A DNA stretch of 64,000 bases, from assembly GCA_963662405.2 (NCBI GenBank), contig CAXXKT010000002.1:96001-160000 (forward strand), written 5' to 3'. The stretch's first letter is position 1; each line of letters starts with the position of its first letter. A program made the translations under genes and the position numbers. The notes beneath the pieces are model-generated. The model made no database searches and was not told where the DNA came from. It was given only the letters and a program-made list of their open reading frames with translations. The DNA comes from Syntrophales bacterium (lineage in GTDB: Bacteria > Desulfobacterota > Syntrophia > Syntrophales > UBA2210). Shown piece after piece: positions 1 through 64,000 of this stretch.

Positions 1-1
1 G

Positions 2-994
2 ACCTACTGGTACCCGGGCGTGGTTGAGACGATATCGGCGGTCCGCCGTGTTCTTCACGATATCCCCGTCGTCCTGGGAGGAATCTATGCCAGCCTCTGC
101 ACCACGCATGCCGAGCGGCATTCCGGCGCGGATATCGTCATTGCAGGAGAAGGTGAAACGTATCTCCCTCAAATACTGCACGATATTTTCAACGACGCAC
201 CTCTCTTTGTCCCGGACAGGGGTGATCTTGAGTCATACCCCTTCCCCGCCTTTGAACTCCTGCCCGCAAGAGGACATGTCTCCATCATAACATCAAGGGG
301 GTGCCCTTTCAGATGCACCTACTGTGCTACCCATGCATTGAATGGGGATTTCAGGGTCAGGGCTCCCTTGGCGGTCGTCGATGAGATTACCTTCTGGAAA
401 AACAAATTCGGGATCACCAACTTTTCCTTTTACGATGACGCCCTCCTCGTTGGATCAAAGGAACGCGCCGTTCCGATGTTGGAAGAGATTTTGGACAGAG
501 GTCTTTCTTGTAGCTTCCACTGTCCCAACGGTCTCCACCTCAGAGAGATGGACGGACAGCTGGCATCTCTGATGCTCAGGGCGGGCTTCAAAACAATCCG
601 TTTCGGATTCGAGACGGCACGAACCAGCCGCCAAATCGCAACAGGGGGTAAGATAACCAATGAGGAGACAAAGGATGCAGTCGCTGCTCTATTAGAAGCG
701 GGTTACAATGGACACGATATCGGGCTGTACATCTTGTGCGGACTTCCGGGGCAGGACCCTGACGAGATACGTGAGAGCATCTCCTTTGCCCGATCATGCG
801 GGGGCAAGCCCGTGATTACGGAATTCTCGCCCATACCGGGGACGCCGATATGGAAAGAGGCGGTGGAGACATCCCCCTACGATATAGAGAACGAACCCCT
901 CTATCACAACAACACCCTCCTCCCCTGTCGCGGGAAGGACTTCTCTTATGGCATGTATGAGGAATTGAAAAATCTTACGAGGGGATCGAACTGA
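2..994 (+). CDS. B12-binding-domain radical SAM protein (5'-truncated by window edge)
   Basis: Frame open from position 2 (TYWYPGVVE...); GGIYAS B12-domain motif; SRGCPFRCTYC radical SAM motif. Confidence 0.85.
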   Translation, partial: TYWYPGVVETISAVRRVLHDIPVVLGGIYASLCTTHAERHSGADIVIAGEGETYLPQILHDIFNDAPLFVPDRGDLESYPFPAFELLPARGHVSIITSRGCPFRCTYCATHALNGDFRVRAPLAVVDEITFWKNKFGITNFSFYDDALLVGSKERAVPMLEEILDRGLSCSFHCPNGLHLREMDGQLASLMLRAGFKTIRFGFETARTSRQIATGGKITNEETKDAVAALLEAGYNGHDIGLYILCGLPGQDPDEIRESISFARSCGGKPVITEFSPIPGTPIWKEAVETSPYDIENEPLYHNNTLLPCRGKDFSYGMYEELKNLTRGSN

Positions 995-1031
995 TATCCT
1001 TCTCACTTTTCCCATGCATCGTCGGTTACTG

Positions 1032-2168
1032 TCAAAGCATTTCAAGATAGGCCTCAATACGCACCCGGAGTTGCTCGGTATCGCTTTCCGCATAATCGGT
1101 TTCGAGATGGAGGGTGGGAAGATCGGTCTTCTCCTGGACAAACTCGGCTATCTGATAGGCCTCCACATTATAGGTATGACAGGCCTGCCACGTCAGATCA
1201 ATAACGCCGTCGACCGAGAACTCCCGGATCATCTCGTACAACAGATCGAGACGACCGGTGTTGGGGGTCATCACCGAACAGGGTGTTGAGAGATACTGGT
1301 CCGCCAGGGCATCCATGGGATCATTCTCTTCATTTACGGAAAAGGTCTGCTTATAGCCGGAGCAATTTTCGAAGGTGACAACATCCGCCCCGGCCTGTTC
1401 CACTATCTTCACGACCTTGTCGCTCCCGATTCCGACGGGGACGCCGCTCAGGAGAATACGCTTGCGCGCCACCGGTGTATCTTTCCTCTCGAAGGAAGCG
1501 TTTTTGATATCGGCCGTTATTGTCTCCATGAGATGGATCCCCTTCTCCTTGTCCGCGAGAAAACCCACTCTGAAGAGAATTTCGAGGAGGAGAGACCCAC
1601 TCATCAACGCAGGAGTGGCTTTGTTCAGATCCATGAGAACTTTTTTTGCCCTCCGCTCCCGATTCATGAGGTGAATGGCGTCACGCAAACGTGTCTCGGT
1701 AATTTCAATTCCGGTCACGGTCTCGACAACCCCCTTGAAACGCACGAGCTCTCTGCGCCAAGGCTCCAGGGCCGTTGCATGATCCTGACACTGGGGAAGT
1801 TGGAGGACATGGGTCGGTTTGTAACGTGCGAGTAACTCAAACATCTTCTTTTTTCCGTCACAGGTTGTGTCTCCTATGACTATGTCGGAAAACCAGAAGT
1901 AAGGGCAGGTATCAGTCAAGGCAGAACCGAAACTGCTCTTAATTAAGTGACAGAGGTTCCGCGGCAATATCTCCTCTGCTGCCGCGATCGGATCATTCCT
2001 TGTCCCGCACAGTGAAAACGGCATTGCCCCGGCTGCCACGGCAATCTCACGCGGTGAATACAGACAGTAAAAACCAATGGCCGCACGACCATCGGCCTTT
2101 GCCTGCCGTATGTCGTCCAGATTCTCTTCACTAACGCGCTGAATTCTTTCGATTATAGCATGTATCAT
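1032..2168 (-). CDS. Double-cubane-cluster anaerobic reductase (HgdD/FldB-like family), paralog 2
   Basis: Cys motifs GFYCLYSP, LCGT, NLCHLIKS, TCPY, TTCDGKKK, ENCSG, PCSVM, QACHTY; C-terminal ETDY...QLRVRIEAY. Confidence 0.85.
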   Translation of the reverse strand: MIHAIIERIQRVSEENLDDIRQAKADGRAAIGFYCLYSPREIAVAAGAMPFSLCGTRNDPIAAAEEILPRNLCHLIKSSFGSALTDTCPYFWFSDIVIGDTTCDGKKKMFELLARYKPTHVLQLPQCQDHATALEPWRRELVRFKGVVETVTGIEITETRLRDAIHLMNRERRAKKVLMDLNKATPALMSGSLLLEILFRVGFLADKEKGIHLMETITADIKNASFERKDTPVARKRILLSGVPVGIGSDKVVKIVEQAGADVVTFENCSGYKQTFSVNEENDPMDALADQYLSTPCSVMTPNTGRLDLLYEMIREFSVDGVIDLTWQACHTYNVEAYQIAEFVQEKTDLPTLHLETDYAESDTEQLRVRIEAYLEML

Positions 2169-2177
2169 GACACCCTT

Positions 2178-2822
2178 TCAATTGCTGGTTGATGAATTTG
2201 TATATGTATCGGCACTTGTATTGCTGGTTCCTCCGGTCGTTTCGCCACGTATCAACTGTTTCATCCCCTTGAGTGCGGTGATGGTCTTTTCCGGTTTCAG
2301 AAGATATCCGTCAGTCAATTCGAGACCTGCCATACCACCGCCAATCATCTCGAAGAATATCCGCTGCGCGCCAATGGAAAAATCTCGGTATCCGGGACTG
2401 TATCGCCGTGTCGCGCACAGTCCACGAGATTTGCAGTCATTGGTGATCCGCTTATCCATTTTTTTGATCACGTCTTCAATCAAAAAACTCCCTATCCTGT
2501 CCAAGATAAACCCGCGGAAAGTCTGGTGCTGTTTCAGGTACTCCCGCGAGCGTCTCTCCAAGTCCCCTCCCAGTGAGGTAGCAAAAAGCCATACCTGTCG
2601 AGTATCCGACAGGAGGCGTACGAGTGTCTTGCTTTCTTTGGCATACGGATCAAATTGGGCATAGAACTCTTCAATATATAATCTTTTTTCCCATGTTGTC
2701 ACCGAAATGAGCGTAAGGGCTTCCCGCCAGAGTTTCTCTGCCTCTTCACGCGTCCGGGAATTTTCCTCCACCTGCAGGTATCGCGAGACGTGTCTGTCAA
2801 ATATGAGATGTTTTTTCTCCAA
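2178..2822 (-). CDS. Stand-alone MetH-type cobalamin reactivation (SAM-binding) domain protein
   Basis: FATSLG...LDRIGS...TRRYSPGYRDF...LKPEKTITA pattern; TTG start after GAGGTG. Confidence 0.75.
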   Translation of the reverse strand: MEKKHLIFDRHVSRYLQVEENSRTREEAEKLWREALTLISVTTWEKRLYIEEFYAQFDPYAKESKTLVRLLSDTRQVWLFATSLGGDLERRSREYLKQHQTFRGFILDRIGSFLIEDVIKKMDKRITNDCKSRGLCATRRYSPGYRDFSIGAQRIFFEMIGGGMAGLELTDGYLLKPEKTITALKGMKQLIRGETTGGTSNTSADTYTNSSTSN

Positions 2823-2831
2823 GGAAGCACC

Positions 2832-4439
2832 TCATCGGGGGTAAGCGGACCGGAGCAAGGCCTTCTGCACCAATCTCAAGGCCGCAATGGCATCTCTGCC
2901 ATACCCCTGGGCACGTATATCCGTTGCGATGTGCTGGTTGGCGGCAGCACCACCGATAAAGACGGAAACATCCTCAAACCCGGATGATCGTAATTGTTCA
3001 ATTACTTCCGCCAGCTGCCTTCGGGCGGAGGTAATAAATGCCGATAGGCAGACCACGGATACCTGTTGAGAGGCAACCACTTCCAAAAATTGCTCCGCGC
3101 TGACATCGACCCCCATGTCTACGACATTGATATTATGAGACTCTAATATAATTCTTACCAGGTCTTTCCCGATTTCATGAAAGTCACCCCTGACCGTGCC
3201 AAGGGCGACTTGCGGCGATGAGGACTCTTTTGGAGCGGCGACGCAGGTCTCCAAGGCCTTGAAACCGCTATAGAACGCATCCGTAACCATCAGCATTTCA
3301 GGAAGGTAACAGAGCTTGGACTCATACCTTCCGCTCGCCTTGCGGACCGCCCGCATGAGTCCCGCATTGACCAGAATAAGTGGATCGGCTCCTTTTTGAA
3401 GGGCATGATCGACCAATTCCGGGACCCGTTTCTCCTGTCCCGTGTGGACTTCCTCACCCAACATCCGGAGCACACCCGCATGGAATCCTATCTCGGTGAG
3501 GCAACGCCGTCCCGATTCCACAAAATCGACTATATTCTCAATCGGCGTTGCGGGAGGAAGAGCACAGCCGGTACTCAGTGTAAAGTTTGTTCGGACTCCC
3601 GCAGTTTCGACAAGATCCTTGACGGCTGCAGTCACCCTTTGAGATGAACCCATCTCAACTATCTCCGGGTCCACATTTCCGATGATCTGGACTGACTCAG
3701 GGAACAAATCTTCAACAACCAAGAGGTTCATGCACTGGTCAAGACTGATTCCGTCCGCACCGGTCGCTATCATCTGATCGATAACCGGCGTCGTATCACC
3801 GCATACGTGGAGAAATTTCGCCACGGAAGGAGAGGTGTCAAAAACCGCGCGAAGGAATTCTCCTGCAAAACGCTCAAAATCATCGGGGGGCAGGAGAGAA
3901 GCCAGCGGATCCGATATCCAGAGCAGATTCGCACCCGAATCCAAGAGATAGCGGCTATATTCCTGTGCAGAGCAGGTTATCCGTACAAGGAGATCGCGGA
4001 TTTCTTCCGGTCGCGCAATTACGCCGCGGAGGATCTCTTTTTCTCCTATCAGCTGGCCTGCCACGGTAAACGGCCCATGCGTGAGGGCGGCTATATGTTT
4101 GTGGGGGAACACCCTGTTCATATAACGAACAACTTCACCATTGATGCGCATTCTTTCAACATCGTTCGGTCTTTTGGGTGATGCAATACACCGGGCAGGC
4201 TCCGCGACGGAGGGCATTGCATCGGGACAGTAGCTCACCCGGGCTCCCAGCACCTCCGCTTGAATCGTGACATCACCGAAAAAAAACAGGAGGTCCGCAT
4301 CAATCCGCTCATAATACCGTAAAACCGCCTCGCTCTTGATCGCTGCATCCCAGCTGATGCGATCAATACCCTCCGATACACATTGGGCTGATGGCAGGGC
4401 ATTGATGGGAAACACCCAATCGTGAAACCTGTTTTTCAT
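2832..4439 (-). CDS. Fusion of UroD-fold MtaA/CmuA-type methyltransferase (MT2) with B12 cap and corrinoid-binding domain
   Basis: Zn ligands LHVCG and STGC in the N-terminal half; GTVRGDFHEIGKDLV (DxHxxG) and GGAA in the C-terminal half. Confidence 0.85.
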   Translation of the reverse strand: MKNRFHDWVFPINALPSAQCVSEGIDRISWDAAIKSEAVLRYYERIDADLLFFFGDVTIQAEVLGARVSYCPDAMPSVAEPARCIASPKRPNDVERMRINGEVVRYMNRVFPHKHIAALTHGPFTVAGQLIGEKEILRGVIARPEEIRDLLVRITCSAQEYSRYLLDSGANLLWISDPLASLLPPDDFERFAGEFLRAVFDTSPSVAKFLHVCGDTTPVIDQMIATGADGISLDQCMNLLVVEDLFPESVQIIGNVDPEIVEMGSSQRVTAAVKDLVETAGVRTNFTLSTGCALPPATPIENIVDFVESGRRCLTEIGFHAGVLRMLGEEVHTGQEKRVPELVDHALQKGADPLILVNAGLMRAVRKASGRYESKLCYLPEMLMVTDAFYSGFKALETCVAAPKESSSPQVALGTVRGDFHEIGKDLVRIILESHNINVVDMGVDVSAEQFLEVVASQQVSVVCLSAFITSARRQLAEVIEQLRSSGFEDVSVFIGGAAANQHIATDIRAQGYGRDAIAALRLVQKALLRSAYPR

Positions 4440-4454
4440 GAATCGACCCCCTTC

Positions 4455-5186
4455 TCAGCTGAGCGTTCGAGTTATCAGGAGTAGTGCCAGGATAAAAAGA
4501 AAGCCGTTGGCGATCCCTTTGAATCTTCCGTCTGACACATTTTGACACACCATTGCACCGCACCACACCCCCAGTAAAACAAAAGGGGCCATGCAGATAT
4601 TCAGACGGAGGAGAGTCCAGGAAAAGAGTCCCATTGCCTGATACGCCAGGAGCAGGCATAAATTGGCAATAAGGAAAAATGCTTGCAGATCCGCCTTAAA
4701 CCCATAGCGATCTGAATGGATTACCGTGTTCAAGACGATCACCGGCGGACCGGGCATATAGACGGCACCCCCCAATATACCGGAGAGTCCCCCCGCCGTA
4801 ACGCCCCACCCCCAATGGACCCGTCGTTTCTGCAGGATTGAACTCCCTTTTGTGATGGACCACAGGGCGAATCCACAGAGGGTAACCCCGATAATAAGCT
4901 TGAGCACCGCATCCGGGAATCGGGACAGGGCAGCCAGCCCCAGAGAGACACTCGGGACAAATCCCCCAAGCTGCGGCCAGATCCGACGGAGTCGGATGTG
5001 TGAACGCAACTGTATGAGCAGAATGATGTTGATCATCACGGTATACACGAACAAAAGAGGGATAATCTGCCGGATAGGCCATATAAATGACAACAACGGG
5101 ATGGCCACCATGGTAAAGCCAAAACCAAAGAGCCCCATCAGGATACTGGCAAGAAAAAGAGTAATGATCACAACCGCAAGATCCAT
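4455..5186 (-). CDS. TauE/SafE (TSUP) family membrane transporter
   Basis: GLFGFG and GILGGAVYMPGPP repeats; about 8 hydrophobic segments. Confidence 0.85.
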   Translation of the reverse strand: MDLAVVIITLFLASILMGLFGFGFTMVAIPLLSFIWPIRQIIPLLFVYTVMINIILLIQLRSHIRLRRIWPQLGGFVPSVSLGLAALSRFPDAVLKLIIGVTLCGFALWSITKGSSILQKRRVHWGWGVTAGGLSGILGGAVYMPGPPVIVLNTVIHSDRYGFKADLQAFFLIANLCLLLAYQAMGLFSWTLLRLNICMAPFVLLGVWCGAMVCQNVSDGRFKGIANGFLFILALLLITRTLS

Positions 5187-5933
5187 TCAGCTCACGCCCT
5201 CCAGAAGCACATGGATCCGATCGCACAGCTCCAGAAAAGCCGGGGAGTTCTTCTCACGCGGTCGCGGTAGTGTACACTCCAGTATCGCCTGGATACGGCC
5301 GGGCAGTCCCTGCATAACCACCACCCGATCGGCAAGCAGAACCGCCTCCGTGATATCGTGAGTTACGAAGATAATCGTTTTCCGGTCAGTCTTCCATACA
5401 CGCACCAACTCCTGCTGCAGCGCAAAACGGGTCTGGGCATCCAGGGCACCAAAGGGTTCGTCCATGAGCAGCACCTCGGGTCTGGCGGCCAAGGCACGGG
5501 CCACAGCAACCCTCTGTTGCATACCGCCGGATAATTCTGCGGGGTAAGTATCCTCATGATCGGCAAGTCCCACCAGTGAGAGATAATACCGGGCCTTTTT
5601 TTTCCGTTCGGCTTTTCCAATCCCCTGTACCTCCAGGCCAAAGGCCACATTCGCCAGTGCTGTACGCCACGGGAAAAGCGTGTAACGCTGGAATACCACA
5701 CACCGGTCCGACGATGGTCCGTTAACCGGCCGTCCGTGGAGCGTGATACGGCCGGCAGTAGCCTTCTCCAGACCGGCAATAAGGCGCAAAGCGGTGGTCT
5801 TACCGCAACCGGAACGTCCGACGATGCAGACGAACTCGTTTTCCCCGATAGTCATCGAGATGCCGCCCACAGCCTGGATATCATGACCGTTGGTGGTTGA
5901 ATAGACCTTTGTAACATTGTCCAGTTCGAGCAT
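5187..5933 (-). CDS. ABC transporter ATP-binding protein (nitrate/sulfonate/taurine class)
   Basis: GRSGCGKT, LSGGMQQR, LLMDEPFGALD, VTHD. Confidence 0.95.
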   Translation of the reverse strand: MLELDNVTKVYSTTNGHDIQAVGGISMTIGENEFVCIVGRSGCGKTTALRLIAGLEKATAGRITLHGRPVNGPSSDRCVVFQRYTLFPWRTALANVAFGLEVQGIGKAERKKKARYYLSLVGLADHEDTYPAELSGGMQQRVAVARALAARPEVLLMDEPFGALDAQTRFALQQELVRVWKTDRKTIIFVTHDITEAVLLADRVVVMQGLPGRIQAILECTLPRPREKNSPAFLELCDRIHVLLEGVS

Positions 5934-5936
5934 ACG

Positions 5937-6770
5937 TTATCCCATTCTTCTCCAAGTCAATTGCGTCTCCAGTCGGCGAAATCCATGATCCATGGCAAAA
6001 CCGATAATGCCGATGGTCACCATCCCGGCGACGATGATGTCGGCACGCATGAGCTCGTACGCGTACCAGATCAGATACCCAAGACCGGAACTGCTGCCCG
6101 GCATCATTTCAGCCGCAACCAGGCACATCCACCCGATACCCAAGCCGACACGAAGACCGGTAACCACCAGGGGCAGGCTGGAAGGGATAAGGACCTTCAT
6201 CAGCAGTGACCATCTGCGAGCTCCCAAGGTACGTGCCGACTCGATGTACTCTGGCGGAATCTGCTGCACCCCTTGGATCGTATTGAGGAGAATCGGGAAG
6301 AAGGCCCCGATGAAGATGATGATCAGGGTGGAAAACTGAATCCCGGACCAGATCGGGCTGGTAATCAAGAAAGGAAACCAGTCCGCGATGCTGTGGATAC
6401 CCAGCCAGGCAAGGATCAGCGGTACCCAGGCCAGGGGGGGGATAGGCCGTATTATCTCAATCGTGGAGCCCATGAACTGATTGAACGGTCTGTAATACCC
6501 CATGGCCAACCCCATGGGTACCGCGGTGATCACGGCCAGCGAAAAACCGAGCACGACTCGGATAAGACTGACAGCCATATTTTCAAAGAGACTGCCGGTA
6601 ATGAGAATCTTTGTTGCGGGATGCAGAAGGAGCACCGCCACGTCATCGAGCCGGGGAAGAATCGTCTGTTTGTTCAGCCATAGCGCCAATATCTGCCACA
6701 AGGCCGCCAGCGCCAGTGGAAGCAAGACGTGATTCGAGTGACGGAGGATGCGTTGTCTCAAGTTAATCAA
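5937..6770 (-). CDS. ABC transporter permease (SsuC/TauC class)
   Basis: RPIPPLAW, ESARTLGA EAA loop, AAEM. Confidence 0.93.
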   Translation of the reverse strand: MINLRQRILRHSNHVLLPLALAALWQILALWLNKQTILPRLDDVAVLLLHPATKILITGSLFENMAVSLIRVVLGFSLAVITAVPMGLAMGYYRPFNQFMGSTIEIIRPIPPLAWVPLILAWLGIHSIADWFPFLITSPIWSGIQFSTLIIIFIGAFFPILLNTIQGVQQIPPEYIESARTLGARRWSLLMKVLIPSSLPLVVTGLRVGLGIGWMCLVAAEMMPGSSSGLGYLIWYAYELMRADIIVAGMVTIGIIGFAMDHGFRRLETQLTWRRMG

Positions 6771-7942
6771 AGAATAATACCCCTTGCCTCCAGTTGCTTG
6801 CGGGCTTTTTTCATCAATCCGAAATCAAAGCTTTTCTCCTCCATGGTCTCCCCGTGGAGGCCCTTCAGCTTCCCTTCGAATATCCCCATCTTGTCCATGG
6901 TCTGTGCAAACACATCCACACTCTGCCGCCATGTCTCGCTGGGAATCGTGGTGTAACTCATACTTTGCATGGCCACCGTCTCCACCGATACCGGTACCCC
7001 CAACCAGGACGAACAAGCCTGTGCGGTAAGATCCTTGCGTGTGTTGCTCATCTTGACCCCCAGTGCCATAAGGGAAAGGACCCGAACGACCAGTTCGGGA
7101 TCACGGGCCATGAAGGATCCGGTCGCCTCAAGCGAACAACAGGCATGTCCCTGCCAGCGGCTGAGCGGCGGCACATCCTGCAGATTCAGGATCAATCGCC
7201 CTACACCCCGGTCAATGGTGACGGCGGGGAAAGGCTGAGCACCGATAATCGCTTCGGTAATGCCGTTGCTGAGAGCAGCCACGAGGTTGCCGTGCCCCTT
7301 CATATTGATAAAAAGAATATCGGCCTTCCTGTTCGATGAATCCTCGGTATAGGAAATCCCCTCATGATCCAGCGCCGAGCGGAAGATGATGGCAGATACC
7401 GTGTGAGGCCCCGGCATGCCGATCTTGAATTGCCGCCCCTGGTTTTTCACAGAGGATACGAAGGATTCCCAGTCTTGTATGGGTTGCTCCTTATTGACGA
7501 CGAAGACATTTCCGGCGGTCTGGAGGGGAGAAATGATCTTCGTGTCGACTCCTTTATCTACCGACATCAGAATGGCCTGCGTACCGCTGATGGCCATATC
7601 GACACTCCCCTGTGCCACCAATTTTTCCACATCAGACCCCTTTTTCGCGGGGACCATCTGTACGCGTGCAAGGACGCTTCCGTTGTCGCAAAGCTCATAA
7701 AACTTGGTATCGGTGAGCGGTTTCAACCACATCTTGTACTCCTGTTCAAAAAGCTCACCGTGCATGCCGGCAACCATGAGAGGAGCATGGTGGTCGGAGA
7801 GAATGTAGCCCAGACGAATAGTGGGGACGCTGGACCATGCCCTCTTGGCATTGAACAGGCCAACTCCCAAGGGGGTGGCCGCTGCACCCACGGCGATTGA
7901 TCCGGCGGTCTTTATAAAACTCCGACGCGTGATTTTTTTCAT
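6767..7942 (-). CDS. ABC transporter substrate-binding protein, Tat-exported (NrtA/SsuA-like)
   Basis: ATG after AAGGAG; twin-arginine TRRSFIK; SDHH and HACC motifs. Confidence 0.88.
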   Translation of the reverse strand: MKKITRRSFIKTAGSIAVGAAATPLGVGLFNAKRAWSSVPTIRLGYILSDHHAPLMVAGMHGELFEQEYKMWLKPLTDTKFYELCDNGSVLARVQMVPAKKGSDVEKLVAQGSVDMAISGTQAILMSVDKGVDTKIISPLQTAGNVFVVNKEQPIQDWESFVSSVKNQGRQFKIGMPGPHTVSAIIFRSALDHEGISYTEDSSNRKADILFINMKGHGNLVAALSNGITEAIIGAQPFPAVTIDRGVGRLILNLQDVPPLSRWQGHACCSLEATGSFMARDPELVVRVLSLMALGVKMSNTRKDLTAQACSSWLGVPVSVETVAMQSMSYTTIPSETWRQSVDVFAQTMDKMGIFEGKLKGLHGETMEEKSFDFGLMKKARKQLEARGIIL

Positions 7943-8067
7943 TGGGCAACTCCTTTCTGAATCTTTTTGCTCTTTATAGCGTATTCGGAATACGAATGAA
8001 TCATGGGACATACATATGGGAGTGGACTGACCATCAGTTCAAACAAATCAATAATGAGGTATGATGC

Positions 8068-8820
8068 TCAGACCAGTTCCGATGCCAGGAGAGCCGCACC
8101 CAAGGCTCCAACCAACTGAGGGTCTTCGGGAACAAGAATGTTCCGTTTCAACTTTTCCTGAAGCAGTGCACACATGCAGGGGTTCCTGGCAACGCCACCG
8201 GTAAAGACGATAGCTCCTTCCGACGAGACGCGATTGATCATACTCCCCGCCCGCCGAATCACGCTGCTGTGCAATCCGAGGGCGATTTCACGCCTGTCTT
8301 GCCCTTTTGCGATCAGGGAGGTGACCTCGGACTCAGCGAATACCGTGCACATGCTGGAGATATTGAGTCCCTCCTCCGCCATGAGCGCTTCCCGGCCAAA
8401 AAGCGTGAGGTCATAGCCAAGGGTCTTGGCCATGACCTCCAGGAACTTCCCGGTGCCGGCGGCACAGCGATCATTCATCTCGAACTTCTTTATCTTCCCG
8501 TTTTCCTGCATGGCTATGGCCTTACTGTCTTGCCCTCCGATATCGAGAACCGTCAAGGCGTCGGGGAAAAAGGCACGTGCCCCCCTGGCATGGGCCTTGA
8601 TCTCCGTGACCGTTGGCATATCAAAGAAGGTCTCGCACAGGTTTCGGCCGTAGCCTGTGGCCATGATGCGATCGTACTCAACCCCGTCAAGCATCTTTTG
8701 GGCCTCCTCCACGGGATCGAAGCCGGTGTCTGCCTGGAGGCTGAGAGTAATTTTCCCTTCTTTATCCACGACAACCAACTCTATCGTCCGTGAGCCGATG
8801 TCAATTCCCGCAAAGCGCAT
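8068..8820 (-). CDS. ATP-dependent [4Fe-4S] activator (acyl-CoA dehydratase activase / DCCP reductase, ASKHA fold)
   Basis: GIDIGS, ATGYGR, DIGGQDSK, MNDRCAAGTG, CTVFAESE, GGVA. Confidence 0.93.
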   Translation of the reverse strand: MRFAGIDIGSRTIELVVVDKEGKITLSLQADTGFDPVEEAQKMLDGVEYDRIMATGYGRNLCETFFDMPTVTEIKAHARGARAFFPDALTVLDIGGQDSKAIAMQENGKIKKFEMNDRCAAGTGKFLEVMAKTLGYDLTLFGREALMAEEGLNISSMCTVFAESEVTSLIAKGQDRREIALGLHSSVIRRAGSMINRVSSEGAIVFTGGVARNPCMCALLQEKLKRNILVPEDPQLVGALGAALLASELV

Positions 8821-8843
8821 ACTGAAACAACCTTTCCCGCAAT

Positions 8844-10121
8844 TTAACGTAACTGCTCTATAAAGGCCTCTATTCTGGTCTTCAACTGGCCGGCATCCTC
8901 CATACTATAGTCGGTCTCGATACGCAGGCAGGGGATATCAGCCGCTTCGAGAGCATTCTCGACCGGTATAGATTCCATGAGATAGGGCTGACAGAACTGC
9001 AGACCATAGTGGATCACCCCATCCGCCTTATATGTGTCAACCATCTCCTGGATATGCCTCAGGCGGTCGGGATTGGGGGTAAAGATTGCGCAATCGACCC
9101 TGAAATAACGGTCAACGATGGCGTCAATCATCTCGTCGATGTCTGTTCCCGATTCATCCGTTAAGTTGCGGCATCCACGCTCTCCCACGCAAGACTCCTC
9201 GCCCACGATCACCGCACCTGATGACTCAACAATGGTGGGAAGTTTCCAGTTTGGAACCGCCTGAGGACATCCTGAGATGATGATACGTGGTGTCTTTTCC
9301 GAGAAGACGCCTTTTTTATCATTGATTCTCCGTTCCAATGCATCACAGATCTTGTTTAGCGATTCTGTGAAGCGAGCGGGGTTGTCATAAAAGGAGACCT
9401 GATTGGCCAAGAGGGCGTCCAGACCCGATATTGGTGCCGGATTTGCCGTGCGAAGGGAGGCGAGTCGGTGGAGGGCCGCCCGTTTTGCGTTGACTGCCCG
9501 GATCCCCTGCCCCAATGATTCAGGGGTGATAGCAGTGCCGGTCAGGGTTTCAAGGGCTTTCATGAAACGGTTGTATTCGGCCTTCAGAAGCTCCCGCCCC
9601 TGCTCGGATTTTACCTGTGGAAGATCCATGACATAGAGCCCATTCACCAAGTCCCCCAAGGATTCATATGCCTTCTTTTTCCCATCGCAGGTATTCTCGC
9701 CGACAATCATGTCAGCACATTCCAGATAGGGACAGACCCTGCCGAGTTTAAACCCGAACGATGACTTGATCAGGGCACAGGTATTGCGGGGCAGGAGTCT
9801 TTCCACATCCTCCATGGCAAAATCGGCTCCCGAACAGAGTCCCACTAACGTGGCATGAGCGGCAAGGACAATCTCCTCGGGCACAAAGACACAGTATGAA
9901 CCGACAATTTTACGCCCCCCCTTCTTCTCATCCAGCAATTCTTTGATCCTCAGGCCATGGATCTCACTCATGACAAAATCGAAATAGGCCATCTCTTCCG
10001 GACGATCTTTCTGCGACAGGAAAATATCCTGATAGGCGTTATTCAAAACGCCCAGCAGGGCATCATGGCCATCGAGGTCAAGTCCGAGCGCCGACCACAT
10101 GGAACGGTAATCTTCATTCAT
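8844..10121 (-). CDS. Double-cubane-cluster anaerobic reductase, paralog 1
   Basis: GSYCVFVPEE, LCSG, NTCALIKS, CPY, ENTCDGKKK, EESCVG, DCAIF, QFCQPY; RBS AAGGAGG. Confidence 0.88.
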   Translation of the reverse strand: MNEDYRSMWSALGLDLDGHDALLGVLNNAYQDIFLSQKDRPEEMAYFDFVMSEIHGLRIKELLDEKKGGRKIVGSYCVFVPEEIVLAAHATLVGLCSGADFAMEDVERLLPRNTCALIKSSFGFKLGRVCPYLECADMIVGENTCDGKKKAYESLGDLVNGLYVMDLPQVKSEQGRELLKAEYNRFMKALETLTGTAITPESLGQGIRAVNAKRAALHRLASLRTANPAPISGLDALLANQVSFYDNPARFTESLNKICDALERRINDKKGVFSEKTPRIIISGCPQAVPNWKLPTIVESSGAVIVGEESCVGERGCRNLTDESGTDIDEMIDAIVDRYFRVDCAIFTPNPDRLRHIQEMVDTYKADGVIHYGLQFCQPYLMESIPVENALEAADIPCLRIETDYSMEDAGQLKTRIEAFIEQLR

Positions 10122-10375
10122 GCTATCTCCTCCTTATGATTGTTTCTTTCGATTTCCCTTTATCTTTCCGTCCGTCACTCCGGATGCACGGCATAGAAGA
10201 TACAAGAGGTGCATTGAACAACGCCATTCCGGGTCTCTCCATCTTCCACACCTCATGCGGATTATTGTGTGTGAAGAATGGGTCGTATTTCTTAAAACTG
10301 CAGGAGATCCTCGACATGGTGTATTACGTAACTCTGCAGTTATGCAACGCCTCTTATATTCTTATATTTAATATG

Positions 10376-10399
10376 TTAAATTCTTAAATTCTTAAATTC
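10376..10399. repeat. Tandem repeat (TTAAATTC)x3 in AT-rich divergent intergenic region
   Basis: Read directly from the sequence. Confidence 0.7.
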
Positions 10400-10630
10400 T
10401 ATATCACTTCTTTGTGCCATCGGGTTTTGGCATAGATTCACACCGGGCAATGCAACGGAGATACCGCCTTTCTCTGCCTCTCAAGCATCCGTCACGTTTT
10501 CCCCCTTGCCTTCGATTGGTAGTTATGTCAGTATCATCAATCGTGAGAAGGTATCGGGCAGCGAATGCTCCCACTCCATAACGAATCAAGATACGTAATA
10601 CTGATTGCCGCAGGTTCGAGGTTATCGTAT

Positions 10631-10858
10631 ATGGGTGCTCTCTTCTGGTGGGTATCGAAAGTTTTTATCGGACTGGTTTCCCTCTTTTTCTTTGTCCGGG
10701 GAGTCTCGGTGCTCATAGACTCCTATACCCTTACCAACCCCCTTGAGTTTATCATGTATTTCTTTTCATCAAGCATGCTCATCCTGATAAGTCTGGTGGG
10801 TATTATCTATTCATTCTTCAGAATCCTGAAAAGGGTCAAGGGGGAAGCTGTTCGATGA
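10631..10858 (+). CDS. Small two-TM membrane protein
   Basis: Two hydrophobic segments; ATGA overlap with the next gene. Confidence 0.6.
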   Translation: MGALFWWVSKVFIGLVSLFFFVRGVSVLIDSYTLTNPLEFIMYFFSSSMLILISLVGIIYSFFRILKRVKGEAVR

Positions 10859-12378
10859 TTTCCCGAGGTATTTTTGCAAGAAGCTTCATGAAGGCCACCG
10901 TTGTTACATTCGCCACCACACTCCTTTTATTGTCGTTTTTTCTCACACCCTGCAACGCCTATGATCTATCCGAGAAGGTCAGGGAGTGTACCCTCGAAAA
11001 CGGGGTCAGGGTCCTGATCGTCGAACGACACGCCGGCCCGACCGTCGCCCTGTACATCAGTCACCCCACCGGAGCCATAGACGACCAAACAGGCTGCACG
11101 GGGACCGCCCACTTCCTCGAACACCTGCGCTTCAAGGGAACAGAGACCATCGGTACACGGGACTTTGATGCGGAGAAGGTGATCCTCGGGAAGATATACG
11201 AGACGGGGGATGCCCTCGACGCTGAAGAGGCAAAAGACAAGGCCGCCGACCCACAAAAGGTGCTGGCGCTTCGTGAGCGTCTTGAGGGTCTGCAGAAAGA
11301 TGCGCTGAAATTCACCATCCCTGGGGAACTGGATCGCCTCTACACGGAAAACGGCGGGGGGGCTCTCAATGCCTTTACAGGTCAGGACCTGACCACCTAT
11401 CACGTGAGCCTGCCTGCAAACAGGATAGCACTGTGGGCGAGGATAGAGTCGGACCGGCTGGCCAATCCCGTTTTCCGTGAATTTTATTCGGAACGCGACG
11501 TGATACTGGAGGAACGGAACCAGCGGGTTGCCTCCAACCCCGACGGGAAGCTCATGGAACAATTTATGGCCGCTGCCTTTGTGGCTCATCCCTATCGAAG
11601 ACCCGTCCTGGGGTGGAAATCGGACATGCGCTTTCTGAATATGAATTGCATATCTGCCTTTTTCAAGAACTATTATACTCCCGATAACACCATCATCACG
11701 ATCGTGGGAGATGTCTCCCCGGAAAAAACGATGGAGATTGTTCGGCGTTATTTTGGTTCGCTCCCCAGTCGCACCGTACCGCCGCGTTATGTGACTCAAG
11801 AGCCTCCACAGGCGGGAGAGAGACGCGTGGAGGTGACCTTCGACGCCGCCCCCCGTCTCATCATCGGTTATCACAAACCCACCCTCCCCTCTTACGACGA
11901 CTGTGTCTTCGATGCGATCGACACGATCCTGTCCGAAGGGAGAACCTCGAGGTTTTATAGGGTGCTGGTGGAAGAGCACGGCATCGCCGCCTCAGTGAAG
12001 ACGGCGAACGGCTATCCGGGTGCCGGTTATCCGAACCTCTTCGTCGTTTTCGCTGAACCCATGACCCCTCACACCACCCGTGAGTTGGAGGATGCTATCT
12101 ACGGGGAACTGGACCGCTTAAAACGGGAGCCCGTGAATCCAAAAGAGCTTGAAAAAGCAAAGAATATCCTCAAGACAGATCTCCTGCGGGGCATGGCCAC
12201 CAATACCGGTCTTGCCGGAATGCTTTCCTATTATGAGACAGTGGCGGGAGACTGGCGGTACATCATGACGTTCCTTGATCTTCTGGAAAAGATTACCCCG
12301 GAAGATATCATGAGGACCGCGCAACAATATCTGGCCCGGGATAACAGAACGGTCGCCACACTGGTGAAAGACGAATGA
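10855..12378 (+). CDS. M16 (pitrilysin) zinc peptidase, catalytic subunit, exported
   Basis: Signal peptide; HFLEH inverted zincin; NAFT; HPYRRP. Confidence 0.92.
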   Translation: MISRGIFARSFMKATVVTFATTLLLLSFFLTPCNAYDLSEKVRECTLENGVRVLIVERHAGPTVALYISHPTGAIDDQTGCTGTAHFLEHLRFKGTETIGTRDFDAEKVILGKIYETGDALDAEEAKDKAADPQKVLALRERLEGLQKDALKFTIPGELDRLYTENGGGALNAFTGQDLTTYHVSLPANRIALWARIESDRLANPVFREFYSERDVILEERNQRVASNPDGKLMEQFMAAAFVAHPYRRPVLGWKSDMRFLNMNCISAFFKNYYTPDNTIITIVGDVSPEKTMEIVRRYFGSLPSRTVPPRYVTQEPPQAGERRVEVTFDAAPRLIIGYHKPTLPSYDDCVFDAIDTILSEGRTSRFYRVLVEEHGIAASVKTANGYPGAGYPNLFVVFAEPMTPHTTRELEDAIYGELDRLKREPVNPKELEKAKNILKTDLLRGMATNTGLAGMLSYYETVAGDWRYIMTFLDLLEKITPEDIMRTAQQYLARDNRTVATLVKDE

Positions 12379-13787
12379 AAAGAATCTCAATATATATGTT
12401 GTTCCTTCTTCTATGCCTCTCTTCGTGTGCGTGGCAGGGCACGGTACCGATTGATCCCGACGAGATTACCTATCCGCCCCTCCGGTTCGAACCCCCGCAG
12501 ACACAGAGAACAGAACTTGCAAACGGAATAGTCCTGTACCTCCTGGAGGATCACGAACTGCCTTTCGTGAACCTGTCGGCAGTGGTGAGGATGGGATCAT
12601 ACTACGATCCGACGGGCAAGGAGGGACTGGCGGATCTGACGGGGACCGTTATGCGTACCGGCGGGACCCGGTCGATGACGGGCGATGAACTTGATGATGC
12701 ACTGGATCTGATTGCTGCGGAGGTGAGCATTGCAGTGGGGACCGAGTCGTGCACCGTTTCACTCTCCGTTCTCAGGGAGAACCTCGACAAGGGGCTTGAG
12801 CTCCTCTCGGACATATTGATGAATCCGGTCTTCGAAGAAGAAAAAGTTGTACTGGCCAAGTCTCTCGAGACGGAGGATCTCCGAAGGATTCGTGACAACC
12901 CCCAGCGGAGCGCCTTCAGGAAATTCCGCCGTCTCATCTACGAGGGAGATTCCCGGGGAAGGGTCCCCACCATCTCATCGATTGAAAAGATCCAGCGGGA
13001 GGATATGGTTGCATTTCACCGGCGGTTCTTTCACCCCACCAACACCATGATAGCGGTATCGGGTGATATAGAAAAAGATGCACTCCTTGAGAAGATACCG
13101 TCATGTCTGGGGGGATGGGTCGGCACCCTGCACGCCGATGGGACCGCTCCCGCACCGGCGCCGGCACGCGCGTCTCTCGATTATTTCTACAAGGACACGC
13201 CTCAGTCAGTGATCCTCCTGGGGTACCCGGCCCCCGGGAAAGAAAACCCTGACTATTACACCTTCGAGGTGCTTGATTTCATCATCGGGAGTGGTGGGTT
13301 TCGTTCCCGTATCTTCGGCGAGGTTCGAAACCGCCTGGGACTCGCTTACAGTGCCGGCAGTTTCTACTCTCCCCGTACCCGCTTCGGCATTTTCGGTACC
13401 TACGCAATGGTCAAGGGGGCATCAACCCTGGATGCCCTCGGCGCCGTCGTGAGGATTCTGAATGAAATCAAAGCCGAGGGTGTGCATCCGGAAGAGCTTG
13501 CCTGGGCTAAGGAATCCCTTATAAACGGTTTTGTCTTTTCCTTTGCCACATCGGACCGGATCGTTACGGGTCAGATGATGCTGGAATATGAGGGGCTTTC
13601 CGATAAATTCTTGACAAGATATAAAAATAATATAGAAAAAGTAACGTTAACCGATATAACGGATGTCGCATCGCGATATCTCTCGGATGATAACAGGATT
13701 GTACTCGTCCTCGGCGACCGAAAACGATTTGCCAGGCCCCTTTCCTCATTTGGCGACTTTCGGGTAACCGAGGTAGAAAAACAGTGA
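12375..13787 (+). CDS. M16 peptidase, non-catalytic subunit, lipoprotein
   Basis: Lipobox LSSC; lacks HxxEH; SRIFGEVRNRLGLAYS. Confidence 0.9.
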   Translation: MKRISIYMLFLLLCLSSCAWQGTVPIDPDEITYPPLRFEPPQTQRTELANGIVLYLLEDHELPFVNLSAVVRMGSYYDPTGKEGLADLTGTVMRTGGTRSMTGDELDDALDLIAAEVSIAVGTESCTVSLSVLRENLDKGLELLSDILMNPVFEEEKVVLAKSLETEDLRRIRDNPQRSAFRKFRRLIYEGDSRGRVPTISSIEKIQREDMVAFHRRFFHPTNTMIAVSGDIEKDALLEKIPSCLGGWVGTLHADGTAPAPAPARASLDYFYKDTPQSVILLGYPAPGKENPDYYTFEVLDFIIGSGGFRSRIFGEVRNRLGLAYSAGSFYSPRTRFGIFGTYAMVKGASTLDALGAVVRILNEIKAEGVHPEELAWAKESLINGFVFSFATSDRIVTGQMMLEYEGLSDKFLTRYKNNIEKVTLTDITDVASRYLSDDNRIVLVLGDRKRFARPLSSFGDFRVTEVEKQ

Positions 13788-13809
13788 TACGGAGCAAGAG
13801 GGATGAATC

Positions 13810-15054
13810 GTGGTTGACCGGGAGTTCTTTGATCGAATCAGCACGCGAATCGATTCGTACGCCGACGGGATGATAGCGCTGCAAACCGCCTTGACGGCCA
13901 TACCGGCGCTGGCGCCCGAAAGCGGAGGAAACGGTGAATACCGGAAGTCACGCTACCTCATGGAGCATCTCGCCGAGATGGGGTTTGACGATATTACCTC
14001 TTTCGATGCCCCCGACAGCCGGGTGGTCTCGGGATGTCGTCCGAACATTACCGTTACTCTCCCCGGGAGCAACCACCAAAAGACGGTGTGGATCCTGACG
14101 CACATGGATGTGGTCCCCCCCGGTGAGTTGGCGTTATGGGATCACGACCCCTATCAGGCATATGTAAAGGACGGAAGGATATACGGGAGAGGAACGGAGG
14201 ACAATCAACAGGACCTCGTCGCCTCCATCTTCGCGGCCAGGGCCTTTCTTGACGAGGGTATCCAACCCGGATTCTCGGTGGGTCTTGCGTTTGTTGCAGA
14301 TGAGGAGACATCAAGCCAAAAGGGGTTGGCCTATCTTCTCGGGCTGAAAAAAAAGATCTTTAAAAAGAATGATCTGATCGTCGTCCCCGATTTCGGGAAC
14401 GACGATGGATCCATGATCGAGGTAGCGGAAAAGAGCATCCTATGGCTGCGCGTGAGAACAAGCGGGGTGCAGTGTCACGCGAGCAGGCCTGAGGTGGGGA
14501 AAAACGCCTTTGCCGCCGCGTCGCACCTAGTCGCAACGTTGAGTGATCTGTATCGGATATTCGATCGGAGCGATCCATTATACACGCCCCCGACAAGTAC
14601 CTTCGAACCGACGAAGAAAGAGGCGAATGTCCCCAACATCAACACCATACCGGGAGATGATGTTTTTTACCTCGACTGCCGTATCCTCCCCGATCACAGC
14701 CTGGTCGAGGTGATGACGGAGATCCGGGCAAGGGCGGATCGGGTGGAAGAGAGATTCGATGTAACCATAGACATCGTCCCGGTTCAGATTGTAGAGGCAC
14801 CTGCCCCCACGGACAGAAATGCCCCTGTGGTAGCGGCCCTTTCGAAGGCAATACGGGACGTCTACGGTGTAAAGGCTCTCCCCGGCGGGGTCGGGGGCGG
14901 TACCGTAGCGGCCCACCTGAGGGAGCACGGGTACCCGGTCGCGGTATGGAGCAAACTGGAAGGAATGGCGCACCAGCCGAACGAGTCCTGCTCCATCGCC
15001 AACATGATAGGGAACGCCAAGGTGTTCGCCCATCTTTTCCTGGGCGATGGGTGA
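13810..15054 (+). CDS. M20 family metallohydrolase (DapE/ArgE-like)
   Basis: HMDVVP, GRGTEDN, DEE, HASRP, AHQPNE. Confidence 0.9.
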   Translation: MVDREFFDRISTRIDSYADGMIALQTALTAIPALAPESGGNGEYRKSRYLMEHLAEMGFDDITSFDAPDSRVVSGCRPNITVTLPGSNHQKTVWILTHMDVVPPGELALWDHDPYQAYVKDGRIYGRGTEDNQQDLVASIFAARAFLDEGIQPGFSVGLAFVADEETSSQKGLAYLLGLKKKIFKKNDLIVVPDFGNDDGSMIEVAEKSILWLRVRTSGVQCHASRPEVGKNAFAAASHLVATLSDLYRIFDRSDPLYTPPTSTFEPTKKEANVPNINTIPGDDVFYLDCRILPDHSLVEVMTEIRARADRVEERFDVTIDIVPVQIVEAPAPTDRNAPVVAALSKAIRDVYGVKALPGGVGGGTVAAHLREHGYPVAVWSKLEGMAHQPNESCSIANMIGNAKVFAHLFLGDG

Positions 15055-15083
15055 TACATGACTTGATGGATAAGGAGGCACGA

Positions 15084-15590
15084 ATGAAACAACCGAATGC
15101 TTCAGGAGGTAGAAAAAGCGTTGTCATCATCGAAAAGGACGGCCAGTGCCTGATGGATATCAGGACGGTCCTGACGGACGATCCCGATGTGACGATTGTC
15201 GGTGAATGCGCAGATCTCCCTGCGGCCACAACCCTTTTTATGGAAAAGATGGACGCGATACCTGACGTCATTATCACCTGCCTTGAGATTTTGAAGGAGG
15301 CGGTGGCGAGTGATGCCGGGGCTCTGATGGATTTGAAGGAACGGATGACGGGCGCCAAACTGATCGTCACGAGTGACCGATTTGCTGATGAAGAGATTTT
15401 TCGTATGGTAAACGAGGGGGTACGAGGATTCTTCCTCAAAGGGACACCCCCAAATCTCATCAAACGATGTATTGAGGTGGTGTCATCCGGCGGCATATGG
15501 ATGGACAATTCGTTTATCGCCAGGGTTTTCGAAGAGGTCGCACGCTGCAATGTGGCAGCGGGACCGCAAGACAGCTTATCGGGGAATTGA
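15084..15590 (+). CDS. Atypical receiver-only protein (no HTH), paralog of the next gene
   Basis: Shares EEIFRMVxEGxxGFF and CIxVVSxGxxWMD...RVFEE with 15601..16338; RBS AAGGAGG. Confidence 0.75.
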   Translation: MKQPNASGGRKSVVIIEKDGQCLMDIRTVLTDDPDVTIVGECADLPAATTLFMEKMDAIPDVIITCLEILKEAVASDAGALMDLKERMTGAKLIVTSDRFADEEIFRMVNEGVRGFFLKGTPPNLIKRCIEVVSSGGIWMDNSFIARVFEEVARCNVAAGPQDSLSGN

Positions 15591-15600
15591 GGAGGTCCTG

Positions 15601-16338
15601 ATGGAAACCGAACGAAGAGACACGATACGGGTCGTCATCTTTGATGAAGACAACACCTTCCTTGATGCTCTGGGGGAAACGATCGCAACCGCGCCAGACA
15701 TAGAGATTGTTGACACACGCGGGACATTGGAGAGCGCCAAGGAATTCATCATTGGGGTCCGGGAACACCTCGATCTGATCCTCGTCAGCTTCAATATGCT
15801 CAAGGAGGTAGTGGCCTCGGACATGGAAACGCTGATGAGCCTGAAGGCAAATTTTCCCGGTACCCGGGTCGTTGTCATGGGAGAACGATACGCCGAGGAA
15901 GAAATATTTCGCATGGTTCAGGAGGGGATTAAGGGCTTCTTCGTCAAGGGAGATATCTCATCCGACTTTATCATCAAGTGTATCCGCGTCGTTTCAGAGG
16001 GACAGGTTTGGATGGATGCAAAACTCGTGAGCCGGGTCTTTGAAGAATTCTCACGTTACTACAGTCATGAGGAGGGAGAAATCAGATCGCCATCCCCCCA
16101 GGAAACGGATCGTCTGGCGCTTCTCACAAAGAGAGAGATGGAATTGCTGGAACTTGTGTCCATGAGTCTCAAAAACGATGAAATAGCAGATCGACTATTC
16201 ATAAGCACCAAGACGGTCAAGACTCACATACGAAATATCTTTGAGAAGCTGGGCTCCCGGAACAGGGTAGACGCTACCCTCCTCTATATCGGGGCCTCGA
16301 AGCGACGTTCACAAGTCGCGCAACATATTGAGCATTGA
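15601..16338 (+). CDS. NarL/LuxR-type regulator with atypical receiver domain
   Basis: LTKREMELL...NDEIADRLFISTKTVKTHIRNIFEKL LuxR HTH; RBS GGAGG. Confidence 0.88.
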   Translation: METERRDTIRVVIFDEDNTFLDALGETIATAPDIEIVDTRGTLESAKEFIIGVREHLDLILVSFNMLKEVVASDMETLMSLKANFPGTRVVVMGERYAEEEIFRMVQEGIKGFFVKGDISSDFIIKCIRVVSEGQVWMDAKLVSRVFEEFSRYYSHEEGEIRSPSPQETDRLALLTKREMELLELVSMSLKNDEIADRLFISTKTVKTHIRNIFEKLGSRNRVDATLLYIGASKRRSQVAQHIEH

Positions 16339-16375
16339 AGGGTTCCGGGATCGATTTTCGGAGAAAATGATACTA

Positions 16376-17233
16376 TCATTCTGATTCTGTCATCCGGACA
16401 ATAGCCTCCGACAGGCGGCCGAACTCTTCGACCGTAAGGGTTTCGCCTCTCCTCCCGCCGTCAATGCCCGCGCCGGCAAGGAGCGAGGGAATATCCGTTC
16501 CTGCCCTGCGGATACACGCCATGCCCTTCAGGTTATTCGTCAGTGTTTTTCTCCGCTGTGCAAAAGCCGCTTTTACCGTCTCGATAAATACCTCGTGTTT
16601 TCCGATGGGATGGAGGGGGACGTCACGCATCTCCAGTTTCACTACGGCGGAGTCCACTTTTGGTACCGGGTAGAAACAGGTGGCCGGAACCGTCATCAGC
16701 CGTGAGACCGCCGCATACATCGAGATGATGACGGAGGGAATTCCGTACTCCTTCGTCGAGGGGAGAGCCGTAATGCGCTCCGCAACCTCTTTTTGAACCA
16801 TCAGGGTCACCGAGGAAATGTGTTGTCTGAATTCGAGCAGACGAAAGAGGATCTGCGATGAAATGTTATATGGAATGTTACCGATGACCTTGATCTTCCC
16901 CCTGCCTTCGAGGGGAAATGAAAAGTCATACCTCAGGACATCGACATGGTGAATCTCGACATTGGGAATCCCGCTCAGTTCGCTCCTCAGGACCGCTATC
17001 AGTGCCGGGTCCACCTCGATGGCCATGACTTTCCGCACCATCGGTGCGATCAGGGCCGTCATAACACCCAGACCCGCCCCGATCTCGACGACGGTGTCTT
17101 CCTCCTCGACCCCCGAAGATTCCGCGATCATGGCGGTAATATTGTTGTCCACAAGAAAGGATTGCCCGAGGCGCTTTGCCGGATGGATCCGGTATTTTCT
17201 GAGGATTGCACGTGGCGATTTCATTGATTGCAT
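16376..17233 (-). CDS. rsmA: 16S rRNA m6,2A1518/1519 dimethyltransferase
   Basis: KRLGQSFL, EIGAGLG, NIPYNIS, PKVDS, QRRKTL. Confidence 0.95.
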   Translation of the reverse strand: MQSMKSPRAILRKYRIHPAKRLGQSFLVDNNITAMIAESSGVEEEDTVVEIGAGLGVMTALIAPMVRKVMAIEVDPALIAVLRSELSGIPNVEIHHVDVLRYDFSFPLEGRGKIKVIGNIPYNISSQILFRLLEFRQHISSVTLMVQKEVAERITALPSTKEYGIPSVIISMYAAVSRLMTVPATCFYPVPKVDSAVVKLEMRDVPLHPIGKHEVFIETVKAAFAQRRKTLTNNLKGMACIRRAGTDIPSLLAGAGIDGGRRGETLTVEEFGRLSEAIVRMTESE

Positions 17234-17285
17234 CGGGATACGGCTTTCCCTGATTCGGTATCTTGTCCAATGGCTATTCGGGCGG

Positions 17286-18284
17286 TCAATCGAGCGGCCA
17301 CCGCGATACCGCGTTGAGCCCGAGATCGGACCTCTTCCCTTTGCTTAAGAGGCTGTCGCCGACGACGGCAATCATGGCGGCATTGTCGGTACACAGGACA
17401 GGGGGTGGGACAAACACCTCGACCCCTTTTTTTGACCCGTCATCCCGAAAGCGCTGGCGTAGCCGTCCGTTCGAGGCCACGCCACCGCACACAACAACCC
17501 GCGGGACATCGGCATCTGCTGCGGCCTTCAAGGTCTTTTCCACGAGGACATCGACGATGGCCTCTTGATAACTTGCCGCAATATCGGGCACCTCTGTATC
17601 GGATATGGGTTTTCCCCTGCCCTTGATATAGCTTAAAAGAGATGTCTTCAGGCCACTGAAACTGAATTCAACACTCCCCTTCATCGCGCGGGGAAACGAA
17701 ATAGCCCCGGGGTTCCCGTCCCTCGCGATCCGGTCAATCACCACTCCTCCGGGGTAACCGAGATCCAACATCCGGGCGGCCTTGTCGAAGGCCTCCCCCG
17801 CCGCGTCATCCCTCGTCTGTCCGAGTATCTGGAAATCGCCGAAGTCCTTGGCAAGATAGATATGCGTGTGTCCCCCGGAAACCACCAGAGCGACGAAGGG
17901 AAACTCAGGTTTCCGGTCGGCAAGAAAGATGGCACCGATATGCCCCTCTATGTGATTGACCCCTACAAAGGGGATTCCCGCGGCACAGGCCATTGCCTTG
18001 GCTACCGAGAGGCCGACGAGGAGAGAGCCGACGAGCCCGGGCCCTCTCGTCGCGGCGATCCCTTCGATATCGGTTATTGATATGCCCGCATTGTCCAGTG
18101 CCTGTCTCACCACCGGGACAATCGATTCGATATGCTTCCGGGAAGCGATCTCCGGAACGACCCCTCCGTATCTGCTGTGGATATCGATCTGTGATGCAAT
18201 AACGTTAGAGAGTGCCTCGGAACCGTCTGAAACCACCGCAGCTGAGGTTTCATCACATGATGATTCTATACCGAGTATCAGCAT
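17286..18284 (-). CDS. tsaD: tRNA N6-adenosine threonylcarbamoyltransferase
   Basis: GIESSCDET, GGVVPEIASRKH, HIEGH, SGGHT, TDNAAMIA. Confidence 0.97.
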   Translation of the reverse strand: MLILGIESSCDETSAAVVSDGSEALSNVIASQIDIHSRYGGVVPEIASRKHIESIVPVVRQALDNAGISITDIEGIAATRGPGLVGSLLVGLSVAKAMACAAGIPFVGVNHIEGHIGAIFLADRKPEFPFVALVVSGGHTHIYLAKDFGDFQILGQTRDDAAGEAFDKAARMLDLGYPGGVVIDRIARDGNPGAISFPRAMKGSVEFSFSGLKTSLLSYIKGRGKPISDTEVPDIAASYQEAIVDVLVEKTLKAAADADVPRVVVCGGVASNGRLRQRFRDDGSKKGVEVFVPPPVLCTDNAAMIAVVGDSLLSKGKRSDLGLNAVSRWPLD

Positions 18285-18402
18285 TTCCCCTCCGGGGATC
18301 CGTGTCCCCTCTGATTGGCCGACACTTTGAGCTTGAAAGTTGACCTGGATGGGGTATATAGGAAAGCCGGTTGTTTGTAAATATAAAACAAGGATTTTAC
18401 AG

Positions 18403-20016
18403 ATGGAGAAAGTCTACGATTTCCTGGTTCTGGGCAGCGGTATTGCCGGCCTTTCATTTGCCATCAAGGCTGCGGATCTGGGAAGCGTCGCCGTGGTCAC
18501 GAAAAAAAGCAAGGTCGAATCGAACACCAACTATGCCCAGGGTGGAATCGCCGCCGTCACCGACAACAATGACAGCTTCGAATCACATATACAAGATACC
18601 CTGAAGAGCGGAGCGGGACTGTGTAAGGAGGATGTGGTACGAGTTGTGGTCAGTGAAGGCCCCGAGCGGATAAGAGAGCTTATTGAGTGGGGGGTGCACT
18701 TCACAAAAGCGGAGAGCAACGGTGCGGATACCTATGACCTGGGGCGCGAGGGTGGACACAGTCGCAGGAGGGTCCTCCATGCGGACGACCTGACCGGCCG
18801 AGAGATCGAGAGAGCCCTCATCGAAAAGGCGGCTTCAAAGAAAGATATCACGATCTATGAAAATTATTTCTCCATCGACCTGATCAGTAAATCAAAGATC
18901 ACCGGCAGGGAAGAGAAAAACGATCGCTGTCTTGGCGCCTATGTCTTTGATGTCGAAAACAATACCGTCCACACCTTCAGGGCAAAATTCGTCCTTCTCG
19001 CCACCGGTGGGTCGGGCAAGGTCTACCTGATCACCACAAACCCCGATATAGCCACCGGTGACGGAGTCGCCATGGCCTATCGGGCGGGTGCCCGGATCGC
19101 CAATATGGGATTCATCCAGTTTCATCCCACCTGTCTCTACCACCCCGAGGCAAAATCATTTCTCATAAGCGAGGCCGTCCGGGGGGAAGGCGGGGTGCTG
19201 CGGCTCAAGAGCGGCGCCACCTTCATGGAGAGATATCATTCGATGGCATCCCTGGCCCCGCGGGACGTCGTCGCCCAGGCGATAGACACGGAACTGAAGA
19301 AATCGGGGGACGAGTATGTCCTCCTCGATATTACACACAAAGACAAAGGATTTCTCCTGAAGAGATTTCCGTACATCTATAACCGTTGCCTCGATTTCGG
19401 GATCGACATGGCCGTTGACCCCATCCCGGTGGTCCCGGCGGCCCACTACCAGTGCGGCGGTGTCCTGGTCAATCCCTCCGCGGAAACCTCCATGGCAGGA
19501 CTTTTCGCGTGCGGAGAGGTGGCCTGCACCGGCCTTCACGGTGCCAACCGCCTCGCGAGCAACTCCCTCCTGGAGGCCCTTGTCTTCGCACATCGAGCCT
19601 TCAAGCGAGTCAAAGATCTCTTTCCGACCGTAGAGAACGATACTATTCCCATTCCCCCGTGGGACCCGAAGGATGCAACCGAAAGTGATGAGTCGATCGT
19701 CGTTTCGAACAACTGGGAAGAGATTCGCATGTGCATGTGGAATTACGTGGGAATCGTACGATCCGACAAAAGGCTGGAACGGGCGAAGCGGCGAATCGAT
19801 ATGATTATAGCGGAGATAGAAGAATACTATCATAATTTTACCATAACTGCTAATCTACTTGAACTGCGGAACATCGCCACCGTTGCCAGTGTCATTATCG
19901 AGTGCTCACGTTCAAGGAAAGAGAGCCGCGGACTCCATTACAATCTTGACTATCCCGACAGAGATGATATCAACTGGGCAAGGGATACGATCGTACAGAA
20001 GAATTCAACAAGGTAG
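18403..20016 (+). CDS. nadB: L-aspartate oxidase
   Basis: GSGIAGL, YAQGGIA, EGGHS, QFHPT, GLHGANRLASNSL, ESRGLH. Confidence 0.95.
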   Translation: MEKVYDFLVLGSGIAGLSFAIKAADLGSVAVVTKKSKVESNTNYAQGGIAAVTDNNDSFESHIQDTLKSGAGLCKEDVVRVVVSEGPERIRELIEWGVHFTKAESNGADTYDLGREGGHSRRRVLHADDLTGREIERALIEKAASKKDITIYENYFSIDLISKSKITGREEKNDRCLGAYVFDVENNTVHTFRAKFVLLATGGSGKVYLITTNPDIATGDGVAMAYRAGARIANMGFIQFHPTCLYHPEAKSFLISEAVRGEGGVLRLKSGATFMERYHSMASLAPRDVVAQAIDTELKKSGDEYVLLDITHKDKGFLLKRFPYIYNRCLDFGIDMAVDPIPVVPAAHYQCGGVLVNPSAETSMAGLFACGEVACTGLHGANRLASNSLLEALVFAHRAFKRVKDLFPTVENDTIPIPPWDPKDATESDESIVVSNNWEEIRMCMWNYVGIVRSDKRLERAKRRIDMIIAEIEEYYHNFTITANLLELRNIATVASVIIECSRSRKESRGLHYNLDYPDRDDINWARDTIVQKNSTR

Positions 20017-20069
20017 TTCACACATCGATCCAAATCAAAGGGGGGGCGTGAATCATCAACGAACGCAAC

Positions 20070-21329
20070 GTGAAGAGGACACCCTTGCATCGCTGGCATC
20101 GGGAGCAGGGTGCGAAGATGGCCCTGTTCGGTGGATACGAGATGCCCCTGTGGTATCCCTCCGGGATAAAGCGTGAGCATCTCGCGGTCCTGACGGGTGC
20201 CGGTCTGTTCGACACAAGCCACATGGCCGTCGTTACGGTCGAAGGGGACGGTGCGCATTCACTCCTCCAATACTGTTTTACCAAAGACCTGAATGCCTGT
20301 ATCGGGAAGAGCAGGACCCCCCTGGTCCCGGGAAGAGCCATATACGGCCTCTTCCTCAACGAGGCCGGTCATGTCATTGATGATGCCATCGTCTCGCAAA
20401 TCACACCACAACTGTACATGATCGTCGTGAACGCCGGCATGGGAGAAACTGTCGCCCGGCATCTGGAAAACCACACAGGCACAAGGGATGTACATATTCG
20501 AGACCTTACGGACGGGATCGGCAAGATGGATATCCAGGGTCCCCTGTCCGCCAGGATCCTTGCGAAGATGATCAGGGAACCGGAGCGGGTTTTCGAGAGA
20601 CTCCCCTACTTCTCTTTCAAAGGGTTCTTTGATGGATCAGTCTCCCCTCTCGGTGATGTTCGTCTCCTCAATGATAAGCCTATTATGTTGTCCCGCACCG
20701 GATATACCGGGGAATTCGGTTTCGAACTCTACATGAATGCGGCGAATATCGAAGCCGCTTGGCAGATGGCACTGGATGTCGGGGCGGAATTCGACCTCAC
20801 GATCTGCGGACTTGCCGCACGTGATTCCCTGAGGGCAGGAGCGGTTCTCCCCCTTTCCCATCAGGATATCGGCACCTGGCCCTTTCGCAATAACCCCTGG
20901 TCCTTTGCCTTGTCAACCAAAAATGATAACACCTTTTCCAAACGGTTTTTCGGCGATACGGCCCTTGAAAAGGAAGCTGATTTTGAGTATACCTACCCCT
21001 TCGTCGGGTTTGATCTGCGAAAGGTTTCACCCGGGAGTTCAACGATGGTCGCCGACGCGAGTGGTGCCCCTATCGGCACGGTTATGACCTGTGTGACGGA
21101 TATGGGAATCGATCGCGTCGGGGGGAAGATATACAGCATTGCCAGTCCGGACAGACCGGAGGGGTTTCGTCCACGGGGTCTTTCCTGTGGTTTCGTGAAG
21201 GTCACGAAGGCGTTGGCTAGGGGGGATGCCATATTTTTAAAGGACGATCGACGTTCGATACAGGTCCTCATCAGCGATGATATTCGGCCCCACCGGAGCG
21301 CACGCAGGGCTCTCAAGGACATGCTGTAA
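20070..21329 (+). CDS. gcvT: Glycine cleavage system aminomethyltransferase T
   Basis: KRTPL, FDTSHM, QGP, SRTGYTGEFGFE, GLAARDSLR; operon context. Confidence 0.9.
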   Translation: MKRTPLHRWHREQGAKMALFGGYEMPLWYPSGIKREHLAVLTGAGLFDTSHMAVVTVEGDGAHSLLQYCFTKDLNACIGKSRTPLVPGRAIYGLFLNEAGHVIDDAIVSQITPQLYMIVVNAGMGETVARHLENHTGTRDVHIRDLTDGIGKMDIQGPLSARILAKMIREPERVFERLPYFSFKGFFDGSVSPLGDVRLLNDKPIMLSRTGYTGEFGFELYMNAANIEAAWQMALDVGAEFDLTICGLAARDSLRAGAVLPLSHQDIGTWPFRNNPWSFALSTKNDNTFSKRFFGDTALEKEADFEYTYPFVGFDLRKVSPGSSTMVADASGAPIGTVMTCVTDMGIDRVGGKIYSIASPDRPEGFRPRGLSCGFVKVTKALARGDAIFLKDDRRSIQVLISDDIRPHRSARRALKDML

Positions 21330-21468
21330 CACCTGAGCAGTTAACACATTAAACTTTTGAGATTCTTTATCGCCTCTTTGCTGTGCGAGGGATGGGGCTG
21401 CCTGCTTCCACGTGTAAAAGCGAGAAGGGTTTCTTGCAAAATTATCAGATAAGAGGAGGGGATAACCT

Positions 21469-21873
21469 ATGAAGGAAATCGAAGAGCTGTTCTTGCCGGA
21501 TGATGTACGGTATGCAGAGACGCATGAGTGGGCCAGGGAGGAAGAAGATACCGTCATTGCAGGGATCAATGATTATGCTCAGGATCAATTAGGGGATATT
21601 GTTTTTGTCGAGCTTCCCGATCTTGGCGATACCTTTGAAAAAGGCGAGGAATTCGGGACATTGGAGTCGGTGAAGGCAGTCTCGGAGATTTTCATGCCGG
21701 TATCGGGAAAGATCGTGGCCGTGAACGATGCGCTATCGGAAGAGCCGGAATTAATCAACCAGGAACCGTACAACAGCGGTTGGCTGGTGGAGATAGAACC
21801 GGATGATCCCGACGAGATGCATTCCCTCATGACCAGCACCGAATACCTGGAGATGTTGAAAGGAGCCGAATAG
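21469..21873 (+). CDS. gcvH: Glycine cleavage system H protein
   Basis: HEW, AQDQLGDIVFVELP, ESVKA lipoyl-Lys. Confidence 0.97.
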   Translation: MKEIEELFLPDDVRYAETHEWAREEEDTVIAGINDYAQDQLGDIVFVELPDLGDTFEKGEEFGTLESVKAVSEIFMPVSGKIVAVNDALSEEPELINQEPYNSGWLVEIEPDDPDEMHSLMTSTEYLEMLKGAE

Positions 21874-23205
21874 ATGCGCTATCTGCCCCACACCGAAGAA
21901 GACATTGCATCCATGCTGCGGTCGGTCGGTGTGGAGCGTATCGATGATCTTTTCTCGGGCATACCGCCGGGTTGCAGGATAGAAAATCCCCTGAACCTGC
22001 CCGAAGCTCTGACGGAGTGGGAGCTGAACACCCTCATGGACGGCCTTGCCGGTACGATGGCAATCCCACCGGGATACAGAATCTTTATGGGTGCGGGGAG
22101 CTACGATCATCACATCCCCGAAACGGTTGCGTATCTCCTCGGCAGATCCGAGTTTTCGACGGCCTACACCCCTTACCAGCCTGAGATTAGCCAGGGAACA
22201 CTCCAGGGCATATACGAATACCAAACCCTGATCGGCCGTCTGCTGGGCATGGAGGTGGCGAATGCCTCACTGTATGACGGCGCATCGGCCCTTGCCGAGG
22301 CCCTTCTGATGGCCATTCGTATCACAAAGCGGAGGAAAGTGGCCGTCTCTGGCCTTATCCATCCCCATTACCGTGCCGTCGCGCGGACCTACTTACAGCC
22401 GGGAGGGTACGAGATAATCGAACTCCCCGGTCTGAAGAACGGCCGGACAGACACCTCGGGGCTCACCGATATGAATGATCTCGCTGCGGTTGCCATCCAG
22501 TCACCTAACTTCTTCGGGTGCATCGAGGATCTTCAACAAGCCGCCGAGAGGGTACATGAGACAGGTGCCCTCTTCATCGCATCCTTCACGGAACCGCTGA
22601 CCTACGGCCTCTACAAAAACCCGGGAAGCCAGGGAGCCGACATCGTCTGCGGCGAAGGACGGAGCCTCGGAATCCCCCAGTCATTCGGGGGCCCCGGACT
22701 GGGAATCTTTACCGGTCGGATGAAGCATGTCCGCAACATGCCGGGACGCCTCGTGGGCAAGACCGTCGATCGAGAGGGGAGGCCCGGGTTCGTCCTGACC
22801 CTTGCTACTCGGGAACAACACATACGCCGAGAGAAGGCAAATTCCAATATCTGCACCAACAACAGCCTCTGCGCCCTGGCATCGGCGATGTATCTGGCAT
22901 CCGTCGGCGGAACGGGGATTCGCGAGCTGGCTTCACTGAATTACGACAAGACGGAATACCTCAAACGGGGTCTCAGGGAGGCGGGCTGCAAGATCCCCTT
23001 TGATACCCCCACCTTCAATGAGTTCGTCGTCGCCTTTCCAAATGGATTTACGGACACCTCGGCGAGATTGCTCAAAAAGCACATCGTGGCGGGGGTGCCG
23101 ATTGGGCGATGGTATCCGGAACTGACCGGTCATGTCCTCCTGTGCGCCACGGAGACGGCAGGTAAGGACGACATGGATGCCCTGATTCGGGAGGTGCAAT
23201 CATGA
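21874..23205 (+). CDS. gcvPA: Glycine dehydrogenase subunit 1
   Basis: MRYLPHT, TAYTPYQPEISQG, REQHIRREKANSNICTN. Confidence 0.96.
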   Translation: MRYLPHTEEDIASMLRSVGVERIDDLFSGIPPGCRIENPLNLPEALTEWELNTLMDGLAGTMAIPPGYRIFMGAGSYDHHIPETVAYLLGRSEFSTAYTPYQPEISQGTLQGIYEYQTLIGRLLGMEVANASLYDGASALAEALLMAIRITKRRKVAVSGLIHPHYRAVARTYLQPGGYEIIELPGLKNGRTDTSGLTDMNDLAAVAIQSPNFFGCIEDLQQAAERVHETGALFIASFTEPLTYGLYKNPGSQGADIVCGEGRSLGIPQSFGGPGLGIFTGRMKHVRNMPGRLVGKTVDREGRPGFVLTLATREQHIRREKANSNICTNNSLCALASAMYLASVGGTGIRELASLNYDKTEYLKRGLREAGCKIPFDTPTFNEFVVAFPNGFTDTSARLLKKHIVAGVPIGRWYPELTGHVLLCATETAGKDDMDALIREVQS

Positions 23206-24650
23206 AAGAGCGGCAAGGGACTTCCGGCCTGATATGCAACGAGCCCCTCCTGTGGGAAAAGGGCAAATCGGGGAGAAGCGGCTTCTCCATGCCCCGGAGA
23301 GACATTGTCCCCTCCCCTCTCGACAAAAACCTCGTGGGTGACGGACCCGATCTTCCCGATCTCTCCGAGGTGGATGTCGTTCGTCACTACACCCGTCTCT
23401 CCCAGTGGAATTTCGGGGTTGATACGGGGATGTACCCCCTCGGCTCCTGTACGATGAAGTACAATCCCAAGATCAATGAACGACAGGCCGCACTGGCCGG
23501 ATTTGCCAACGCGCATCCCCTCCTTCCGGCAGAGCTGTCACAGGGTGTTCTTGAGCTGATGTATCGCCTGGAACAATGCCTCGCCGAGATAACGGGGATG
23601 GATGCCGTCACGCTCCAGCCGGCTGCGGGCGCGCACGGGGAACTGACCGGGATGTTTCTCATACATGCCTACCACGGGAGCAGGGGTTCGCGCCGGACAA
23701 AGATGATCGTCCCGGATACCGCGCATGGGACCAACCCCGCGAGCGCGGCCTTCTGCGGCCTTTCCGCCGTACCGGTACCATCGAACGAAAAGGGGATCGT
23801 ATCTCCCGAGGCCGTCGCCGCAGTCATGGATGAGGAGACGGCGGGGATCATGATAACCAATCCGAATACGCTGGGACTCTTCGAGGAGGATATCCGCAAG
23901 ATAGCGGATATCGTGCATGCAAAGGGAGGACTCGTTTACGGCGACGGTGCCAACATGAATGCGGTCATGGGGATCGTCCAGCCGGGGAAGATCGGATTCG
24001 ACGTGATGCACCTGAATCTCCACAAGACCTTCTCGACGCCTCACGGTGGTGGTGGACCCGGCTCGGGCCCGGTCTGTGTCAAGGCATTCCTGGAGCCGTT
24101 TCTTCCCGTTCCGCGGGTGGTGTTCAACAACGGACAATACCTGTTATCGGAGGATTCTCCCGAATCAATTGGAAGGATGCACTCGTTTCATGGAAACGTC
24201 GGCGTCATGATCAAGGCCTTCTCGTACATCATGTCTCTGGGTGGGGGTGGGCTGAAAGAAGCCAGCCGTCTTGCCGTCCTCAACGCCAATTATATAAAGG
24301 AGAACCTTAAGGATGTATTGCATCTTGCTTATGATAGAGAATGTATGCACGAGTGCGTGTTCTCCGACAAATTTCAGGAAGACAACAAGGTCACCACGCT
24401 GGACATGGCGAAACGGCTCATGGACTACGGATTTCACCCCCCGACGATCTATTTCCCTCTCGTCGTCCACGGTGCTATGATGATCGAACCGACGGAAACC
24501 GAATCGAAGGAGGATATCGATCGTTTTATTGAGGCTCTCAGGGCCATCGCCGCCGAAGATCCCGACCTGATCAGGTCCGCCCCCCGCCGTCCCAAGCTGG
24601 GCAGACTGGATGAGACCTTGGCCGCCCGAAAGCCCTGCCTCGCGGGATAA
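23202..24650 (+). CDS. gcvPB: Glycine dehydrogenase subunit 2
   Basis: YPLGSCTMKYNP, NLHKTFSTPHGGGGPG, EPTETES. Confidence 0.96.
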   Translation: MKERQGTSGLICNEPLLWEKGKSGRSGFSMPRRDIVPSPLDKNLVGDGPDLPDLSEVDVVRHYTRLSQWNFGVDTGMYPLGSCTMKYNPKINERQAALAGFANAHPLLPAELSQGVLELMYRLEQCLAEITGMDAVTLQPAAGAHGELTGMFLIHAYHGSRGSRRTKMIVPDTAHGTNPASAAFCGLSAVPVPSNEKGIVSPEAVAAVMDEETAGIMITNPNTLGLFEEDIRKIADIVHAKGGLVYGDGANMNAVMGIVQPGKIGFDVMHLNLHKTFSTPHGGGGPGSGPVCVKAFLEPFLPVPRVVFNNGQYLLSEDSPESIGRMHSFHGNVGVMIKAFSYIMSLGGGGLKEASRLAVLNANYIKENLKDVLHLAYDRECMHECVFSDKFQEDNKVTTLDMAKRLMDYGFHPPTIYFPLVVHGAMMIEPTETESKEDIDRFIEALRAIAAEDPDLIRSAPRRPKLGRLDETLAARKPCLAG

Positions 24651-24654
24651 TTTC

Positions 24655-25536
24655 ATGGACTCTCTAAGGCAGGCACCGATGAGGAAACCTCCGTGGCTCA
24701 AGAAAAATCTCCCCCGCGGGGCGGCGTACCAGCCGGTCAGGCAACTCCTCAGAGAAAACCGGTTACATACCGTCTGTGAAGAGGCCCTGTGTCCCAATCT
24801 CTGGGAGTGTTTTTCCCGGGGGACGGCGACGTTCCTTATCATGGGACCTGCCTGTACCCGAGATTGCCGTTTCTGTGCCATATCTCCCGGGAGACCCGGT
24901 CCGCCCGACCCGGAGGAGCCCTCCCGAATCGCTGACGCGGTAGGGACCATGAGGCTTCGGTACGCCGTCGTTACCTCCGTGACGCGAGACGACCTCCCCG
25001 ACGGAGGGGCGTCCTTCTTCGTCGAGACGATCACCACAATACGAGAAGCCCACCCGGAAGCCAGTGTGGAGGTCCTCATACCCGATTTCAGGGGAGATCC
25101 CCTGGCGCTCTCCTCCGTCATCGAGGCTCACCCCGATGTCCTCAACCACAACATTGAAACGGTCCCCCGACTCTATCCCGTTGCACGCCCTCAGGCGTCA
25201 TACCGGCGCTCCCTCGGTCTCCTGCAACGGACGAAACAAACCCATTCAGGAATACCGGTCAAATCAGGGATGATGCTGGGCCTCGGGGAGACCGCATCGG
25301 AGATCGAACAGGCCCTCCGTGACCTGGCAGGTACCGGGTGCGATATCCTGACCCTGGGGCAATATCTCCAGCCCTCCAAAGGGCACCTTCCGGTGGAGCG
25401 ATTCGTCCACCCCGATGAATTTGATGCATGGCGCGAGGTTGCCCTCGGGATGGGATTCGCGGCTGTCGTCAGCGGTCCCCTCGTGAGGAGTTCATACCGT
25501 GCCGGAGAACTCTACGGCATGATAAAAAAGAGATAA
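24655..25536 (+). CDS. lipA: Lipoyl synthase
   Basis: CEEALCPNLWEC, CTRDCRFC, VRSSY. Confidence 0.96.
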   Translation: MDSLRQAPMRKPPWLKKNLPRGAAYQPVRQLLRENRLHTVCEEALCPNLWECFSRGTATFLIMGPACTRDCRFCAISPGRPGPPDPEEPSRIADAVGTMRLRYAVVTSVTRDDLPDGGASFFVETITTIREAHPEASVEVLIPDFRGDPLALSSVIEAHPDVLNHNIETVPRLYPVARPQASYRRSLGLLQRTKQTHSGIPVKSGMMLGLGETASEIEQALRDLAGTGCDILTLGQYLQPSKGHLPVERFVHPDEFDAWREVALGMGFAAVVSGPLVRSSYRAGELYGMIKKR

Positions 25537-25557
25537 GGAGCAGGAATACCGACCACC

Positions 25558-25764
25558 ATGATTGAATGTAAAAAGGAAGAAAATCGGGATCGATGTAATT
25601 GTACCTACGAACCGTGCAGCCGCAAGGGGACCTGTTGCGACTGCCTGCAGTATCACCTGCGGATGCGGGAGCTCCCGGCCTGCTGCTTCGACAGCGACGC
25701 GGAGCGTACCTACGACCGTTCCTTCGAGCACTTCGCCCGTCTGGTAACGGAAAGGAAATTATAA
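25558..25764 (+). CDS. Small Cys-rich protein (DUF6485-like)
   Basis: [18 protein letters not shown]...LPACCF...YDRS; AAGGAG upstream. Confidence 0.75.
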
Positions 25765-27156
25765 AGTACTCCAACCGGGATCAACCATGCGCATCAGTTC
25801 CATGATCCCTTCGGACAGGGTCGGGTGCGCATGGATCATCCGCGCAATATCACCGGGGCAAAGTCCGGCCGCCCTGGCCAGAAGGATCTCGTGGATCAGT
25901 TCGGTGGCGTTGTGCCCCACGATATGAGCCCCCAGGATCTCCTCTGTATCCGGATCGTACAGTACCTTGAACATTCCTTCGGTCATTCCTTCGGCGACCG
26001 CTTTCCCTGTTGATCGGTACGGGAGCATCGCCTTCTTATAGGAAATGCCTTCTCCCTTTGCCTGCTGTTCACGGAGGCCGAAGCCCGCCACCTGCGGTTC
26101 ACAGTACACGGCGGAGGGTATGAGGTTGAGATCGATCCGGGGCGTTGTTGCGCGGCCCGCGATATGCTCGGCGGCAATCTCTCCTTCCCGCGCCGCCACA
26201 TGCGCCAGGAGGGGGGTCTTGACCACATCGCCGACGGCGTAGACCCCGCTTACTTTTGTCTGATTGTAATCCCCCACGGGGATAAACCCTTCGTCGGTAG
26301 CCACACCGATATTATCCAGACCGATCGAATCCGTGTTCGGCGTCCGTCCGAAGGCGCACAGGACCTTCCGGGCCTCGATCCGTTTTTTTATGTCACCCTT
26401 TTCCGATACCGTCACCATGACCGCGCGAGGTGATTTTTCCAGGGATTCCGCACGCGTGCCGGTCATCACTTCAATGCCACTCTTCTTGAAAGAACGCTCC
26501 AGAATGAGAGCGGCCCGTGCGTCCTCGCCGGGGAGGATCTGGCTTTCCATCTCAACGAGTGACACCCGCACACCGAACCGATTCATGATGTAGGCAAATT
26601 CGCACCCGATGGCCCCCGCGCCCAGGATAACCAGGCTTTCCGGCAACTCTCTCAGGGAGAGGATCCCCCTCGACGAGAGGACCTGGTTTCCATCAAACTC
26701 AAATCCACTGACCTGACGGGGTCGTGAGCCCGTTGCAATAATGATCTGTTTCCCTGTAATTTCAGAAGAATCATCGAGCACTACGGTGTTTCTTGAAACG
26801 ATTTTCGCCGTTCCCCAGATGCAGACGGCCCTGGCTGCCTTCAGGAAACGCTCGACACTCGTGACGAGGGTTTGTACCGCCTCTCTGGATTGATCATGGA
26901 CATATCCGTAATCGAACCGCGTGGTATCGACGTCTCCCCCCATCGCCTCCAATGCAAGACGGGCATGGAAGATACCGGCCTGGTGAATGAGATTCTTTGT
27001 CGGGACACAGCCCCAGTTCAGACAGACGCCGCCCGGGGTGTCCTGTTCTATGACGCAGGTTTTGAGTCCCAGCCGGCCGGCCCGGCCGGCGGCGCTGTAT
27101 CCACCGGGACCTGCCCCTACCACGATCACGTCATATCGATCCTCCGGTTTCCTCAT
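25759..27156 (-). CDS. lpdA: Dihydrolipoyl dehydrogenase
   Basis: [31 protein letters not shown]. Confidence 0.95.
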
Positions 27157-27183
27157 TGCGCCACTCCGCTCCGATCCAGCGTG

Positions 27184-28098
27184 TTATATGAAGAGAGAGC
27201 CGATCAGCTCATTGATATCGTAGATGTCTTTTTTCGCGAGGTACTGTTCGATACCACCCACGATATCCGATGCCACCGAGGGATCGATAAAGTTGGCCGT
27301 TCCGATCTGGACGGCCCGCGCACCCGCAATCAAGAATTCGAGGGCGTCGGATGCATTCATGATTCCTCCGACACCGATAACGGGGATAGAGACCGCTTTG
27401 GCCGTCTCCCACACCATCCGCAGGGCAACCGGCTTTATCGCCGGACCGGACAGACCACCAGTGATATTCTTGAGATGCGGGATCCTCTTTTCTATGTCGA
27501 TCGACATGCCGGTCAGGGTGTTAATGAGGGAGACAGCGTCGGCCCCCGCAGCCTCGACGCTTCGGGCAATCTCGGTTATGTCGGTCACGTTCGGTGTCAG
27601 TTTCACGATGACGGGGAGACGAGATACTTTTTTGACTTCTCGCGTCACCTCACCGGCGAGAATGGGATCGGACCCGAAGGTGACCCCCCCCTTCTTGACA
27701 TTGGGACAGGATATGTTGATCTCCAGTGCATCCACTCCGTCTGCATCGTTCAGGTTCTGGGCAACGCTGACGTACTCGTCCACCCGCTCTCCGAATATAT
27801 TCGCAATGACCACCGAATCGATCTCCCGAAGAACGGGCAGTTTGTCTTTGATAAACGCCCGAACACCCACGTTCTGGAGACCGACCGCATTGAGCATACC
27901 GGAGGCGGTCTCCATAATCCGCGGGGGTGGATTCCCCAACCGCGGTTCCAGCGACAGACCTTTAACGATAATCCCCCCGAGGCGACCGAGTTCGAGGTAA
28001 TCGGCATATTCCTCACCGTAACCGAAGGTCCCTGACGCGGTCATGACCGGATTTTTCAGTTTTAGCCCCCCGATAGTGACACCCATCTGTACGTTCAC
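27184..28098 (-). CDS. pyrD: Dihydroorotate dehydrogenase B, catalytic subunit
   Basis: ASGTFGYG, NAVGLQN, NISCPNV, VKLTPN, GGLSGPAI; start chosen at GTG 28098. Confidence 0.95.
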   Translation of the reverse strand: MNVQMGVTIGGLKLKNPVMTASGTFGYGEEYADYLELGRLGGIIVKGLSLEPRLGNPPPRIMETASGMLNAVGLQNVGVRAFIKDKLPVLREIDSVVIANIFGERVDEYVSVAQNLNDADGVDALEINISCPNVKKGGVTFGSDPILAGEVTREVKKVSRLPVIVKLTPNVTDITEIARSVEAAGADAVSLINTLTGMSIDIEKRIPHLKNITGGLSGPAIKPVALRMVWETAKAVSIPVIGVGGIMNASDALEFLIAGARAVQIGTANFIDPSVASDIVGGIEQYLAKKDIYDINELIGSLFI

Positions 28099-28129
28099 GG
28101 TACCGTTACCCCCGGATAACTCCCTAAGC

Positions 28130-28942
28130 TTACGCTTCGAATATAACACGCTTGATATCAAAGACCGGCCCCTCGGTACAGGCCCTGACCAGTTTTTCTT
28201 CTCCGTCGTCTCCCCGTGTCCTGACCACACACCCGAGACAGGCGCCGATGCCACAGGCCATCCGTTCCTCCAGAGAGACCTGGCAGGCAATGGGTTGGTC
28301 TTGTAACAATGTCTGCAGGCTCCTGAGCATGGACCGCGGGCCGCAGGAGTAGATCCGCACGTCATCGCCGTTATAGCAACCCAGGTCTTGCCGAAACAAC
28401 TCGGTTACCGTCCCGTGATATCCCCTGCTTCCGTCATCGGTGCTTATTTTTACCTCCGAGCAGACCTGTTCTAGCCGCTCCAGTCCCGGAATCACCCCCG
28501 CCTCCCCCGCGCCAAGGTAGCAGATGATATCCGGATCGGGAAACCGCTCTCGACATCGCTGTGCGAGAAAGGCAAGGGGGACCACCCCGATCCCGCCGGC
28601 GATCAGGATAATCTTTCTAGATGAAGGCGAAAGATCAAAGCCCTTGCCCAAAGGTCCCGCAGCGCGGAGAGCGGTTCCCTCCTTCAGCCGCGAGAACAGC
28701 TTCGTCCCCTTACCGACAACCTTATATAAGAGTTCCATAAAGGTTTCATTGCCTTTGGAGTAGACTGAGGAGATGCTTAAGGGGCGTGAGAGAAAGGGCC
28801 CGTGATCCGATTCCATTCGAATCATAACGAACTGCCCCGGGAGCGATTTCCTGAAGGATATCGGCACCTGCAGGGTCATCAAAAAATGTCCCCTGATCAT
28901 CTCTCTCTGTGAAAATATTATCGCCACGGTATCGGGATTCAT
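28130..28942 (-). CDS. pyrK: Dihydroorotate dehydrogenase electron-transfer subunit
   Basis: PGQF, RPLS, AGGIG, CGP, MACGIGACLGC...CTEGPVF. Confidence 0.93.
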   Translation of the reverse strand: MNPDTVAIIFSQREMIRGHFLMTLQVPISFRKSLPGQFVMIRMESDHGPFLSRPLSISSVYSKGNETFMELLYKVVGKGTKLFSRLKEGTALRAAGPLGKGFDLSPSSRKIILIAGGIGVVPLAFLAQRCRERFPDPDIICYLGAGEAGVIPGLERLEQVCSEVKISTDDGSRGYHGTVTELFRQDLGCYNGDDVRIYSCGPRSMLRSLQTLLQDQPIACQVSLEERMACGIGACLGCVVRTRGDDGEEKLVRACTEGPVFDIKRVIFEA

Positions 28943-28951
28943 AACACCTTC

Positions 28952-29407
28952 TCACACATCAGCCCACATAATCAGGGCATCTTCACCCGTCTCCTGGTAG
29001 TAGGATGGCCTCACCCCTTCTACCACAAAGCCGAATCGTTTGTATAATGCCAATGCAGCCCTGTTCGACTCCCGGACTTCCAGGGTTACCCGTTTGACGC
29101 CCAGGGCGGAGATAGTCACTATCATCTGCGAGAGAAGTCCCGAGGCAACACCCAGCCGTTGCCAATCCTTGTGAACCGCCACGTTTCTGAGATGGGCCTC
29201 GTCACAGACCACGGCAAAACTGATATACCCCACCAGGATCTCTCCTATCACGGCCACGAGATCGTGACAAAAAGGATAGGCGATCTCTTCCAGAAACATC
29301 TCCCGAGACCAGGGAATGGAAAATGAGACATGCTCGATTACAAGGACATCATCCATGTCGCCGGCCGTCATCTCCCGCGTTCTGATCTCTGCATGTCTCC
29401 TCACCAT
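28952..29407 (-). CDS. rimI: Ribosomal protein S18 alanine N-acetyltransferase
   Basis: PWS, LEVRESN, YYQETGEDALIM. Confidence 0.9.
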   Translation of the reverse strand: MVRRHAEIRTREMTAGDMDDVLVIEHVSFSIPWSREMFLEEIAYPFCHDLVAVIGEILVGYISFAVVCDEAHLRNVAVHKDWQRLGVASGLLSQMIVTISALGVKRVTLEVRESNRAALALYKRFGFVVEGVRPSYYQETGEDALIMWADV

Positions 29408-29423
29408 ATCGGCACGTTACCCG

Positions 29424-30110
29424 CTATAAAATCTTCATCAACATCGCTGTGATGAGGAAGATGCCTGCAAAGAGAGGAACGGCGCCCCGCAGTTTGATCG
29501 TGCTCAGGGCGACGGCGACACCGACGAGAGGGATAACGGAGTAGGTATAGACGAGCGCCCTCAACATTTTCTCCGAAAGAAGCGGAAAGACCCACTCAAG
29601 AAACGCGACACCCGGTATCAGACAAAGAAGAATGACGGTGAAGGAACCCGCAAAAGTCTTCAGAAACCCGTATCTGTGCTCCTTGGCAATTCCCTGCATG
29701 TCTCCCCGGCGGGCATACTCCGCCGCCTTTCGGGAGAGCCTCGCATTTGTCTTTGCGATCCATATATCGACCTGACGGGCAAGAATAGCCGAGGGGAGAA
29801 ACAGAAGTATGGCAAGGGTCATCAGTTCCCGGGACACAGAATCCAGTTCTCTCCCCGCCAGTATCGCACCCGCCGTTGCCAGGACAGCGGCAATCGAGTC
29901 GTTGGGGGTGATATAGCCCCCCATCGGCAGCCGATCAATCCACAAGAGTTCGATAAAGGCCCCGATGATCAACCCGGTGAGGGGTTCCGAAAGCAGCACG
30001 CCGATGATGGGTCCAGCGACGATCGGCCGGGATATCATAACCTGCAGAAACACACGGTCCAAAGAGATAACGCCACCCACAAGGGCCACCTCAAGAAGAT
30101 TCAACCACAT
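29424..30110 (-). CDS. PTS mannose-class EIIC-like membrane protein
   Basis: SRPIVAG...G...ELLW...P.GG..PN motif. Confidence 0.8.
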   Translation of the reverse strand: MWLNLLEVALVGGVISLDRVFLQVMISRPIVAGPIIGVLLSEPLTGLIIGAFIELLWIDRLPMGGYITPNDSIAAVLATAGAILAGRELDSVSRELMTLAILLFLPSAILARQVDIWIAKTNARLSRKAAEYARRGDMQGIAKEHRYGFLKTFAGSFTVILLCLIPGVAFLEWVFPLLSEKMLRALVYTYSVIPLVGVAVALSTIKLRGAVPLFAGIFLITAMLMKIL

Positions 30111-30173
30111 GATACGCCTTCAGAATAAGGGAAAACTCCGTCGTTCATACACATATCGTGTCTCCCGCCGGTC

Positions 30174-30677
30174 TTATGCTCCGGGATGAACCGCGTGAAA
30201 CTTCTTTGAAGCCCTTAAGAAATCAATGGGCCTGTCTCGCGGGACGCACCGCAGTTCTATCTTGATCCCTTCATCGGCAAGCCACAATAACCCATTCACG
30301 CTATCTTCGTTCAATGATATGGAGGGTGTGGGATGATAGATGCTATTACTCGCATGCACATTACCGATATTGAGGCTTTTGATCTTGAGCCCCAGCCGGT
30401 AGGCCTTCAAAAGATCATCGATGTTTTCAAAGAGAATGATACTTTTCTGTTTCAGATACGTTTTATAGGTGTGTTCCTGTGAAAATTCCTGGACATTGTA
30501 CATGTGTGTCTTGATCTGCTGGGGCACCGCCATCCGGATAACCGTTTCCCTGAACAGATCATCCACAATTTCATCATTGACCACAACGATATGTGACGCG
30601 CCGACAAAGGGAATCCATGCCTCCAATATTTGGCCGTGAACCAATCGGTTATCTATACGTATCAGTGAAGAGTTCAT
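30174..30677 (-). CDS. PTS mannose/sorbose-class EIIB
   Basis: RIDNRLVHGQ, NIGN. Confidence 0.9.
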   Translation of the reverse strand: MNSSLIRIDNRLVHGQILEAWIPFVGASHIVVVNDEIVDDLFRETVIRMAVPQQIKTHMYNVQEFSQEHTYKTYLKQKSIILFENIDDLLKAYRLGLKIKSLNIGNVHASNSIYHPTPSISLNEDSVNGLLWLADEGIKIELRCVPRDRPIDFLRASKKFHAVHPGA

Positions 30678-30696
30678 CGATGGGGGGCGTCGCAGA

Positions 30697-31110
30697 TCAG
30701 TCATCCGCTTTTCGGTTTAATATCTCACTTGCAAGATAGATGTTTTTTCTTCCGTACACCTTCACGAGGTTGGCAAATTCAGGAAGTTCTTTCTGGTCGT
30801 CACGTATGTCCGATATCTTGAGGAGCATGGGAAGATTGACACCGGTCACCACCTCCACCCTCTTCTCATTCAGGAACGAGAGTGAGATGTTTGAGGGGGT
30901 TCCTCCGAAGAGGTCCGTCATGATGAGGACACCTTCTCCTAGATCGGCCTTCTTGATGGCAGCGGTAATCTCCTTTTTAATATCTTCCACGCCGGTTTTG
31001 GCATCCAGGGAGACGGGTATAATCCCGCGCATGTCTCCCTTTATCATTTCGGCGGCCTTCAAAAGCTCATATCCGAGGTTACCGTGAGTTATAATCAGTA
31101 CACCTATCAT
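30697..31110 (-). CDS. PTS mannose/fructose-class EIIA
   Basis: ITHG, DLFGGTPSN, GVNLPML. Confidence 0.92.
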   Translation of the reverse strand: MIGVLIITHGNLGYELLKAAEMIKGDMRGIIPVSLDAKTGVEDIKKEITAAIKKADLGEGVLIMTDLFGGTPSNISLSFLNEKRVEVVTGVNLPMLLKISDIRDDQKELPEFANLVKVYGRKNIYLASEILNRKADD

Positions 31111-31202
31111 TTCTCCTCCCAAAGCATCTTATTTTTGGATGGAACGGCCCCGTGCTGCTGGACAGTAAATAAATAACCCCCGCATGTCAAGGAAATCTGT
31201 CC

Positions 31203-31231
31203 TTGACATCGGAGACGCTTCACTTTATATT
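31203..31231 (+). promoter_or_regulatory. Sigma70-type promoter for the Nudix gene (a divergent TTGACA-17-TACTGT lies on the minus strand from 31190)
   Basis: TTGACA-17 nt-TATATT. Confidence 0.6.
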
Positions 31232-31260
31232 TCTAAAAATCACTGACAAATAGAGGGCTT

Positions 31261-31716
31261 ATGAGCCGAAAAATAGTAAAAACCTGTCCGCGTTGCGGAG
31301 AGCAGATGGAATGCTACCATAACCCGATCCCCACGGTCGATATCATTATCGCCATCGAAGGGAAAGGTATCGTTCTGATCCTGAGAAGGAATAATCCCGT
31401 CGGCTGGGCAATCCCCGGCGGTTTTGTCGATTACGGGGAATCACTGGAGGATGCCGCCGTCAGGGAAGCGAAGGAAGAAACCTCTCTCGATGTGGCGCTT
31501 GACGGTCAGCTGCACACCTACTCACGGCCCGACAGGGACCCGCGCCAGCACACCATAACCACGGTTTTTATGGCCAGAGGGACGGGAACGCCTGAGGCTG
31601 CGGATGATGCCGCCGACATAGGAATCTTTACGGAGAGCAACCTTCCCACACCCCTGATGTTCGATCATCGTGAGATACTTGCGGACTACTTCCGGGCGAT
31701 CAAGGGGGAGGAGTGA
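31261..31716 (+). CDS. Nudix hydrolase
   Basis: Nudix box [31 protein letters not shown]. Confidence 0.93.
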
Positions 31717-31746
31717 TTGGTACCCTCCCGATCACTCCTCCCCTTT
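31702..31746. repeat. 19-bp inverted repeat spanning the stop codons of two convergent genes
   Basis: AAGGGGGAGGAGTGATTGG / CCGATCACTCCTCCCCTTT; 17/19 Watson-Crick plus 2 G-U on the plus strand. Confidence 0.8.
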
Positions 31747-32022
31747 CCATACATCCCGCCACACATGCAGCATCATTTCGTAGGTCAGCTCTTCCTTATC
31801 AGTGATACCGATCACAATCGGGATCTCAAGGAAAAAGAGGCCGGGATCAATCTGGGCGCATGAGAGGACAAAGTGATCATAATCATCGTAGTCCTCCTTG
31901 TAATAACTCTCTTCGTATTCAACCGCACAGGCAGGATCAACGGAAAAAACATGGTAGTTGATCCCGTCATCGAGACATCCGTATATCGTCTCGCCCACCT
32001 TGTCAATACACACAACCTGCAT
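31732..32022 (-). CDS. Small acidic hypothetical protein
   Basis: 96-aa ORF with AGGAG RBS, downstream of the acyl-CoA dehydrogenase. Confidence 0.6.
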   Translation of the reverse strand: MQVVCIDKVGETIYGCLDDGINYHVFSVDPACAVEYEESYYKEDYDDYDHFVLSCAQIDPGLFFLEIPIVIGITDKEELTYEMMLHVWRDVWKGEE

Positions 32023-32047
32023 AAGCTTATTTATCTCCTGTATCTTT

Positions 32048-33253
32048 TTACCCTATGGGATAATAACTCTGAGCGACCTCCAAACGACCCAGCTGGCCGC
32101 CACCCTCCCACAGCTGGATGATCTTACTGTCCCTCAGGTATTTTTCAACATGATACTCTTTGATATATCCGTAGGCCCCCATCAACTCGATGGCCTTATT
32201 GCATACCGTCTCCGTCACGTCACAGGCATACACCTTGGCACCGGTTGCCTTCCCCATCAGATAGGCATCGCCGGGATCGCCGTATTCTTTCCGGTTGTCG
32301 AACATCGAGGCGACGCTCAGATAATAGGCCCGGGCGCTTTCGATCCCCATCGCCATGTCGGCTATCATCGCCGCCTGTAGTGTGTGTTCCCTGACTGCCT
32401 TGCCCTTGTAAAAACGATTGGCCGTGTAGTCTATGACGATCTCAAGGACGGCCTGGGCATTGCCGATCGAAAAGGCGGCGGAACTGAGTCGTCCCCACGA
32501 CAGGGCGGCCTTAAACAGCTGCCAGTCCTCTCCCGGTCCCGCGGCCCGGTATTCCTTCGGGACACGCACGTTATCAAAGAAGATATCCGCATTGATGTCG
32601 CTATAGCGCATCCCCAGCTTGTTTTCGGGAATGCCGAACGAAAGACCCGGGACACCATCGGGAACATAGATCAGAGCGACCCCATCATCCCCCAGTGAAG
32701 GATCCGTCGTACAGAGAACCCCGTAAATCTCGGCGACACTTGCCCCTCCGGGCCACCGCTTTGCCCCGTTGATAACCCACTCATCCCCATCCAATTTGGC
32801 GGTTGTGCGGAGGGTCATCCCATGCTGAGTCGAATCCTCACCATTACACCCCCCGGCGGGTTCGCTCAGGGCGAAACAGGCGGTATGGCGTTCATCCGAG
32901 CAGAACGGGGCCATGAACTTTTCTACCACCGTCTTGTTGCGGGCGCGCATCGCCGGCCCGAAGAGCCACTCGGGACAGGTCATTTCGGTTGCAATGCCGC
33001 TGTCTCCCCGCGCCAGTTCCTCGCACACGGCACAGTATTCGGCCGCTGAACCGATCGCCACCCCGCCGTATTTGGGAGAGAGACCGTATCGCTGCATCCC
33101 GATTCCGACCAGGTTTCCAATCACTTTCTCACAGGCTTCACGACTTTCATCAAGATCGAGCCTCACCGGCATGATCTCCTTGTCTACGAAATCCCGCGTG
33201 CTTTGCAAAAGCGCCCTGCTCTCTTCACCGATAAAATTCCCATACCTTTTCAT
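32048..33253 (-). CDS. Acyl-CoA dehydrogenase family protein
   Basis: FALSEPAGG, INGAKRW, KLGMR, GAYGY, YLRDSKIIQLWEG. Confidence 0.93.
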   Translation of the reverse strand: MKRYGNFIGEESRALLQSTRDFVDKEIMPVRLDLDESREACEKVIGNLVGIGMQRYGLSPKYGGVAIGSAAEYCAVCEELARGDSGIATEMTCPEWLFGPAMRARNKTVVEKFMAPFCSDERHTACFALSEPAGGCNGEDSTQHGMTLRTTAKLDGDEWVINGAKRWPGGASVAEIYGVLCTTDPSLGDDGVALIYVPDGVPGLSFGIPENKLGMRYSDINADIFFDNVRVPKEYRAAGPGEDWQLFKAALSWGRLSSAAFSIGNAQAVLEIVIDYTANRFYKGKAVREHTLQAAMIADMAMGIESARAYYLSVASMFDNRKEYGDPGDAYLMGKATGAKVYACDVTETVCNKAIELMGAYGYIKEYHVEKYLRDSKIIQLWEGGGQLGRLEVAQSYYPIG

Positions 33254-33365
33254 AATTCGTCCCCCTCAATGTCCATTGCTCATGATCACCCTGCCCCACC
33301 GCTCCTTGCCAGGGGCCCACACAGACACAGACTTGTCCTCACTATAAGGAGATGCCGATGCTATG

Positions 33366-33593
33366 TCAAGGCAGGAAGGAATTTTGCCCGGGATGTCGAG
33401 TCCGGGACCCGGGATTCGTTTCACATCGCCGAAAGTGCTTTGCTACCGGCGACACCCCATTGTCCACTAACGGTACCTCGAGAGCGAGAAGCGAATTCAG
33501 CGGAGCGCGAATCAGGAAATCAACACTTCCTCGGCCTGACGGAAGATCCGGTCCGGCACCTTTTTCCTGCAGCGACGCGGCGAAATAGACCAC
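33366..33593 (-). pseudogene. Possible remnant of an AAA/DUF4143-type gene C-terminus
   Basis: GRGSVDFLI...LLALEV...VSP...HF resembles the E-V-D-F...E-V-K tail of that family; recognised by eye only. Confidence 0.25.
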
Positions 33594-33740
33594 TGACCTT
33601 CACGATGTTCCGTGCAAGGGTTCTCACCCCCGAACGCAATCTTTCAATTCCTGATTTTGTTGATAAAATGCCTTCGATACGCTACCATCGGCAGTGGAAA
33701 TGACGTTTTTTTGTTCTTGGCAAAAAAGGAGGGGGAACCC

Positions 33741-34199
33741 ATGAAGTTTAAATCATTGGACCGTGCCTTGATTTTCGCCGCGGACAAGGAAGACGCCTCA
33801 CATCGTTTGTATATTTCATTCCTTAACATCGTCAGAAATGAGGCCTCAAAAAAGCTTCTCACGGAACTTGCCGCCCAGGAGCTGAATCACAAGGCGCTTA
33901 TTGAAGACGCTCGTGCCACCGGAGATATAGCCACCATCGGAGGTAAACGACAAATCAGTGAAATCAGCTTCAGCGACTATATGGTTGCCGATACCATCAA
34001 CCCCGATAGCAATCCCCAGGAATTGATGAGGTTTGCCATGAAAATGGAGAAGGCGGCGTATGACCTGTACGTGGATCTCCTGGACAACTATAGCGGTACG
34101 GAAATGGAACCTCTTTTCTCGCGCCTTGCCCATGAGGAGCTGCAGCACAAGGAGATACTCGAAGATCAGTATGAAAAGCATATAGCCCAGTGGATGTGA
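33741..34199 (+). CDS. Rubrerythrin/ferritin-like diiron protein
   Basis: Two E...Y...ExxH halves (KEDAS..QELNH; MEKAAY..EELQH); RBS GGAGG. Confidence 0.88.
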   Translation: MKFKSLDRALIFAADKEDASHRLYISFLNIVRNEASKKLLTELAAQELNHKALIEDARATGDIATIGGKRQISEISFSDYMVADTINPDSNPQELMRFAMKMEKAAYDLYVDLLDNYSGTEMEPLFSRLAHEELQHKEILEDQYEKHIAQWM

Positions 34200-34337
34200 G
34201 CTTTTTCTTTCACCCGGAATCGATTGACAAAAGAATGTTTCGCCTCCCGACAGATGACATGAGGGAACATCTTCTCTGTTGATGCCGCGGATGTGTAAAA
34301 GAATGGAGCAGGGAGTGCTCTCTCTATTTCCGATAAC

Positions 34338-35167
34338 TTAGGCAATTGAAATAGTGCCACGATCTCTGAGAATGATTCCTTCCCGCTCAAGCTGGTCAAG
34401 GACCCCCTTGATACGTTCCGTGCCGAAGGGAAGACTTTGGATAAGGGTTGTTTCCAACAATCGGACCTCTCCCAGGGTGTAACGGACAATCGCTCCTCGC
34501 ACCTGGCGAACAGAACCTTCAAAGGGTGATTGCCTCTGGTGGTGAGCGCTCCTTCGAGCAGGATTTACGTAGGCCTTCTTGAGAAAGGTCCCGTAGTCCA
34601 TAAGGGCATTGTACCAACTCCTTGGGTTCTTGCGGTCAATCGTTTCATCAACCAGCGCACGAAGGGCCGAATCGGCAACGGTTTCCTCATGATCAAAAAA
34701 TGATGTATGAAAACGGCGCGGATATTGGTCTCGATCAAGATAACCGGTTCGTTGAATGCAAAGGCTCGCACGGCGCGGGCGGTGGCATGACCGATCCCGG
34801 GGAGCAATAGAAGCGATTCCTCTTCGCGGGGAACGATACCCCCGCAGGATGCGACAATTCGTTCCGCCGCCTGTCTCAACATCAGGGCTCGGCGATTGTA
34901 TCCCAACCCTTGCCAGGCATCCAGAACATCGTGGAGCGAAGCGGCGGCAAGTGTTGCAATATCGGGGAAGCGACGCATGAATGCTTCGTATTTCAGAAGG
35001 ACGCGGGGAACCTGCGTCTGCTGGAGCATGACCTCCGAGACGAGTATCCGGTAGGGATCGACGGTTTTCCTCCAGGGCAGATCCCGTCCGTGTCGTTCAT
35101 AGTAGTCATATACCGTTTGTTGGAATGCTTTTACCCGTTGGGTGGTCAGGGTGGTGCTGTCACTCAT
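34338..35167 (-). pseudogene. HhH-GPD A/G-specific adenine glycosylase-like gene (MutY-like, no FeS motif), one frameshift
   Basis: RDLPWR, SEVMLQQTQV, GLGYNRR, LPGIG; adding one base to the A6 run at 34695-34700 gives HHFFDHEE...WYNALMDYG and joins the two ORFs. Confidence 0.85.
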
Positions 35168-35186
35168 AAAGATGCGGTTCCGTTCC

Positions 35187-35795
35187 TCAGACTGTCTCGA
35201 TATTCGTCTCGTCACCGGCAAAGAGGTGTGGCTCCACCGCCCGTTTCAGGTCCTCCCAGAAGACCGTTCGTTTGGGCGATCCCACCGGTTCCTGTGTGGG
35301 AAACTCGAGAAACGGCACCAGGATATGTTCCTGCGCCAACTCTTCCGCGAGTATCTCCGCCATAATCCCCATGAGTACCGGATCATCGGGATCGGGAGTT
35401 TCGACCGGGTTCGGGGATTCCGTTTGGTATCGGTTCACCTTGTGTCTTCCCCAATGAATCCCGCAGGTGGGACTGTTCTCGAGACCGACAAAACAGGTCA
35501 GGCGGTATTTCTGGGAGAGAAACTCGCGAACCATCAGCAGGGGAACGGTAAGCAGTTGCTTGCAGTGTTCGCGAAAGAAGATATTGTCATACTGCTGGCG
35601 CCCCTGGGGATTGCGCATCAGGCCCATTGCCGTTGTCTCCGGGCAGGGATACTGAATGATCCCGACCCGCCGGTCCATCAGGTAATCGGTCAATTCATGG
35701 GAGAGGGGGAAATTTTGCCCCAGGAGATGGACCCTGCAGTACGGATTGATGAGGCACTGGGCAATTATGATGATCTTTCGATCCTTTTTTGCCAT
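35187..35795 (-). CDS. DUF523/TudS-related (thiouracil desulfidase-like) Fe-S protein
   Basis: AQCLIN, YPCPE, SPTCG, GIMAE. Confidence 0.75.
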   Translation of the reverse strand: MAKKDRKIIIIAQCLINPYCRVHLLGQNFPLSHELTDYLMDRRVGIIQYPCPETTAMGLMRNPQGRQQYDNIFFREHCKQLLTVPLLMVREFLSQKYRLTCFVGLENSPTCGIHWGRHKVNRYQTESPNPVETPDPDDPVLMGIMAEILAEELAQEHILVPFLEFPTQEPVGSPKRTVFWEDLKRAVEPHLFAGDETNIETV

Positions 35796-35899
35796 GGGGA
35801 TACCCTCCTCTTCTGATTTACACACTACCTTAGTTCATCTTCTAATTACAGACGTATAGACGTTAAGGCTCATGTATGACCTTTATTTATGGAAACCCG

Positions 35900-36287
35900 T
35901 CACTTTCCGTCTCCCACGAGGGGAAGCACCATATCAACGCTGAAGGAGACCAGATACCGCGTGTCCTCTGCGTGTTCCGTGTGTTTTCCATGGCGCGGGT
36001 GCGACCGGATCTCATGAATCAACTGCGGATCGTCCGTTTCTCCCGTTCGGGTCAGGTACAGGCGTTTTCCCCGCGGAGCGATTACCCACCTCCCTGAAGA
36101 GATACACCGCGCTGTCGTTTTCCCGGAGATTGGCATGCGTCAGCCGATCCGCCATGATAAAGGCAACGGTGGATTCATCTATGAAATGAGGCCTGCCGTA
36201 GATCGCCGCGTTTACCTTCCCCGCCGCATCGGCCGTGGCGAGAACCCCCGTGCCTTCTGCACCTTCAAAATACTCCCTCAACGTCAT
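35900..36287 (-). pseudogene. Pyridoxamine 5'-phosphate oxidase-like FMN-binding protein, one frameshift
   Basis: GVLATAD..G.VNAAIY.RPH...THANL joined to GKRLYL...VLPLVG by removing one base in GGGGAAAA (36065-36072). Confidence 0.8.
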
Positions 36288-36332
36288 GATCTCCCCCCCC
36301 TTTTTACATAGTCTCTTTCGACATATCCCCTA

Positions 36333-37250
36333 TTATTCTCGAAGGGTCAGCCGGTAGGCCGATATCATATTCACCGGGTAATAGGATTTTTTAACCTGCG
36401 TCAGTCCCGGAAGACCCATGTCACTTTCCTTGTTGAGATATTCCAGCTCCGGGAACAGCCTCCGGGCACACTCTCGATCGAAGAACTGATAGAGGCCTTT
36501 GAAGCGCTGCGAGGCCTTCTGAAAATGGAGCACACTCGTCGTCCCCGTGAGCTGTGAAGCGATACCAAAGGCCTGCACCGTCCCATCGATTGAGAGCATG
36601 ACGCTTCTGAAGCCCAGGGTATTGATATGTTGCAGTGCGTTTCGTGTTGCGTGCCACTCACAGGCGAGATCCTCGTCTCTGTCGACATCACAATCACGCT
36701 CTTCGCACCACCGATCCAGGAATTCGAGACACCCGGGTATGTCTTCCGTCGCTATGGTCCTCATCACGACATTACCCACCTCTTCAGGATATTCCCGCTC
36801 GAACTGTTTGATGAGATTGCGCTTCTTCGCGTATCTTCTCCCCGCCAACGTTGCCAGGTCCTCGGTCCGGTACACATAGTCGTCGTACCCTTCCTGGCGG
36901 GTCACGACAAAGAGCTCATCCAGTGACTTCCCCCCGTTTCTCTCAATGTAATCCCCGGGAACGAACCAGTAATTCCCGCACCCCGTTCGGCGGGAGAGAT
37001 CGGCGAGTTCTACGGGGGTGTATTCCCTATCGGGAGAAATGGGGAGTATCAGGTGGGATCGTTCCCTTCCTGTCGCAAATTCGGCATAGACATAGAGGGT
37101 ATCGCCGTCAACGGCACCACAGGGGCGGTAGACATCGCTGGTCCAGACGAGGATCGAGGAGAGCGCGTACGGGCACAGTCGATACCGCTGCCCGGCGAAA
37201 AAGGGCCTGAGCGATGCATAATCCGAAGGTAACAGGGGTTTGAAATTCAT
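36333..37250 (-). CDS. DUF2156 / aminoacyl-phosphatidylglycerol-synthase-like GNAT-fold protein
   Basis: DYVY...LAGRRYAKKRN, HFQKA, GLYQ, NKESDMGLPGL..KKSYYP. Confidence 0.85.
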   Translation of the reverse strand: MNFKPLLPSDYASLRPFFAGQRYRLCPYALSSILVWTSDVYRPCGAVDGDTLYVYAEFATGRERSHLILPISPDREYTPVELADLSRRTGCGNYWFVPGDYIERNGGKSLDELFVVTRQEGYDDYVYRTEDLATLAGRRYAKKRNLIKQFEREYPEEVGNVVMRTIATEDIPGCLEFLDRWCEERDCDVDRDEDLACEWHATRNALQHINTLGFRSVMLSIDGTVQAFGIASQLTGTTSVLHFQKASQRFKGLYQFFDRECARRLFPELEYLNKESDMGLPGLTQVKKSYYPVNMISAYRLTLRE

Positions 37251-37663
37251 CACTCCACCCGCAGCATGGGCGTTGCCCGTTTCATGACGGAAAAGCCGAG
37301 ACGTTCATAGAAGGGGTATGTATCCCGTTCGGCTATGAGACCGATCCACCGTATCCCATCCCGCTCGAGCCGATCGATCAAGGCCTTGATGATCCGTGTC
37401 CCCATACCCCGCCCGCGGCATGCATCCATAACCATCACATCCTGTATGTAGGCATCACTGATCCCGTCACTGATGGCTCGTCCCATACCGACGACACGCC
37501 TGTCGTCACGGACAAGAAGGAAGCAGTGACTCCCGGCGATGATCTGCCTGACCGTATCGTGGTTCTCCCCTTCCTGATTCCACCAACCTTCTTTCCTGTA
37601 GAGATCCGTTATCTGGGAGATTTCTTCGGAACAGAGCTGATCAATGAATGTATACGTAATCAT
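37250..37663 (-). CDS. GNAT family N-acetyltransferase
   Basis: GMGRAISDG, RGRGMG, FYERLGF. Confidence 0.9.
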   Translation of the reverse strand: MITYTFIDQLCSEEISQITDLYRKEGWWNQEGENHDTVRQIIAGSHCFLLVRDDRRVVGMGRAISDGISDAYIQDVMVMDACRGRGMGTRIIKALIDRLERDGIRWIGLIAERDTYPFYERLGFSVMKRATPMLRVE

Positions 37664-37846
37664 CTTGCATATGTTATCAAGATTCTCAAAAAAAATCTAC
37701 CCGTGGAGGGGGCAATGGCGGGGGGGTGGGCATAAAAACAATATACGAACACCACACCGACACTCGGCTGAAAAGCCAACACCGGAGGGAACGATATCCG
37801 AATCAGATACCATCGCGTCACAACTTACGGCACATCAGCTGGATAT

Positions 37847-38471
37847 TCAATCTATGACATTCTCACATCCCGCCAGGTGATCGATGCCGTTGAAAAAGGG
37901 TAATATCCCCCCGTCCGTCTTTGAATTCTACGAATGTTTTTGACGCAACATCCACATGAACCTGTCTGAGGTGAGAGAGGTCCATCCCCCTGATCTTGCA
38001 AAGAATGGTCATAATGGTAAAGTTGTGTGAGGTAATCAGAGTGGTGCCCCACCCGGGCGAGTGATAATACGCTCGACGGCTCCCCAGGCCCGTTCCTGAA
38101 GTTCGGTAAGGGATTCACCGGCCGGCATGGCTATAGAGGCGGGGTCTTTTATCCACCGTTTCAAGAAGTCCCCGTGAGTCACTCTCATTTCCTGCAAGAC
38201 GATCCCTTCAAAATCACCCAGGTTGAGTTCCATCAGGTCATCTTCGTATTGAATCGGGAGGTTATGAAAGCGATTGATCGCTTCGGCCGTCTGAACCGCC
38301 CGTTTCAGTGGACTCGACACAATGGTATCAACCCGTTCATCCTTGAGCGATCCTCCGAGTCTGTCCGCCTGGGCCTTCCCCCGTTCACTGAGTTCGATAT
38401 CGCTCACAACCCTGCGCCCGATGCTCGCGGTTCCATAATGTCTGACCGTGACGTACCAATATGAGTCTCAC
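37847..38471 (-). pseudogene. Histidine phosphatase (PGM/CobC-like), three frameshifts
   Basis: GTG after AGGAGG; LVRHGQT, SSPLKRA, GES, ITSHN, FNGIDHL recovered across indels near 38408, 38047-50 and 37893-97. Confidence 0.85.
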
Positions 38472-38700
38472 ATACAACCTCCTGGCGATTCCTCACCGAT
38501 GTATGTACTAACGCGCCGGAGACTTGATTGCAAGAAGATCCTGGATAACCTTGATAGTGAAGCAACAAAAAGATACCTTTTCAAAGGTGTGAATCTATGG
38601 CATCATGACTGCACGGTATGCGTTTGCGATCAATGAACCAGGGGCCTACCATACTTGCCCCTTATCCAGAGTATCAAGAAGAATAAAGGAGGGTATAGCG

Positions 38701-39534
38701 ATGCAAGCATTGTTTACGTTAACACCGGCGGAATCGAAGCGTCTGATCGCCAAAGGTATCGTTTCACTTCCCGAGGTGAATGAGGCCAAGGAGGAGGGAT
38801 ATCTGCTCGTCGGGCGGGGATCGACAAACGGTTATATCGCGGAAGAATTACTGGGGGAACCGGTAGAGAAGGAAAAATACGCCGTCGGCCAGGTCATCAG
38901 GGGAATTACCTGTGCCCTTGTCCAAGGGGTGCGTATGCAACCGGTCACCTTCCACAAAAACAAACTGTTGAAGGTGGACCCTTCCACCGTCATCGACGAT
39001 TTAGGACCGGGAGATATCCTCCTGAAAGGGGCCAATGCCTTCGATGATATGGGGCATGTCGGGATCGTAATGGCAAATCCCATGGGTGGCACCATGGGAC
39101 AATTTTTTCTCCCCATGAAGGCCCGGGGGGCAACCATTATCTACCCCGTCGGTCTCGAGAAGATGATCCCGTCCGTTGAAGAGGCAGCCATGATGGGAGG
39201 AATACATACCATTGAACGGAGTATCGGTGTTCCCGTCGGTATGCTCTGTGTGACCGACGGCACGGCATACACCGAGTTGGACGCCCTTGATGACCTCTTC
39301 GATGTCGAGGCCGTTCACTTCGCATCCGGTGGATACGGCGGCGCAGAGGGGGCCGTCACGATAATCGTTGACGGATATGAAGAAGATGTGAATCGGTGTT
39401 GCGACTATATCGAAAGCATCAAGGGAGAACCCTCCCTTCCGGGGATCAAACCTCTCTGTAAAACCTGCCCGATTCGGTGCAGTTTTCAGGGGATGGAGGA
39501 GGATGCCCTCCCGGATTACCTGCGGGAACCGTGA
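38701..39534 (+). CDS. Conserved hypothetical protein with C-terminal CxxCxxxC
   Basis: RBS AAGGAGG; TPAESKRLIAK, LKGANA, PVGLEK, CKTCPIRC. Confidence 0.75.
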   Translation: MQALFTLTPAESKRLIAKGIVSLPEVNEAKEEGYLLVGRGSTNGYIAEELLGEPVEKEKYAVGQVIRGITCALVQGVRMQPVTFHKNKLLKVDPSTVIDDLGPGDILLKGANAFDDMGHVGIVMANPMGGTMGQFFLPMKARGATIIYPVGLEKMIPSVEEAAMMGGIHTIERSIGVPVGMLCVTDGTAYTELDALDDLFDVEAVHFASGGYGGAEGAVTIIVDGYEEDVNRCCDYIESIKGEPSLPGIKPLCKTCPIRCSFQGMEEDALPDYLREP

Positions 39535-39548
39535 GGTTATCCCGACCC

Positions 39549-40136
39549 TCAGGGATCGTGGCGATCGGACGGTGAGATCTTCCGGATGGTCTTCACCACC
39601 CGTCTACCGACGGCTTGTGCCTCTTCGAGAGCGGTAAAGGCAGGGGCACCACCGGGACCATTGCGGACATCTCCCTTGTCCCGTCCGTAGCCGATTCCGC
39701 CGCCGGCGATCATCATCCCCTGGACGGCGAAGTAGCTGTAAAGGAGACTGAGGATCTGTCCCTCTCCGGTCCGCCGGGTCGCGACGAGGGCCGCGGCCAC
39801 CTTTCCGCGGAGTTTCCCATGGAGGAGCGAGACGTAGGTCCGGTCGATGACGGCCTTTGCCTGGGCGCTCACGTTGTTGAAGAATGAAGGAGTTCCGAGG
39901 ATGATCCCGTCGGCCCCCTCGAAGGCGCGGTAGATATCCTGCATGTCGTCTTCGATCCGGCACTCACCGCTCTTCGAACAGGTGTTGCACCCGTCACAGG
40001 GGGCGATCTGCCGGTCCGCCACCAGGATCAGCTCCGTTTCGCTCCCCGCCTCGCGCGCCGCACCGAGGGCCTCGGTGACCAGTATCTCGGTGTTTCCTCC
40101 CTTCCGCGGGCTGCAGACGATGCCGACAATCTTCAT
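39549..40136 (-). CDS. Iron-sulfur flavoprotein / multimeric flavodoxin family
   Basis: SPRKGGNT, CDGCNTC...C..EDDM, GTP, DR. Confidence 0.9.
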   Translation of the reverse strand: MKIVGIVCSPRKGGNTEILVTEALGAAREAGSETELILVADRQIAPCDGCNTCSKSGECRIEDDMQDIYRAFEGADGIILGTPSFFNNVSAQAKAVIDRTYVSLLHGKLRGKVAAALVATRRTGEGQILSLLYSYFAVQGMMIAGGGIGYGRDKGDVRNGPGGAPAFTALEEAQAVGRRVVKTIRKISPSDRHDP

Positions 40137-40150
40137 GTGCAATGCCCCTC

Positions 40151-41254
40151 TCAGAGAGACCGTATCCCGATAACGTCCCTGACATGCATATGCGTTGATT
40201 CACTGACGTCGAGGCCTTCCTGGACCCTCTCCAGGACCAGGGGCTTTTCTTCGGGGAACTTGTATCCCTCGTAGTCCTGCCTGAAGAGCAGACCGCCCCG
40301 CCGGTCGAGCCATGAGTTCATCGCGTGATCGAAACAGACCCGGGAGGTTACGTCAAGTCCCTGAACCATCAGCTGCACCTCTTCGAGCCGCTCATGCGGG
40401 GATGAGAGGTGCAGGTCTTCCCGCTCATAGTCTTCGTAGATGGGGGTCCCGATCCTCGGCACGAAGGGCCGCGAACGGATGTAGTGGGGATTGATCGCCG
40501 TGAGGACGCGGGCGGTATTCTCCGCGTGCTGGCGCCACCGCTCCCGTCCGCCCAGATCGGGCATCCAGTACTCCGAAAGCTGAAAGCCCGCCTCCATGGC
40601 CTTTCTCCCGCCCTCGATCTGTTCTTCGCTCGTCACACCCTTTCGGACAATCCCGAGAAGTTCGTCGTCCCCCGTCTCGAGCCCCACGTGCAGGCGGGTG
40701 AGACCGGCATCACAGATCTCTTTCAACTGTTCAACCTTTCTCTGAGCGAGGGTCTTCGACCGTGCATAGGTGGTAACCCGCTTCAGCGAAGGAAGCGTCT
40801 TCCTGAGGTATCTCAGGACCTCCACGAATTCCGGCGGCCGCATGATCAGGCTGTTCGCGTCTTGGAGAAATGCCGTTTTAGCCCCCGAGGTGAGCCAGTC
40901 AAAGACAGAGATAAAACAGTGGTTGGTGTAGAATGACGGATCGGACCGCAGGATGGTTATCGCCACATCCCGGTTTATACGCCCGCCATGCCCCAGCTTC
41001 CGTGAGATTGCCTGTATCTCATCGATGATTCCCCTGACCGAATCGATATCGGCCTTTATCTCCTCCACCGACCGATAGACAAATTTTTCGCCCTTATACA
41101 TCTCGCAGAAGGTGCACTTGTTCCAGGGGCAGTTCCGGGTAAAGCGAAGGAGCAGGGAAAAACTCCCCCCCTCGCTCGGTGGTCGGTACATTCCAATATC
41201 AAAGGAATACCGCTTGAGTTTTTCAATATGGGGTCTATAGTCGCTTCCTGGCAT
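40151..41254 (-). CDS. Radical SAM protein (uncharacterised family)
   Basis: YRPPSE, CPWNKCTFC, FLQDAN, HVGLETGDD, FDH. Confidence 0.88.
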   Translation of the reverse strand: MPGSDYRPHIEKLKRYSFDIGMYRPPSEGGSFSLLLRFTRNCPWNKCTFCEMYKGEKFVYRSVEEIKADIDSVRGIIDEIQAISRKLGHGGRINRDVAITILRSDPSFYTNHCFISVFDWLTSGAKTAFLQDANSLIMRPPEFVEVLRYLRKTLPSLKRVTTYARSKTLAQRKVEQLKEICDAGLTRLHVGLETGDDELLGIVRKGVTSEEQIEGGRKAMEAGFQLSEYWMPDLGGRERWRQHAENTARVLTAINPHYIRSRPFVPRIGTPIYEDYEREDLHLSSPHERLEEVQLMVQGLDVTSRVCFDHAMNSWLDRRGGLLFRQDYEGYKFPEEKPLVLERVQEGLDVSESTHMHVRDVIGIRSL

Positions 41255-41481
41255 ATATGGGACCTCTTTTTCTTACTTTTTTTATAAGCTAACGTTTCTC
41301 TCCCCATTTGTCAAAGGCGGGTTTTGAGCCCCCCTCCTGTCGTTCGACACACACGGGTCGATTTTCTTACCTCTCAACCACGGGAGGGTACGCTTGAAAA
41401 GTGACTTTCCGGGACAACAGCCCGACAACGTTCCGATAAGAATCGGTTGAGATAAGCCCTTACTCCGTATCGGATTCCCGC

Positions 41482-41514
41482 TTGACATTCGCGATAAAGG
41501 TTGTATCATACAAC
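41482..41514 (+). promoter_or_regulatory. Promoter of marR-hgcAB with overlapping palindromic operator
   Basis: TTGACA (41482)-16 nt-TATCAT (41504); perfect palindrome GTTGTAT-C-ATACAAC at 41500-41514. Confidence 0.7.
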
Positions 41515-41515
41515 T

Positions 41516-42022
41516 ATGTCTACTGAGAAACATCCCGATACGAGGAAGCTTCTTTTTCTGATTGCAGAGCTCTGCCAGACGGCGCGGTGCTGCCGACAGG
41601 ATGCCCTCTTTTGCGAAGGAGTTACCTTCTCACAGTTTCTTATCCTCGACGCCCTGGCCACCCAGGGTTTCATGAAGATGGCGGATCTCCATACCATCCT
41701 TGCCGTGGAGAAGAGCACCACGACGCGTCTCGTCAAACCCCTTATAGAAAGCAATCTGGTGCGACAGGAAAAGATGAACCACGACCGGAGAGCGATATAC
41801 CTGCGCACCACACCCGAAGGGGAAGAAACATACCGGCGGGTATGGGACTGTTTCACAGAATTTGCCGCGGCAATCAGGGGAAAGATTCCGGAAGATGAGC
41901 GGCCACAGGTCTATCGTGCCCTCGGTATCATCCTTGATGCGATACGTGATACATCGTCTGTATGCAATCGTAATAATACAAAGGATGCACATAATGGACA
42001 ATCCGAATTTCAGATCATTTGA
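41516..42022 (+). CDS. Cys-rich MarR-family transcriptional regulator
   Basis: VTFSQF..L, KSTTTRLVKPL, DRR..Y..T..G wing; N-terminal C-x4-CC-x6-C. Confidence 0.88.
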   Translation: MSTEKHPDTRKLLFLIAELCQTARCCRQDALFCEGVTFSQFLILDALATQGFMKMADLHTILAVEKSTTTRLVKPLIESNLVRQEKMNHDRRAIYLRTTPEGEETYRRVWDCFTEFAAAIRGKIPEDERPQVYRALGIILDAIRDTSSVCNRNNTKDAHNGQSEFQII

Positions 42023-43157
42023 GTATATTCAGAAAGCGCCGGACCTCGGGGTCATCTCCGCCCCCTCTACGTGAGCGACATCCTGCGGGGTTCAGGCGAA
42101 CCCCCCGCGCATGGATCAGCCCTTTGTGATCGGGTCAGTAGAGATCGGCATCGGCCGCGTTCCCCAGGTCTCGGCATCTCTCCGATGGATCGACCACTGG
42201 GGCACAATCAAGGCACGGGCAGGGATCAACCGGATGCGCTACACCGTTGATCCCGGTCTCTACGCACTGGGAAATCCCGACACCGAGTCGCCGGTCCTCG
42301 TCACGGCAAACTACAAACTGAGTTTCGACAGCCTCCGTTCCGCCCTCCCCGGCCGCGATGCCTGGATCCTCGTCCTCGACACAAAGGGGATCAATGTCTG
42401 GTGCGCCGCCGGGAAAGGGACCTTCGGGACGGCCGAACTTGTCGCACGCATCCAATCGAGCAGGGTTGACCGGGTCGTTGCCCACCGCACGATTATCCTG
42501 CCCCAGTTGGGCGCCCCCGGAGTCGCCGCGCACGTCGTCAAAAAATTCGCCGGGTTCTCGGTCCATTACGGCCCCATCAGGGCAACGGACCTGGGACGAT
42601 TCCTCGATGGAGGGATGCAGGCGACTCCCGAGATGCGTATCAAGACCTTCACTCTCGCGGAGCGGGCGGTCCTGATCCCCGTCGAGCTGGTTCTGTCGCT
42701 CAGAGCGGCTATCATCGTCGCACTGGCCATCATCCTCATCTCCGGTCTGGGAGGTCCCGGGACCTATGGACAGAATGTCCTCTCGTACGGCATCTTCTTT
42801 TCTACCGCCCTCTTCAGCGGTGTCTTTGCCGGGGCCGTGCTGACCCCCCTCCTCCTCCCCTATATCCCGGGGCGGGCCTTTGCGCTGAAGGGGTTGCTCA
42901 TCGGCCTGGTCACCGCCGTGATCCTCCTTTTTTTTCGGAGCCCCGATATGGCGCGGTGGGCGGACCGTCTTGAGGCCCTCGCGTGGTTTTCCCTGGTCCC
43001 CGCCGTGGCGGCGTACCTGGCAATGAACTTTACCGGCGCCTCGACCTATACCTCGCTGTCGGGCGTTAAAAAAGAGATGCGATGGGCCCTCCCTCTGGAA
43101 ATAACGGCCGGAGGAGCAGGAGGCCTGCTCTGGCTGGGATCACGCTTTATTGTATAG
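41994..43157 (+). CDS. hgcA: Mercury methylation corrinoid protein HgcA, probable selenoprotein (in-frame TGA 42072-42074)
   Basis: Cap-helix motif GINVWCAAGKGTF, TANYKLSFD, PQLGAPG, C-terminal TM region ending FTGASTYTSLSGVKKE; ATG 41994 has AAGGA RBS and is in frame through the TGA. Confidence 0.93.
42085..42108 (+). other. SECIS-like hairpin after the hgcA TGA
   Basis: GGGGTTC-AGGC-GAACCCC; loop starts 19 nt after the UGA and has G at loop position 2. Confidence 0.75.
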
Positions 43158-43168
43158 GAGTCTATGAT

Positions 43169-43501
43169 ATGACACGGTTCAGGTATCTCAAAAATGTGAC
43201 TACCCTGATGCTCGATGAAGAGAAGTGCATTGGATGCGGCATCTGTATGGCCGTCTGTCCCCACGCGGTCTTTAATATGAACGGCGGTAAGCGTATTCGG
43301 ATCGAGGATCGCGACGCCTGCATGGAGTGCGGGGCCTGCGCACTCAACTGTCCGGCTGAGGCGTTGTCGGTAGAGTCGGGCGTCGGCTGCGCCGCAGCGG
43401 TCATCAACTCGATGCTCGGCGGAGGCTCCGCCACCGGGTGCTGCTGCAGCGTCGAACCCGACGAGGGCTCCCGTGCCTTGAAACGCCCGAGCTGTTGCTG
43501 A
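43169..43501 (+). CDS. hgcB: Mercury methylation ferredoxin HgcB
   Basis: CIGCGICMAVCP, CMECGACALNCP, GVGCA, C-terminal CCC and CC; directly after hgcA. Confidence 0.95.
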   Translation: MTRFRYLKNVTTLMLDEEKCIGCGICMAVCPHAVFNMNGGKRIRIEDRDACMECGACALNCPAEALSVESGVGCAAAVINSMLGGGSATGCCCSVEPDEGSRALKRPSCC

Positions 43502-43666
43502 AATGTGTTGCGATCGATGGATTTGTATATATTCGACTTAGGTAACAATGCTCTGCCAATGCATCCTCTCGTGCTTCCTCTGCATCCCGCGATGTGGAAG
43601 CGTCCGCCGTCAACACGGAATAGTGAATCAATCGTCATCGGTCACAAAGGAAGTGAGGTACGACCA

Positions 43667-44821
43667 GTGAATCTGAAAGACAAGTATGCCATTGTCGGTG
43701 TGGGGTATACCCCCCAGGGGCGGGTCCCGGACAGGACGACGCTGAGTTTTCACCTCGAAGCCTGCGCCGACGCCATTGAGGACGCGGGGCTGAAACCCGG
43801 TGATATCGACGGCCTGATCGTCTATCGTCACTTTATCCCGCCGACGGGAGAATCGGATGTCGCCCCCTACGACGTGGCGCAGCACCTCGGACTGTCGCCG
43901 ACCTTCCTCGCGCAGGACGCCAACTGATCGCGCAGCCACTTACAGCACGCAGTTGGCGCGCTCGAATCCGGTCTTTGTAACTATGTGCTCCTTTCATACG
44001 CCCACTCGGGAGACAGCATGTTCCGCATGCTCACGGAGATGGCGGGTGATGCGGCCGCCTTCGGCCACTTCGGGGCGTCCGCTGGATACGCCCTTGCCGC
44101 GCGGCGCGCCATGCACGAATTCCACACGGGACCCGACACCTGGAAACAGATCGCCGTGGGACAGCGCAGATGGGCCAATCTCAATCCGCGGGCGGTGATG
44201 CATGCCAAGCCGATGACATCCGAAGATTACTATAACGCGAAGTGGCTTGTCGAACCCTTCCGCCTCCCCGATAACTGTCTGGTCAACGACGGCGGTCGTG
44301 CCTGTATCATCACGACGGTTGAGCGGGCGCGTGATCTGAAACAGCCCCTCGTCACCATCATGGGGATGGGGCAGCACAACCCCTCGACGGCCTTTCAGCA
44401 GGCCACCTATCTGGCGGGACCGACCGGCGCCCGGCAGGCACGCGAAACCGCCTTCAGGATGGCGGGGATCACCCTCGACGATATAGACGCCTGCGAGATC
44501 TACGACTGCTTTACCTATACCGTCGAGATCACCCTCCAGGACTACGGCTTCTTCGGCCCCGGCGAGGGAGAGAACTGGTTCTCGGGAGGAACGATCGAGC
44601 CGGGGGGACAAATGCCCGTGAACACATCGGGCGGCCAGTTGTCCGAGGCGTACCACATGGGGCTGACCCCCCTTACCGAGGGGGTGATGCAGCTCATGAG
44701 ACGGTGCGGGGAGCGGCAACTCGGCCCCGCGACGGACACAAAAGAACCCGAGATTATCCTGTGCAGCGATAACGGGGCCATACTGCAGACACATTCCTGT
44801 TATGTCCTGAGGAGGTGGTAA
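43667..44821 (+). CDS. Thiolase-fold (SCP2/Ltp2/PhlC-like) protein with in-frame TGA at codon 87; candidate selenoprotein
   Basis: AIVGVGYT...DAN*SRS...DGG...EIYDCFT...NTSGGQLSEAY all in one frame; 384 aa when read through. Confidence 0.85.
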
Positions 44822-44823
44822 CC

Positions 44824-45234
44824 ATGACGTCATACGAAAAACCCCTGCCGCAGATCAATGCCGACACGAAAGAGTTCTGGAACGGGTGCAGAGAGCACCT
44901 GATAAAGATGCAGAAATGCGGCGATTGCGGAACACTCCGCCTGCCCCCGTCATTCCTCTGTCCCCGTTGCCATTCCCGGAACACGGACTGGATCGCCGCC
45001 ACGGGAAGGGGGTCGATCTATACCTTTACCGTCAACCATGTGGCCTTTCACCCGGCCTTCCAGGAAGATCTTCCCTATGTGGTTGCGGTCGTGAAACTGG
45101 ACGAGGGTCCGCACCTGCTGACGAATATCGTCGGCTGTGACCCGGCCGCGGTGCGGTGCGATATGCCCGTGGAGGTCGTCTGGGACGATGTGACCGATCA
45201 GTTCAGCTTGCCAAAGTTTCAACCGGTCGTGTAG
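44824..45234 (+). CDS. DUF35 Zn-ribbon/OB-fold protein (thiolase partner)
   Basis: FW.G, CGDC...CPRC, G.IYTFTV, PYVVA.V.LDEG. Confidence 0.92.
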   Translation: MTSYEKPLPQINADTKEFWNGCREHLIKMQKCGDCGTLRLPPSFLCPRCHSRNTDWIAATGRGSIYTFTVNHVAFHPAFQEDLPYVVAVVKLDEGPHLLTNIVGCDPAAVRCDMPVEVVWDDVTDQFSLPKFQPVV

Positions 45235-45292
45235 GATACATGATCTGCTTGTTTACGAGAGATGTACAAACCGTTAGGAAACCTGGGCTGCC

Positions 45293-47965
45293 ATGACCGA
45301 CATACACCCCAACCGGTTTTATCTGACCTCCACCGGGAGGCTGGCGCGCGACCTCACCCGTCGCTTCCGTCTCCAGTGCCTGCGCGAAGAGAAAGAGGGA
45401 TGGGAGCCCCTCCGGGCAATGAGCCTGAACGCCTGGCTCACGCTGACCTGGACCGAATCGTGGCCCGATAAGATCCCCGCTCCTGATCTGTACCGGATGA
45501 ACCTCTGGAAGGAGATGGCCGACCGGATCGCGCCCCCTCCCTCACTCGTTGCGGACACGAATCTCTGTGCCATCCTCGACGAGACCTACGGAATCATGGC
45601 GCGTCACGGGATCGAACCATCATCCGGTTTTCCCTCCACCCCCCTCGTCGAATGGCGGCGCGAGATCAGTGGGGTTTTTACCCGATCGCTCGAATCGGAC
45701 GGGCTCTTCCATCCGTCGCTTCTTCCGCTCTTGATACGCCGGGGGATAATAGACGGCAGGATCTCCCTTCCTGAAAAGATCACACTCGCCGGCTTCGAAT
45801 TCCCCGCCCCCCTGGAGCGGGATCTGTTCGCAATACTTGAGAAATACAGTGATGTCACATGTGTCATTTCCCCAGATCGCCGTCCTGAGCGTCTCGAGGC
45901 CCTGGCCCTCCCCTCTCCCGAACAGGAGGTGATCTATCTCGTCCATCGCCTCGTCCGGGATGCTCAAACGATCCCCCTTCACCGGATCGGCGTGATCGTC
46001 CCGGACATGGATCGGTACGCGAAGCATCTGGAGGGGGCCCTCAGGGATGTGACAGCCCAGGCTCCGCCCCACGGCTCTCACTGGTTCAACGTAACAAAGG
46101 GGGTTGCGCTCCTCGAGACGCACCTCATGCAGGCGGCCCTTCTTCCCCTGCGCTTCATCATCGAAGGGCAGCCCCGCGAGCGGCTCCTCTCTCTTTTCCT
46201 GTCCCCCTACTACGGATACTCACAGGGGAGGCGGCACGAGATCGCACGCGCCGACATCTCCTGGCGAAAGCGCTCCCTCGATTTCGGCCTCGACAATCTC
46301 ATGGCGGCGCTGAAGAGAGAAGATCCCCATACCTACGCCCTCATCCCCCCGGATATGCTCGACCATCTCTCCTTCTTCTGCCACAGTGAAGAGATAGGGA
46401 ATCAGAGACGGGGGTCCTTCTGGTTGGGACAACTCAGGGACCTGTGGACCCGCCTTGGCTTCCCCATCCTCGCGGACGAAAAGGATACCGTCGATAAAAG
46501 AGCCCTCGAAGAGATCACGGATGAGATCGACCGCCACCTCTCCCATACGGGGATGGATGGCCATGAATTTTCAGGTTGGCTGACATACCTCGCCTCACGG
46601 AAGACGGTGCAGACCGGCGCCGCGGAGGACGCCGGGATACAGGTTATGGGCATGATCGAATCGCGGGGCCTCGATTTTGACAAGGCGTACGTCCTCGGGA
46701 TGGACGACCGATCGCTCCCCGAACCGGCACGCCCCCTCCCCTTCCTCGATTCGACGGAGAGAAGGCTGGTCCAGGGGGGAACGGCACAGAGCCAGTACGA
46801 GTTCGCTCGTCGGTCCATAGACCACCTCATGACCTGCGCTCCGGATATCACCCTCCTCCGTGCCGAGCAGGAAGACCTCAAGCCCCTCCCTCCCTCCCCC
46901 TTCTGGCCGGGCGACAGCGACACGCGCTCTATCGATATCTGGAACACCCCCGATCCGGCCTGGTTGCGGGCCGGATGGCTCGACTCTTCCCATAAAGGAA
47001 TACATGAGAGAATATCGCCTGAACAAATGACAGAAGGACCTCTTGATCCAAGCATTATCCCCAGGACCGTCTCGGTGAGCCGGCTCCAGACGGCGGTCAC
47101 CTGCCCCTACCGCTTCTTTATCGAGAGCGTCATTAAGGTCGAACCGCTGGAGGATATCGAGGCGGATGCCTCCCCCCGCGAAAGAGGGACCCGAATACAC
47201 CGGGCCCTGGCTCTCTTTACGCAGAGGCTGAGAGAACGGGGGGTGGACCTGGGCAGCGACGAGGCGCGCACCCTCCTGACGGCCTGTGAGGATGAAACAC
47301 TCCAGAGTGTAGCGAATAAGCCACACTGGGCGGTGGAACAGAGGCGCTGGATCGGGGACAGGGACGATCCGGAGGGAGGCGGAATCCTCTCCGAGTGGCT
47401 CGACCGCGAAAGGACGCGCTGGACCGGAGGGTGGCGGTGCGTTGCCGAGGAGACCCCTTTCGACGCCCTCGCGATTCCCGGGCTCCCCTTCACCCTGCGG
47501 GGAAGAATCGACCGGGTGGATTTCAGCGACCAGGAGGGGTTCCTCCTCTGGGACTACAAAACGGGCGCCGTTCCCTCGCGTGCGGATATCGTCACGCGCC
47601 TGAAGGAACCCCAGCTCATTATCTATCTCATGGCGCTCCTTGGCGGCCATATCGCCGCCCTGGGTGACCGGATAGACGCGAATGTGCCTTTTTCGGCCGG
47701 GTATGTCCGTCTCAAGTCAGCCGGCGATATCGCCATCTCTCCGATCAAGGGGATCGAGTCCTCCCTGCAGGAGTGGCACACGGCCCTCGCCAAACTGGGA
47801 GCAATCCTGGGATCCGGTGATTTTCGGCCCGAACCCTTCCCCGTTTCGGGAACCACCGGGAGGGAGAAGACCTGCGAGGAATGCCCGTTCATAACCCTGT
47901 GCCGTGTGGGAATACGAAGCCGGCGCGCGTCGGAAACGGAGGAGACCGATGAAGGAACCGAATGA
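45293..47965 (+). CDS. addB: AddB-like PD-(D/E)XK nuclease with Fe-S staple
   Basis: ESRGLDFD, SVSRL...CPYRFF, GRIDRVD, DYKTG, QL..Y, CEECPFITLC. Confidence 0.75.
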   Translation: MTDIHPNRFYLTSTGRLARDLTRRFRLQCLREEKEGWEPLRAMSLNAWLTLTWTESWPDKIPAPDLYRMNLWKEMADRIAPPPSLVADTNLCAILDETYGIMARHGIEPSSGFPSTPLVEWRREISGVFTRSLESDGLFHPSLLPLLIRRGIIDGRISLPEKITLAGFEFPAPLERDLFAILEKYSDVTCVISPDRRPERLEALALPSPEQEVIYLVHRLVRDAQTIPLHRIGVIVPDMDRYAKHLEGALRDVTAQAPPHGSHWFNVTKGVALLETHLMQAALLPLRFIIEGQPRERLLSLFLSPYYGYSQGRRHEIARADISWRKRSLDFGLDNLMAALKREDPHTYALIPPDMLDHLSFFCHSEEIGNQRRGSFWLGQLRDLWTRLGFPILADEKDTVDKRALEEITDEIDRHLSHTGMDGHEFSGWLTYLASRKTVQTGAAEDAGIQVMGMIESRGLDFDKAYVLGMDDRSLPEPARPLPFLDSTERRLVQGGTAQSQYEFARRSIDHLMTCAPDITLLRAEQEDLKPLPPSPFWPGDSDTRSIDIWNTPDPAWLRAGWLDSSHKGIHERISPEQMTEGPLDPSIIPRTVSVSRLQTAVTCPYRFFIESVIKVEPLEDIEADASPRERGTRIHRALALFTQRLRERGVDLGSDEARTLLTACEDETLQSVANKPHWAVEQRRWIGDRDDPEGGGILSEWLDRERTRWTGGWRCVAEETPFDALAIPGLPFTLRGRIDRVDFSDQEGFLLWDYKTGAVPSRADIVTRLKEPQLIIYLMALLGGHIAALGDRIDANVPFSAGYVRLKSAGDIAISPIKGIESSLQEWHTALAKLGAILGSGDFRPEPFPVSGTTGREKTCEECPFITLCRVGIRSRRASETEETDEGTE

Positions 47966-50900
47966 CGCCGCCCAGCGTACCGCCGCCCTCGACACGACGC
48001 GGTCGCACCACGTCGAATCCCCCGCGGGTTCCGGCAAGACACTTCTCCTGACCCGCCGGTTTCTCAAACTCCTCGCGGAGGTCCGTGACCCGGCAGAGAT
48101 CCTGGCCATCACCTTCACCGAGAAGGCGGCCGGGGAGATGCGCGAGCGGATCACCGGCTTCCTGAACGGCAGATCACCCGCATCCGATCCCGACGGAGAA
48201 ATGGCCTCCCTCGCCGAACAGGCCCTCCGGGCGCACCAGGACCAGGCGCACCTTCTCGCCTCTGCCGATACACTCAATATCATGACGTTTCACGGCTTCT
48301 GCAGCCATATCGCCCGACGTGCCCCCCTCGAGGCACAGGTCACCCCCGATTTCGAGGTCATCGACGAAGACGCTCAGACGATCCTGATCGACGAAATCGT
48401 CCGGGCCGCCCTCCGGGGCTTCTTCTCCTACCCCGCGACCGACCCGAGGCGGAGGGCGTTTGAGAACCGTCTCCTCTACCATAACAACAACTGGACAGGC
48501 ATCTCGGAGGAATTTACCGGCATCATACGGAACCGGGGACGCTTCAGGGACCTGATCGCCCTCATACGCAGCACGGGTGGGGGGGGCATCGCGAAGCTTC
48601 CCGACATCCTGGCTCAACGGCTTCGCGGTTACGTCGAAGGCCGTCTGCAGGACTTAATGTATAGCTTTCAGAAAACGGATCTTGGCATGGACTGGCAAGC
48701 CTTCACAACCAACCTGCTCAAAGAAGAGGCACCGCTGGGTGCATTCCTCCCTCTGTCTCTTCCAGGGGCCACATGGGAAGAACTCCCCACGTGGCAGACG
48801 ATCGCCAATGCCCTCACCACAAAAACCGGGGGTACGCCGCTCAAGCGTTTCGGTCCCAAGAACGGCTTCTACAACGGCTTCGGCAAGACCCCGTGGGGGG
48901 AGATGATCTCCGCCCTGGGTGATCCCTGCTCCACCGCTCTCGCCGAGGTCAAGAGCCTCCCCTCCCCCGGCGATATGGCATCCGAGATGGATACCCTCGC
49001 GGACTTTATCGTTACCGCGGCGGACCTTATCGACCGGTACGAGACCGCCTGTCGTCAGCGGCGCGCCGTCGACTTCGACGGCCTGGAGGAGGCCGCGCTC
49101 CGGGCCCTCACCGACAGCGACCCATCGGAGATCCAGCTCTATCTCGATCACCGGATACGCCACCTTATGGTGGATGAATTCCAGGATACCAACCGGGCCC
49201 AGTGGGAACTGGTCGGCCGCCTCTGCGCCGGGTGGTCCCCCGGTGACGGACGGTCCCTCTTCATCGTGGGAGACCCCAAACAGTCCATCTATTCCTTCAG
49301 AAACGCCGAGGTGAGCCTCTTCATGGAGGCGAAGGAAGGGATACCCGTTCCCGGCGGGCGAACGGTTCCCCTCGATACACACCGCCTGGCCACGAACTTC
49401 CGCTCCGGGGAACGGCTGATCGAGTGGATCAACGGTCTTTTCGATACGGTGGTAATGAAAGACCCCGATCCCGACGCCGACGAGGTCCCCTTCAGTCCCT
49501 CCGAGCCCTACGGTGGAAGGGACGGAAGCGTGGTATCCCTCTCTCTCTTCACGGACGACGACAGGGACACCGCAAAAGACAAGGAGGCCGCGTGGCTTGC
49601 CGGAAAGGTCGGGGAGATCCTGCGAATGGTTGGCACCAACGCCTCCATCGGTATCCTCCTCTTCACCCGGAACCGGATCGGCCGCTATCTCACGGCATTG
49701 AAGGAGCACGGCATCCCCGTCCAGGTGCGGGAGGGAATCGGACTGATGGATCGCCCCGAGGTGGTGCACCTCATGAAGATCACCGAGTTCCTGGCGAATC
49801 CCCATGACGACCTCGCCGGGGCGTCCCTCCTTCGCTCTCCCTGGTCATGGTTCGACGCGAACCGCCTCTATGAGACCGCTTGTAAGGAACCGGAGAGCTG
49901 GATAGAGAAGATCCTCCTCACGGCCCGCTCCCATCCCGAGATGAAACCCCTCACGCAGGCGATAGAAAACGCCTCCCGCCGTGTGGGGCGCGATCCCTTG
50001 GGGACAACCGTCAGGGGCTTCTGGGAAGACCTGGACGGCCCCCGGCAGACGGCCTCCCGATACGGCATGGCAGGCGTGGCAAACTGCATGCGCTTCTTCG
50101 AGATACTGGAAGGAGGCCACCGCGGCACCCCTCTGGAAACCCTCCGACAGGTGAAGACAACGATAGATTCCTTCTACGAGCCTGCCGATCCCACCGCCTC
50201 GCGCTCCCCCGTGGAGATGATGACCATCCACAAGGCCAAGGGGCTCGAATTCGATTATGTCTTCCTCCCTTTCCTCGACTGGGCGCCCCTCTCGGATGTA
50301 CGAACGGGCTCCCCTCCCTATCTGATGGAGCGTGTCCCGGGGACGGAAGGAGAATATCTCGTCGCCATGGGGAAGGACCGGAGGAGGAAGGAGATCCCGC
50401 CGGCATTCAACCTCTTGAAGACCTTTCGCAAAAAAAGGCGATGGGGAGAGGCGAAACGTCTCTTCTACGTCGCGGCAACGCGGGCGAGAGAGGCCCTCTA
50501 TATGAGCGGCATCGCCAAGGAAACCGAAGATGGTGCCCTCGTAGCGGGGAGGGAAAACATCCTCAAATGGGTCATGGAGTACGAGGGGATCGCCGATACG
50601 CCTGTCGACGCCGTGAGCGCCGGGTGGAATATCCCCGTGGCAATCAACCCCGCATCTCCTCCCCTTCCGCCGGAAGAAAAGACTGCCGAGACCGCTCTTC
50701 CCGAACCGTATGATATCCAGCCGGAACGGCCCGCTTTTATCATGGCAAAATCCCCTTCCTCGTACGCGGAGGACACCCTGCGGAGAGAAGGCAACCTTGC
50801 CGTTGATGAGGCGGTCTTTAATCGGATACGGGGAACGGTCATACACACGATTCTGAGCACAGTTATACGTGGCAAGACCCTTCCCGCTGAGGAGGCAGTG

Positions 50901-51314
50901 GCGTGTGCCCTGCGGGCCGAAGGGATCGGGAAGGGCCAGGCGGGCAAAACAGCCGGTGAGATCCTCGAAGAGACGAAAAAGACACTCGCCGATCCCTTCA
51001 TCGCCCGGCTGATATCAGCCCCGGAAATACACAACGAATGGGAGATGGAAGATGTCCCCACGGAGGGGCGGATTCGCTCCGGCGTCATTGACCTCGCGGC
51101 ACGGGACGGTAATACCTGGTGGATCTGCGATTTCAAGACCTCGCGGCCGGAAGACGGTCAGTCGGTAGAAGAGTTTGTCGCCCATGAGCGGGGACTCTAC
51201 CGCCCCCAGCTTGAGGCCTACCGCGAGATGCTCTCCCACCTCAAAGGCATCCCGGAGACTCAGATCCGTGTGGGGATCTACCTGACCTCGCTCCTGCGTT
51301 GGGAAGAACTGTAG
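47949..51314 (+). CDS. addA: AddA-like UvrD helicase-nuclease
   Basis: AGSGKT, ITFTEKAA, DEFQDT, VGDPKQSIY, TIHKAKGLE, YVAATRA, GVID..DFKT..QLEAY. Confidence 0.8.
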   Translation: MKEPNDAAQRTAALDTTRSHHVESPAGSGKTLLLTRRFLKLLAEVRDPAEILAITFTEKAAGEMRERITGFLNGRSPASDPDGEMASLAEQALRAHQDQAHLLASADTLNIMTFHGFCSHIARRAPLEAQVTPDFEVIDEDAQTILIDEIVRAALRGFFSYPATDPRRRAFENRLLYHNNNWTGISEEFTGIIRNRGRFRDLIALIRSTGGGGIAKLPDILAQRLRGYVEGRLQDLMYSFQKTDLGMDWQAFTTNLLKEEAPLGAFLPLSLPGATWEELPTWQTIANALTTKTGGTPLKRFGPKNGFYNGFGKTPWGEMISALGDPCSTALAEVKSLPSPGDMASEMDTLADFIVTAADLIDRYETACRQRRAVDFDGLEEAALRALTDSDPSEIQLYLDHRIRHLMVDEFQDTNRAQWELVGRLCAGWSPGDGRSLFIVGDPKQSIYSFRNAEVSLFMEAKEGIPVPGGRTVPLDTHRLATNFRSGERLIEWINGLFDTVVMKDPDPDADEVPFSPSEPYGGRDGSVVSLSLFTDDDRDTAKDKEAAWLAGKVGEILRMVGTNASIGILLFTRNRIGRYLTALKEHGIPVQVREGIGLMDRPEVVHLMKITEFLANPHDDLAGASLLRSPWSWFDANRLYETACKEPESWIEKILLTARSHPEMKPLTQAIENASRRVGRDPLGTTVRGFWEDLDGPRQTASRYGMAGVANCMRFFEILEGGHRGTPLETLRQVKTTIDSFYEPADPTASRSPVEMMTIHKAKGLEFDYVFLPFLDWAPLSDVRTGSPPYLMERVPGTEGEYLVAMGKDRRRKEIPPAFNLLKTFRKKRRWGEAKRLFYVAATRAREALYMSGIAKETEDGALVAGRENILKWVMEYEGIADTPVDAVSAGWNIPVAINPASPPLPPEEKTAETALPEPYDIQPERPAFIMAKSPSSYAEDTLRREGNLAVDEAVFNRIRGTVIHTILSTVIRGKTLPAEEAVACALRAEGIGKGQAGKTAGEILEETKKTLADPFIARLISAPEIHNEWEMEDVPTEGRIRSGVIDLAARDGNTWWICDFKTSRPEDGQSVEEFVAHERGLYRPQLEAYREMLSHLKGIPETQIRVGIYLTSLLRWEEL
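51237..51314 (+). repeat. addA 3' end, copy 1 of a degenerate direct repeat
   Basis: Encodes HLKGIPETQIRVGIYLTSLLRWEEL*. Confidence 0.8.
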
Positions 51315-51369
51315 CTGATAGTTGTCGATACAAAGCTTGAGCCATTCTCCGGAGCATGCGATGCGGTCC

Positions 51370-53013
51370 TCATGAAAGCGCTTCCTTGAGGAAACGTCGG
51401 ACTGAGCTGATGTGTTCTTGAGACCAGATAAAAGGAGACGACGGATGCCCCCCCTTTTTACACAGGTCTTTCGACAGGGTCGGGTATTCTTGCAGTAATC
51501 CCGCTATCGTCATGGTTGTTTCTCCATCGATAAACACCTGCAAACAATCCACGTGATCATTAAACTCCCACGGTCGGCCGGATAAGATATAAAAACGCAA
51601 CAGGTTGCCCATACGACTCATTTCGTCAGTTTGTTCGGCAGGTCTTACTGTTTCATTAAGGTGATGGATGAACTCCAATACGGCCTTTGCCGTGTGGAGG
51701 ACAACATCATCAAATAACATTTTCCAGCCCACTTGAAATAACGTGACCAGACGGTGTTCTTTCAAAAGGGCCGCAAGGGGATCGGTCGGCTGTTTTTTTC
51801 CTGGTGCTGTGCCTGTCTTGAGCAGATACTCACTGCCCAGATTGCAGACTGAAAGGGCCGCTTCGGCCGCTTCCTTCGGCTGAAACGCTCGCCCCTGAAA
51901 TACACACCCGGAAATCAATGTATTGGACAGATAGGAAAGCTCCATCAGTCGTTGGGAACAGAGTTCTGTATCCGTTTGGTAGATACAGCGCATGGCCGTA
52001 GCCAGCGGCACAAATTGATCCCCGAAATCAGCTCCGTTATAATTGAGCAATTTATGGTCGGAAAACGGAAGCCCCTCCGCATTCCGGAGTATTTGGATAA
52101 ATTGTATGACCTTCAGATCAGTGGATTCTGAAGCCTCCTCTTCAGCTGTTTTGTCAGCAGTCCGAGTCCTGGCGGCAGGTCCGGTTTCCGCTTCGACCGC
52201 CTTGAAATATGCACGGGTAGTAAAGTCCATTGTTTTTGCCGCAACAATCTCCGGCAATGAAGCTGTCCGCACCTCACTCAAGAAAAACGCCGCTGACCTC
52301 GGTGTGACAAATCCCCTGCCCTCTCTTCGCTCTCTCCGTTCAGATGATACATCTTCTTCGAGCATCTCATCTGCTGTAAGCACATGAAAAAGGCCGCCAT
52401 TGTCTTCGATATGCTCTCCGCAAATTGCATGACATCGATCCAGCAGACGAATCAGCATGTCATAATCGGACGCATCAAGTTCCGTTATCAAAGCGCAGAC
52501 CGTACCCCAACTTGACTCATGTTTTGCAATCACCAGATATTCGCCGAACTCCTGGTTGAGCGAACTGTCCAGAACCTTTTCCAAGATGTTGCCATTCCCC
52601 GGCCCCCAGTCATCATCCGCATAAAGAGCAGGATCATGCCTGCCCACCACCAGAACAAGCCGGCACAAACCCAAAGTTACTAAATCCTCATCCAGTTCCA
52701 TAACCTTGCGGGCGGCAAAAGCTGATCCGTTTTCCATCATGATTTCCAGCCACAGACCGAAACGCTCGGCATCAAAGGTTTCATCCCGGCCGGGGACCTC
52801 GCTATGCCAAAGATCCTCATCAAGAACAGACTTCAACTGTTCTGATGTGGCAAGAGAAACGATTTGCGCCGAATCCTCCAACCCTACATGGCGAATCAGT
52901 CTGGTCAGAACACCGGCATCCAGACTTTGAACGATAGCGGGCAATTCCGGCAGGTCCAGAATATGATGTAGCAATTCTCCGGGCTGTTTACGTTTACGAA
53001 TAAGGGATGTCAT
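51370..53013 (-). CDS. Hypothetical protein (DUF6178-like)
   Basis: Long ORF; LIRHVGLEDS...LDEDLW...WLE and RREGRGFV patterns. Confidence 0.7.
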   Translation of the reverse strand: MTSLIRKRKQPGELLHHILDLPELPAIVQSLDAGVLTRLIRHVGLEDSAQIVSLATSEQLKSVLDEDLWHSEVPGRDETFDAERFGLWLEIMMENGSAFAARKVMELDEDLVTLGLCRLVLVVGRHDPALYADDDWGPGNGNILEKVLDSSLNQEFGEYLVIAKHESSWGTVCALITELDASDYDMLIRLLDRCHAICGEHIEDNGGLFHVLTADEMLEEDVSSERRERREGRGFVTPRSAAFFLSEVRTASLPEIVAAKTMDFTTRAYFKAVEAETGPAARTRTADKTAEEEASESTDLKVIQFIQILRNAEGLPFSDHKLLNYNGADFGDQFVPLATAMRCIYQTDTELCSQRLMELSYLSNTLISGCVFQGRAFQPKEAAEAALSVCNLGSEYLLKTGTAPGKKQPTDPLAALLKEHRLVTLFQVGWKMLFDDVVLHTAKAVLEFIHHLNETVRPAEQTDEMSRMGNLLRFYILSGRPWEFNDHVDCLQVFIDGETTMTIAGLLQEYPTLSKDLCKKGGHPSSPFIWSQEHISSVRRFLKEALS

Positions 53014-53146
53014 AAGCACCTGATCGTTTTGGTTTCGTTTCGACTGGTTACCTTCAAAACACTGAGGGAATGTGAAGCGGTTTATTGCATACTATTCACC
53101 GGCATGTCAAATGTTATTATTATAATAATAACGATGAGTTATGTTC

Positions 53147-53175
53147 TTGACACCCATACACAACACTGATATACT
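53147..53175 (+). promoter_or_regulatory. Sigma70-type promoter
   Basis: TTGACA-17 nt-TATACT. Confidence 0.6.
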
Positions 53176-53222
53176 GTTTTTTAAGAATCGTGTTAGAGAT
53201 CACAAAAATCAGGCCCATCTAT

Positions 53223-53262
53223 GAGTGAAGCTCCCCGCGGCTTGCCGCGGGGAGCTTCACTC
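53223..53262. repeat. Perfect 19-bp-arm palindrome (REP / IS200-IS605 end-like hairpin)
   Basis: GAGTGAAGCTCCCCGCGGC-TT-GCCGCGGGGAGCTTCACTC. Confidence 0.8.
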
Positions 53263-53279
53263 TTGAGTAGGAAAGTCGA

Positions 53280-54080
53280 ATGTTGCATTGGCTCGCCGAC
53301 CGTCGCAGAAAGAAGCTGACCCGGGCCCCTTTCCCTCCTGCATGGGAGGATATCATCCACCGTAACGTCGCCCACTACTGTATGCTGGAAGATGCCGAGC
53401 GTGCCCACCTGCGTGCCCTGATCCAGGTTTTTATCGCCGAAAAGAATTGGGAAGGTGTCGGTGGGCTGGATTTGACCGACGAGATCCGTGTAACGATATC
53501 CGCTCAGGCCTGTCTGCTTCTTCTGGGTCTGCCCCATGACTATTACCGGAATGTCGAATCCATCATCGTCTATCCCTCTACCGTTGTTCCGCCTCAACGC
53601 AAGCCGGGCTTCTTTGAAAACACATTGGCACCAGTGGAACTGGAGCATCCCATTATCGGGCAGGCGTTCCAGGGGGGACCGGTAATTATTATCTGGGATG
53701 CAGCCCTGCGCGGCGGTCGCCATCCCGAGTCCGGGTACAATGTCATTTATCATGAATTCGCCCACAAACTGGACATGCTCGACGGCACTGCCGACGGGAC
53801 GCCTCCGCTACGCGACCGTGCCGAATACCGTGACTGGGTCCAGACCTGTTCACGTGAATACCTCCGTCTCAAACACGATACCGACAAAGGCAGGAAGTCC
53901 TTCCTCAATCCTTACGGCGCGACCAGCGAAGCTGAATTCTTCGCCGTCGCCACCGAGCAATTCTTCGATCAGCCCCGATTGATGCTTCAGCATACCCCGG
54001 ACCTGTATCGTGTTTTACGGGAATATTACCGCCAGGATCCTTCCGGACGCGTGTCCCGGGATAACTGCACGGACGAATAG
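53280..54080 (+). CDS. M90 (MtfA-like) zinc metallopeptidase
   Basis: ISAQACL, IVYP, NVIYHEFAHKLD, YGAT..AEFFAVATE.FF. Confidence 0.9.
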   Translation: MLHWLADRRRKKLTRAPFPPAWEDIIHRNVAHYCMLEDAERAHLRALIQVFIAEKNWEGVGGLDLTDEIRVTISAQACLLLLGLPHDYYRNVESIIVYPSTVVPPQRKPGFFENTLAPVELEHPIIGQAFQGGPVIIIWDAALRGGRHPESGYNVIYHEFAHKLDMLDGTADGTPPLRDRAEYRDWVQTCSREYLRLKHDTDKGRKSFLNPYGATSEAEFFAVATEQFFDQPRLMLQHTPDLYRVLREYYRQDPSGRVSRDNCTDE

Positions 54081-54153
54081 TACCATCAGGACTGAACGGG
54101 CGGGAGACAAAGGGCACGCTCTCACAGACCGATTAATAGAGCGGGATACTGCA

Positions 54154-54231
54154 CATCTCATGGACATACCGGTGACTCGGAACCACTCAGGGATCTTCCT
54201 GACCGCCCTCCTGCGGTGGGAAGAACTGTAA
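54154..54231 (+). repeat. Degenerate duplicate of the addA 3' end (copy 2)
   Basis: Encodes HLMDIPVTRNHSGIFLTALLRWEEL*; last 42 nt match addA at 37 positions. Confidence 0.8.
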
Positions 54232-54447
54232 CAGCTCTTTTCAACTGCATAAATTTCTTGACAATACATTTTTAAAAGGTATGGTTTTTGTACGTTCCGA
54301 GTGAGGGTTTTTTGTTCTAAAGGGATGTTATGCGGTTCTACATAGCCCTATCATGATAAATAACGGATTTTATAAAACAACAGTTGCTGTGTTTGGGGTT
54401 TTATCAAAATCCGGATAATCACCGTTACGAATTAAATTTATTTGATT

Positions 54448-55260
54448 ATGCCTTATACAAAACATCCTGACTTTCTCCCGCCCAATGATCCTAATTCGAA
54501 GATTTGGCGTTATATGGATCTCGCAAAATTTCTTTCAATCTTGGAAAACCGTTGCTTGTATTTTGTTCGTTTGGATCAACTGGCAAATGTTGACCCATTT
54601 GAAGGTTATTATACGAATCTGAACGTAAAAATTGACAATATACCATTTGAAAACATGCCTAAAGAGTGGAAGGAAAAAAATGGCGTAGATACGAAAGAGC
54701 TTTATGAGGCAATAATTCAAGCGAATAAAGACAGTAGAGAGTTTGTAAAATATAATCGAGAAGTAACTTTTGTCAATTCATGGCATATTAAAGAATACGA
54801 ATCTGCTGCCATGTGGAATTTATATTTAAGCAATCATGAAGGCGTTTGCATTCGATCAACATATAACAAATTTATCAAATCTTTGGAGGCCTATGATGAT
54901 TTTGAAATACACATTGGAAAAATAAAATACATTGACTATCAGAGCGAGGCAATACCCATGGGTAACATATTTTCACCTTTTATCTATAAAAGAAAAAGTT
55001 TTGAACACGAAGAAGAACTAAGAGCATTAATTTGGACACCACAGTATGGCAAGAATAATATTTCTGATCGAGAACTTAACAGATATAAAAACAATATGGG
55101 TTTGTATGTTCCAGTTAATGTTGAAGAATTAGTTGAAAAGATTTTTGTTTGCCCAAGTGCCCCAAAATGGATTGCTGATCTAATACGTTCCCTAGTGAAA
55201 AAATATGAATTAACCATTGAGGTTATTCAGTCAGACTTAGCCGCAAAACCTTTGTATTAG
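54448..55260 (+). CDS. Low-GC hypothetical protein (DUF2971-like)
   Basis: IWRYMD, DPFEG, ESAAMW..Y, KRKSFEHEEELR; markedly AT-rich; TTGACA-16-TATGGT upstream at 54258. Confidence 0.75.
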   Translation: MPYTKHPDFLPPNDPNSKIWRYMDLAKFLSILENRCLYFVRLDQLANVDPFEGYYTNLNVKIDNIPFENMPKEWKEKNGVDTKELYEAIIQANKDSREFVKYNREVTFVNSWHIKEYESAAMWNLYLSNHEGVCIRSTYNKFIKSLEAYDDFEIHIGKIKYIDYQSEAIPMGNIFSPFIYKRKSFEHEEELRALIWTPQYGKNNISDRELNRYKNNMGLYVPVNVEELVEKIFVCPSAPKWIADLIRSLVKKYELTIEVIQSDLAAKPLY

Positions 55261-55416
55261 GAAAAATATATGGCTAACATGAAATTTCACCAGAAAGACA
55301 GGCCGTAATGGACATGTGGGGATATTCCTATGTTTAAAGTTAGACCTTATCATTTCTAGCAGAAATTCATTGAAATCTAAAAGATACAATACGTAACCTG
55401 GGAGGCTCCAAATCAT

Positions 55417-56235
55417 ATGAAGCATTTGAAATGGACATCGTTTCTTGCGGCGATTCTGATCCTGCTGGGCGGGTGTGCGGCAAAGCAAAACGATTCTTTG
55501 TACGGCACGCTGTGGGTGCAAACGTCGGCCGAATATGAGGCCAATTGCCTCCAGGTGTATAACGTGGCCGAGAAGAATATCCATTCGGCCCTCAATGAGA
55601 CCGGCTGGACCGCCGCCCTTGAGCAAACGGGGGATTTCGCCTCTCTTCCCCCTGCCGTTATCATGGATATCGACGATACGCTGCTGGACACGTCCCCATA
55701 TCAGGCACAGATTATCATTGATGGAAAGGGATTCAGTCCCCGAACGTGGGATGAGTGGCTGGCGCTGAAAAACGCCCCCGCCGTCCCCGGCGCCGTGCGT
55801 TTTATCCAATCATTGAAAGAAAAGGATATCGAGGTCTTCTACATCACCAACCGGGAATGCAAAAAGCGACAGGGAACAGATTGCATGTGCCCCCAGGAGC
55901 AGGAAGTCATCGATAACCTTGCCGCGGTCGGCATCGACGGCGTGAAGGCGGAGCATGTACTGCTCAAACACGAGCGACCCGGCTGGTCGTCGGAGAAGAA
56001 GAGCAGGCGGGAATCCGTAGCCGCCTGGTACAGGATCTTGATGCTCTTCGGCGATGATCTCGGCGATTTTCTCCCCGGTGTGACGAAAAGCATCACCCCC
56101 CTCCGGCGGGATGAGCTGGTACGGCAGTACCGGAGCAACTGGGGTCACACATGGTACATGCTGAGTAACCCGATATACGGTTCGTGGCTGCGGGTACTGG
56201 ACGATCCGAAATCGAGACACTTGGTCGGGTACTAG
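55417..56235 (+). CDS. Lipoprotein e(P4)-family HAD acid phosphatase / 5'-nucleotidase
   Basis: Lipobox LGGC; DIDDT; ITNR; GDDLGDF; NPIYGSW. Confidence 0.9.
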   Translation: MKHLKWTSFLAAILILLGGCAAKQNDSLYGTLWVQTSAEYEANCLQVYNVAEKNIHSALNETGWTAALEQTGDFASLPPAVIMDIDDTLLDTSPYQAQIIIDGKGFSPRTWDEWLALKNAPAVPGAVRFIQSLKEKDIEVFYITNRECKKRQGTDCMCPQEQEVIDNLAAVGIDGVKAEHVLLKHERPGWSSEKKSRRESVAAWYRILMLFGDDLGDFLPGVTKSITPLRRDELVRQYRSNWGHTWYMLSNPIYGSWLRVLDDPKSRHLVGY

Positions 56236-56333
56236 GCGGTTGTTATTTGACTGACATCGGAATATCGCATTTTTACCTTGTCCTTCACGGTACACACAGA
56301 GCGAGAGCCGGGGCAAAGAGGAGAACAAGACAA

Positions 56334-56528
56334 ATGGACGGAACAAGACGTGACCAGATACACCTCGGATCAGAGGTATGCATAGTGCTGAAGAAAGATC
56401 AGCGATCAGGAGCGCTCACAAAAGGGATTGTGAAAGACATACTGACGAAATCCCCGTTTCACCATCACGGGATCAAGGTCCGGCTGGAAGGGGGTGCGAT
56501 CGGGCGGGTCAAGGAAATCATACTATAG
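56334..56528 (+). CDS. YwbE family protein
   Basis: IVLKKDQRSG.LT.G.VKDILT.S..H.HGIKVRL..G.IGRV. Confidence 0.88.
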   Translation: MDGTRRDQIHLGSEVCIVLKKDQRSGALTKGIVKDILTKSPFHHHGIKVRLEGGAIGRVKEIIL

Positions 56529-56616
56529 TGGGTGATCTGCATGAACGACAAAAAGAGGTGACCACGGTCTTTGTGTCGTCGGCCTCCATCCGTCTTTTAC
56601 AACGCCCTCTCTGCGG

Positions 56617-58131
56617 CTACAGACTCCACACAACGGAGCTCACGACCCGGTCGTTGTTGCGCCATTTACCGAAGTAGGTATCCAGGGGGCCACTGAAGAA
56701 TTCGAGGTCGAGGGTAAGGACAACCCCCGATACGACCCGCAGTGAGGCACCGATCCGCTGGAAATACGCCTCGTCGGACAGGGTGAAATCAGAAAGATAA
56801 TGCAGCGAGAGATCATCCGTGACCGTTGCGATCAGACTGGCTATGAGGTCATTTCGGCCAATGCGCCCATATTTGGAGCCCAGTATGTAGTCCGTATCAT
56901 CCTGCTCATCCGTAATACATTCACCGGCGTATTCAAGCCCAAGGTCGATTTTTTTCAGTCCGAGAACCGAGGCCAGACGATCGCTGGAGTGGCACAGCCC
57001 CCCCACATAGTTGATATAACTCTCATCACGTTCGTCACAGCTATAGCTGTAGAGGGCTTCTCCGTGAAATTCGGTATTCCCCCAGGTTGTAGAGAATCCC
57101 CCGGCCAGCTGATATACGTTGGGCGTCTCCTTGATGAGTGTCGCGGTGCCGGCGGTTTCTTCCAGCCTGATAACGGGATAAAAAGCCGGACCGTAATAGC
57201 CCGAAACGAAGGCGTCCCACATCCCCACGGATGTCTTGACGCGACCGAACCACCCCCAGTCTCCCGGATCATTATCGGGAAGCTCTTCCCTGACGCGTAT
57301 GGTCTTACCGCTGTCGAGCAGATCAACAAACCGGCTGTCGCCCAGGAGGCTATTGATCACGAAAGACAGGATTTCCTCCAGTTCCTCAAGCGATCCCGGA
57401 ACGGTGTATGATGGGTCCAAAAGATCGGTATTGATCCAGCGTGACCCGACGGCCGAAGCCTTCTTCTCCTGGTAGAAGGGCAGGACAGCACCCGTATAGA
57501 CTGTATCTCCCCGTGAATAATCGCAGGCCAGCTGCCAGGAACCTATCTGGATCGGATTCAGCGGATCGCTCAGATCGGCGGACGTATAGCGGTCGGCGGG
57601 TGAATATATCGTCGATATGCCGTTTTTGAAAATCTTTTTCCCCACGGTACAGAGGGCGGCATCATATGAAAGGGTGAAGAAGAGCTCATTCAATTCCGCG
57701 TACCGTTCCTTGTTATCGGTATCGGTCATGAAGTGGGTCACCCCCCCATATTCATTCTCTCCGGTCCCCGCCGTAAACCAGCCGGCGGCATGGAAGTTCC
57801 ACCGGTCTTTCCCCGTCCATGAGGACCAGTTGGCGCGTACCTGCCCGTCCCAGTGGTCATCGTCTTCGACATCAAAATACTTTTGAGAAGCGAGGGAGGG
57901 TGAGTCAACAAAATACGAACACCGAAGTTCCAGTTCCGCGCTGAAATGATCAATCAGCTGACTGCCGATGCTCTCCGGTGCCCGTGCATCAGACAGCTTA
58001 CCCGTCTTCATGTAGCTATCGAGCTCGGTCAGTCTATCCTGCCGATCGGCAGAATAGACGCGCGGGGTCCCCACACCGGCGGTGGATAGTATCAACAGGG
58101 GAAGTATGAATCCGATCAGTTTTTTTATCAT
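56617..58131 (-). CDS. Exported, probable outer-membrane beta-barrel protein
   Basis: Signal peptide, aromatic beta-strand pattern, last gene of the MMPL operon. Confidence 0.65.
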   Translation of the reverse strand: MIKKLIGFILPLLILSTAGVGTPRVYSADRQDRLTELDSYMKTGKLSDARAPESIGSQLIDHFSAELELRCSYFVDSPSLASQKYFDVEDDDHWDGQVRANWSSWTGKDRWNFHAAGWFTAGTGENEYGGVTHFMTDTDNKERYAELNELFFTLSYDAALCTVGKKIFKNGISTIYSPADRYTSADLSDPLNPIQIGSWQLACDYSRGDTVYTGAVLPFYQEKKASAVGSRWINTDLLDPSYTVPGSLEELEEILSFVINSLLGDSRFVDLLDSGKTIRVREELPDNDPGDWGWFGRVKTSVGMWDAFVSGYYGPAFYPVIRLEETAGTATLIKETPNVYQLAGGFSTTWGNTEFHGEALYSYSCDERDESYINYVGGLCHSSDRLASVLGLKKIDLGLEYAGECITDEQDDTDYILGSKYGRIGRNDLIASLIATVTDDLSLHYLSDFTLSDEAYFQRIGASLRVVSGVVLTLDLEFFSGPLDTYFGKWRNNDRVVSSVVWSL

Positions 58132-60869
58132 TTGTGCTCCTTGATCCTTTCCCGAAGCACCCAGTTGCTGACAACCAGTTGATCCGTGAGGATCCGGGCA
58201 ATATTCCTGAAGATGCGGCTGGCAATATGCGGATACAGACTGTGCAGACGCTCCATACTCTGTCGGCTGAATTCCACAAATTGAATGTCGGTTTCGGCGC
58301 GGGTGTCGGCGGAACGGGGCTGTTCATCCAGCATGGACAGATGACCGAAGATATCTCCGGGGCTGAACTGGTTATAAGCGACCTCCGTCCGGGTTTCGTC
58401 ATGGATACCATAGCGACGCACGTGCCCCTCAAGGAGAAGGAACATACCGTCTCCGTGGTCACCTTCCCGGTAGATATGCTCGCCGCGAGAGGCCTTCCTC
58501 ATCCGGCCGAGAAGAATGATCTTTTTGACCTGCCACATCCGCATCCCCCTGAAGAACTCGGACTGCTCGATCACCTCTTTTTTGAGATTGAGGCTGAGGA
58601 TATCCCACAGTGTCAGCAGACGGGTCGATGATAAGAGTATGGGAGTGATCAGGATATCGTTCAGGAATGCCACCAGCATGACGATGGCCGAGAGGACCCC
58701 GAAATAGATGATAGCCACAAAATTGGAAAAGGCCAGGACAACAAAACCGAGGGCCAGGGCTATGGAGGTCGAAAACACCGGCTGCAGTTCCGTCTGAATA
58801 CAAAACCCGAGTGCCTGTTGCTGATCTTTTGCCTTGTGCATCTCCGTGTTATAACGGGTCATGAGATGGATGGTATCGTCTATCGATATGCCGATGGCGA
58901 TGACCGCAACCATGGCGGTCCCCACGTTCAGAGGAATGGAAAAGAGTCCCATAATACCGAAATTGACGGCAACGGGTATCACATTGGGGATCAGCGAAAG
59001 CAACCCGGCCTTTATATTGAGAAACAATACCGACATGATGACGAAGATGATGAAGAGGAGAAGGGTAATCGATTTGATCTGCCCTTCCGCGATGGAATCG
59101 GCGGCACTCAGGGTCAGGATGCTCTCACCCGTCAGTTCGTACGTGAAATGCGCGTTGAGGTTCGAATCAATAAACCGCTTCAACTCCTCGATAGCTTCTT
59201 TCTGGCGGTGAGAAGAGTTGAGGTTATGACGAACCATGATGTTCAGCTCGCTGAAATCGGGGGTGACATATCGGTTCAAGAGATTGCCTTCAAAAAAGAG
59301 GAGGTATTGGGATACCTTCTGTGCAGTCGATGGCAGTTCATACGAAGCCGGATCGCCACCGTTCATCTCCCTGTTGACGAGCTTGATCATGTCAACGAGA
59401 GACATGGAAAGATCGAGCTTTGGATTTTCCTTGATGAATCTCTGTATCGCATCGATCTCGGCCAGGTTCTTCGGGTCTTGAAAGAGTCCTTCATGCCCCC
59501 CGTTGATTCGGATAAAGAATGTCTGGGCACCGGGGAGTTCGCGACTCATCTCGTTGATTCTTTGAACGATGGGGGAATCCTTTTTGAAAAGTCCCATGAT
59601 ATCATTATCAAGTCTGACATTGATGCTGAATGCACCGATAACGGCGGACAGTCCCAAGACAACCCATAAAACGGTCCGTTTCCTGGCAGTGACCAGATAC
59701 GTTATCCGTTCGGCCATACGGTTGTAAAAGAGAGACTGCGCGGATTTTTCCCGGCGCCTCGGTATCGATCCAAAAAACCGCAGGTAAACGGGAGCTGCAA
59801 GACAGGTAACAACCGGATTTACAAACAGGCCAAAAGAGGCGACCATGCCGAACTGCCTGAGAATTATAATGTTATTCACACAAATGGACAGAAAACCCAG
59901 AAACGTCGTCAGGGCGGTAACCATAACCACCGTTCCCATCCGGGAGATCATGAATTCAATCGCCAGAGCCCTGGTGCCCTTCAGGTTGACTCCCGCGAAG
60001 TACTCCGAAAGCAGGTGAACATCCTCCGTTGAACCGACCACAATGATCAGGGGTGGGACAATGATGGTCAGGATGTTGATGGGGATCTGGGCGATGCTCA
60101 TAAACCCCGCCGTCAGCAGGATACTTATACCGGCCGTCAGCATGGGCAGAGCGGCGCCGCTCATGGACCTAGTGGTCAGAATCAATACCCCGAAGAGTAT
60201 CAGGGCGGAGAGGGGAATCAGGCTCTTCACGTCCATGGTCATCATGTCTGAGATCTGTGTCTTCAGATACGGATTGCCCAACTGCTCGATAACGCTAAAA
60301 TCCTTCTTCATCGGTTCGATGAGATGGTCCACAGCATCGGCGAGGGTCCGGTAAAATCCGGGGTTATTCCCTTCCGGCTCAATGAAAAGATTAATCGATA
60401 TGGCCTCCCCATCCCGGGATACGAGATTGTCGGCAATCAACGGATTTCTCAAGGCATCTTCGAGTATGGCGCGGGCCTCATCAACCGATTCGGGAAATAT
60501 ATCCATCAGCGGATTACTGCTGAGCATCCCCTCCTCACTTTTTAAATTCGTTACCGAGAAGATGCTTTCAACCGTCGTTACCCCGGACAGTTCTTCGAGA
60601 TCCAGGACCAGTGTCTCCAACTTTTCCAGCTTTTCCGGTGTAAAGATACCCTTGTCACGGACAAAAACGATACTGATCTGATCCGATCCGAACGTCTCCA
60701 GGGCATCCTGGTAAGCCAGACGAGCAGGATCGTTTCTCACCGTCATCCCCTCCATCGAGGGGTCCTGTTTAAGATTGGGGAGTTGCAAGACAGCACAGAG
60801 GCATGAGGTCAGGAGGACAGTGATCACACTCCATGGGTGATCGTAAGCGAACTGTAATATTTTACGCAT
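58128..60869 (-). CDS. MMPL/RND-family transporter with C-terminal cyclic-nucleotide-binding domain
   Basis: Two RND TM repeats (VGSTEDVH; GISIDDTIH); IYREGD..GD.FG..PRSA cNMP domain. Confidence 0.88.
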   Translation of the reverse strand: MRKILQFAYDHPWSVITVLLTSCLCAVLQLPNLKQDPSMEGMTVRNDPARLAYQDALETFGSDQISIVFVRDKGIFTPEKLEKLETLVLDLEELSGVTTVESIFSVTNLKSEEGMLSSNPLMDIFPESVDEARAILEDALRNPLIADNLVSRDGEAISINLFIEPEGNNPGFYRTLADAVDHLIEPMKKDFSVIEQLGNPYLKTQISDMMTMDVKSLIPLSALILFGVLILTTRSMSGAALPMLTAGISILLTAGFMSIAQIPINILTIIVPPLIIVVGSTEDVHLLSEYFAGVNLKGTRALAIEFMISRMGTVVMVTALTTFLGFLSICVNNIIILRQFGMVASFGLFVNPVVTCLAAPVYLRFFGSIPRRREKSAQSLFYNRMAERITYLVTARKRTVLWVVLGLSAVIGAFSINVRLDNDIMGLFKKDSPIVQRINEMSRELPGAQTFFIRINGGHEGLFQDPKNLAEIDAIQRFIKENPKLDLSMSLVDMIKLVNREMNGGDPASYELPSTAQKVSQYLLFFEGNLLNRYVTPDFSELNIMVRHNLNSSHRQKEAIEELKRFIDSNLNAHFTYELTGESILTLSAADSIAEGQIKSITLLLFIIFVIMSVLFLNIKAGLLSLIPNVIPVAVNFGIMGLFSIPLNVGTAMVAVIAIGISIDDTIHLMTRYNTEMHKAKDQQQALGFCIQTELQPVFSTSIALALGFVVLAFSNFVAIIYFGVLSAIVMLVAFLNDILITPILLSSTRLLTLWDILSLNLKKEVIEQSEFFRGMRMWQVKKIILLGRMRKASRGEHIYREGDHGDGMFLLLEGHVRRYGIHDETRTEVAYNQFSPGDIFGHLSMLDEQPRSADTRAETDIQFVEFSRQSMERLHSLYPHIASRIFRNIARILTDQLVVSNWVLRERIKEHK

Positions 60870-60977
60870 CAGCGGACTCGAGGCAATGATGACCGCAGTA
60901 CAGGAACGGATTCGGAATTCTTGTGAATAACAGGTGCGTTTTCAATCATGTCTGCCATAGATAAAATGGCCCTTCCT

Positions 60978-61775
60978 CTACTGAAGATGTTTTCCGGAGA
61001 GAATAAAACCCTCTGTGAATACAGAATCATCCAGAATAATGTCAGCTCGCCGGTTCTTGACACCCATAAGCGTTTTCTGGTTTATCTTGTGACGGACAAT
61101 CAGGGCCTTCTTCGCGGTCCAAGCGTCGCCGTCAAGCCTTTCGAGATCGTGGTTGGTCTGGGTCTTGAGCAATCTTCCCCGATGATCATAAAATTCAATC
61201 TTTACCGTAAAGAGGATATCCTTTCGCACATAGACCACACGTTTTGAATAGCCGCTTCTCTTCGCCTTTTCCTTCGTGCCGGGCACAATACTGATCACAT
61301 AGCAGTCATTCCCGTCCAGTGATTTTTCGTCTCCAAGGGCGTACGTATACTCATCCATCTGATCCGGCATCAGGTCTTCATAGGTCAGGTCGGTGCCCAT
61401 GAAATAGCTCTTCAGGCTGCTGCGTGCCATGCGCTGGAGTTTTTTCTCACTTGGCAGGTACAGCCACTGTTTGCTTTGACCACCGTCAAGCTCCCAGGTC
61501 AAGAGAGCAGTACCCGCAATATCCTTGGGCTCGCGGAATACGATCAGACTTCGCGTCAATCCGCTATCAGACTCCTTGATATATCGTTTGATAAAGCGCT
61601 CTTTCCGGTTCCCCTTTGTATCGATAATCAGCATGACGATATCCGCCGTATCAGTTTTTACACTATGTCTTTCCTGTACAAGGTCCATGATACGGCGCCC
61701 CGTCATCTCTTCGGCACAGACACCCCCGGGAAGCACAAAGACAATAACTGACAGAAAAACGATAACTTGCTTCAT
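60978..61775 (-). CDS. Outer-membrane lipoprotein-sorting (LolA-like) protein
   Basis: Signal peptide; P.DI.GT.LL, QWLYLP, FMGTDLTYEDL, YSKR, FYD..G.LLK. Confidence 0.85.
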   Translation of the reverse strand: MKQVIVFLSVIVFVLPGGVCAEEMTGRRIMDLVQERHSVKTDTADIVMLIIDTKGNRKERFIKRYIKESDSGLTRSLIVFREPKDIAGTALLTWELDGGQSKQWLYLPSEKKLQRMARSSLKSYFMGTDLTYEDLMPDQMDEYTYALGDEKSLDGNDCYVISIVPGTKEKAKRSGYSKRVVYVRKDILFTVKIEFYDHRGRLLKTQTNHDLERLDGDAWTAKKALIVRHKINQKTLMGVKNRRADIILDDSVFTEGFILSGKHLQ

Positions 61776-62394
61776 ATTATCCCCTTGCACGTAATCAAGA
61801 AATCCTCTCCAGTTCTAAGATTCAAGTCGGGAGAAGATCTGCTTGGTGAGTATGACCAACAATCCGATCCTCTGGGAGGAGCGCAGTCTATCACGTTTTT
61901 CCACTGTGTACTGTCAGATAAATCGTTCAGACACAACATAAACTTGAGAAAATATTTTTCCCTTCGCCGACCACGACATCCTCAGGAAAAATCGTATAAA
62001 TGGAATGAGGTGGTTTTCAGCACCCACCAACGAGGTCCAACCAACCCCACCCCGAAGAGAAGGAGTATAACGAAAACGAACAATACATCGCATGTTAATT
62101 CAATAAATAAAGAGGGTTATCTTATATCATCGGGGAGCCGCGGGGGATCTCTTCTGTCCTTTGTATGTTCAAAGGCCTTCCACCATTTTCCTCATATCTC
62201 CCTGGCTCGCTCATTGTAAGAGCTCGGATAACATGATATTCAATTTATCTTTAATGGTCAGGTGAGATCGTGAGACCCATGGCACGATACTGAAACCGGC
62301 ATTTTTATGGCAGCGCCGTGGCTCCGAACGCGGCCCTGCTCAGCGATGATCACACCTCGAGGTGCGATATCGCGGAGAGGAGCATGGCACTCCT

Positions 62395-63273
62395 ATGATG
62401 ATACACAATCAAGGAATAAGCGAGATTATCGAGCGGCGTTTTTCATGCCGCTCCTATGATCTGCGACCGATCGCTTCTGATATCAGAGATGAACTGTCGG
62501 AGATTCTGGACGCATTATCGAGCGGCCCTCTGGGCGGAAAAGCCCGCCTTGAGCTGATAGCGGCGGGTGCCGATGACGTTGCCTCCTTGAAGGGTCTGGG
62601 GACGTACGGTTTCATCAAGGGTGCCACGGGTTTCATCGTCTGCGCGACTGACCGGAGCGGGAACCCAATGGAGGATTGTGGCTATCTGATCGAAGAGGCC
62701 ATCCTCTTCGCGGCGGACAGGGGCCTCGGTACCTGCTGGCTGGGCGGCACCTTCAACAAGAGCGGTTTTTCGCGGAAGATTTCCCTGAAAGAGACCGAGA
62801 TCATACCGGCCGTGGTGGCCATCGGATACCCTGCGAACAGACGCCGCCTCTTTGATTCCTTCATCCGACGCCGGGCCGGATCGGACAGCCGCCTTGCATG
62901 GGATACCCTCTTTTTCGATGGAGACTTCCGCGCCGCTTTGTCGTCCGAAAGGGCAAAGGCGTATGCAAGGCCCCTGGAAATGGTACGACTGGGGCCGTCC
63001 GCGTCAAACAACCAACCCTGGCGTGTCATCCGTGACGGCGCTCGGTGGCACTTCTATCTGCAACGCACGAAGGGCTATCGCACTCGCAACGCGAAGCTCT
63101 TCAAGCTTCCGGACCTGCAGCGGGTCGATATGGGGATCGCCATGTGCCACTTCGAATTCACCGCAAGGGAGTCGGGCCTCTCCGGAGCGTGGATCATCGC
63201 CGACCCGGGGATCGAGAAGCCGGATAGACTCACTGAATATGTCGTCACCTGGCGACACGGAGGACAGGGATAA
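62395..63273 (+). CDS. Nitroreductase family protein (two-domain)
   Basis: RFSCRSY, GLGTCWLG, GPSASNNQPW, DMGIAMCH. Confidence 0.88.
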   Translation: MMIHNQGISEIIERRFSCRSYDLRPIASDIRDELSEILDALSSGPLGGKARLELIAAGADDVASLKGLGTYGFIKGATGFIVCATDRSGNPMEDCGYLIEEAILFAADRGLGTCWLGGTFNKSGFSRKISLKETEIIPAVVAIGYPANRRRLFDSFIRRRAGSDSRLAWDTLFFDGDFRAALSSERAKAYARPLEMVRLGPSASNNQPWRVIRDGARWHFYLQRTKGYRTRNAKLFKLPDLQRVDMGIAMCHFEFTARESGLSGAWIIADPGIEKPDRLTEYVVTWRHGGQG

Positions 63274-64000
63274 TGTACAATTTTGACGAGCCCGTCGACC
63301 GCCGCGGCACGAACAGCCTGAAGTGGGATCTTTACAAGGGGACGGATATCATTCCCCTGTGGGTGGCGGATATGGATTTCCGGGTCTCACCGGCGATTGC
63401 CCAGGCCCTGCGGGCCCATGTCGACCATGGGGTATTCGGGTATACCCTTGTTCCCGATAAGCTGGTCGATGTGGTGGTCGAGCGACTGGCGGCGCGGTAC
63501 GGATGGAAAATCGAACGGGACTGGATCGTCTGGCTCCCGGGACTGGTGACGGGGATCAACGTGGCCTGTCGGGCCGTGGGCGACACAGGTGACGATGTCC
63601 TCACCACGACGCCGATATACCCCCCCTTCCTGACCGCCCCGGGAAACGCGTCACGGACGCTCACTACGGTCCCGCTGACTGAACGAAAAGATGGCTGGGG
63701 GATTGATTTTGACCGCCTGGAAGAAGCCATCACACCACGCACCCGTCTGCTCCTTCTGTGCAGTCCCCATAATCCGACGGGACGGGTCTTCACCCGCGAC
63801 GAACTGACCACCCTGGCACAGATCTGTGATCGGCACGATATCGTGATCTGCTCTGATGAGATTCACTGTGAACTGGTCCTCGACACCGACCAGGGGCACA
63901 TCCCCACGGCGGCCCTGCAGCCGGACGTGGAGCAGCGGGCCATCACGCTCATGGCGCCGAGTAAGACCTTCAACATACCGGGGCTGGGGTGTTCCTTCGC
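63273..64000 (+). CDS. patB: PatB/MalY-type PLP C-S lyase (3'-truncated by window edge; absent from the ORF track)
   Basis: Translated by hand: MYNFDEPVDRRGTNSLKWD, WVADMDF, HGVFGY, CSPHNPTG, SDEIH, APSKTFNIPGL. Confidence 0.9.
   Translation, partial: MYNFDEPVDRRGTNSLKWDLYKGTDIIPLWVADMDFRVSPAIAQALRAHVDHGVFGYTLVPDKLVDVVVERLAARYGWKIERDWIVWLPGLVTGINVACRAVGDTGDDVLTTTPIYPPFLTAPGNASRTLTTVPLTERKDGWGIDFDRLEEAITPRTRLLLLCSPHNPTGRVFTRDELTTLAQICDRHDIVICSDEIHCELVLDTDQGHIPTAALQPDVEQRAITLMAPSKTFNIPGLGCSF

Follow-up and report, generated by a model that had tools for sequence, protein, structure and literature searches.

A predicted selenocysteine at the nucleophile position of a DUF35-associated thiolase-fold enzyme in Desulfobacterota

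Background

Several thiolase-fold enzymes with DUF35 partners have been solved. Among the archaeal-type thiolases, chains 6esq and 6et9 represent the acetoacetyl-CoA thiolase of Methanothermococcus thermolithotrophicus, taken from a thiolase/HMG-CoA synthase/DUF35 complex, and 7yvy is a thiolase of Pyrococcus furiosus. A second set consists of the steroid side-chain retro-aldolases TcLtp2 (6ok1, with ChsH2) and CtSal (9myr, with Shy), and the trypanosomal SCP2-thiolase-like protein TbSLP (5ab4-7); none of TcLtp2, CtSal and TbSLP is a selenoprotein. Passages of PMC12329534 describe Tyr302 and Cys304 of the YDCY motif as the catalytic pair of CtSal, the Tyr and Cys of YDC(F/Y) acting there as an acid-base pair. 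The same passages name Tyr294 and Tyr344 in TcLtp2, the second Tyr being the catalytic acid, and suggest that TbSLP, a YDCF protein, is an aldolase. The closest solved structure to the protein described here is 4u4e, a putative thiolase from Sphaerobacter thermophilus.

Selenocysteine (Sec) normally replaces a catalytic Cys. A selenium-containing thiolase was reportedly found in Clostridium kluyveri by Hartmanis and Stadtman in the early 1980s; its selenium is said to be selenomethionine, present non-specifically, rather than a UGA-encoded active-site Sec. The C. kluyveri enzyme is like the one predicted here in being a thiolase with selenium, and reportedly differs in having no UGA-encoded active-site Sec. 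HgcA has been described as a selenoprotein (bioRxiv 10.1101/2022.07.06.499078).

A thiolase-fold gene with one in-frame TGA and its DUF35 partner

The window (the whole 64-kb stretch of DNA that was analysed) contains a thiolase-like gene followed by a gene for a DUF35 protein:

43667..44821, plus strand: thiolase-fold enzyme gene of 384 codons that starts with GTG, stops with TAA, and holds one in-frame TGA (from translation, domain and structure matches)
43925..43927, plus strand: TGA predicted to be recoded as selenocysteine, U87, at the nucleophilic-Cys position of thiolases (from the Cys column of homologues and the TGA of orthologues)
44824..45234, plus strand: DUF35 partner gene, zinc ribbon and OB fold, 136 amino acids (from domain matches and translation)

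The first-pass annotation joined two open reading frames, one ending at 43927 and one starting at 43985, into a single gene broken only by a TGA. The listing of open reading frames places both pieces in the same frame, and translation with TGA read as U bears out one 384-codon frame that is interrupted solely at 43925-43927, at residue 87 (context QDAN-U-SRSHL). Gene calling under table 11 splits the gene into two pieces at this codon. The protein contains a Thiolase_C_1 domain (E 6e-38) and, read through to its end, would have a mass of about 41 kDa. Contigs from three runs, belonging to three studies, span the codon, and the TGA is unchanged among the differences listed. One of these three contig sets may come from the source sample.

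The DUF35 partner is intact, as had been stated, with OB_ChsH2_C and zf-ChsH2 domains (PF01796, E 8e-26; PF12172, E 2e-9). Its start is most likely the ATG at 44824, which lies 8 nt past an AGGAGG (ribosome-binding site at 44810-44815), and its translation is predicted to be closely coupled to that of the thiolase-like gene.

Conservation of the TGA and of the reading frame

If the TGA encodes Sec, homologues are expected to carry Cys at the same place and orthologues to keep the TGA, and both proved to be so. All 120 full-length homologues among the matches listed have Cys in the column of U87. After removal of duplicates, there are 96 loci, 64 of them distinct forms with TGA (Sec forms) and 32 with TGC or TGT (Cys forms) at the same codon. 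The TGA is at this codon in 15 of 18 close orthologues from 61 related genomes, at 31 of 41 places across 339 genomes of the class/order, in 7 of the 10 further genomes that gave a match out of 401 from the phylum, and in 54 of 80 loci in species genomes. The carriers of TGA forms are Syntrophales, Desulfobacterales, and other Desulfobacterota, the cultured Desulfatitalea alkaliphila M08but among them, and the loci of Dehalococcoidia/Chloroflexi have TGC or TGT (12 of 12). A TGA at one shared codon in 64 orthologues is far beyond chance.

Selection past the TGA is not relaxed, which agrees with the view that the gene is not decaying: the median dN/dS is 0.135 downstream and 0.124 upstream (422 pairs). 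Exactly one stop is found in each of the 63 full-length Sec forms. In a midpoint-rooted tree the family appears to have a single origin in anaerobic Desulfobacterota, with several reversions to Cys, and it is retained across dozens of syntrophic and sulfate-reducing lineages.

Selenocysteine machinery and genetic code

The Sec machinery that the proposal presupposes is present in the genome: selA, selB (with a SelB wing domain), selD, and a tRNA-Sec with anticodon TCA. The selD gene itself carries a Sec TGA and is frameshifted by +1 in the assembly, at a run of G near 552,570-552,585 of its contig. If real rather than an assembly indel, this frameshift would leave Sec synthesis broken in the strain. 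Of ten other Sec-form genomes tested, nine gave a SelA match and one, 98% complete, gave none. Loss of the Sec machinery was considered as the origin of the Cys forms and rejected, since SelA matches occur in 10 of 10 Cys-form genomes tested. TGA is the commonest stop in the host genome; it terminates 577 of 1282 open frames of at least 400 codons, and the code is thus not reassigned.

A candidate RNA element downstream of the TGA

A candidate hairpin and a possible alternative helix, mutually exclusive, lie near the TGA:

43945..43961, plus strand: candidate SECIS hairpin, 17 nt, stem GCACGC/GCGCGC, loop AGUUG at 43951-43955
43917..43926, plus strand: 5' arm of a possible alternative helix of 9-10 bp, with its partner at 43950-43959 (from pairing across 62 sequences)

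The hairpin is the RNAalifold consensus. It begins 20 nt past the U of the UGA and spans +20 to +36, the loop occupying +26 to +30. The bSECISearch criteria are said to include an apical loop about 16-37 nt from the UGA and a G early in the loop, and the candidate has a loop at such a distance and an early loop G. The pattern GCACGC-N5-GCG[U/C]GC occurs in 58 of 64 Sec forms, and G27 and U28 of the loop never vary among the 64; the same region of the 32 Cys forms comprises 29 different 17-mers. Third-position entropy in the Sec forms falls to its gene-wide minimum in windows beginning with codons 89-95 (0.48-0.93 bits; the mean is 1.34), and the same synonymous-site scan gives no such dip in 31 Cys forms. 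Nowhere else in the gene are synonymous sites as strongly constrained as at the hairpin, and the effect is confined to Sec forms. Its pairing holds in 88% of cells, with one compensatory change (G-C to A-U); covariation is thin because the element hardly varies. The stem contains an A.C mismatch in the sequence of the host genome and in 27 others (28 of 62), and the folding energy is -6.9 kcal/mol in the host genome and -10.4 to -11.8 in U34 variants.

The first-pass annotation had drawn a different stem, 43930-40 paired with 43951-61. This stem exists, as the fold minimum from +3 (-12.2 kcal/mol), but it is not conserved. It was ruled out as a conserved element with 70.5% of cells paired in 62 orthologues; of ten pairs, four are broken in about half of the 62 or more (27-47), and three of these four belong to the lower stem. 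The single-sequence fold of 43920-43990 has z = +0.93, with 172 of 200 shuffles folding at least as well, and an Rfam search of the entire 64-kb window at gathering thresholds gave 0 matches.

The alternative helix would take in the first two letters of the UGA codon, and cannot form together with hairpin 43945-43961. It pairs equally well (90.6% of cells in 62 sequences, with no compensatory change) and counts against the hairpin reading. Loop variants CGUGG or GGUCG disrupt it. The codon of Ala85 is GCC in 51 of 64 Sec forms versus 14 of 32 Cys forms.

The conserved TGA, the Cys of homologues, the intact frame, the hairpin, and the Sec machinery together lead us to predict a selenoprotein, and we hold it to be very likely that Sec is inserted at UGA 43925-43927.

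Fold and active site

The protein has full-length matches to the PDB thiolase-fold chains 4u4e, 6ok1, 9myr, 7yvy, and 6esq. An AlphaFold model (pLDDT 82.5, pTM 0.87) was matched by Foldseek to 4u4e, 6ok1, 9myr, 7yvy, and 6et9 with probability 1.00 and TM of at least 0.8. In the model, residue 87 sits between strand 80-83 and helix 91-100; confidence is low at 322-330, the EAY loop. Identity to 4u4e is 37% over the whole length, with TM 0.83-0.88; unlike the protein here, 4u4e lacks both cysteines, having Ser-Ser for the Cys/Sec loop and YDSF for YDCF. TcLtp2-ChsH2 (6ok1) and CtSal-Shy (9myr) also rank with the nearest solved relatives (profile E values 7e-62 and 3e-59). The archaeal-type thiolases 6esq/6et9 and 7yvy share the fold (TM 0.80-0.85) and the DUF35 partner, at 23-26% identity.

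Residue 87 had been placed at the catalytic Cys of thiolases, and the alignment agrees: U87 falls on the nucleophilic Cys of 6esq (VEAACASGS) and 7yvy (EAACAS). The YDCF and EAY motifs that had been pointed out do occur, and without variation across the family (Y279-D280-C281-F282; E327/Y329). Across 63 Sec and 31 Cys forms the invariant residues include U/C87, R89, Y279, D280, C281, F282, E327, and Y329, with C104, C204, and C276 as further invariant cysteines. C281 of YDCF (94 of 94) aligns with the Cys of HDCF in 6esq, the Cys of the xDCF loop being kept. The archaeal-type thiolases differ in having Cys where Sec is predicted here, and in the His of their HDCF and GH(A/P) loops, in place of which YDCF and EAY have Tyr. 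These two thiolase His, of HDCF and of the GHP loop (oxyanion hole), are replaced by Y279 and Y329 in 94 of 94 forms. What the protein has in common with Ltp2, Sal, and TbSLP, as far as passages on them describe, is the YDxF-loop Tyr, a Cys in that loop (Sal and SLP), a second Tyr (Ltp2), and, as predicted from homology, binding to DUF35. From its residues, the active site is predicted to be a hybrid that combines both thiolase cysteines (U87 and C281) with two tyrosines of Ltp2/Sal aldolases.

Proposed mechanism and alternatives

We propose that SelB with Sec-tRNA(Sec) would be held on hairpin 43945-43961 at the UGA, and that Sec would be placed as residue 87. By analogy with solved DUF35 complexes, the full-length protein would fold as a thiolase-type dimer flanked by the DUF35 protein. 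U87 would lie at the strand-to-helix elbow, the site of the nucleophilic Cys of thiolases, and its selenolate may attack the 3-keto group of a 3-ketoacyl-CoA to give an acyl-selenoester. C281 of the YDCF loop may protonate the departing acetyl-CoA enolate, and CoA would then free the shortened acyl-CoA. Y279 and Y329 would occupy the sites of His in SCP2-type and archaeal thiolases.

The explanation as a whole (Sec insertion, a DUF35-flanked thiolase-type dimer, and thiolase chemistry through an acyl-selenoester) seems to us probable. For U87 as the acyl-accepting nucleophile, a role suggested by its alignment, we have a modest preference. The chemistry is less certain than the selenoprotein status. 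Several features speak against thiolase chemistry: both active-site His are Tyr; 4u4e, the nearest solved structure, has neither cysteine; and, according to the passages cited above, the Tyr and Cys of YDC(F/Y) form the acid-base pair in the retro-aldolase CtSal, while TcLtp2 uses the second Tyr as its catalytic acid.

A selenoprotein that is a Sal/Ltp2-like retro-aldolase or related lyase, acting on 3-hydroxyacyl-CoA, is possible and in our view unlikely. Y279 would be the base and C281 or Y329 the acid, and U87 would have some other role, for example in positioning the substrate, transferring a proton, or protecting the site. The Tyr of YDCF and EAY are invariant, and these residues parallel Tyr302/Cys304 of CtSal and Tyr294/Tyr344 of TcLtp2 in the roles given to them in passages of PMC12329534, where TbSLP is the suggested aldolase. 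Ltp2/Sal enzymes have a catalytic Tyr in YDx(F/Y) plus a Cys or a second Tyr, and Y279, C281, and Y329 are all found here. Besides 4u4e, the nearest solved structures are the aldolases 6ok1 and 9myr, and enoyl-CoA hydratase is the commonest neighbour other than DUF35 (8 of 96 loci). Those aldolases, however, have Ser (9myr) or no Cys (6ok1) at position 87 by profile alignment, the pairwise alignment of 6ok1 being ambiguous. Position 87 in the family is Cys or Sec without exception (120 of 120 among the matches listed and 94 of 94), and it is a catalytic Cys for which Sec normally stands in. Ltp2/Sal enzymes also lack the thiolase nucleophile and take their DUF35 from a preceding hydratase; here the nucleophile position is kept and a hydratase is a neighbour in just those 8 of 96 loci. 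The DUF35 of TcLtp2 and CtSal is a hydratase domain, fused to the hydratase in the steroid systems as the cited passages describe them, whereas the DUF35 here is a free-standing protein of 136 amino acids.

Compared with the acyl-accepting role, it is improbable that U87 is a redox element, forming a selenenylsulfide with C281, C104, C204, or C276 as an oxidative switch or in a redox reaction. Most known selenoproteins are redox enzymes (passages of PMC9312934 and PMC13188914), and the protein has several additional invariant cysteines; against this, it contains no redox cofactor domain, no conserved redox partner is seen among the neighbours, and residue 87 is the thiolase nucleophile position.

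A true stop at the TGA, through a fresh nonsense mutation in a pseudogene, a sequencing error, or a split gene of 86 and 278 amino acids (the latter from GTG 43985), is highly improbable and close to refuted: table 11 calling does yield two pieces, the single-sequence fold past the TGA is unremarkable, and the assembly seems to hold at least one indel, in selD, but 64 distinct sequences from several orders share the TGA, purifying selection is as strong after it as before it and every Sec form has exactly one stop, nucleotide-level constraint is confined to TGA forms, and contigs of three runs (one possibly from the source sample) cover the codon with TGA unchanged among the differences listed.

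Relation to known selenoproteins

The claim that no seleno-thiolase has been characterised held for the selenoprotein literature searched, none being found there. Full-text literature searches on selenoproteins and selenocysteine together with thiolase, acetyl-CoA acetyltransferase, or DUF35 found no relevant paper. One paper, PMC5109826, names both selenocysteine and thiolase, in passages that are unrelated to each other.

The predicted enzyme resembles formate dehydrogenase alpha, SelD, and HgcA in having a UGA aligned with Cys, a short-range downstream hairpin, and a G in the loop; selD and hgcA of the host genome have similar in-frame TGAs. Other likenesses to established bacterial selenoproteins are the Sec/Cys homologue pairs, the SECIS within the open reading frame (a candidate here), and the dependence on selABCD (predicted here). 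Unlike formate dehydrogenase alpha, SelD, and HgcA, it belongs to another family, and the use proposed for Sec is acyl transfer rather than redox chemistry or metal binding.

We incline slightly to the view that this is the first enzyme family with Sec as a covalent acyl acceptor, with a single origin in Desulfobacterota and several reversions to Cys. If so, C-C bonds of CoA esters would be cleaved or formed through an acyl-selenoester intermediate, with selenium serving outside redox chemistry. Nearly all known selenoenzymes are redox catalysts. A Sec nucleophile here would bring acyl transfer and C-C chemistry into selenium biochemistry; selenium would enter a class of C-C bond-cleaving enzymes without known selenium use. 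The natural Sec/Cys pair among close relatives would let the benefit of selenium be measured, and the hybrid active site may inform how Sal/Ltp2 aldolases evolved from thiolases. Because gene callers truncate at the TGA, an enzyme widespread in syntrophs and sulfate reducers is recorded as a pseudogene or fragment, and metabolic reconstructions and selenoproteome counts consequently omit it.

Gene neighbourhood

A DUF35 homologue adjoins the gene for the thiolase-fold enzyme in 94 of 96 distinct loci and is the only conserved neighbour, every other neighbour occurring in at most 8. The minority neighbours that recur are enoyl-CoA hydratase, acyl-CoA dehydrogenase, SDR, and acyl-CoA ligase, and they point to a beta-oxidation-like pathway in syntrophic/sulfate-reducing Desulfobacterota. 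No HMG-CoA synthase was seen next to the gene among the 96 loci. The neighbourhood was rejected as a guide to the substrate on account of these low counts.

In the window, the adjacent hgcA-like gene has an in-frame TGA at 42072-42074, within an N-terminal extension. The first-pass annotation took this TGA-bearing neighbour as support for the thiolase-like gene. The gene is present as described, but no functional link was found; the two genes are adjacent in 5 of 96 loci, and the adjacency reflects synteny in a few close relatives.

In-frame TGA in a thiolase-fold gene

The gene pair and its neighbors lie in the window as follows.

40151-41254, minus strand: radical SAM protein gene (upstream flank)
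41862-43157, plus strand: HgcA-like gene (Pfam), 5′ of the thiolase-fold gene
43667-44821, plus strand: thiolase-fold gene
44824-45234, plus strand: DUF35 gene
45225-45245, plus strand: terminator-like hairpin
45293-47965, plus strand: gene (downstream flank) whose 890-aa product contains a PD-(D/E)XK nuclease domain

The reading of the TGA at 43925-43927 as selenocysteine (Sec) is strongly supported. Table 11 splits the thiolase-fold frame into a first piece ending at 43927 and a second starting with GTG at 43985. Translation with TGA as U bears out the first-pass annotation, which had seen one frame broken only by this TGA: the product has 384 residues, of which U87 (QDAN-U-SRSHL) is the only one from a recoded codon. 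Cys, and no other residue, occupies the column of U87 in 120 of the 120 best full-length homologues in a collection of 5.8 billion proteins. Because gene callers cut TGA forms, which makes them invisible in the protein collection, whole genomes were searched in six frames.

Table. Orthologues found in six-frame searches
Related genomes: 61 genomes, 18 close orthologues; 15 with TGA at exactly codon 87, 3 with TGC/TGT
Class (a single order throughout): 41 places, in 39 of the 339 genomes; one TGA at 31, no TGA at 10
Phylum: 401 genomes, of which 10 further ones matched; TGA in 7, no TGA in 3
Species genomes by pattern: 80 loci; 54 with TGA, 26 with Cys codons

With duplicates removed, the TGA proves conserved in 64 distinct Sec forms, alongside 32 distinct forms with a Cys codon (Cys forms). 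Each of the 63 full-length Sec forms contains exactly one stop. From 422 usable pairs, the median dN/dS comes to 0.124 over codons 1-86 and to 0.135 over codons 88-383; selection is not relaxed 3′ of the TGA, and the gene is therefore translated and under purifying selection on both sides of it. Sec-form hosts include Syntrophales/Syntrophaceae, Smithella, Desulfobacterales, Desulfatiglandales, and Desulfarculaceae, among them an isolate, Desulfatitalea alkaliphila M08but. The Dehalococcoidia/Chloroflexi loci (12) all have Cys forms. The UGA is followed by U in 62 of the 64 Sec forms; the two exceptions (loci L108 and L117) carry G at that position and Ala or Gly instead of Ser88.

No NCBIfam model was reached (best NF004811, with 247 bits where the cut-off is 421). 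The word "thiolase" is absent from the main text of the selenoproteome papers and reviews examined (2006-2026). A full-text literature search for a selenoprotein thiolase returned nothing relevant; the family may still be listed in BSepDB.

Selenocysteine machinery

The genome of the window encodes the Sec machinery on which the first-pass proposal depends: selA, a tRNA-Sec (anticodon TCA), a SelB wing domain within a 657-aa frame, and selD, which itself has a Sec TGA (C3:552165). More long open frames in this genome end in TGA than in any other stop (577/1282), and the genetic code is therefore standard. The selD gene (G000:C3:552135-553065, outside the window) reads with a +1 frameshift at a G run near 552,575, probably through an indel error in the assembly of three contigs; a real frameshift would impair Sec synthesis in the strain. 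SelA was found in 9/10 other Sec-form genomes tested. A search for SelA with PF03841 gave no match in genome G451 (98% complete), whose locus, L043, has the TGA form. At that locus Ser (AGC) replaces Asn86.

Candidate SECIS element

Two RNA structures were considered near the UGA.

43945-43961, plus strand: candidate SECIS hairpin, a conserved 17-nt element spanning +20 to +36 relative to the U of UGA
43917-43926 (including the U and G of UGA) with 43950-43959, plus strand: possible second helix, mutually exclusive with the hairpin

The stem first proposed (43930-40 with 43951-61) does exist as the minimum-energy fold of the single sequence from +3 (-12.2 kcal/mol), but it is not conserved. 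Across 62 distinct Sec-form segments, 70.5% of its cells are paired, and 4 of its 10 pairs, three of which belong to the lower stem, fail in 27-47 of those 62. We relocate the candidate SECIS to the hairpin at 43945-43961, which is the RNAalifold consensus and has 88% of cells paired. It consists of stem GCACGC, loop AGUUG, and stem GCG(U/C)GC, with the exact stem in 58/64 Sec forms. The loops are AGUUG (54), CGUGG (5), GGUCG (3), AGUUA (1), and CGUUG (1), all with G second and U third. Over the same site the 32 Cys forms have 29 different 17-mers. When entropy at third codon positions was scanned without bias over the full length of the gene, the minimum windows of the Sec forms fall at codons 89-95 (0.48-0.93 bits, gene mean 1.34), and the Cys forms show no dip there.

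The element is too uniform to offer much covariation: there is one compensatory change from G-C to A-U (L033), with a G-U intermediate (L040). The window genome and 27 other sequences (28/62 in total) have an A.C mismatch in the stem, and the energy here is -6.9 kcal/mol, versus -10.4 to -11.8 in U34 variants. The distance of the loop from the U (26 nt) and the early loop G fit the bacterial SECIS model (bSECISearch). The selD and hgcA genes of the window genome also have hairpins 3′ of the TGA with G at loop position 2.

A 37-nt contig at window 43934-43970 exactly spans the hairpin, at a depth far above its flanks in X1 and X6, sequencing runs whose contigs cover the gene. Such depth would be expected of an invariant stretch common to many co-occurring organisms.

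The second helix has 90.6% of cells paired. It contains no compensatory change and is disrupted in the loop variants. Ala85 is encoded by GCC more often in Sec forms (51/64) than in Cys forms (14/32).

Evolution of Sec and Cys forms

A FastTree maximum-likelihood tree, midpoint-rooted and built from 94 sequences, contains one Cys-only clade, which includes the Chloroflexi forms, and a large Sec-form clade with about nine nested Cys lineages. Four nested Cys forms (L004/L052, L060, L083, and L062) retain the SECIS-like hairpin sequence, either unaltered or with a single change, which points to their being relics of recent Sec-to-Cys replacement. The direction from Sec to Cys is based on the midpoint root and these relics. 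SelA is present in 10/10 Cys-form genomes tested, so loss of the Sec trait was ruled out as the explanation for Cys forms.

Fold and active site

The protein has a Thiolase_C_1 domain (Pfam). The AlphaFold model has a thiolase fold (pLDDT 82.5, pTM 0.87) and places residue 87 between strand 80-83 and helix 91-100. The closest solved chains come from Foldseek and profile searches.

Table. Closest solved chains
4u4e: putative thiolase, 37% identity (closest)
6ok1 (Ltp2), 9myr (Sal): aldolases
7yvy, 6esq/6et9: thiolases
Further close chains: BbsB (7pxp), PhlC (5m3k), SCP2 thiolases

In profile alignments, U/C87 aligns with the Cys of EAACAS (7yvy) and VEAACASGS (6esq), YDCF with HDCF of 6esq, and EAY with the GH(A/P) loop. 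Among 63 Sec and 31 Cys forms there is no variation at U/C87, R89, Y279, D280, C281, F282, N319, S321, G322, G323, E327, or Y329; H330 varies. Both thiolase cysteines are thus kept, whereas the thiolase His is Tyr here, and the site is therefore a hybrid. We lean toward a genuine thiolase or acyltransferase that works through an acyl-enzyme, with Sec as the nucleophile and Tyr residues polarizing the thioester. An acyl-selenoester mechanism, as first proposed, is plausible from these alignments.

The main rival, a Sal/Ltp2-like lyase with Sec in another role, seems rather unlikely. A JBC 2025 paper (PMC12329534) shows the YDCY Tyr and Cys to be base and acid of the retro-aldolase CtSal; by its account Ltp2 relies on the YDHF Tyr plus a second Tyr, and TbSLP, a YDCF protein, may be an aldolase. 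The solved aldolases differ at position 87 in the profile alignment: Sal (9myr) has Ser and Ltp2 (6ok1) has no Cys. The 4u4e chain is without either cysteine.

Gene neighborhood

The gene after the thiolase-fold gene encodes OB_ChsH2_C and a ChsH2 zinc ribbon (Pfam), together DUF35. Its start is most likely ATG 44824, 8 nt downstream of AGGAGG, giving a 136-aa product. A DUF35 gene adjoins the thiolase-fold gene in 94/96 distinct loci, and no other neighbor is conserved among the 96. Minority neighbors are enoyl-CoA hydratase (8/96), acyl-CoA ligase (6/96), and acyl-CoA dehydrogenase, SDR, and HgcA (5/96 each), a hint of beta-oxidation-like use. The flanking nuclease and radical SAM genes are not kept beside the gene at other loci. 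The terminator-like hairpin, a consensus match, includes the DUF35 stop codon and has a T-rich tail behind it; it would be consistent with a two-gene transcription unit ending there.

An HgcB-like ferredoxin gene (Pfam) also lies upstream, and hgcAB is beside the thiolase-fold gene in close relatives only. The HgcA-like frame runs on upstream through a TGA at 42072-42074, with a strong hairpin 3′ of it. The added stretch is the N-terminal Sec extension reported for HgcA in bioRxiv 10.1101/2022.07.06.499078, though the context differs: S-T-U-A-T-S-C here versus the C-U dipeptide of the HgcA selenoproteins there.
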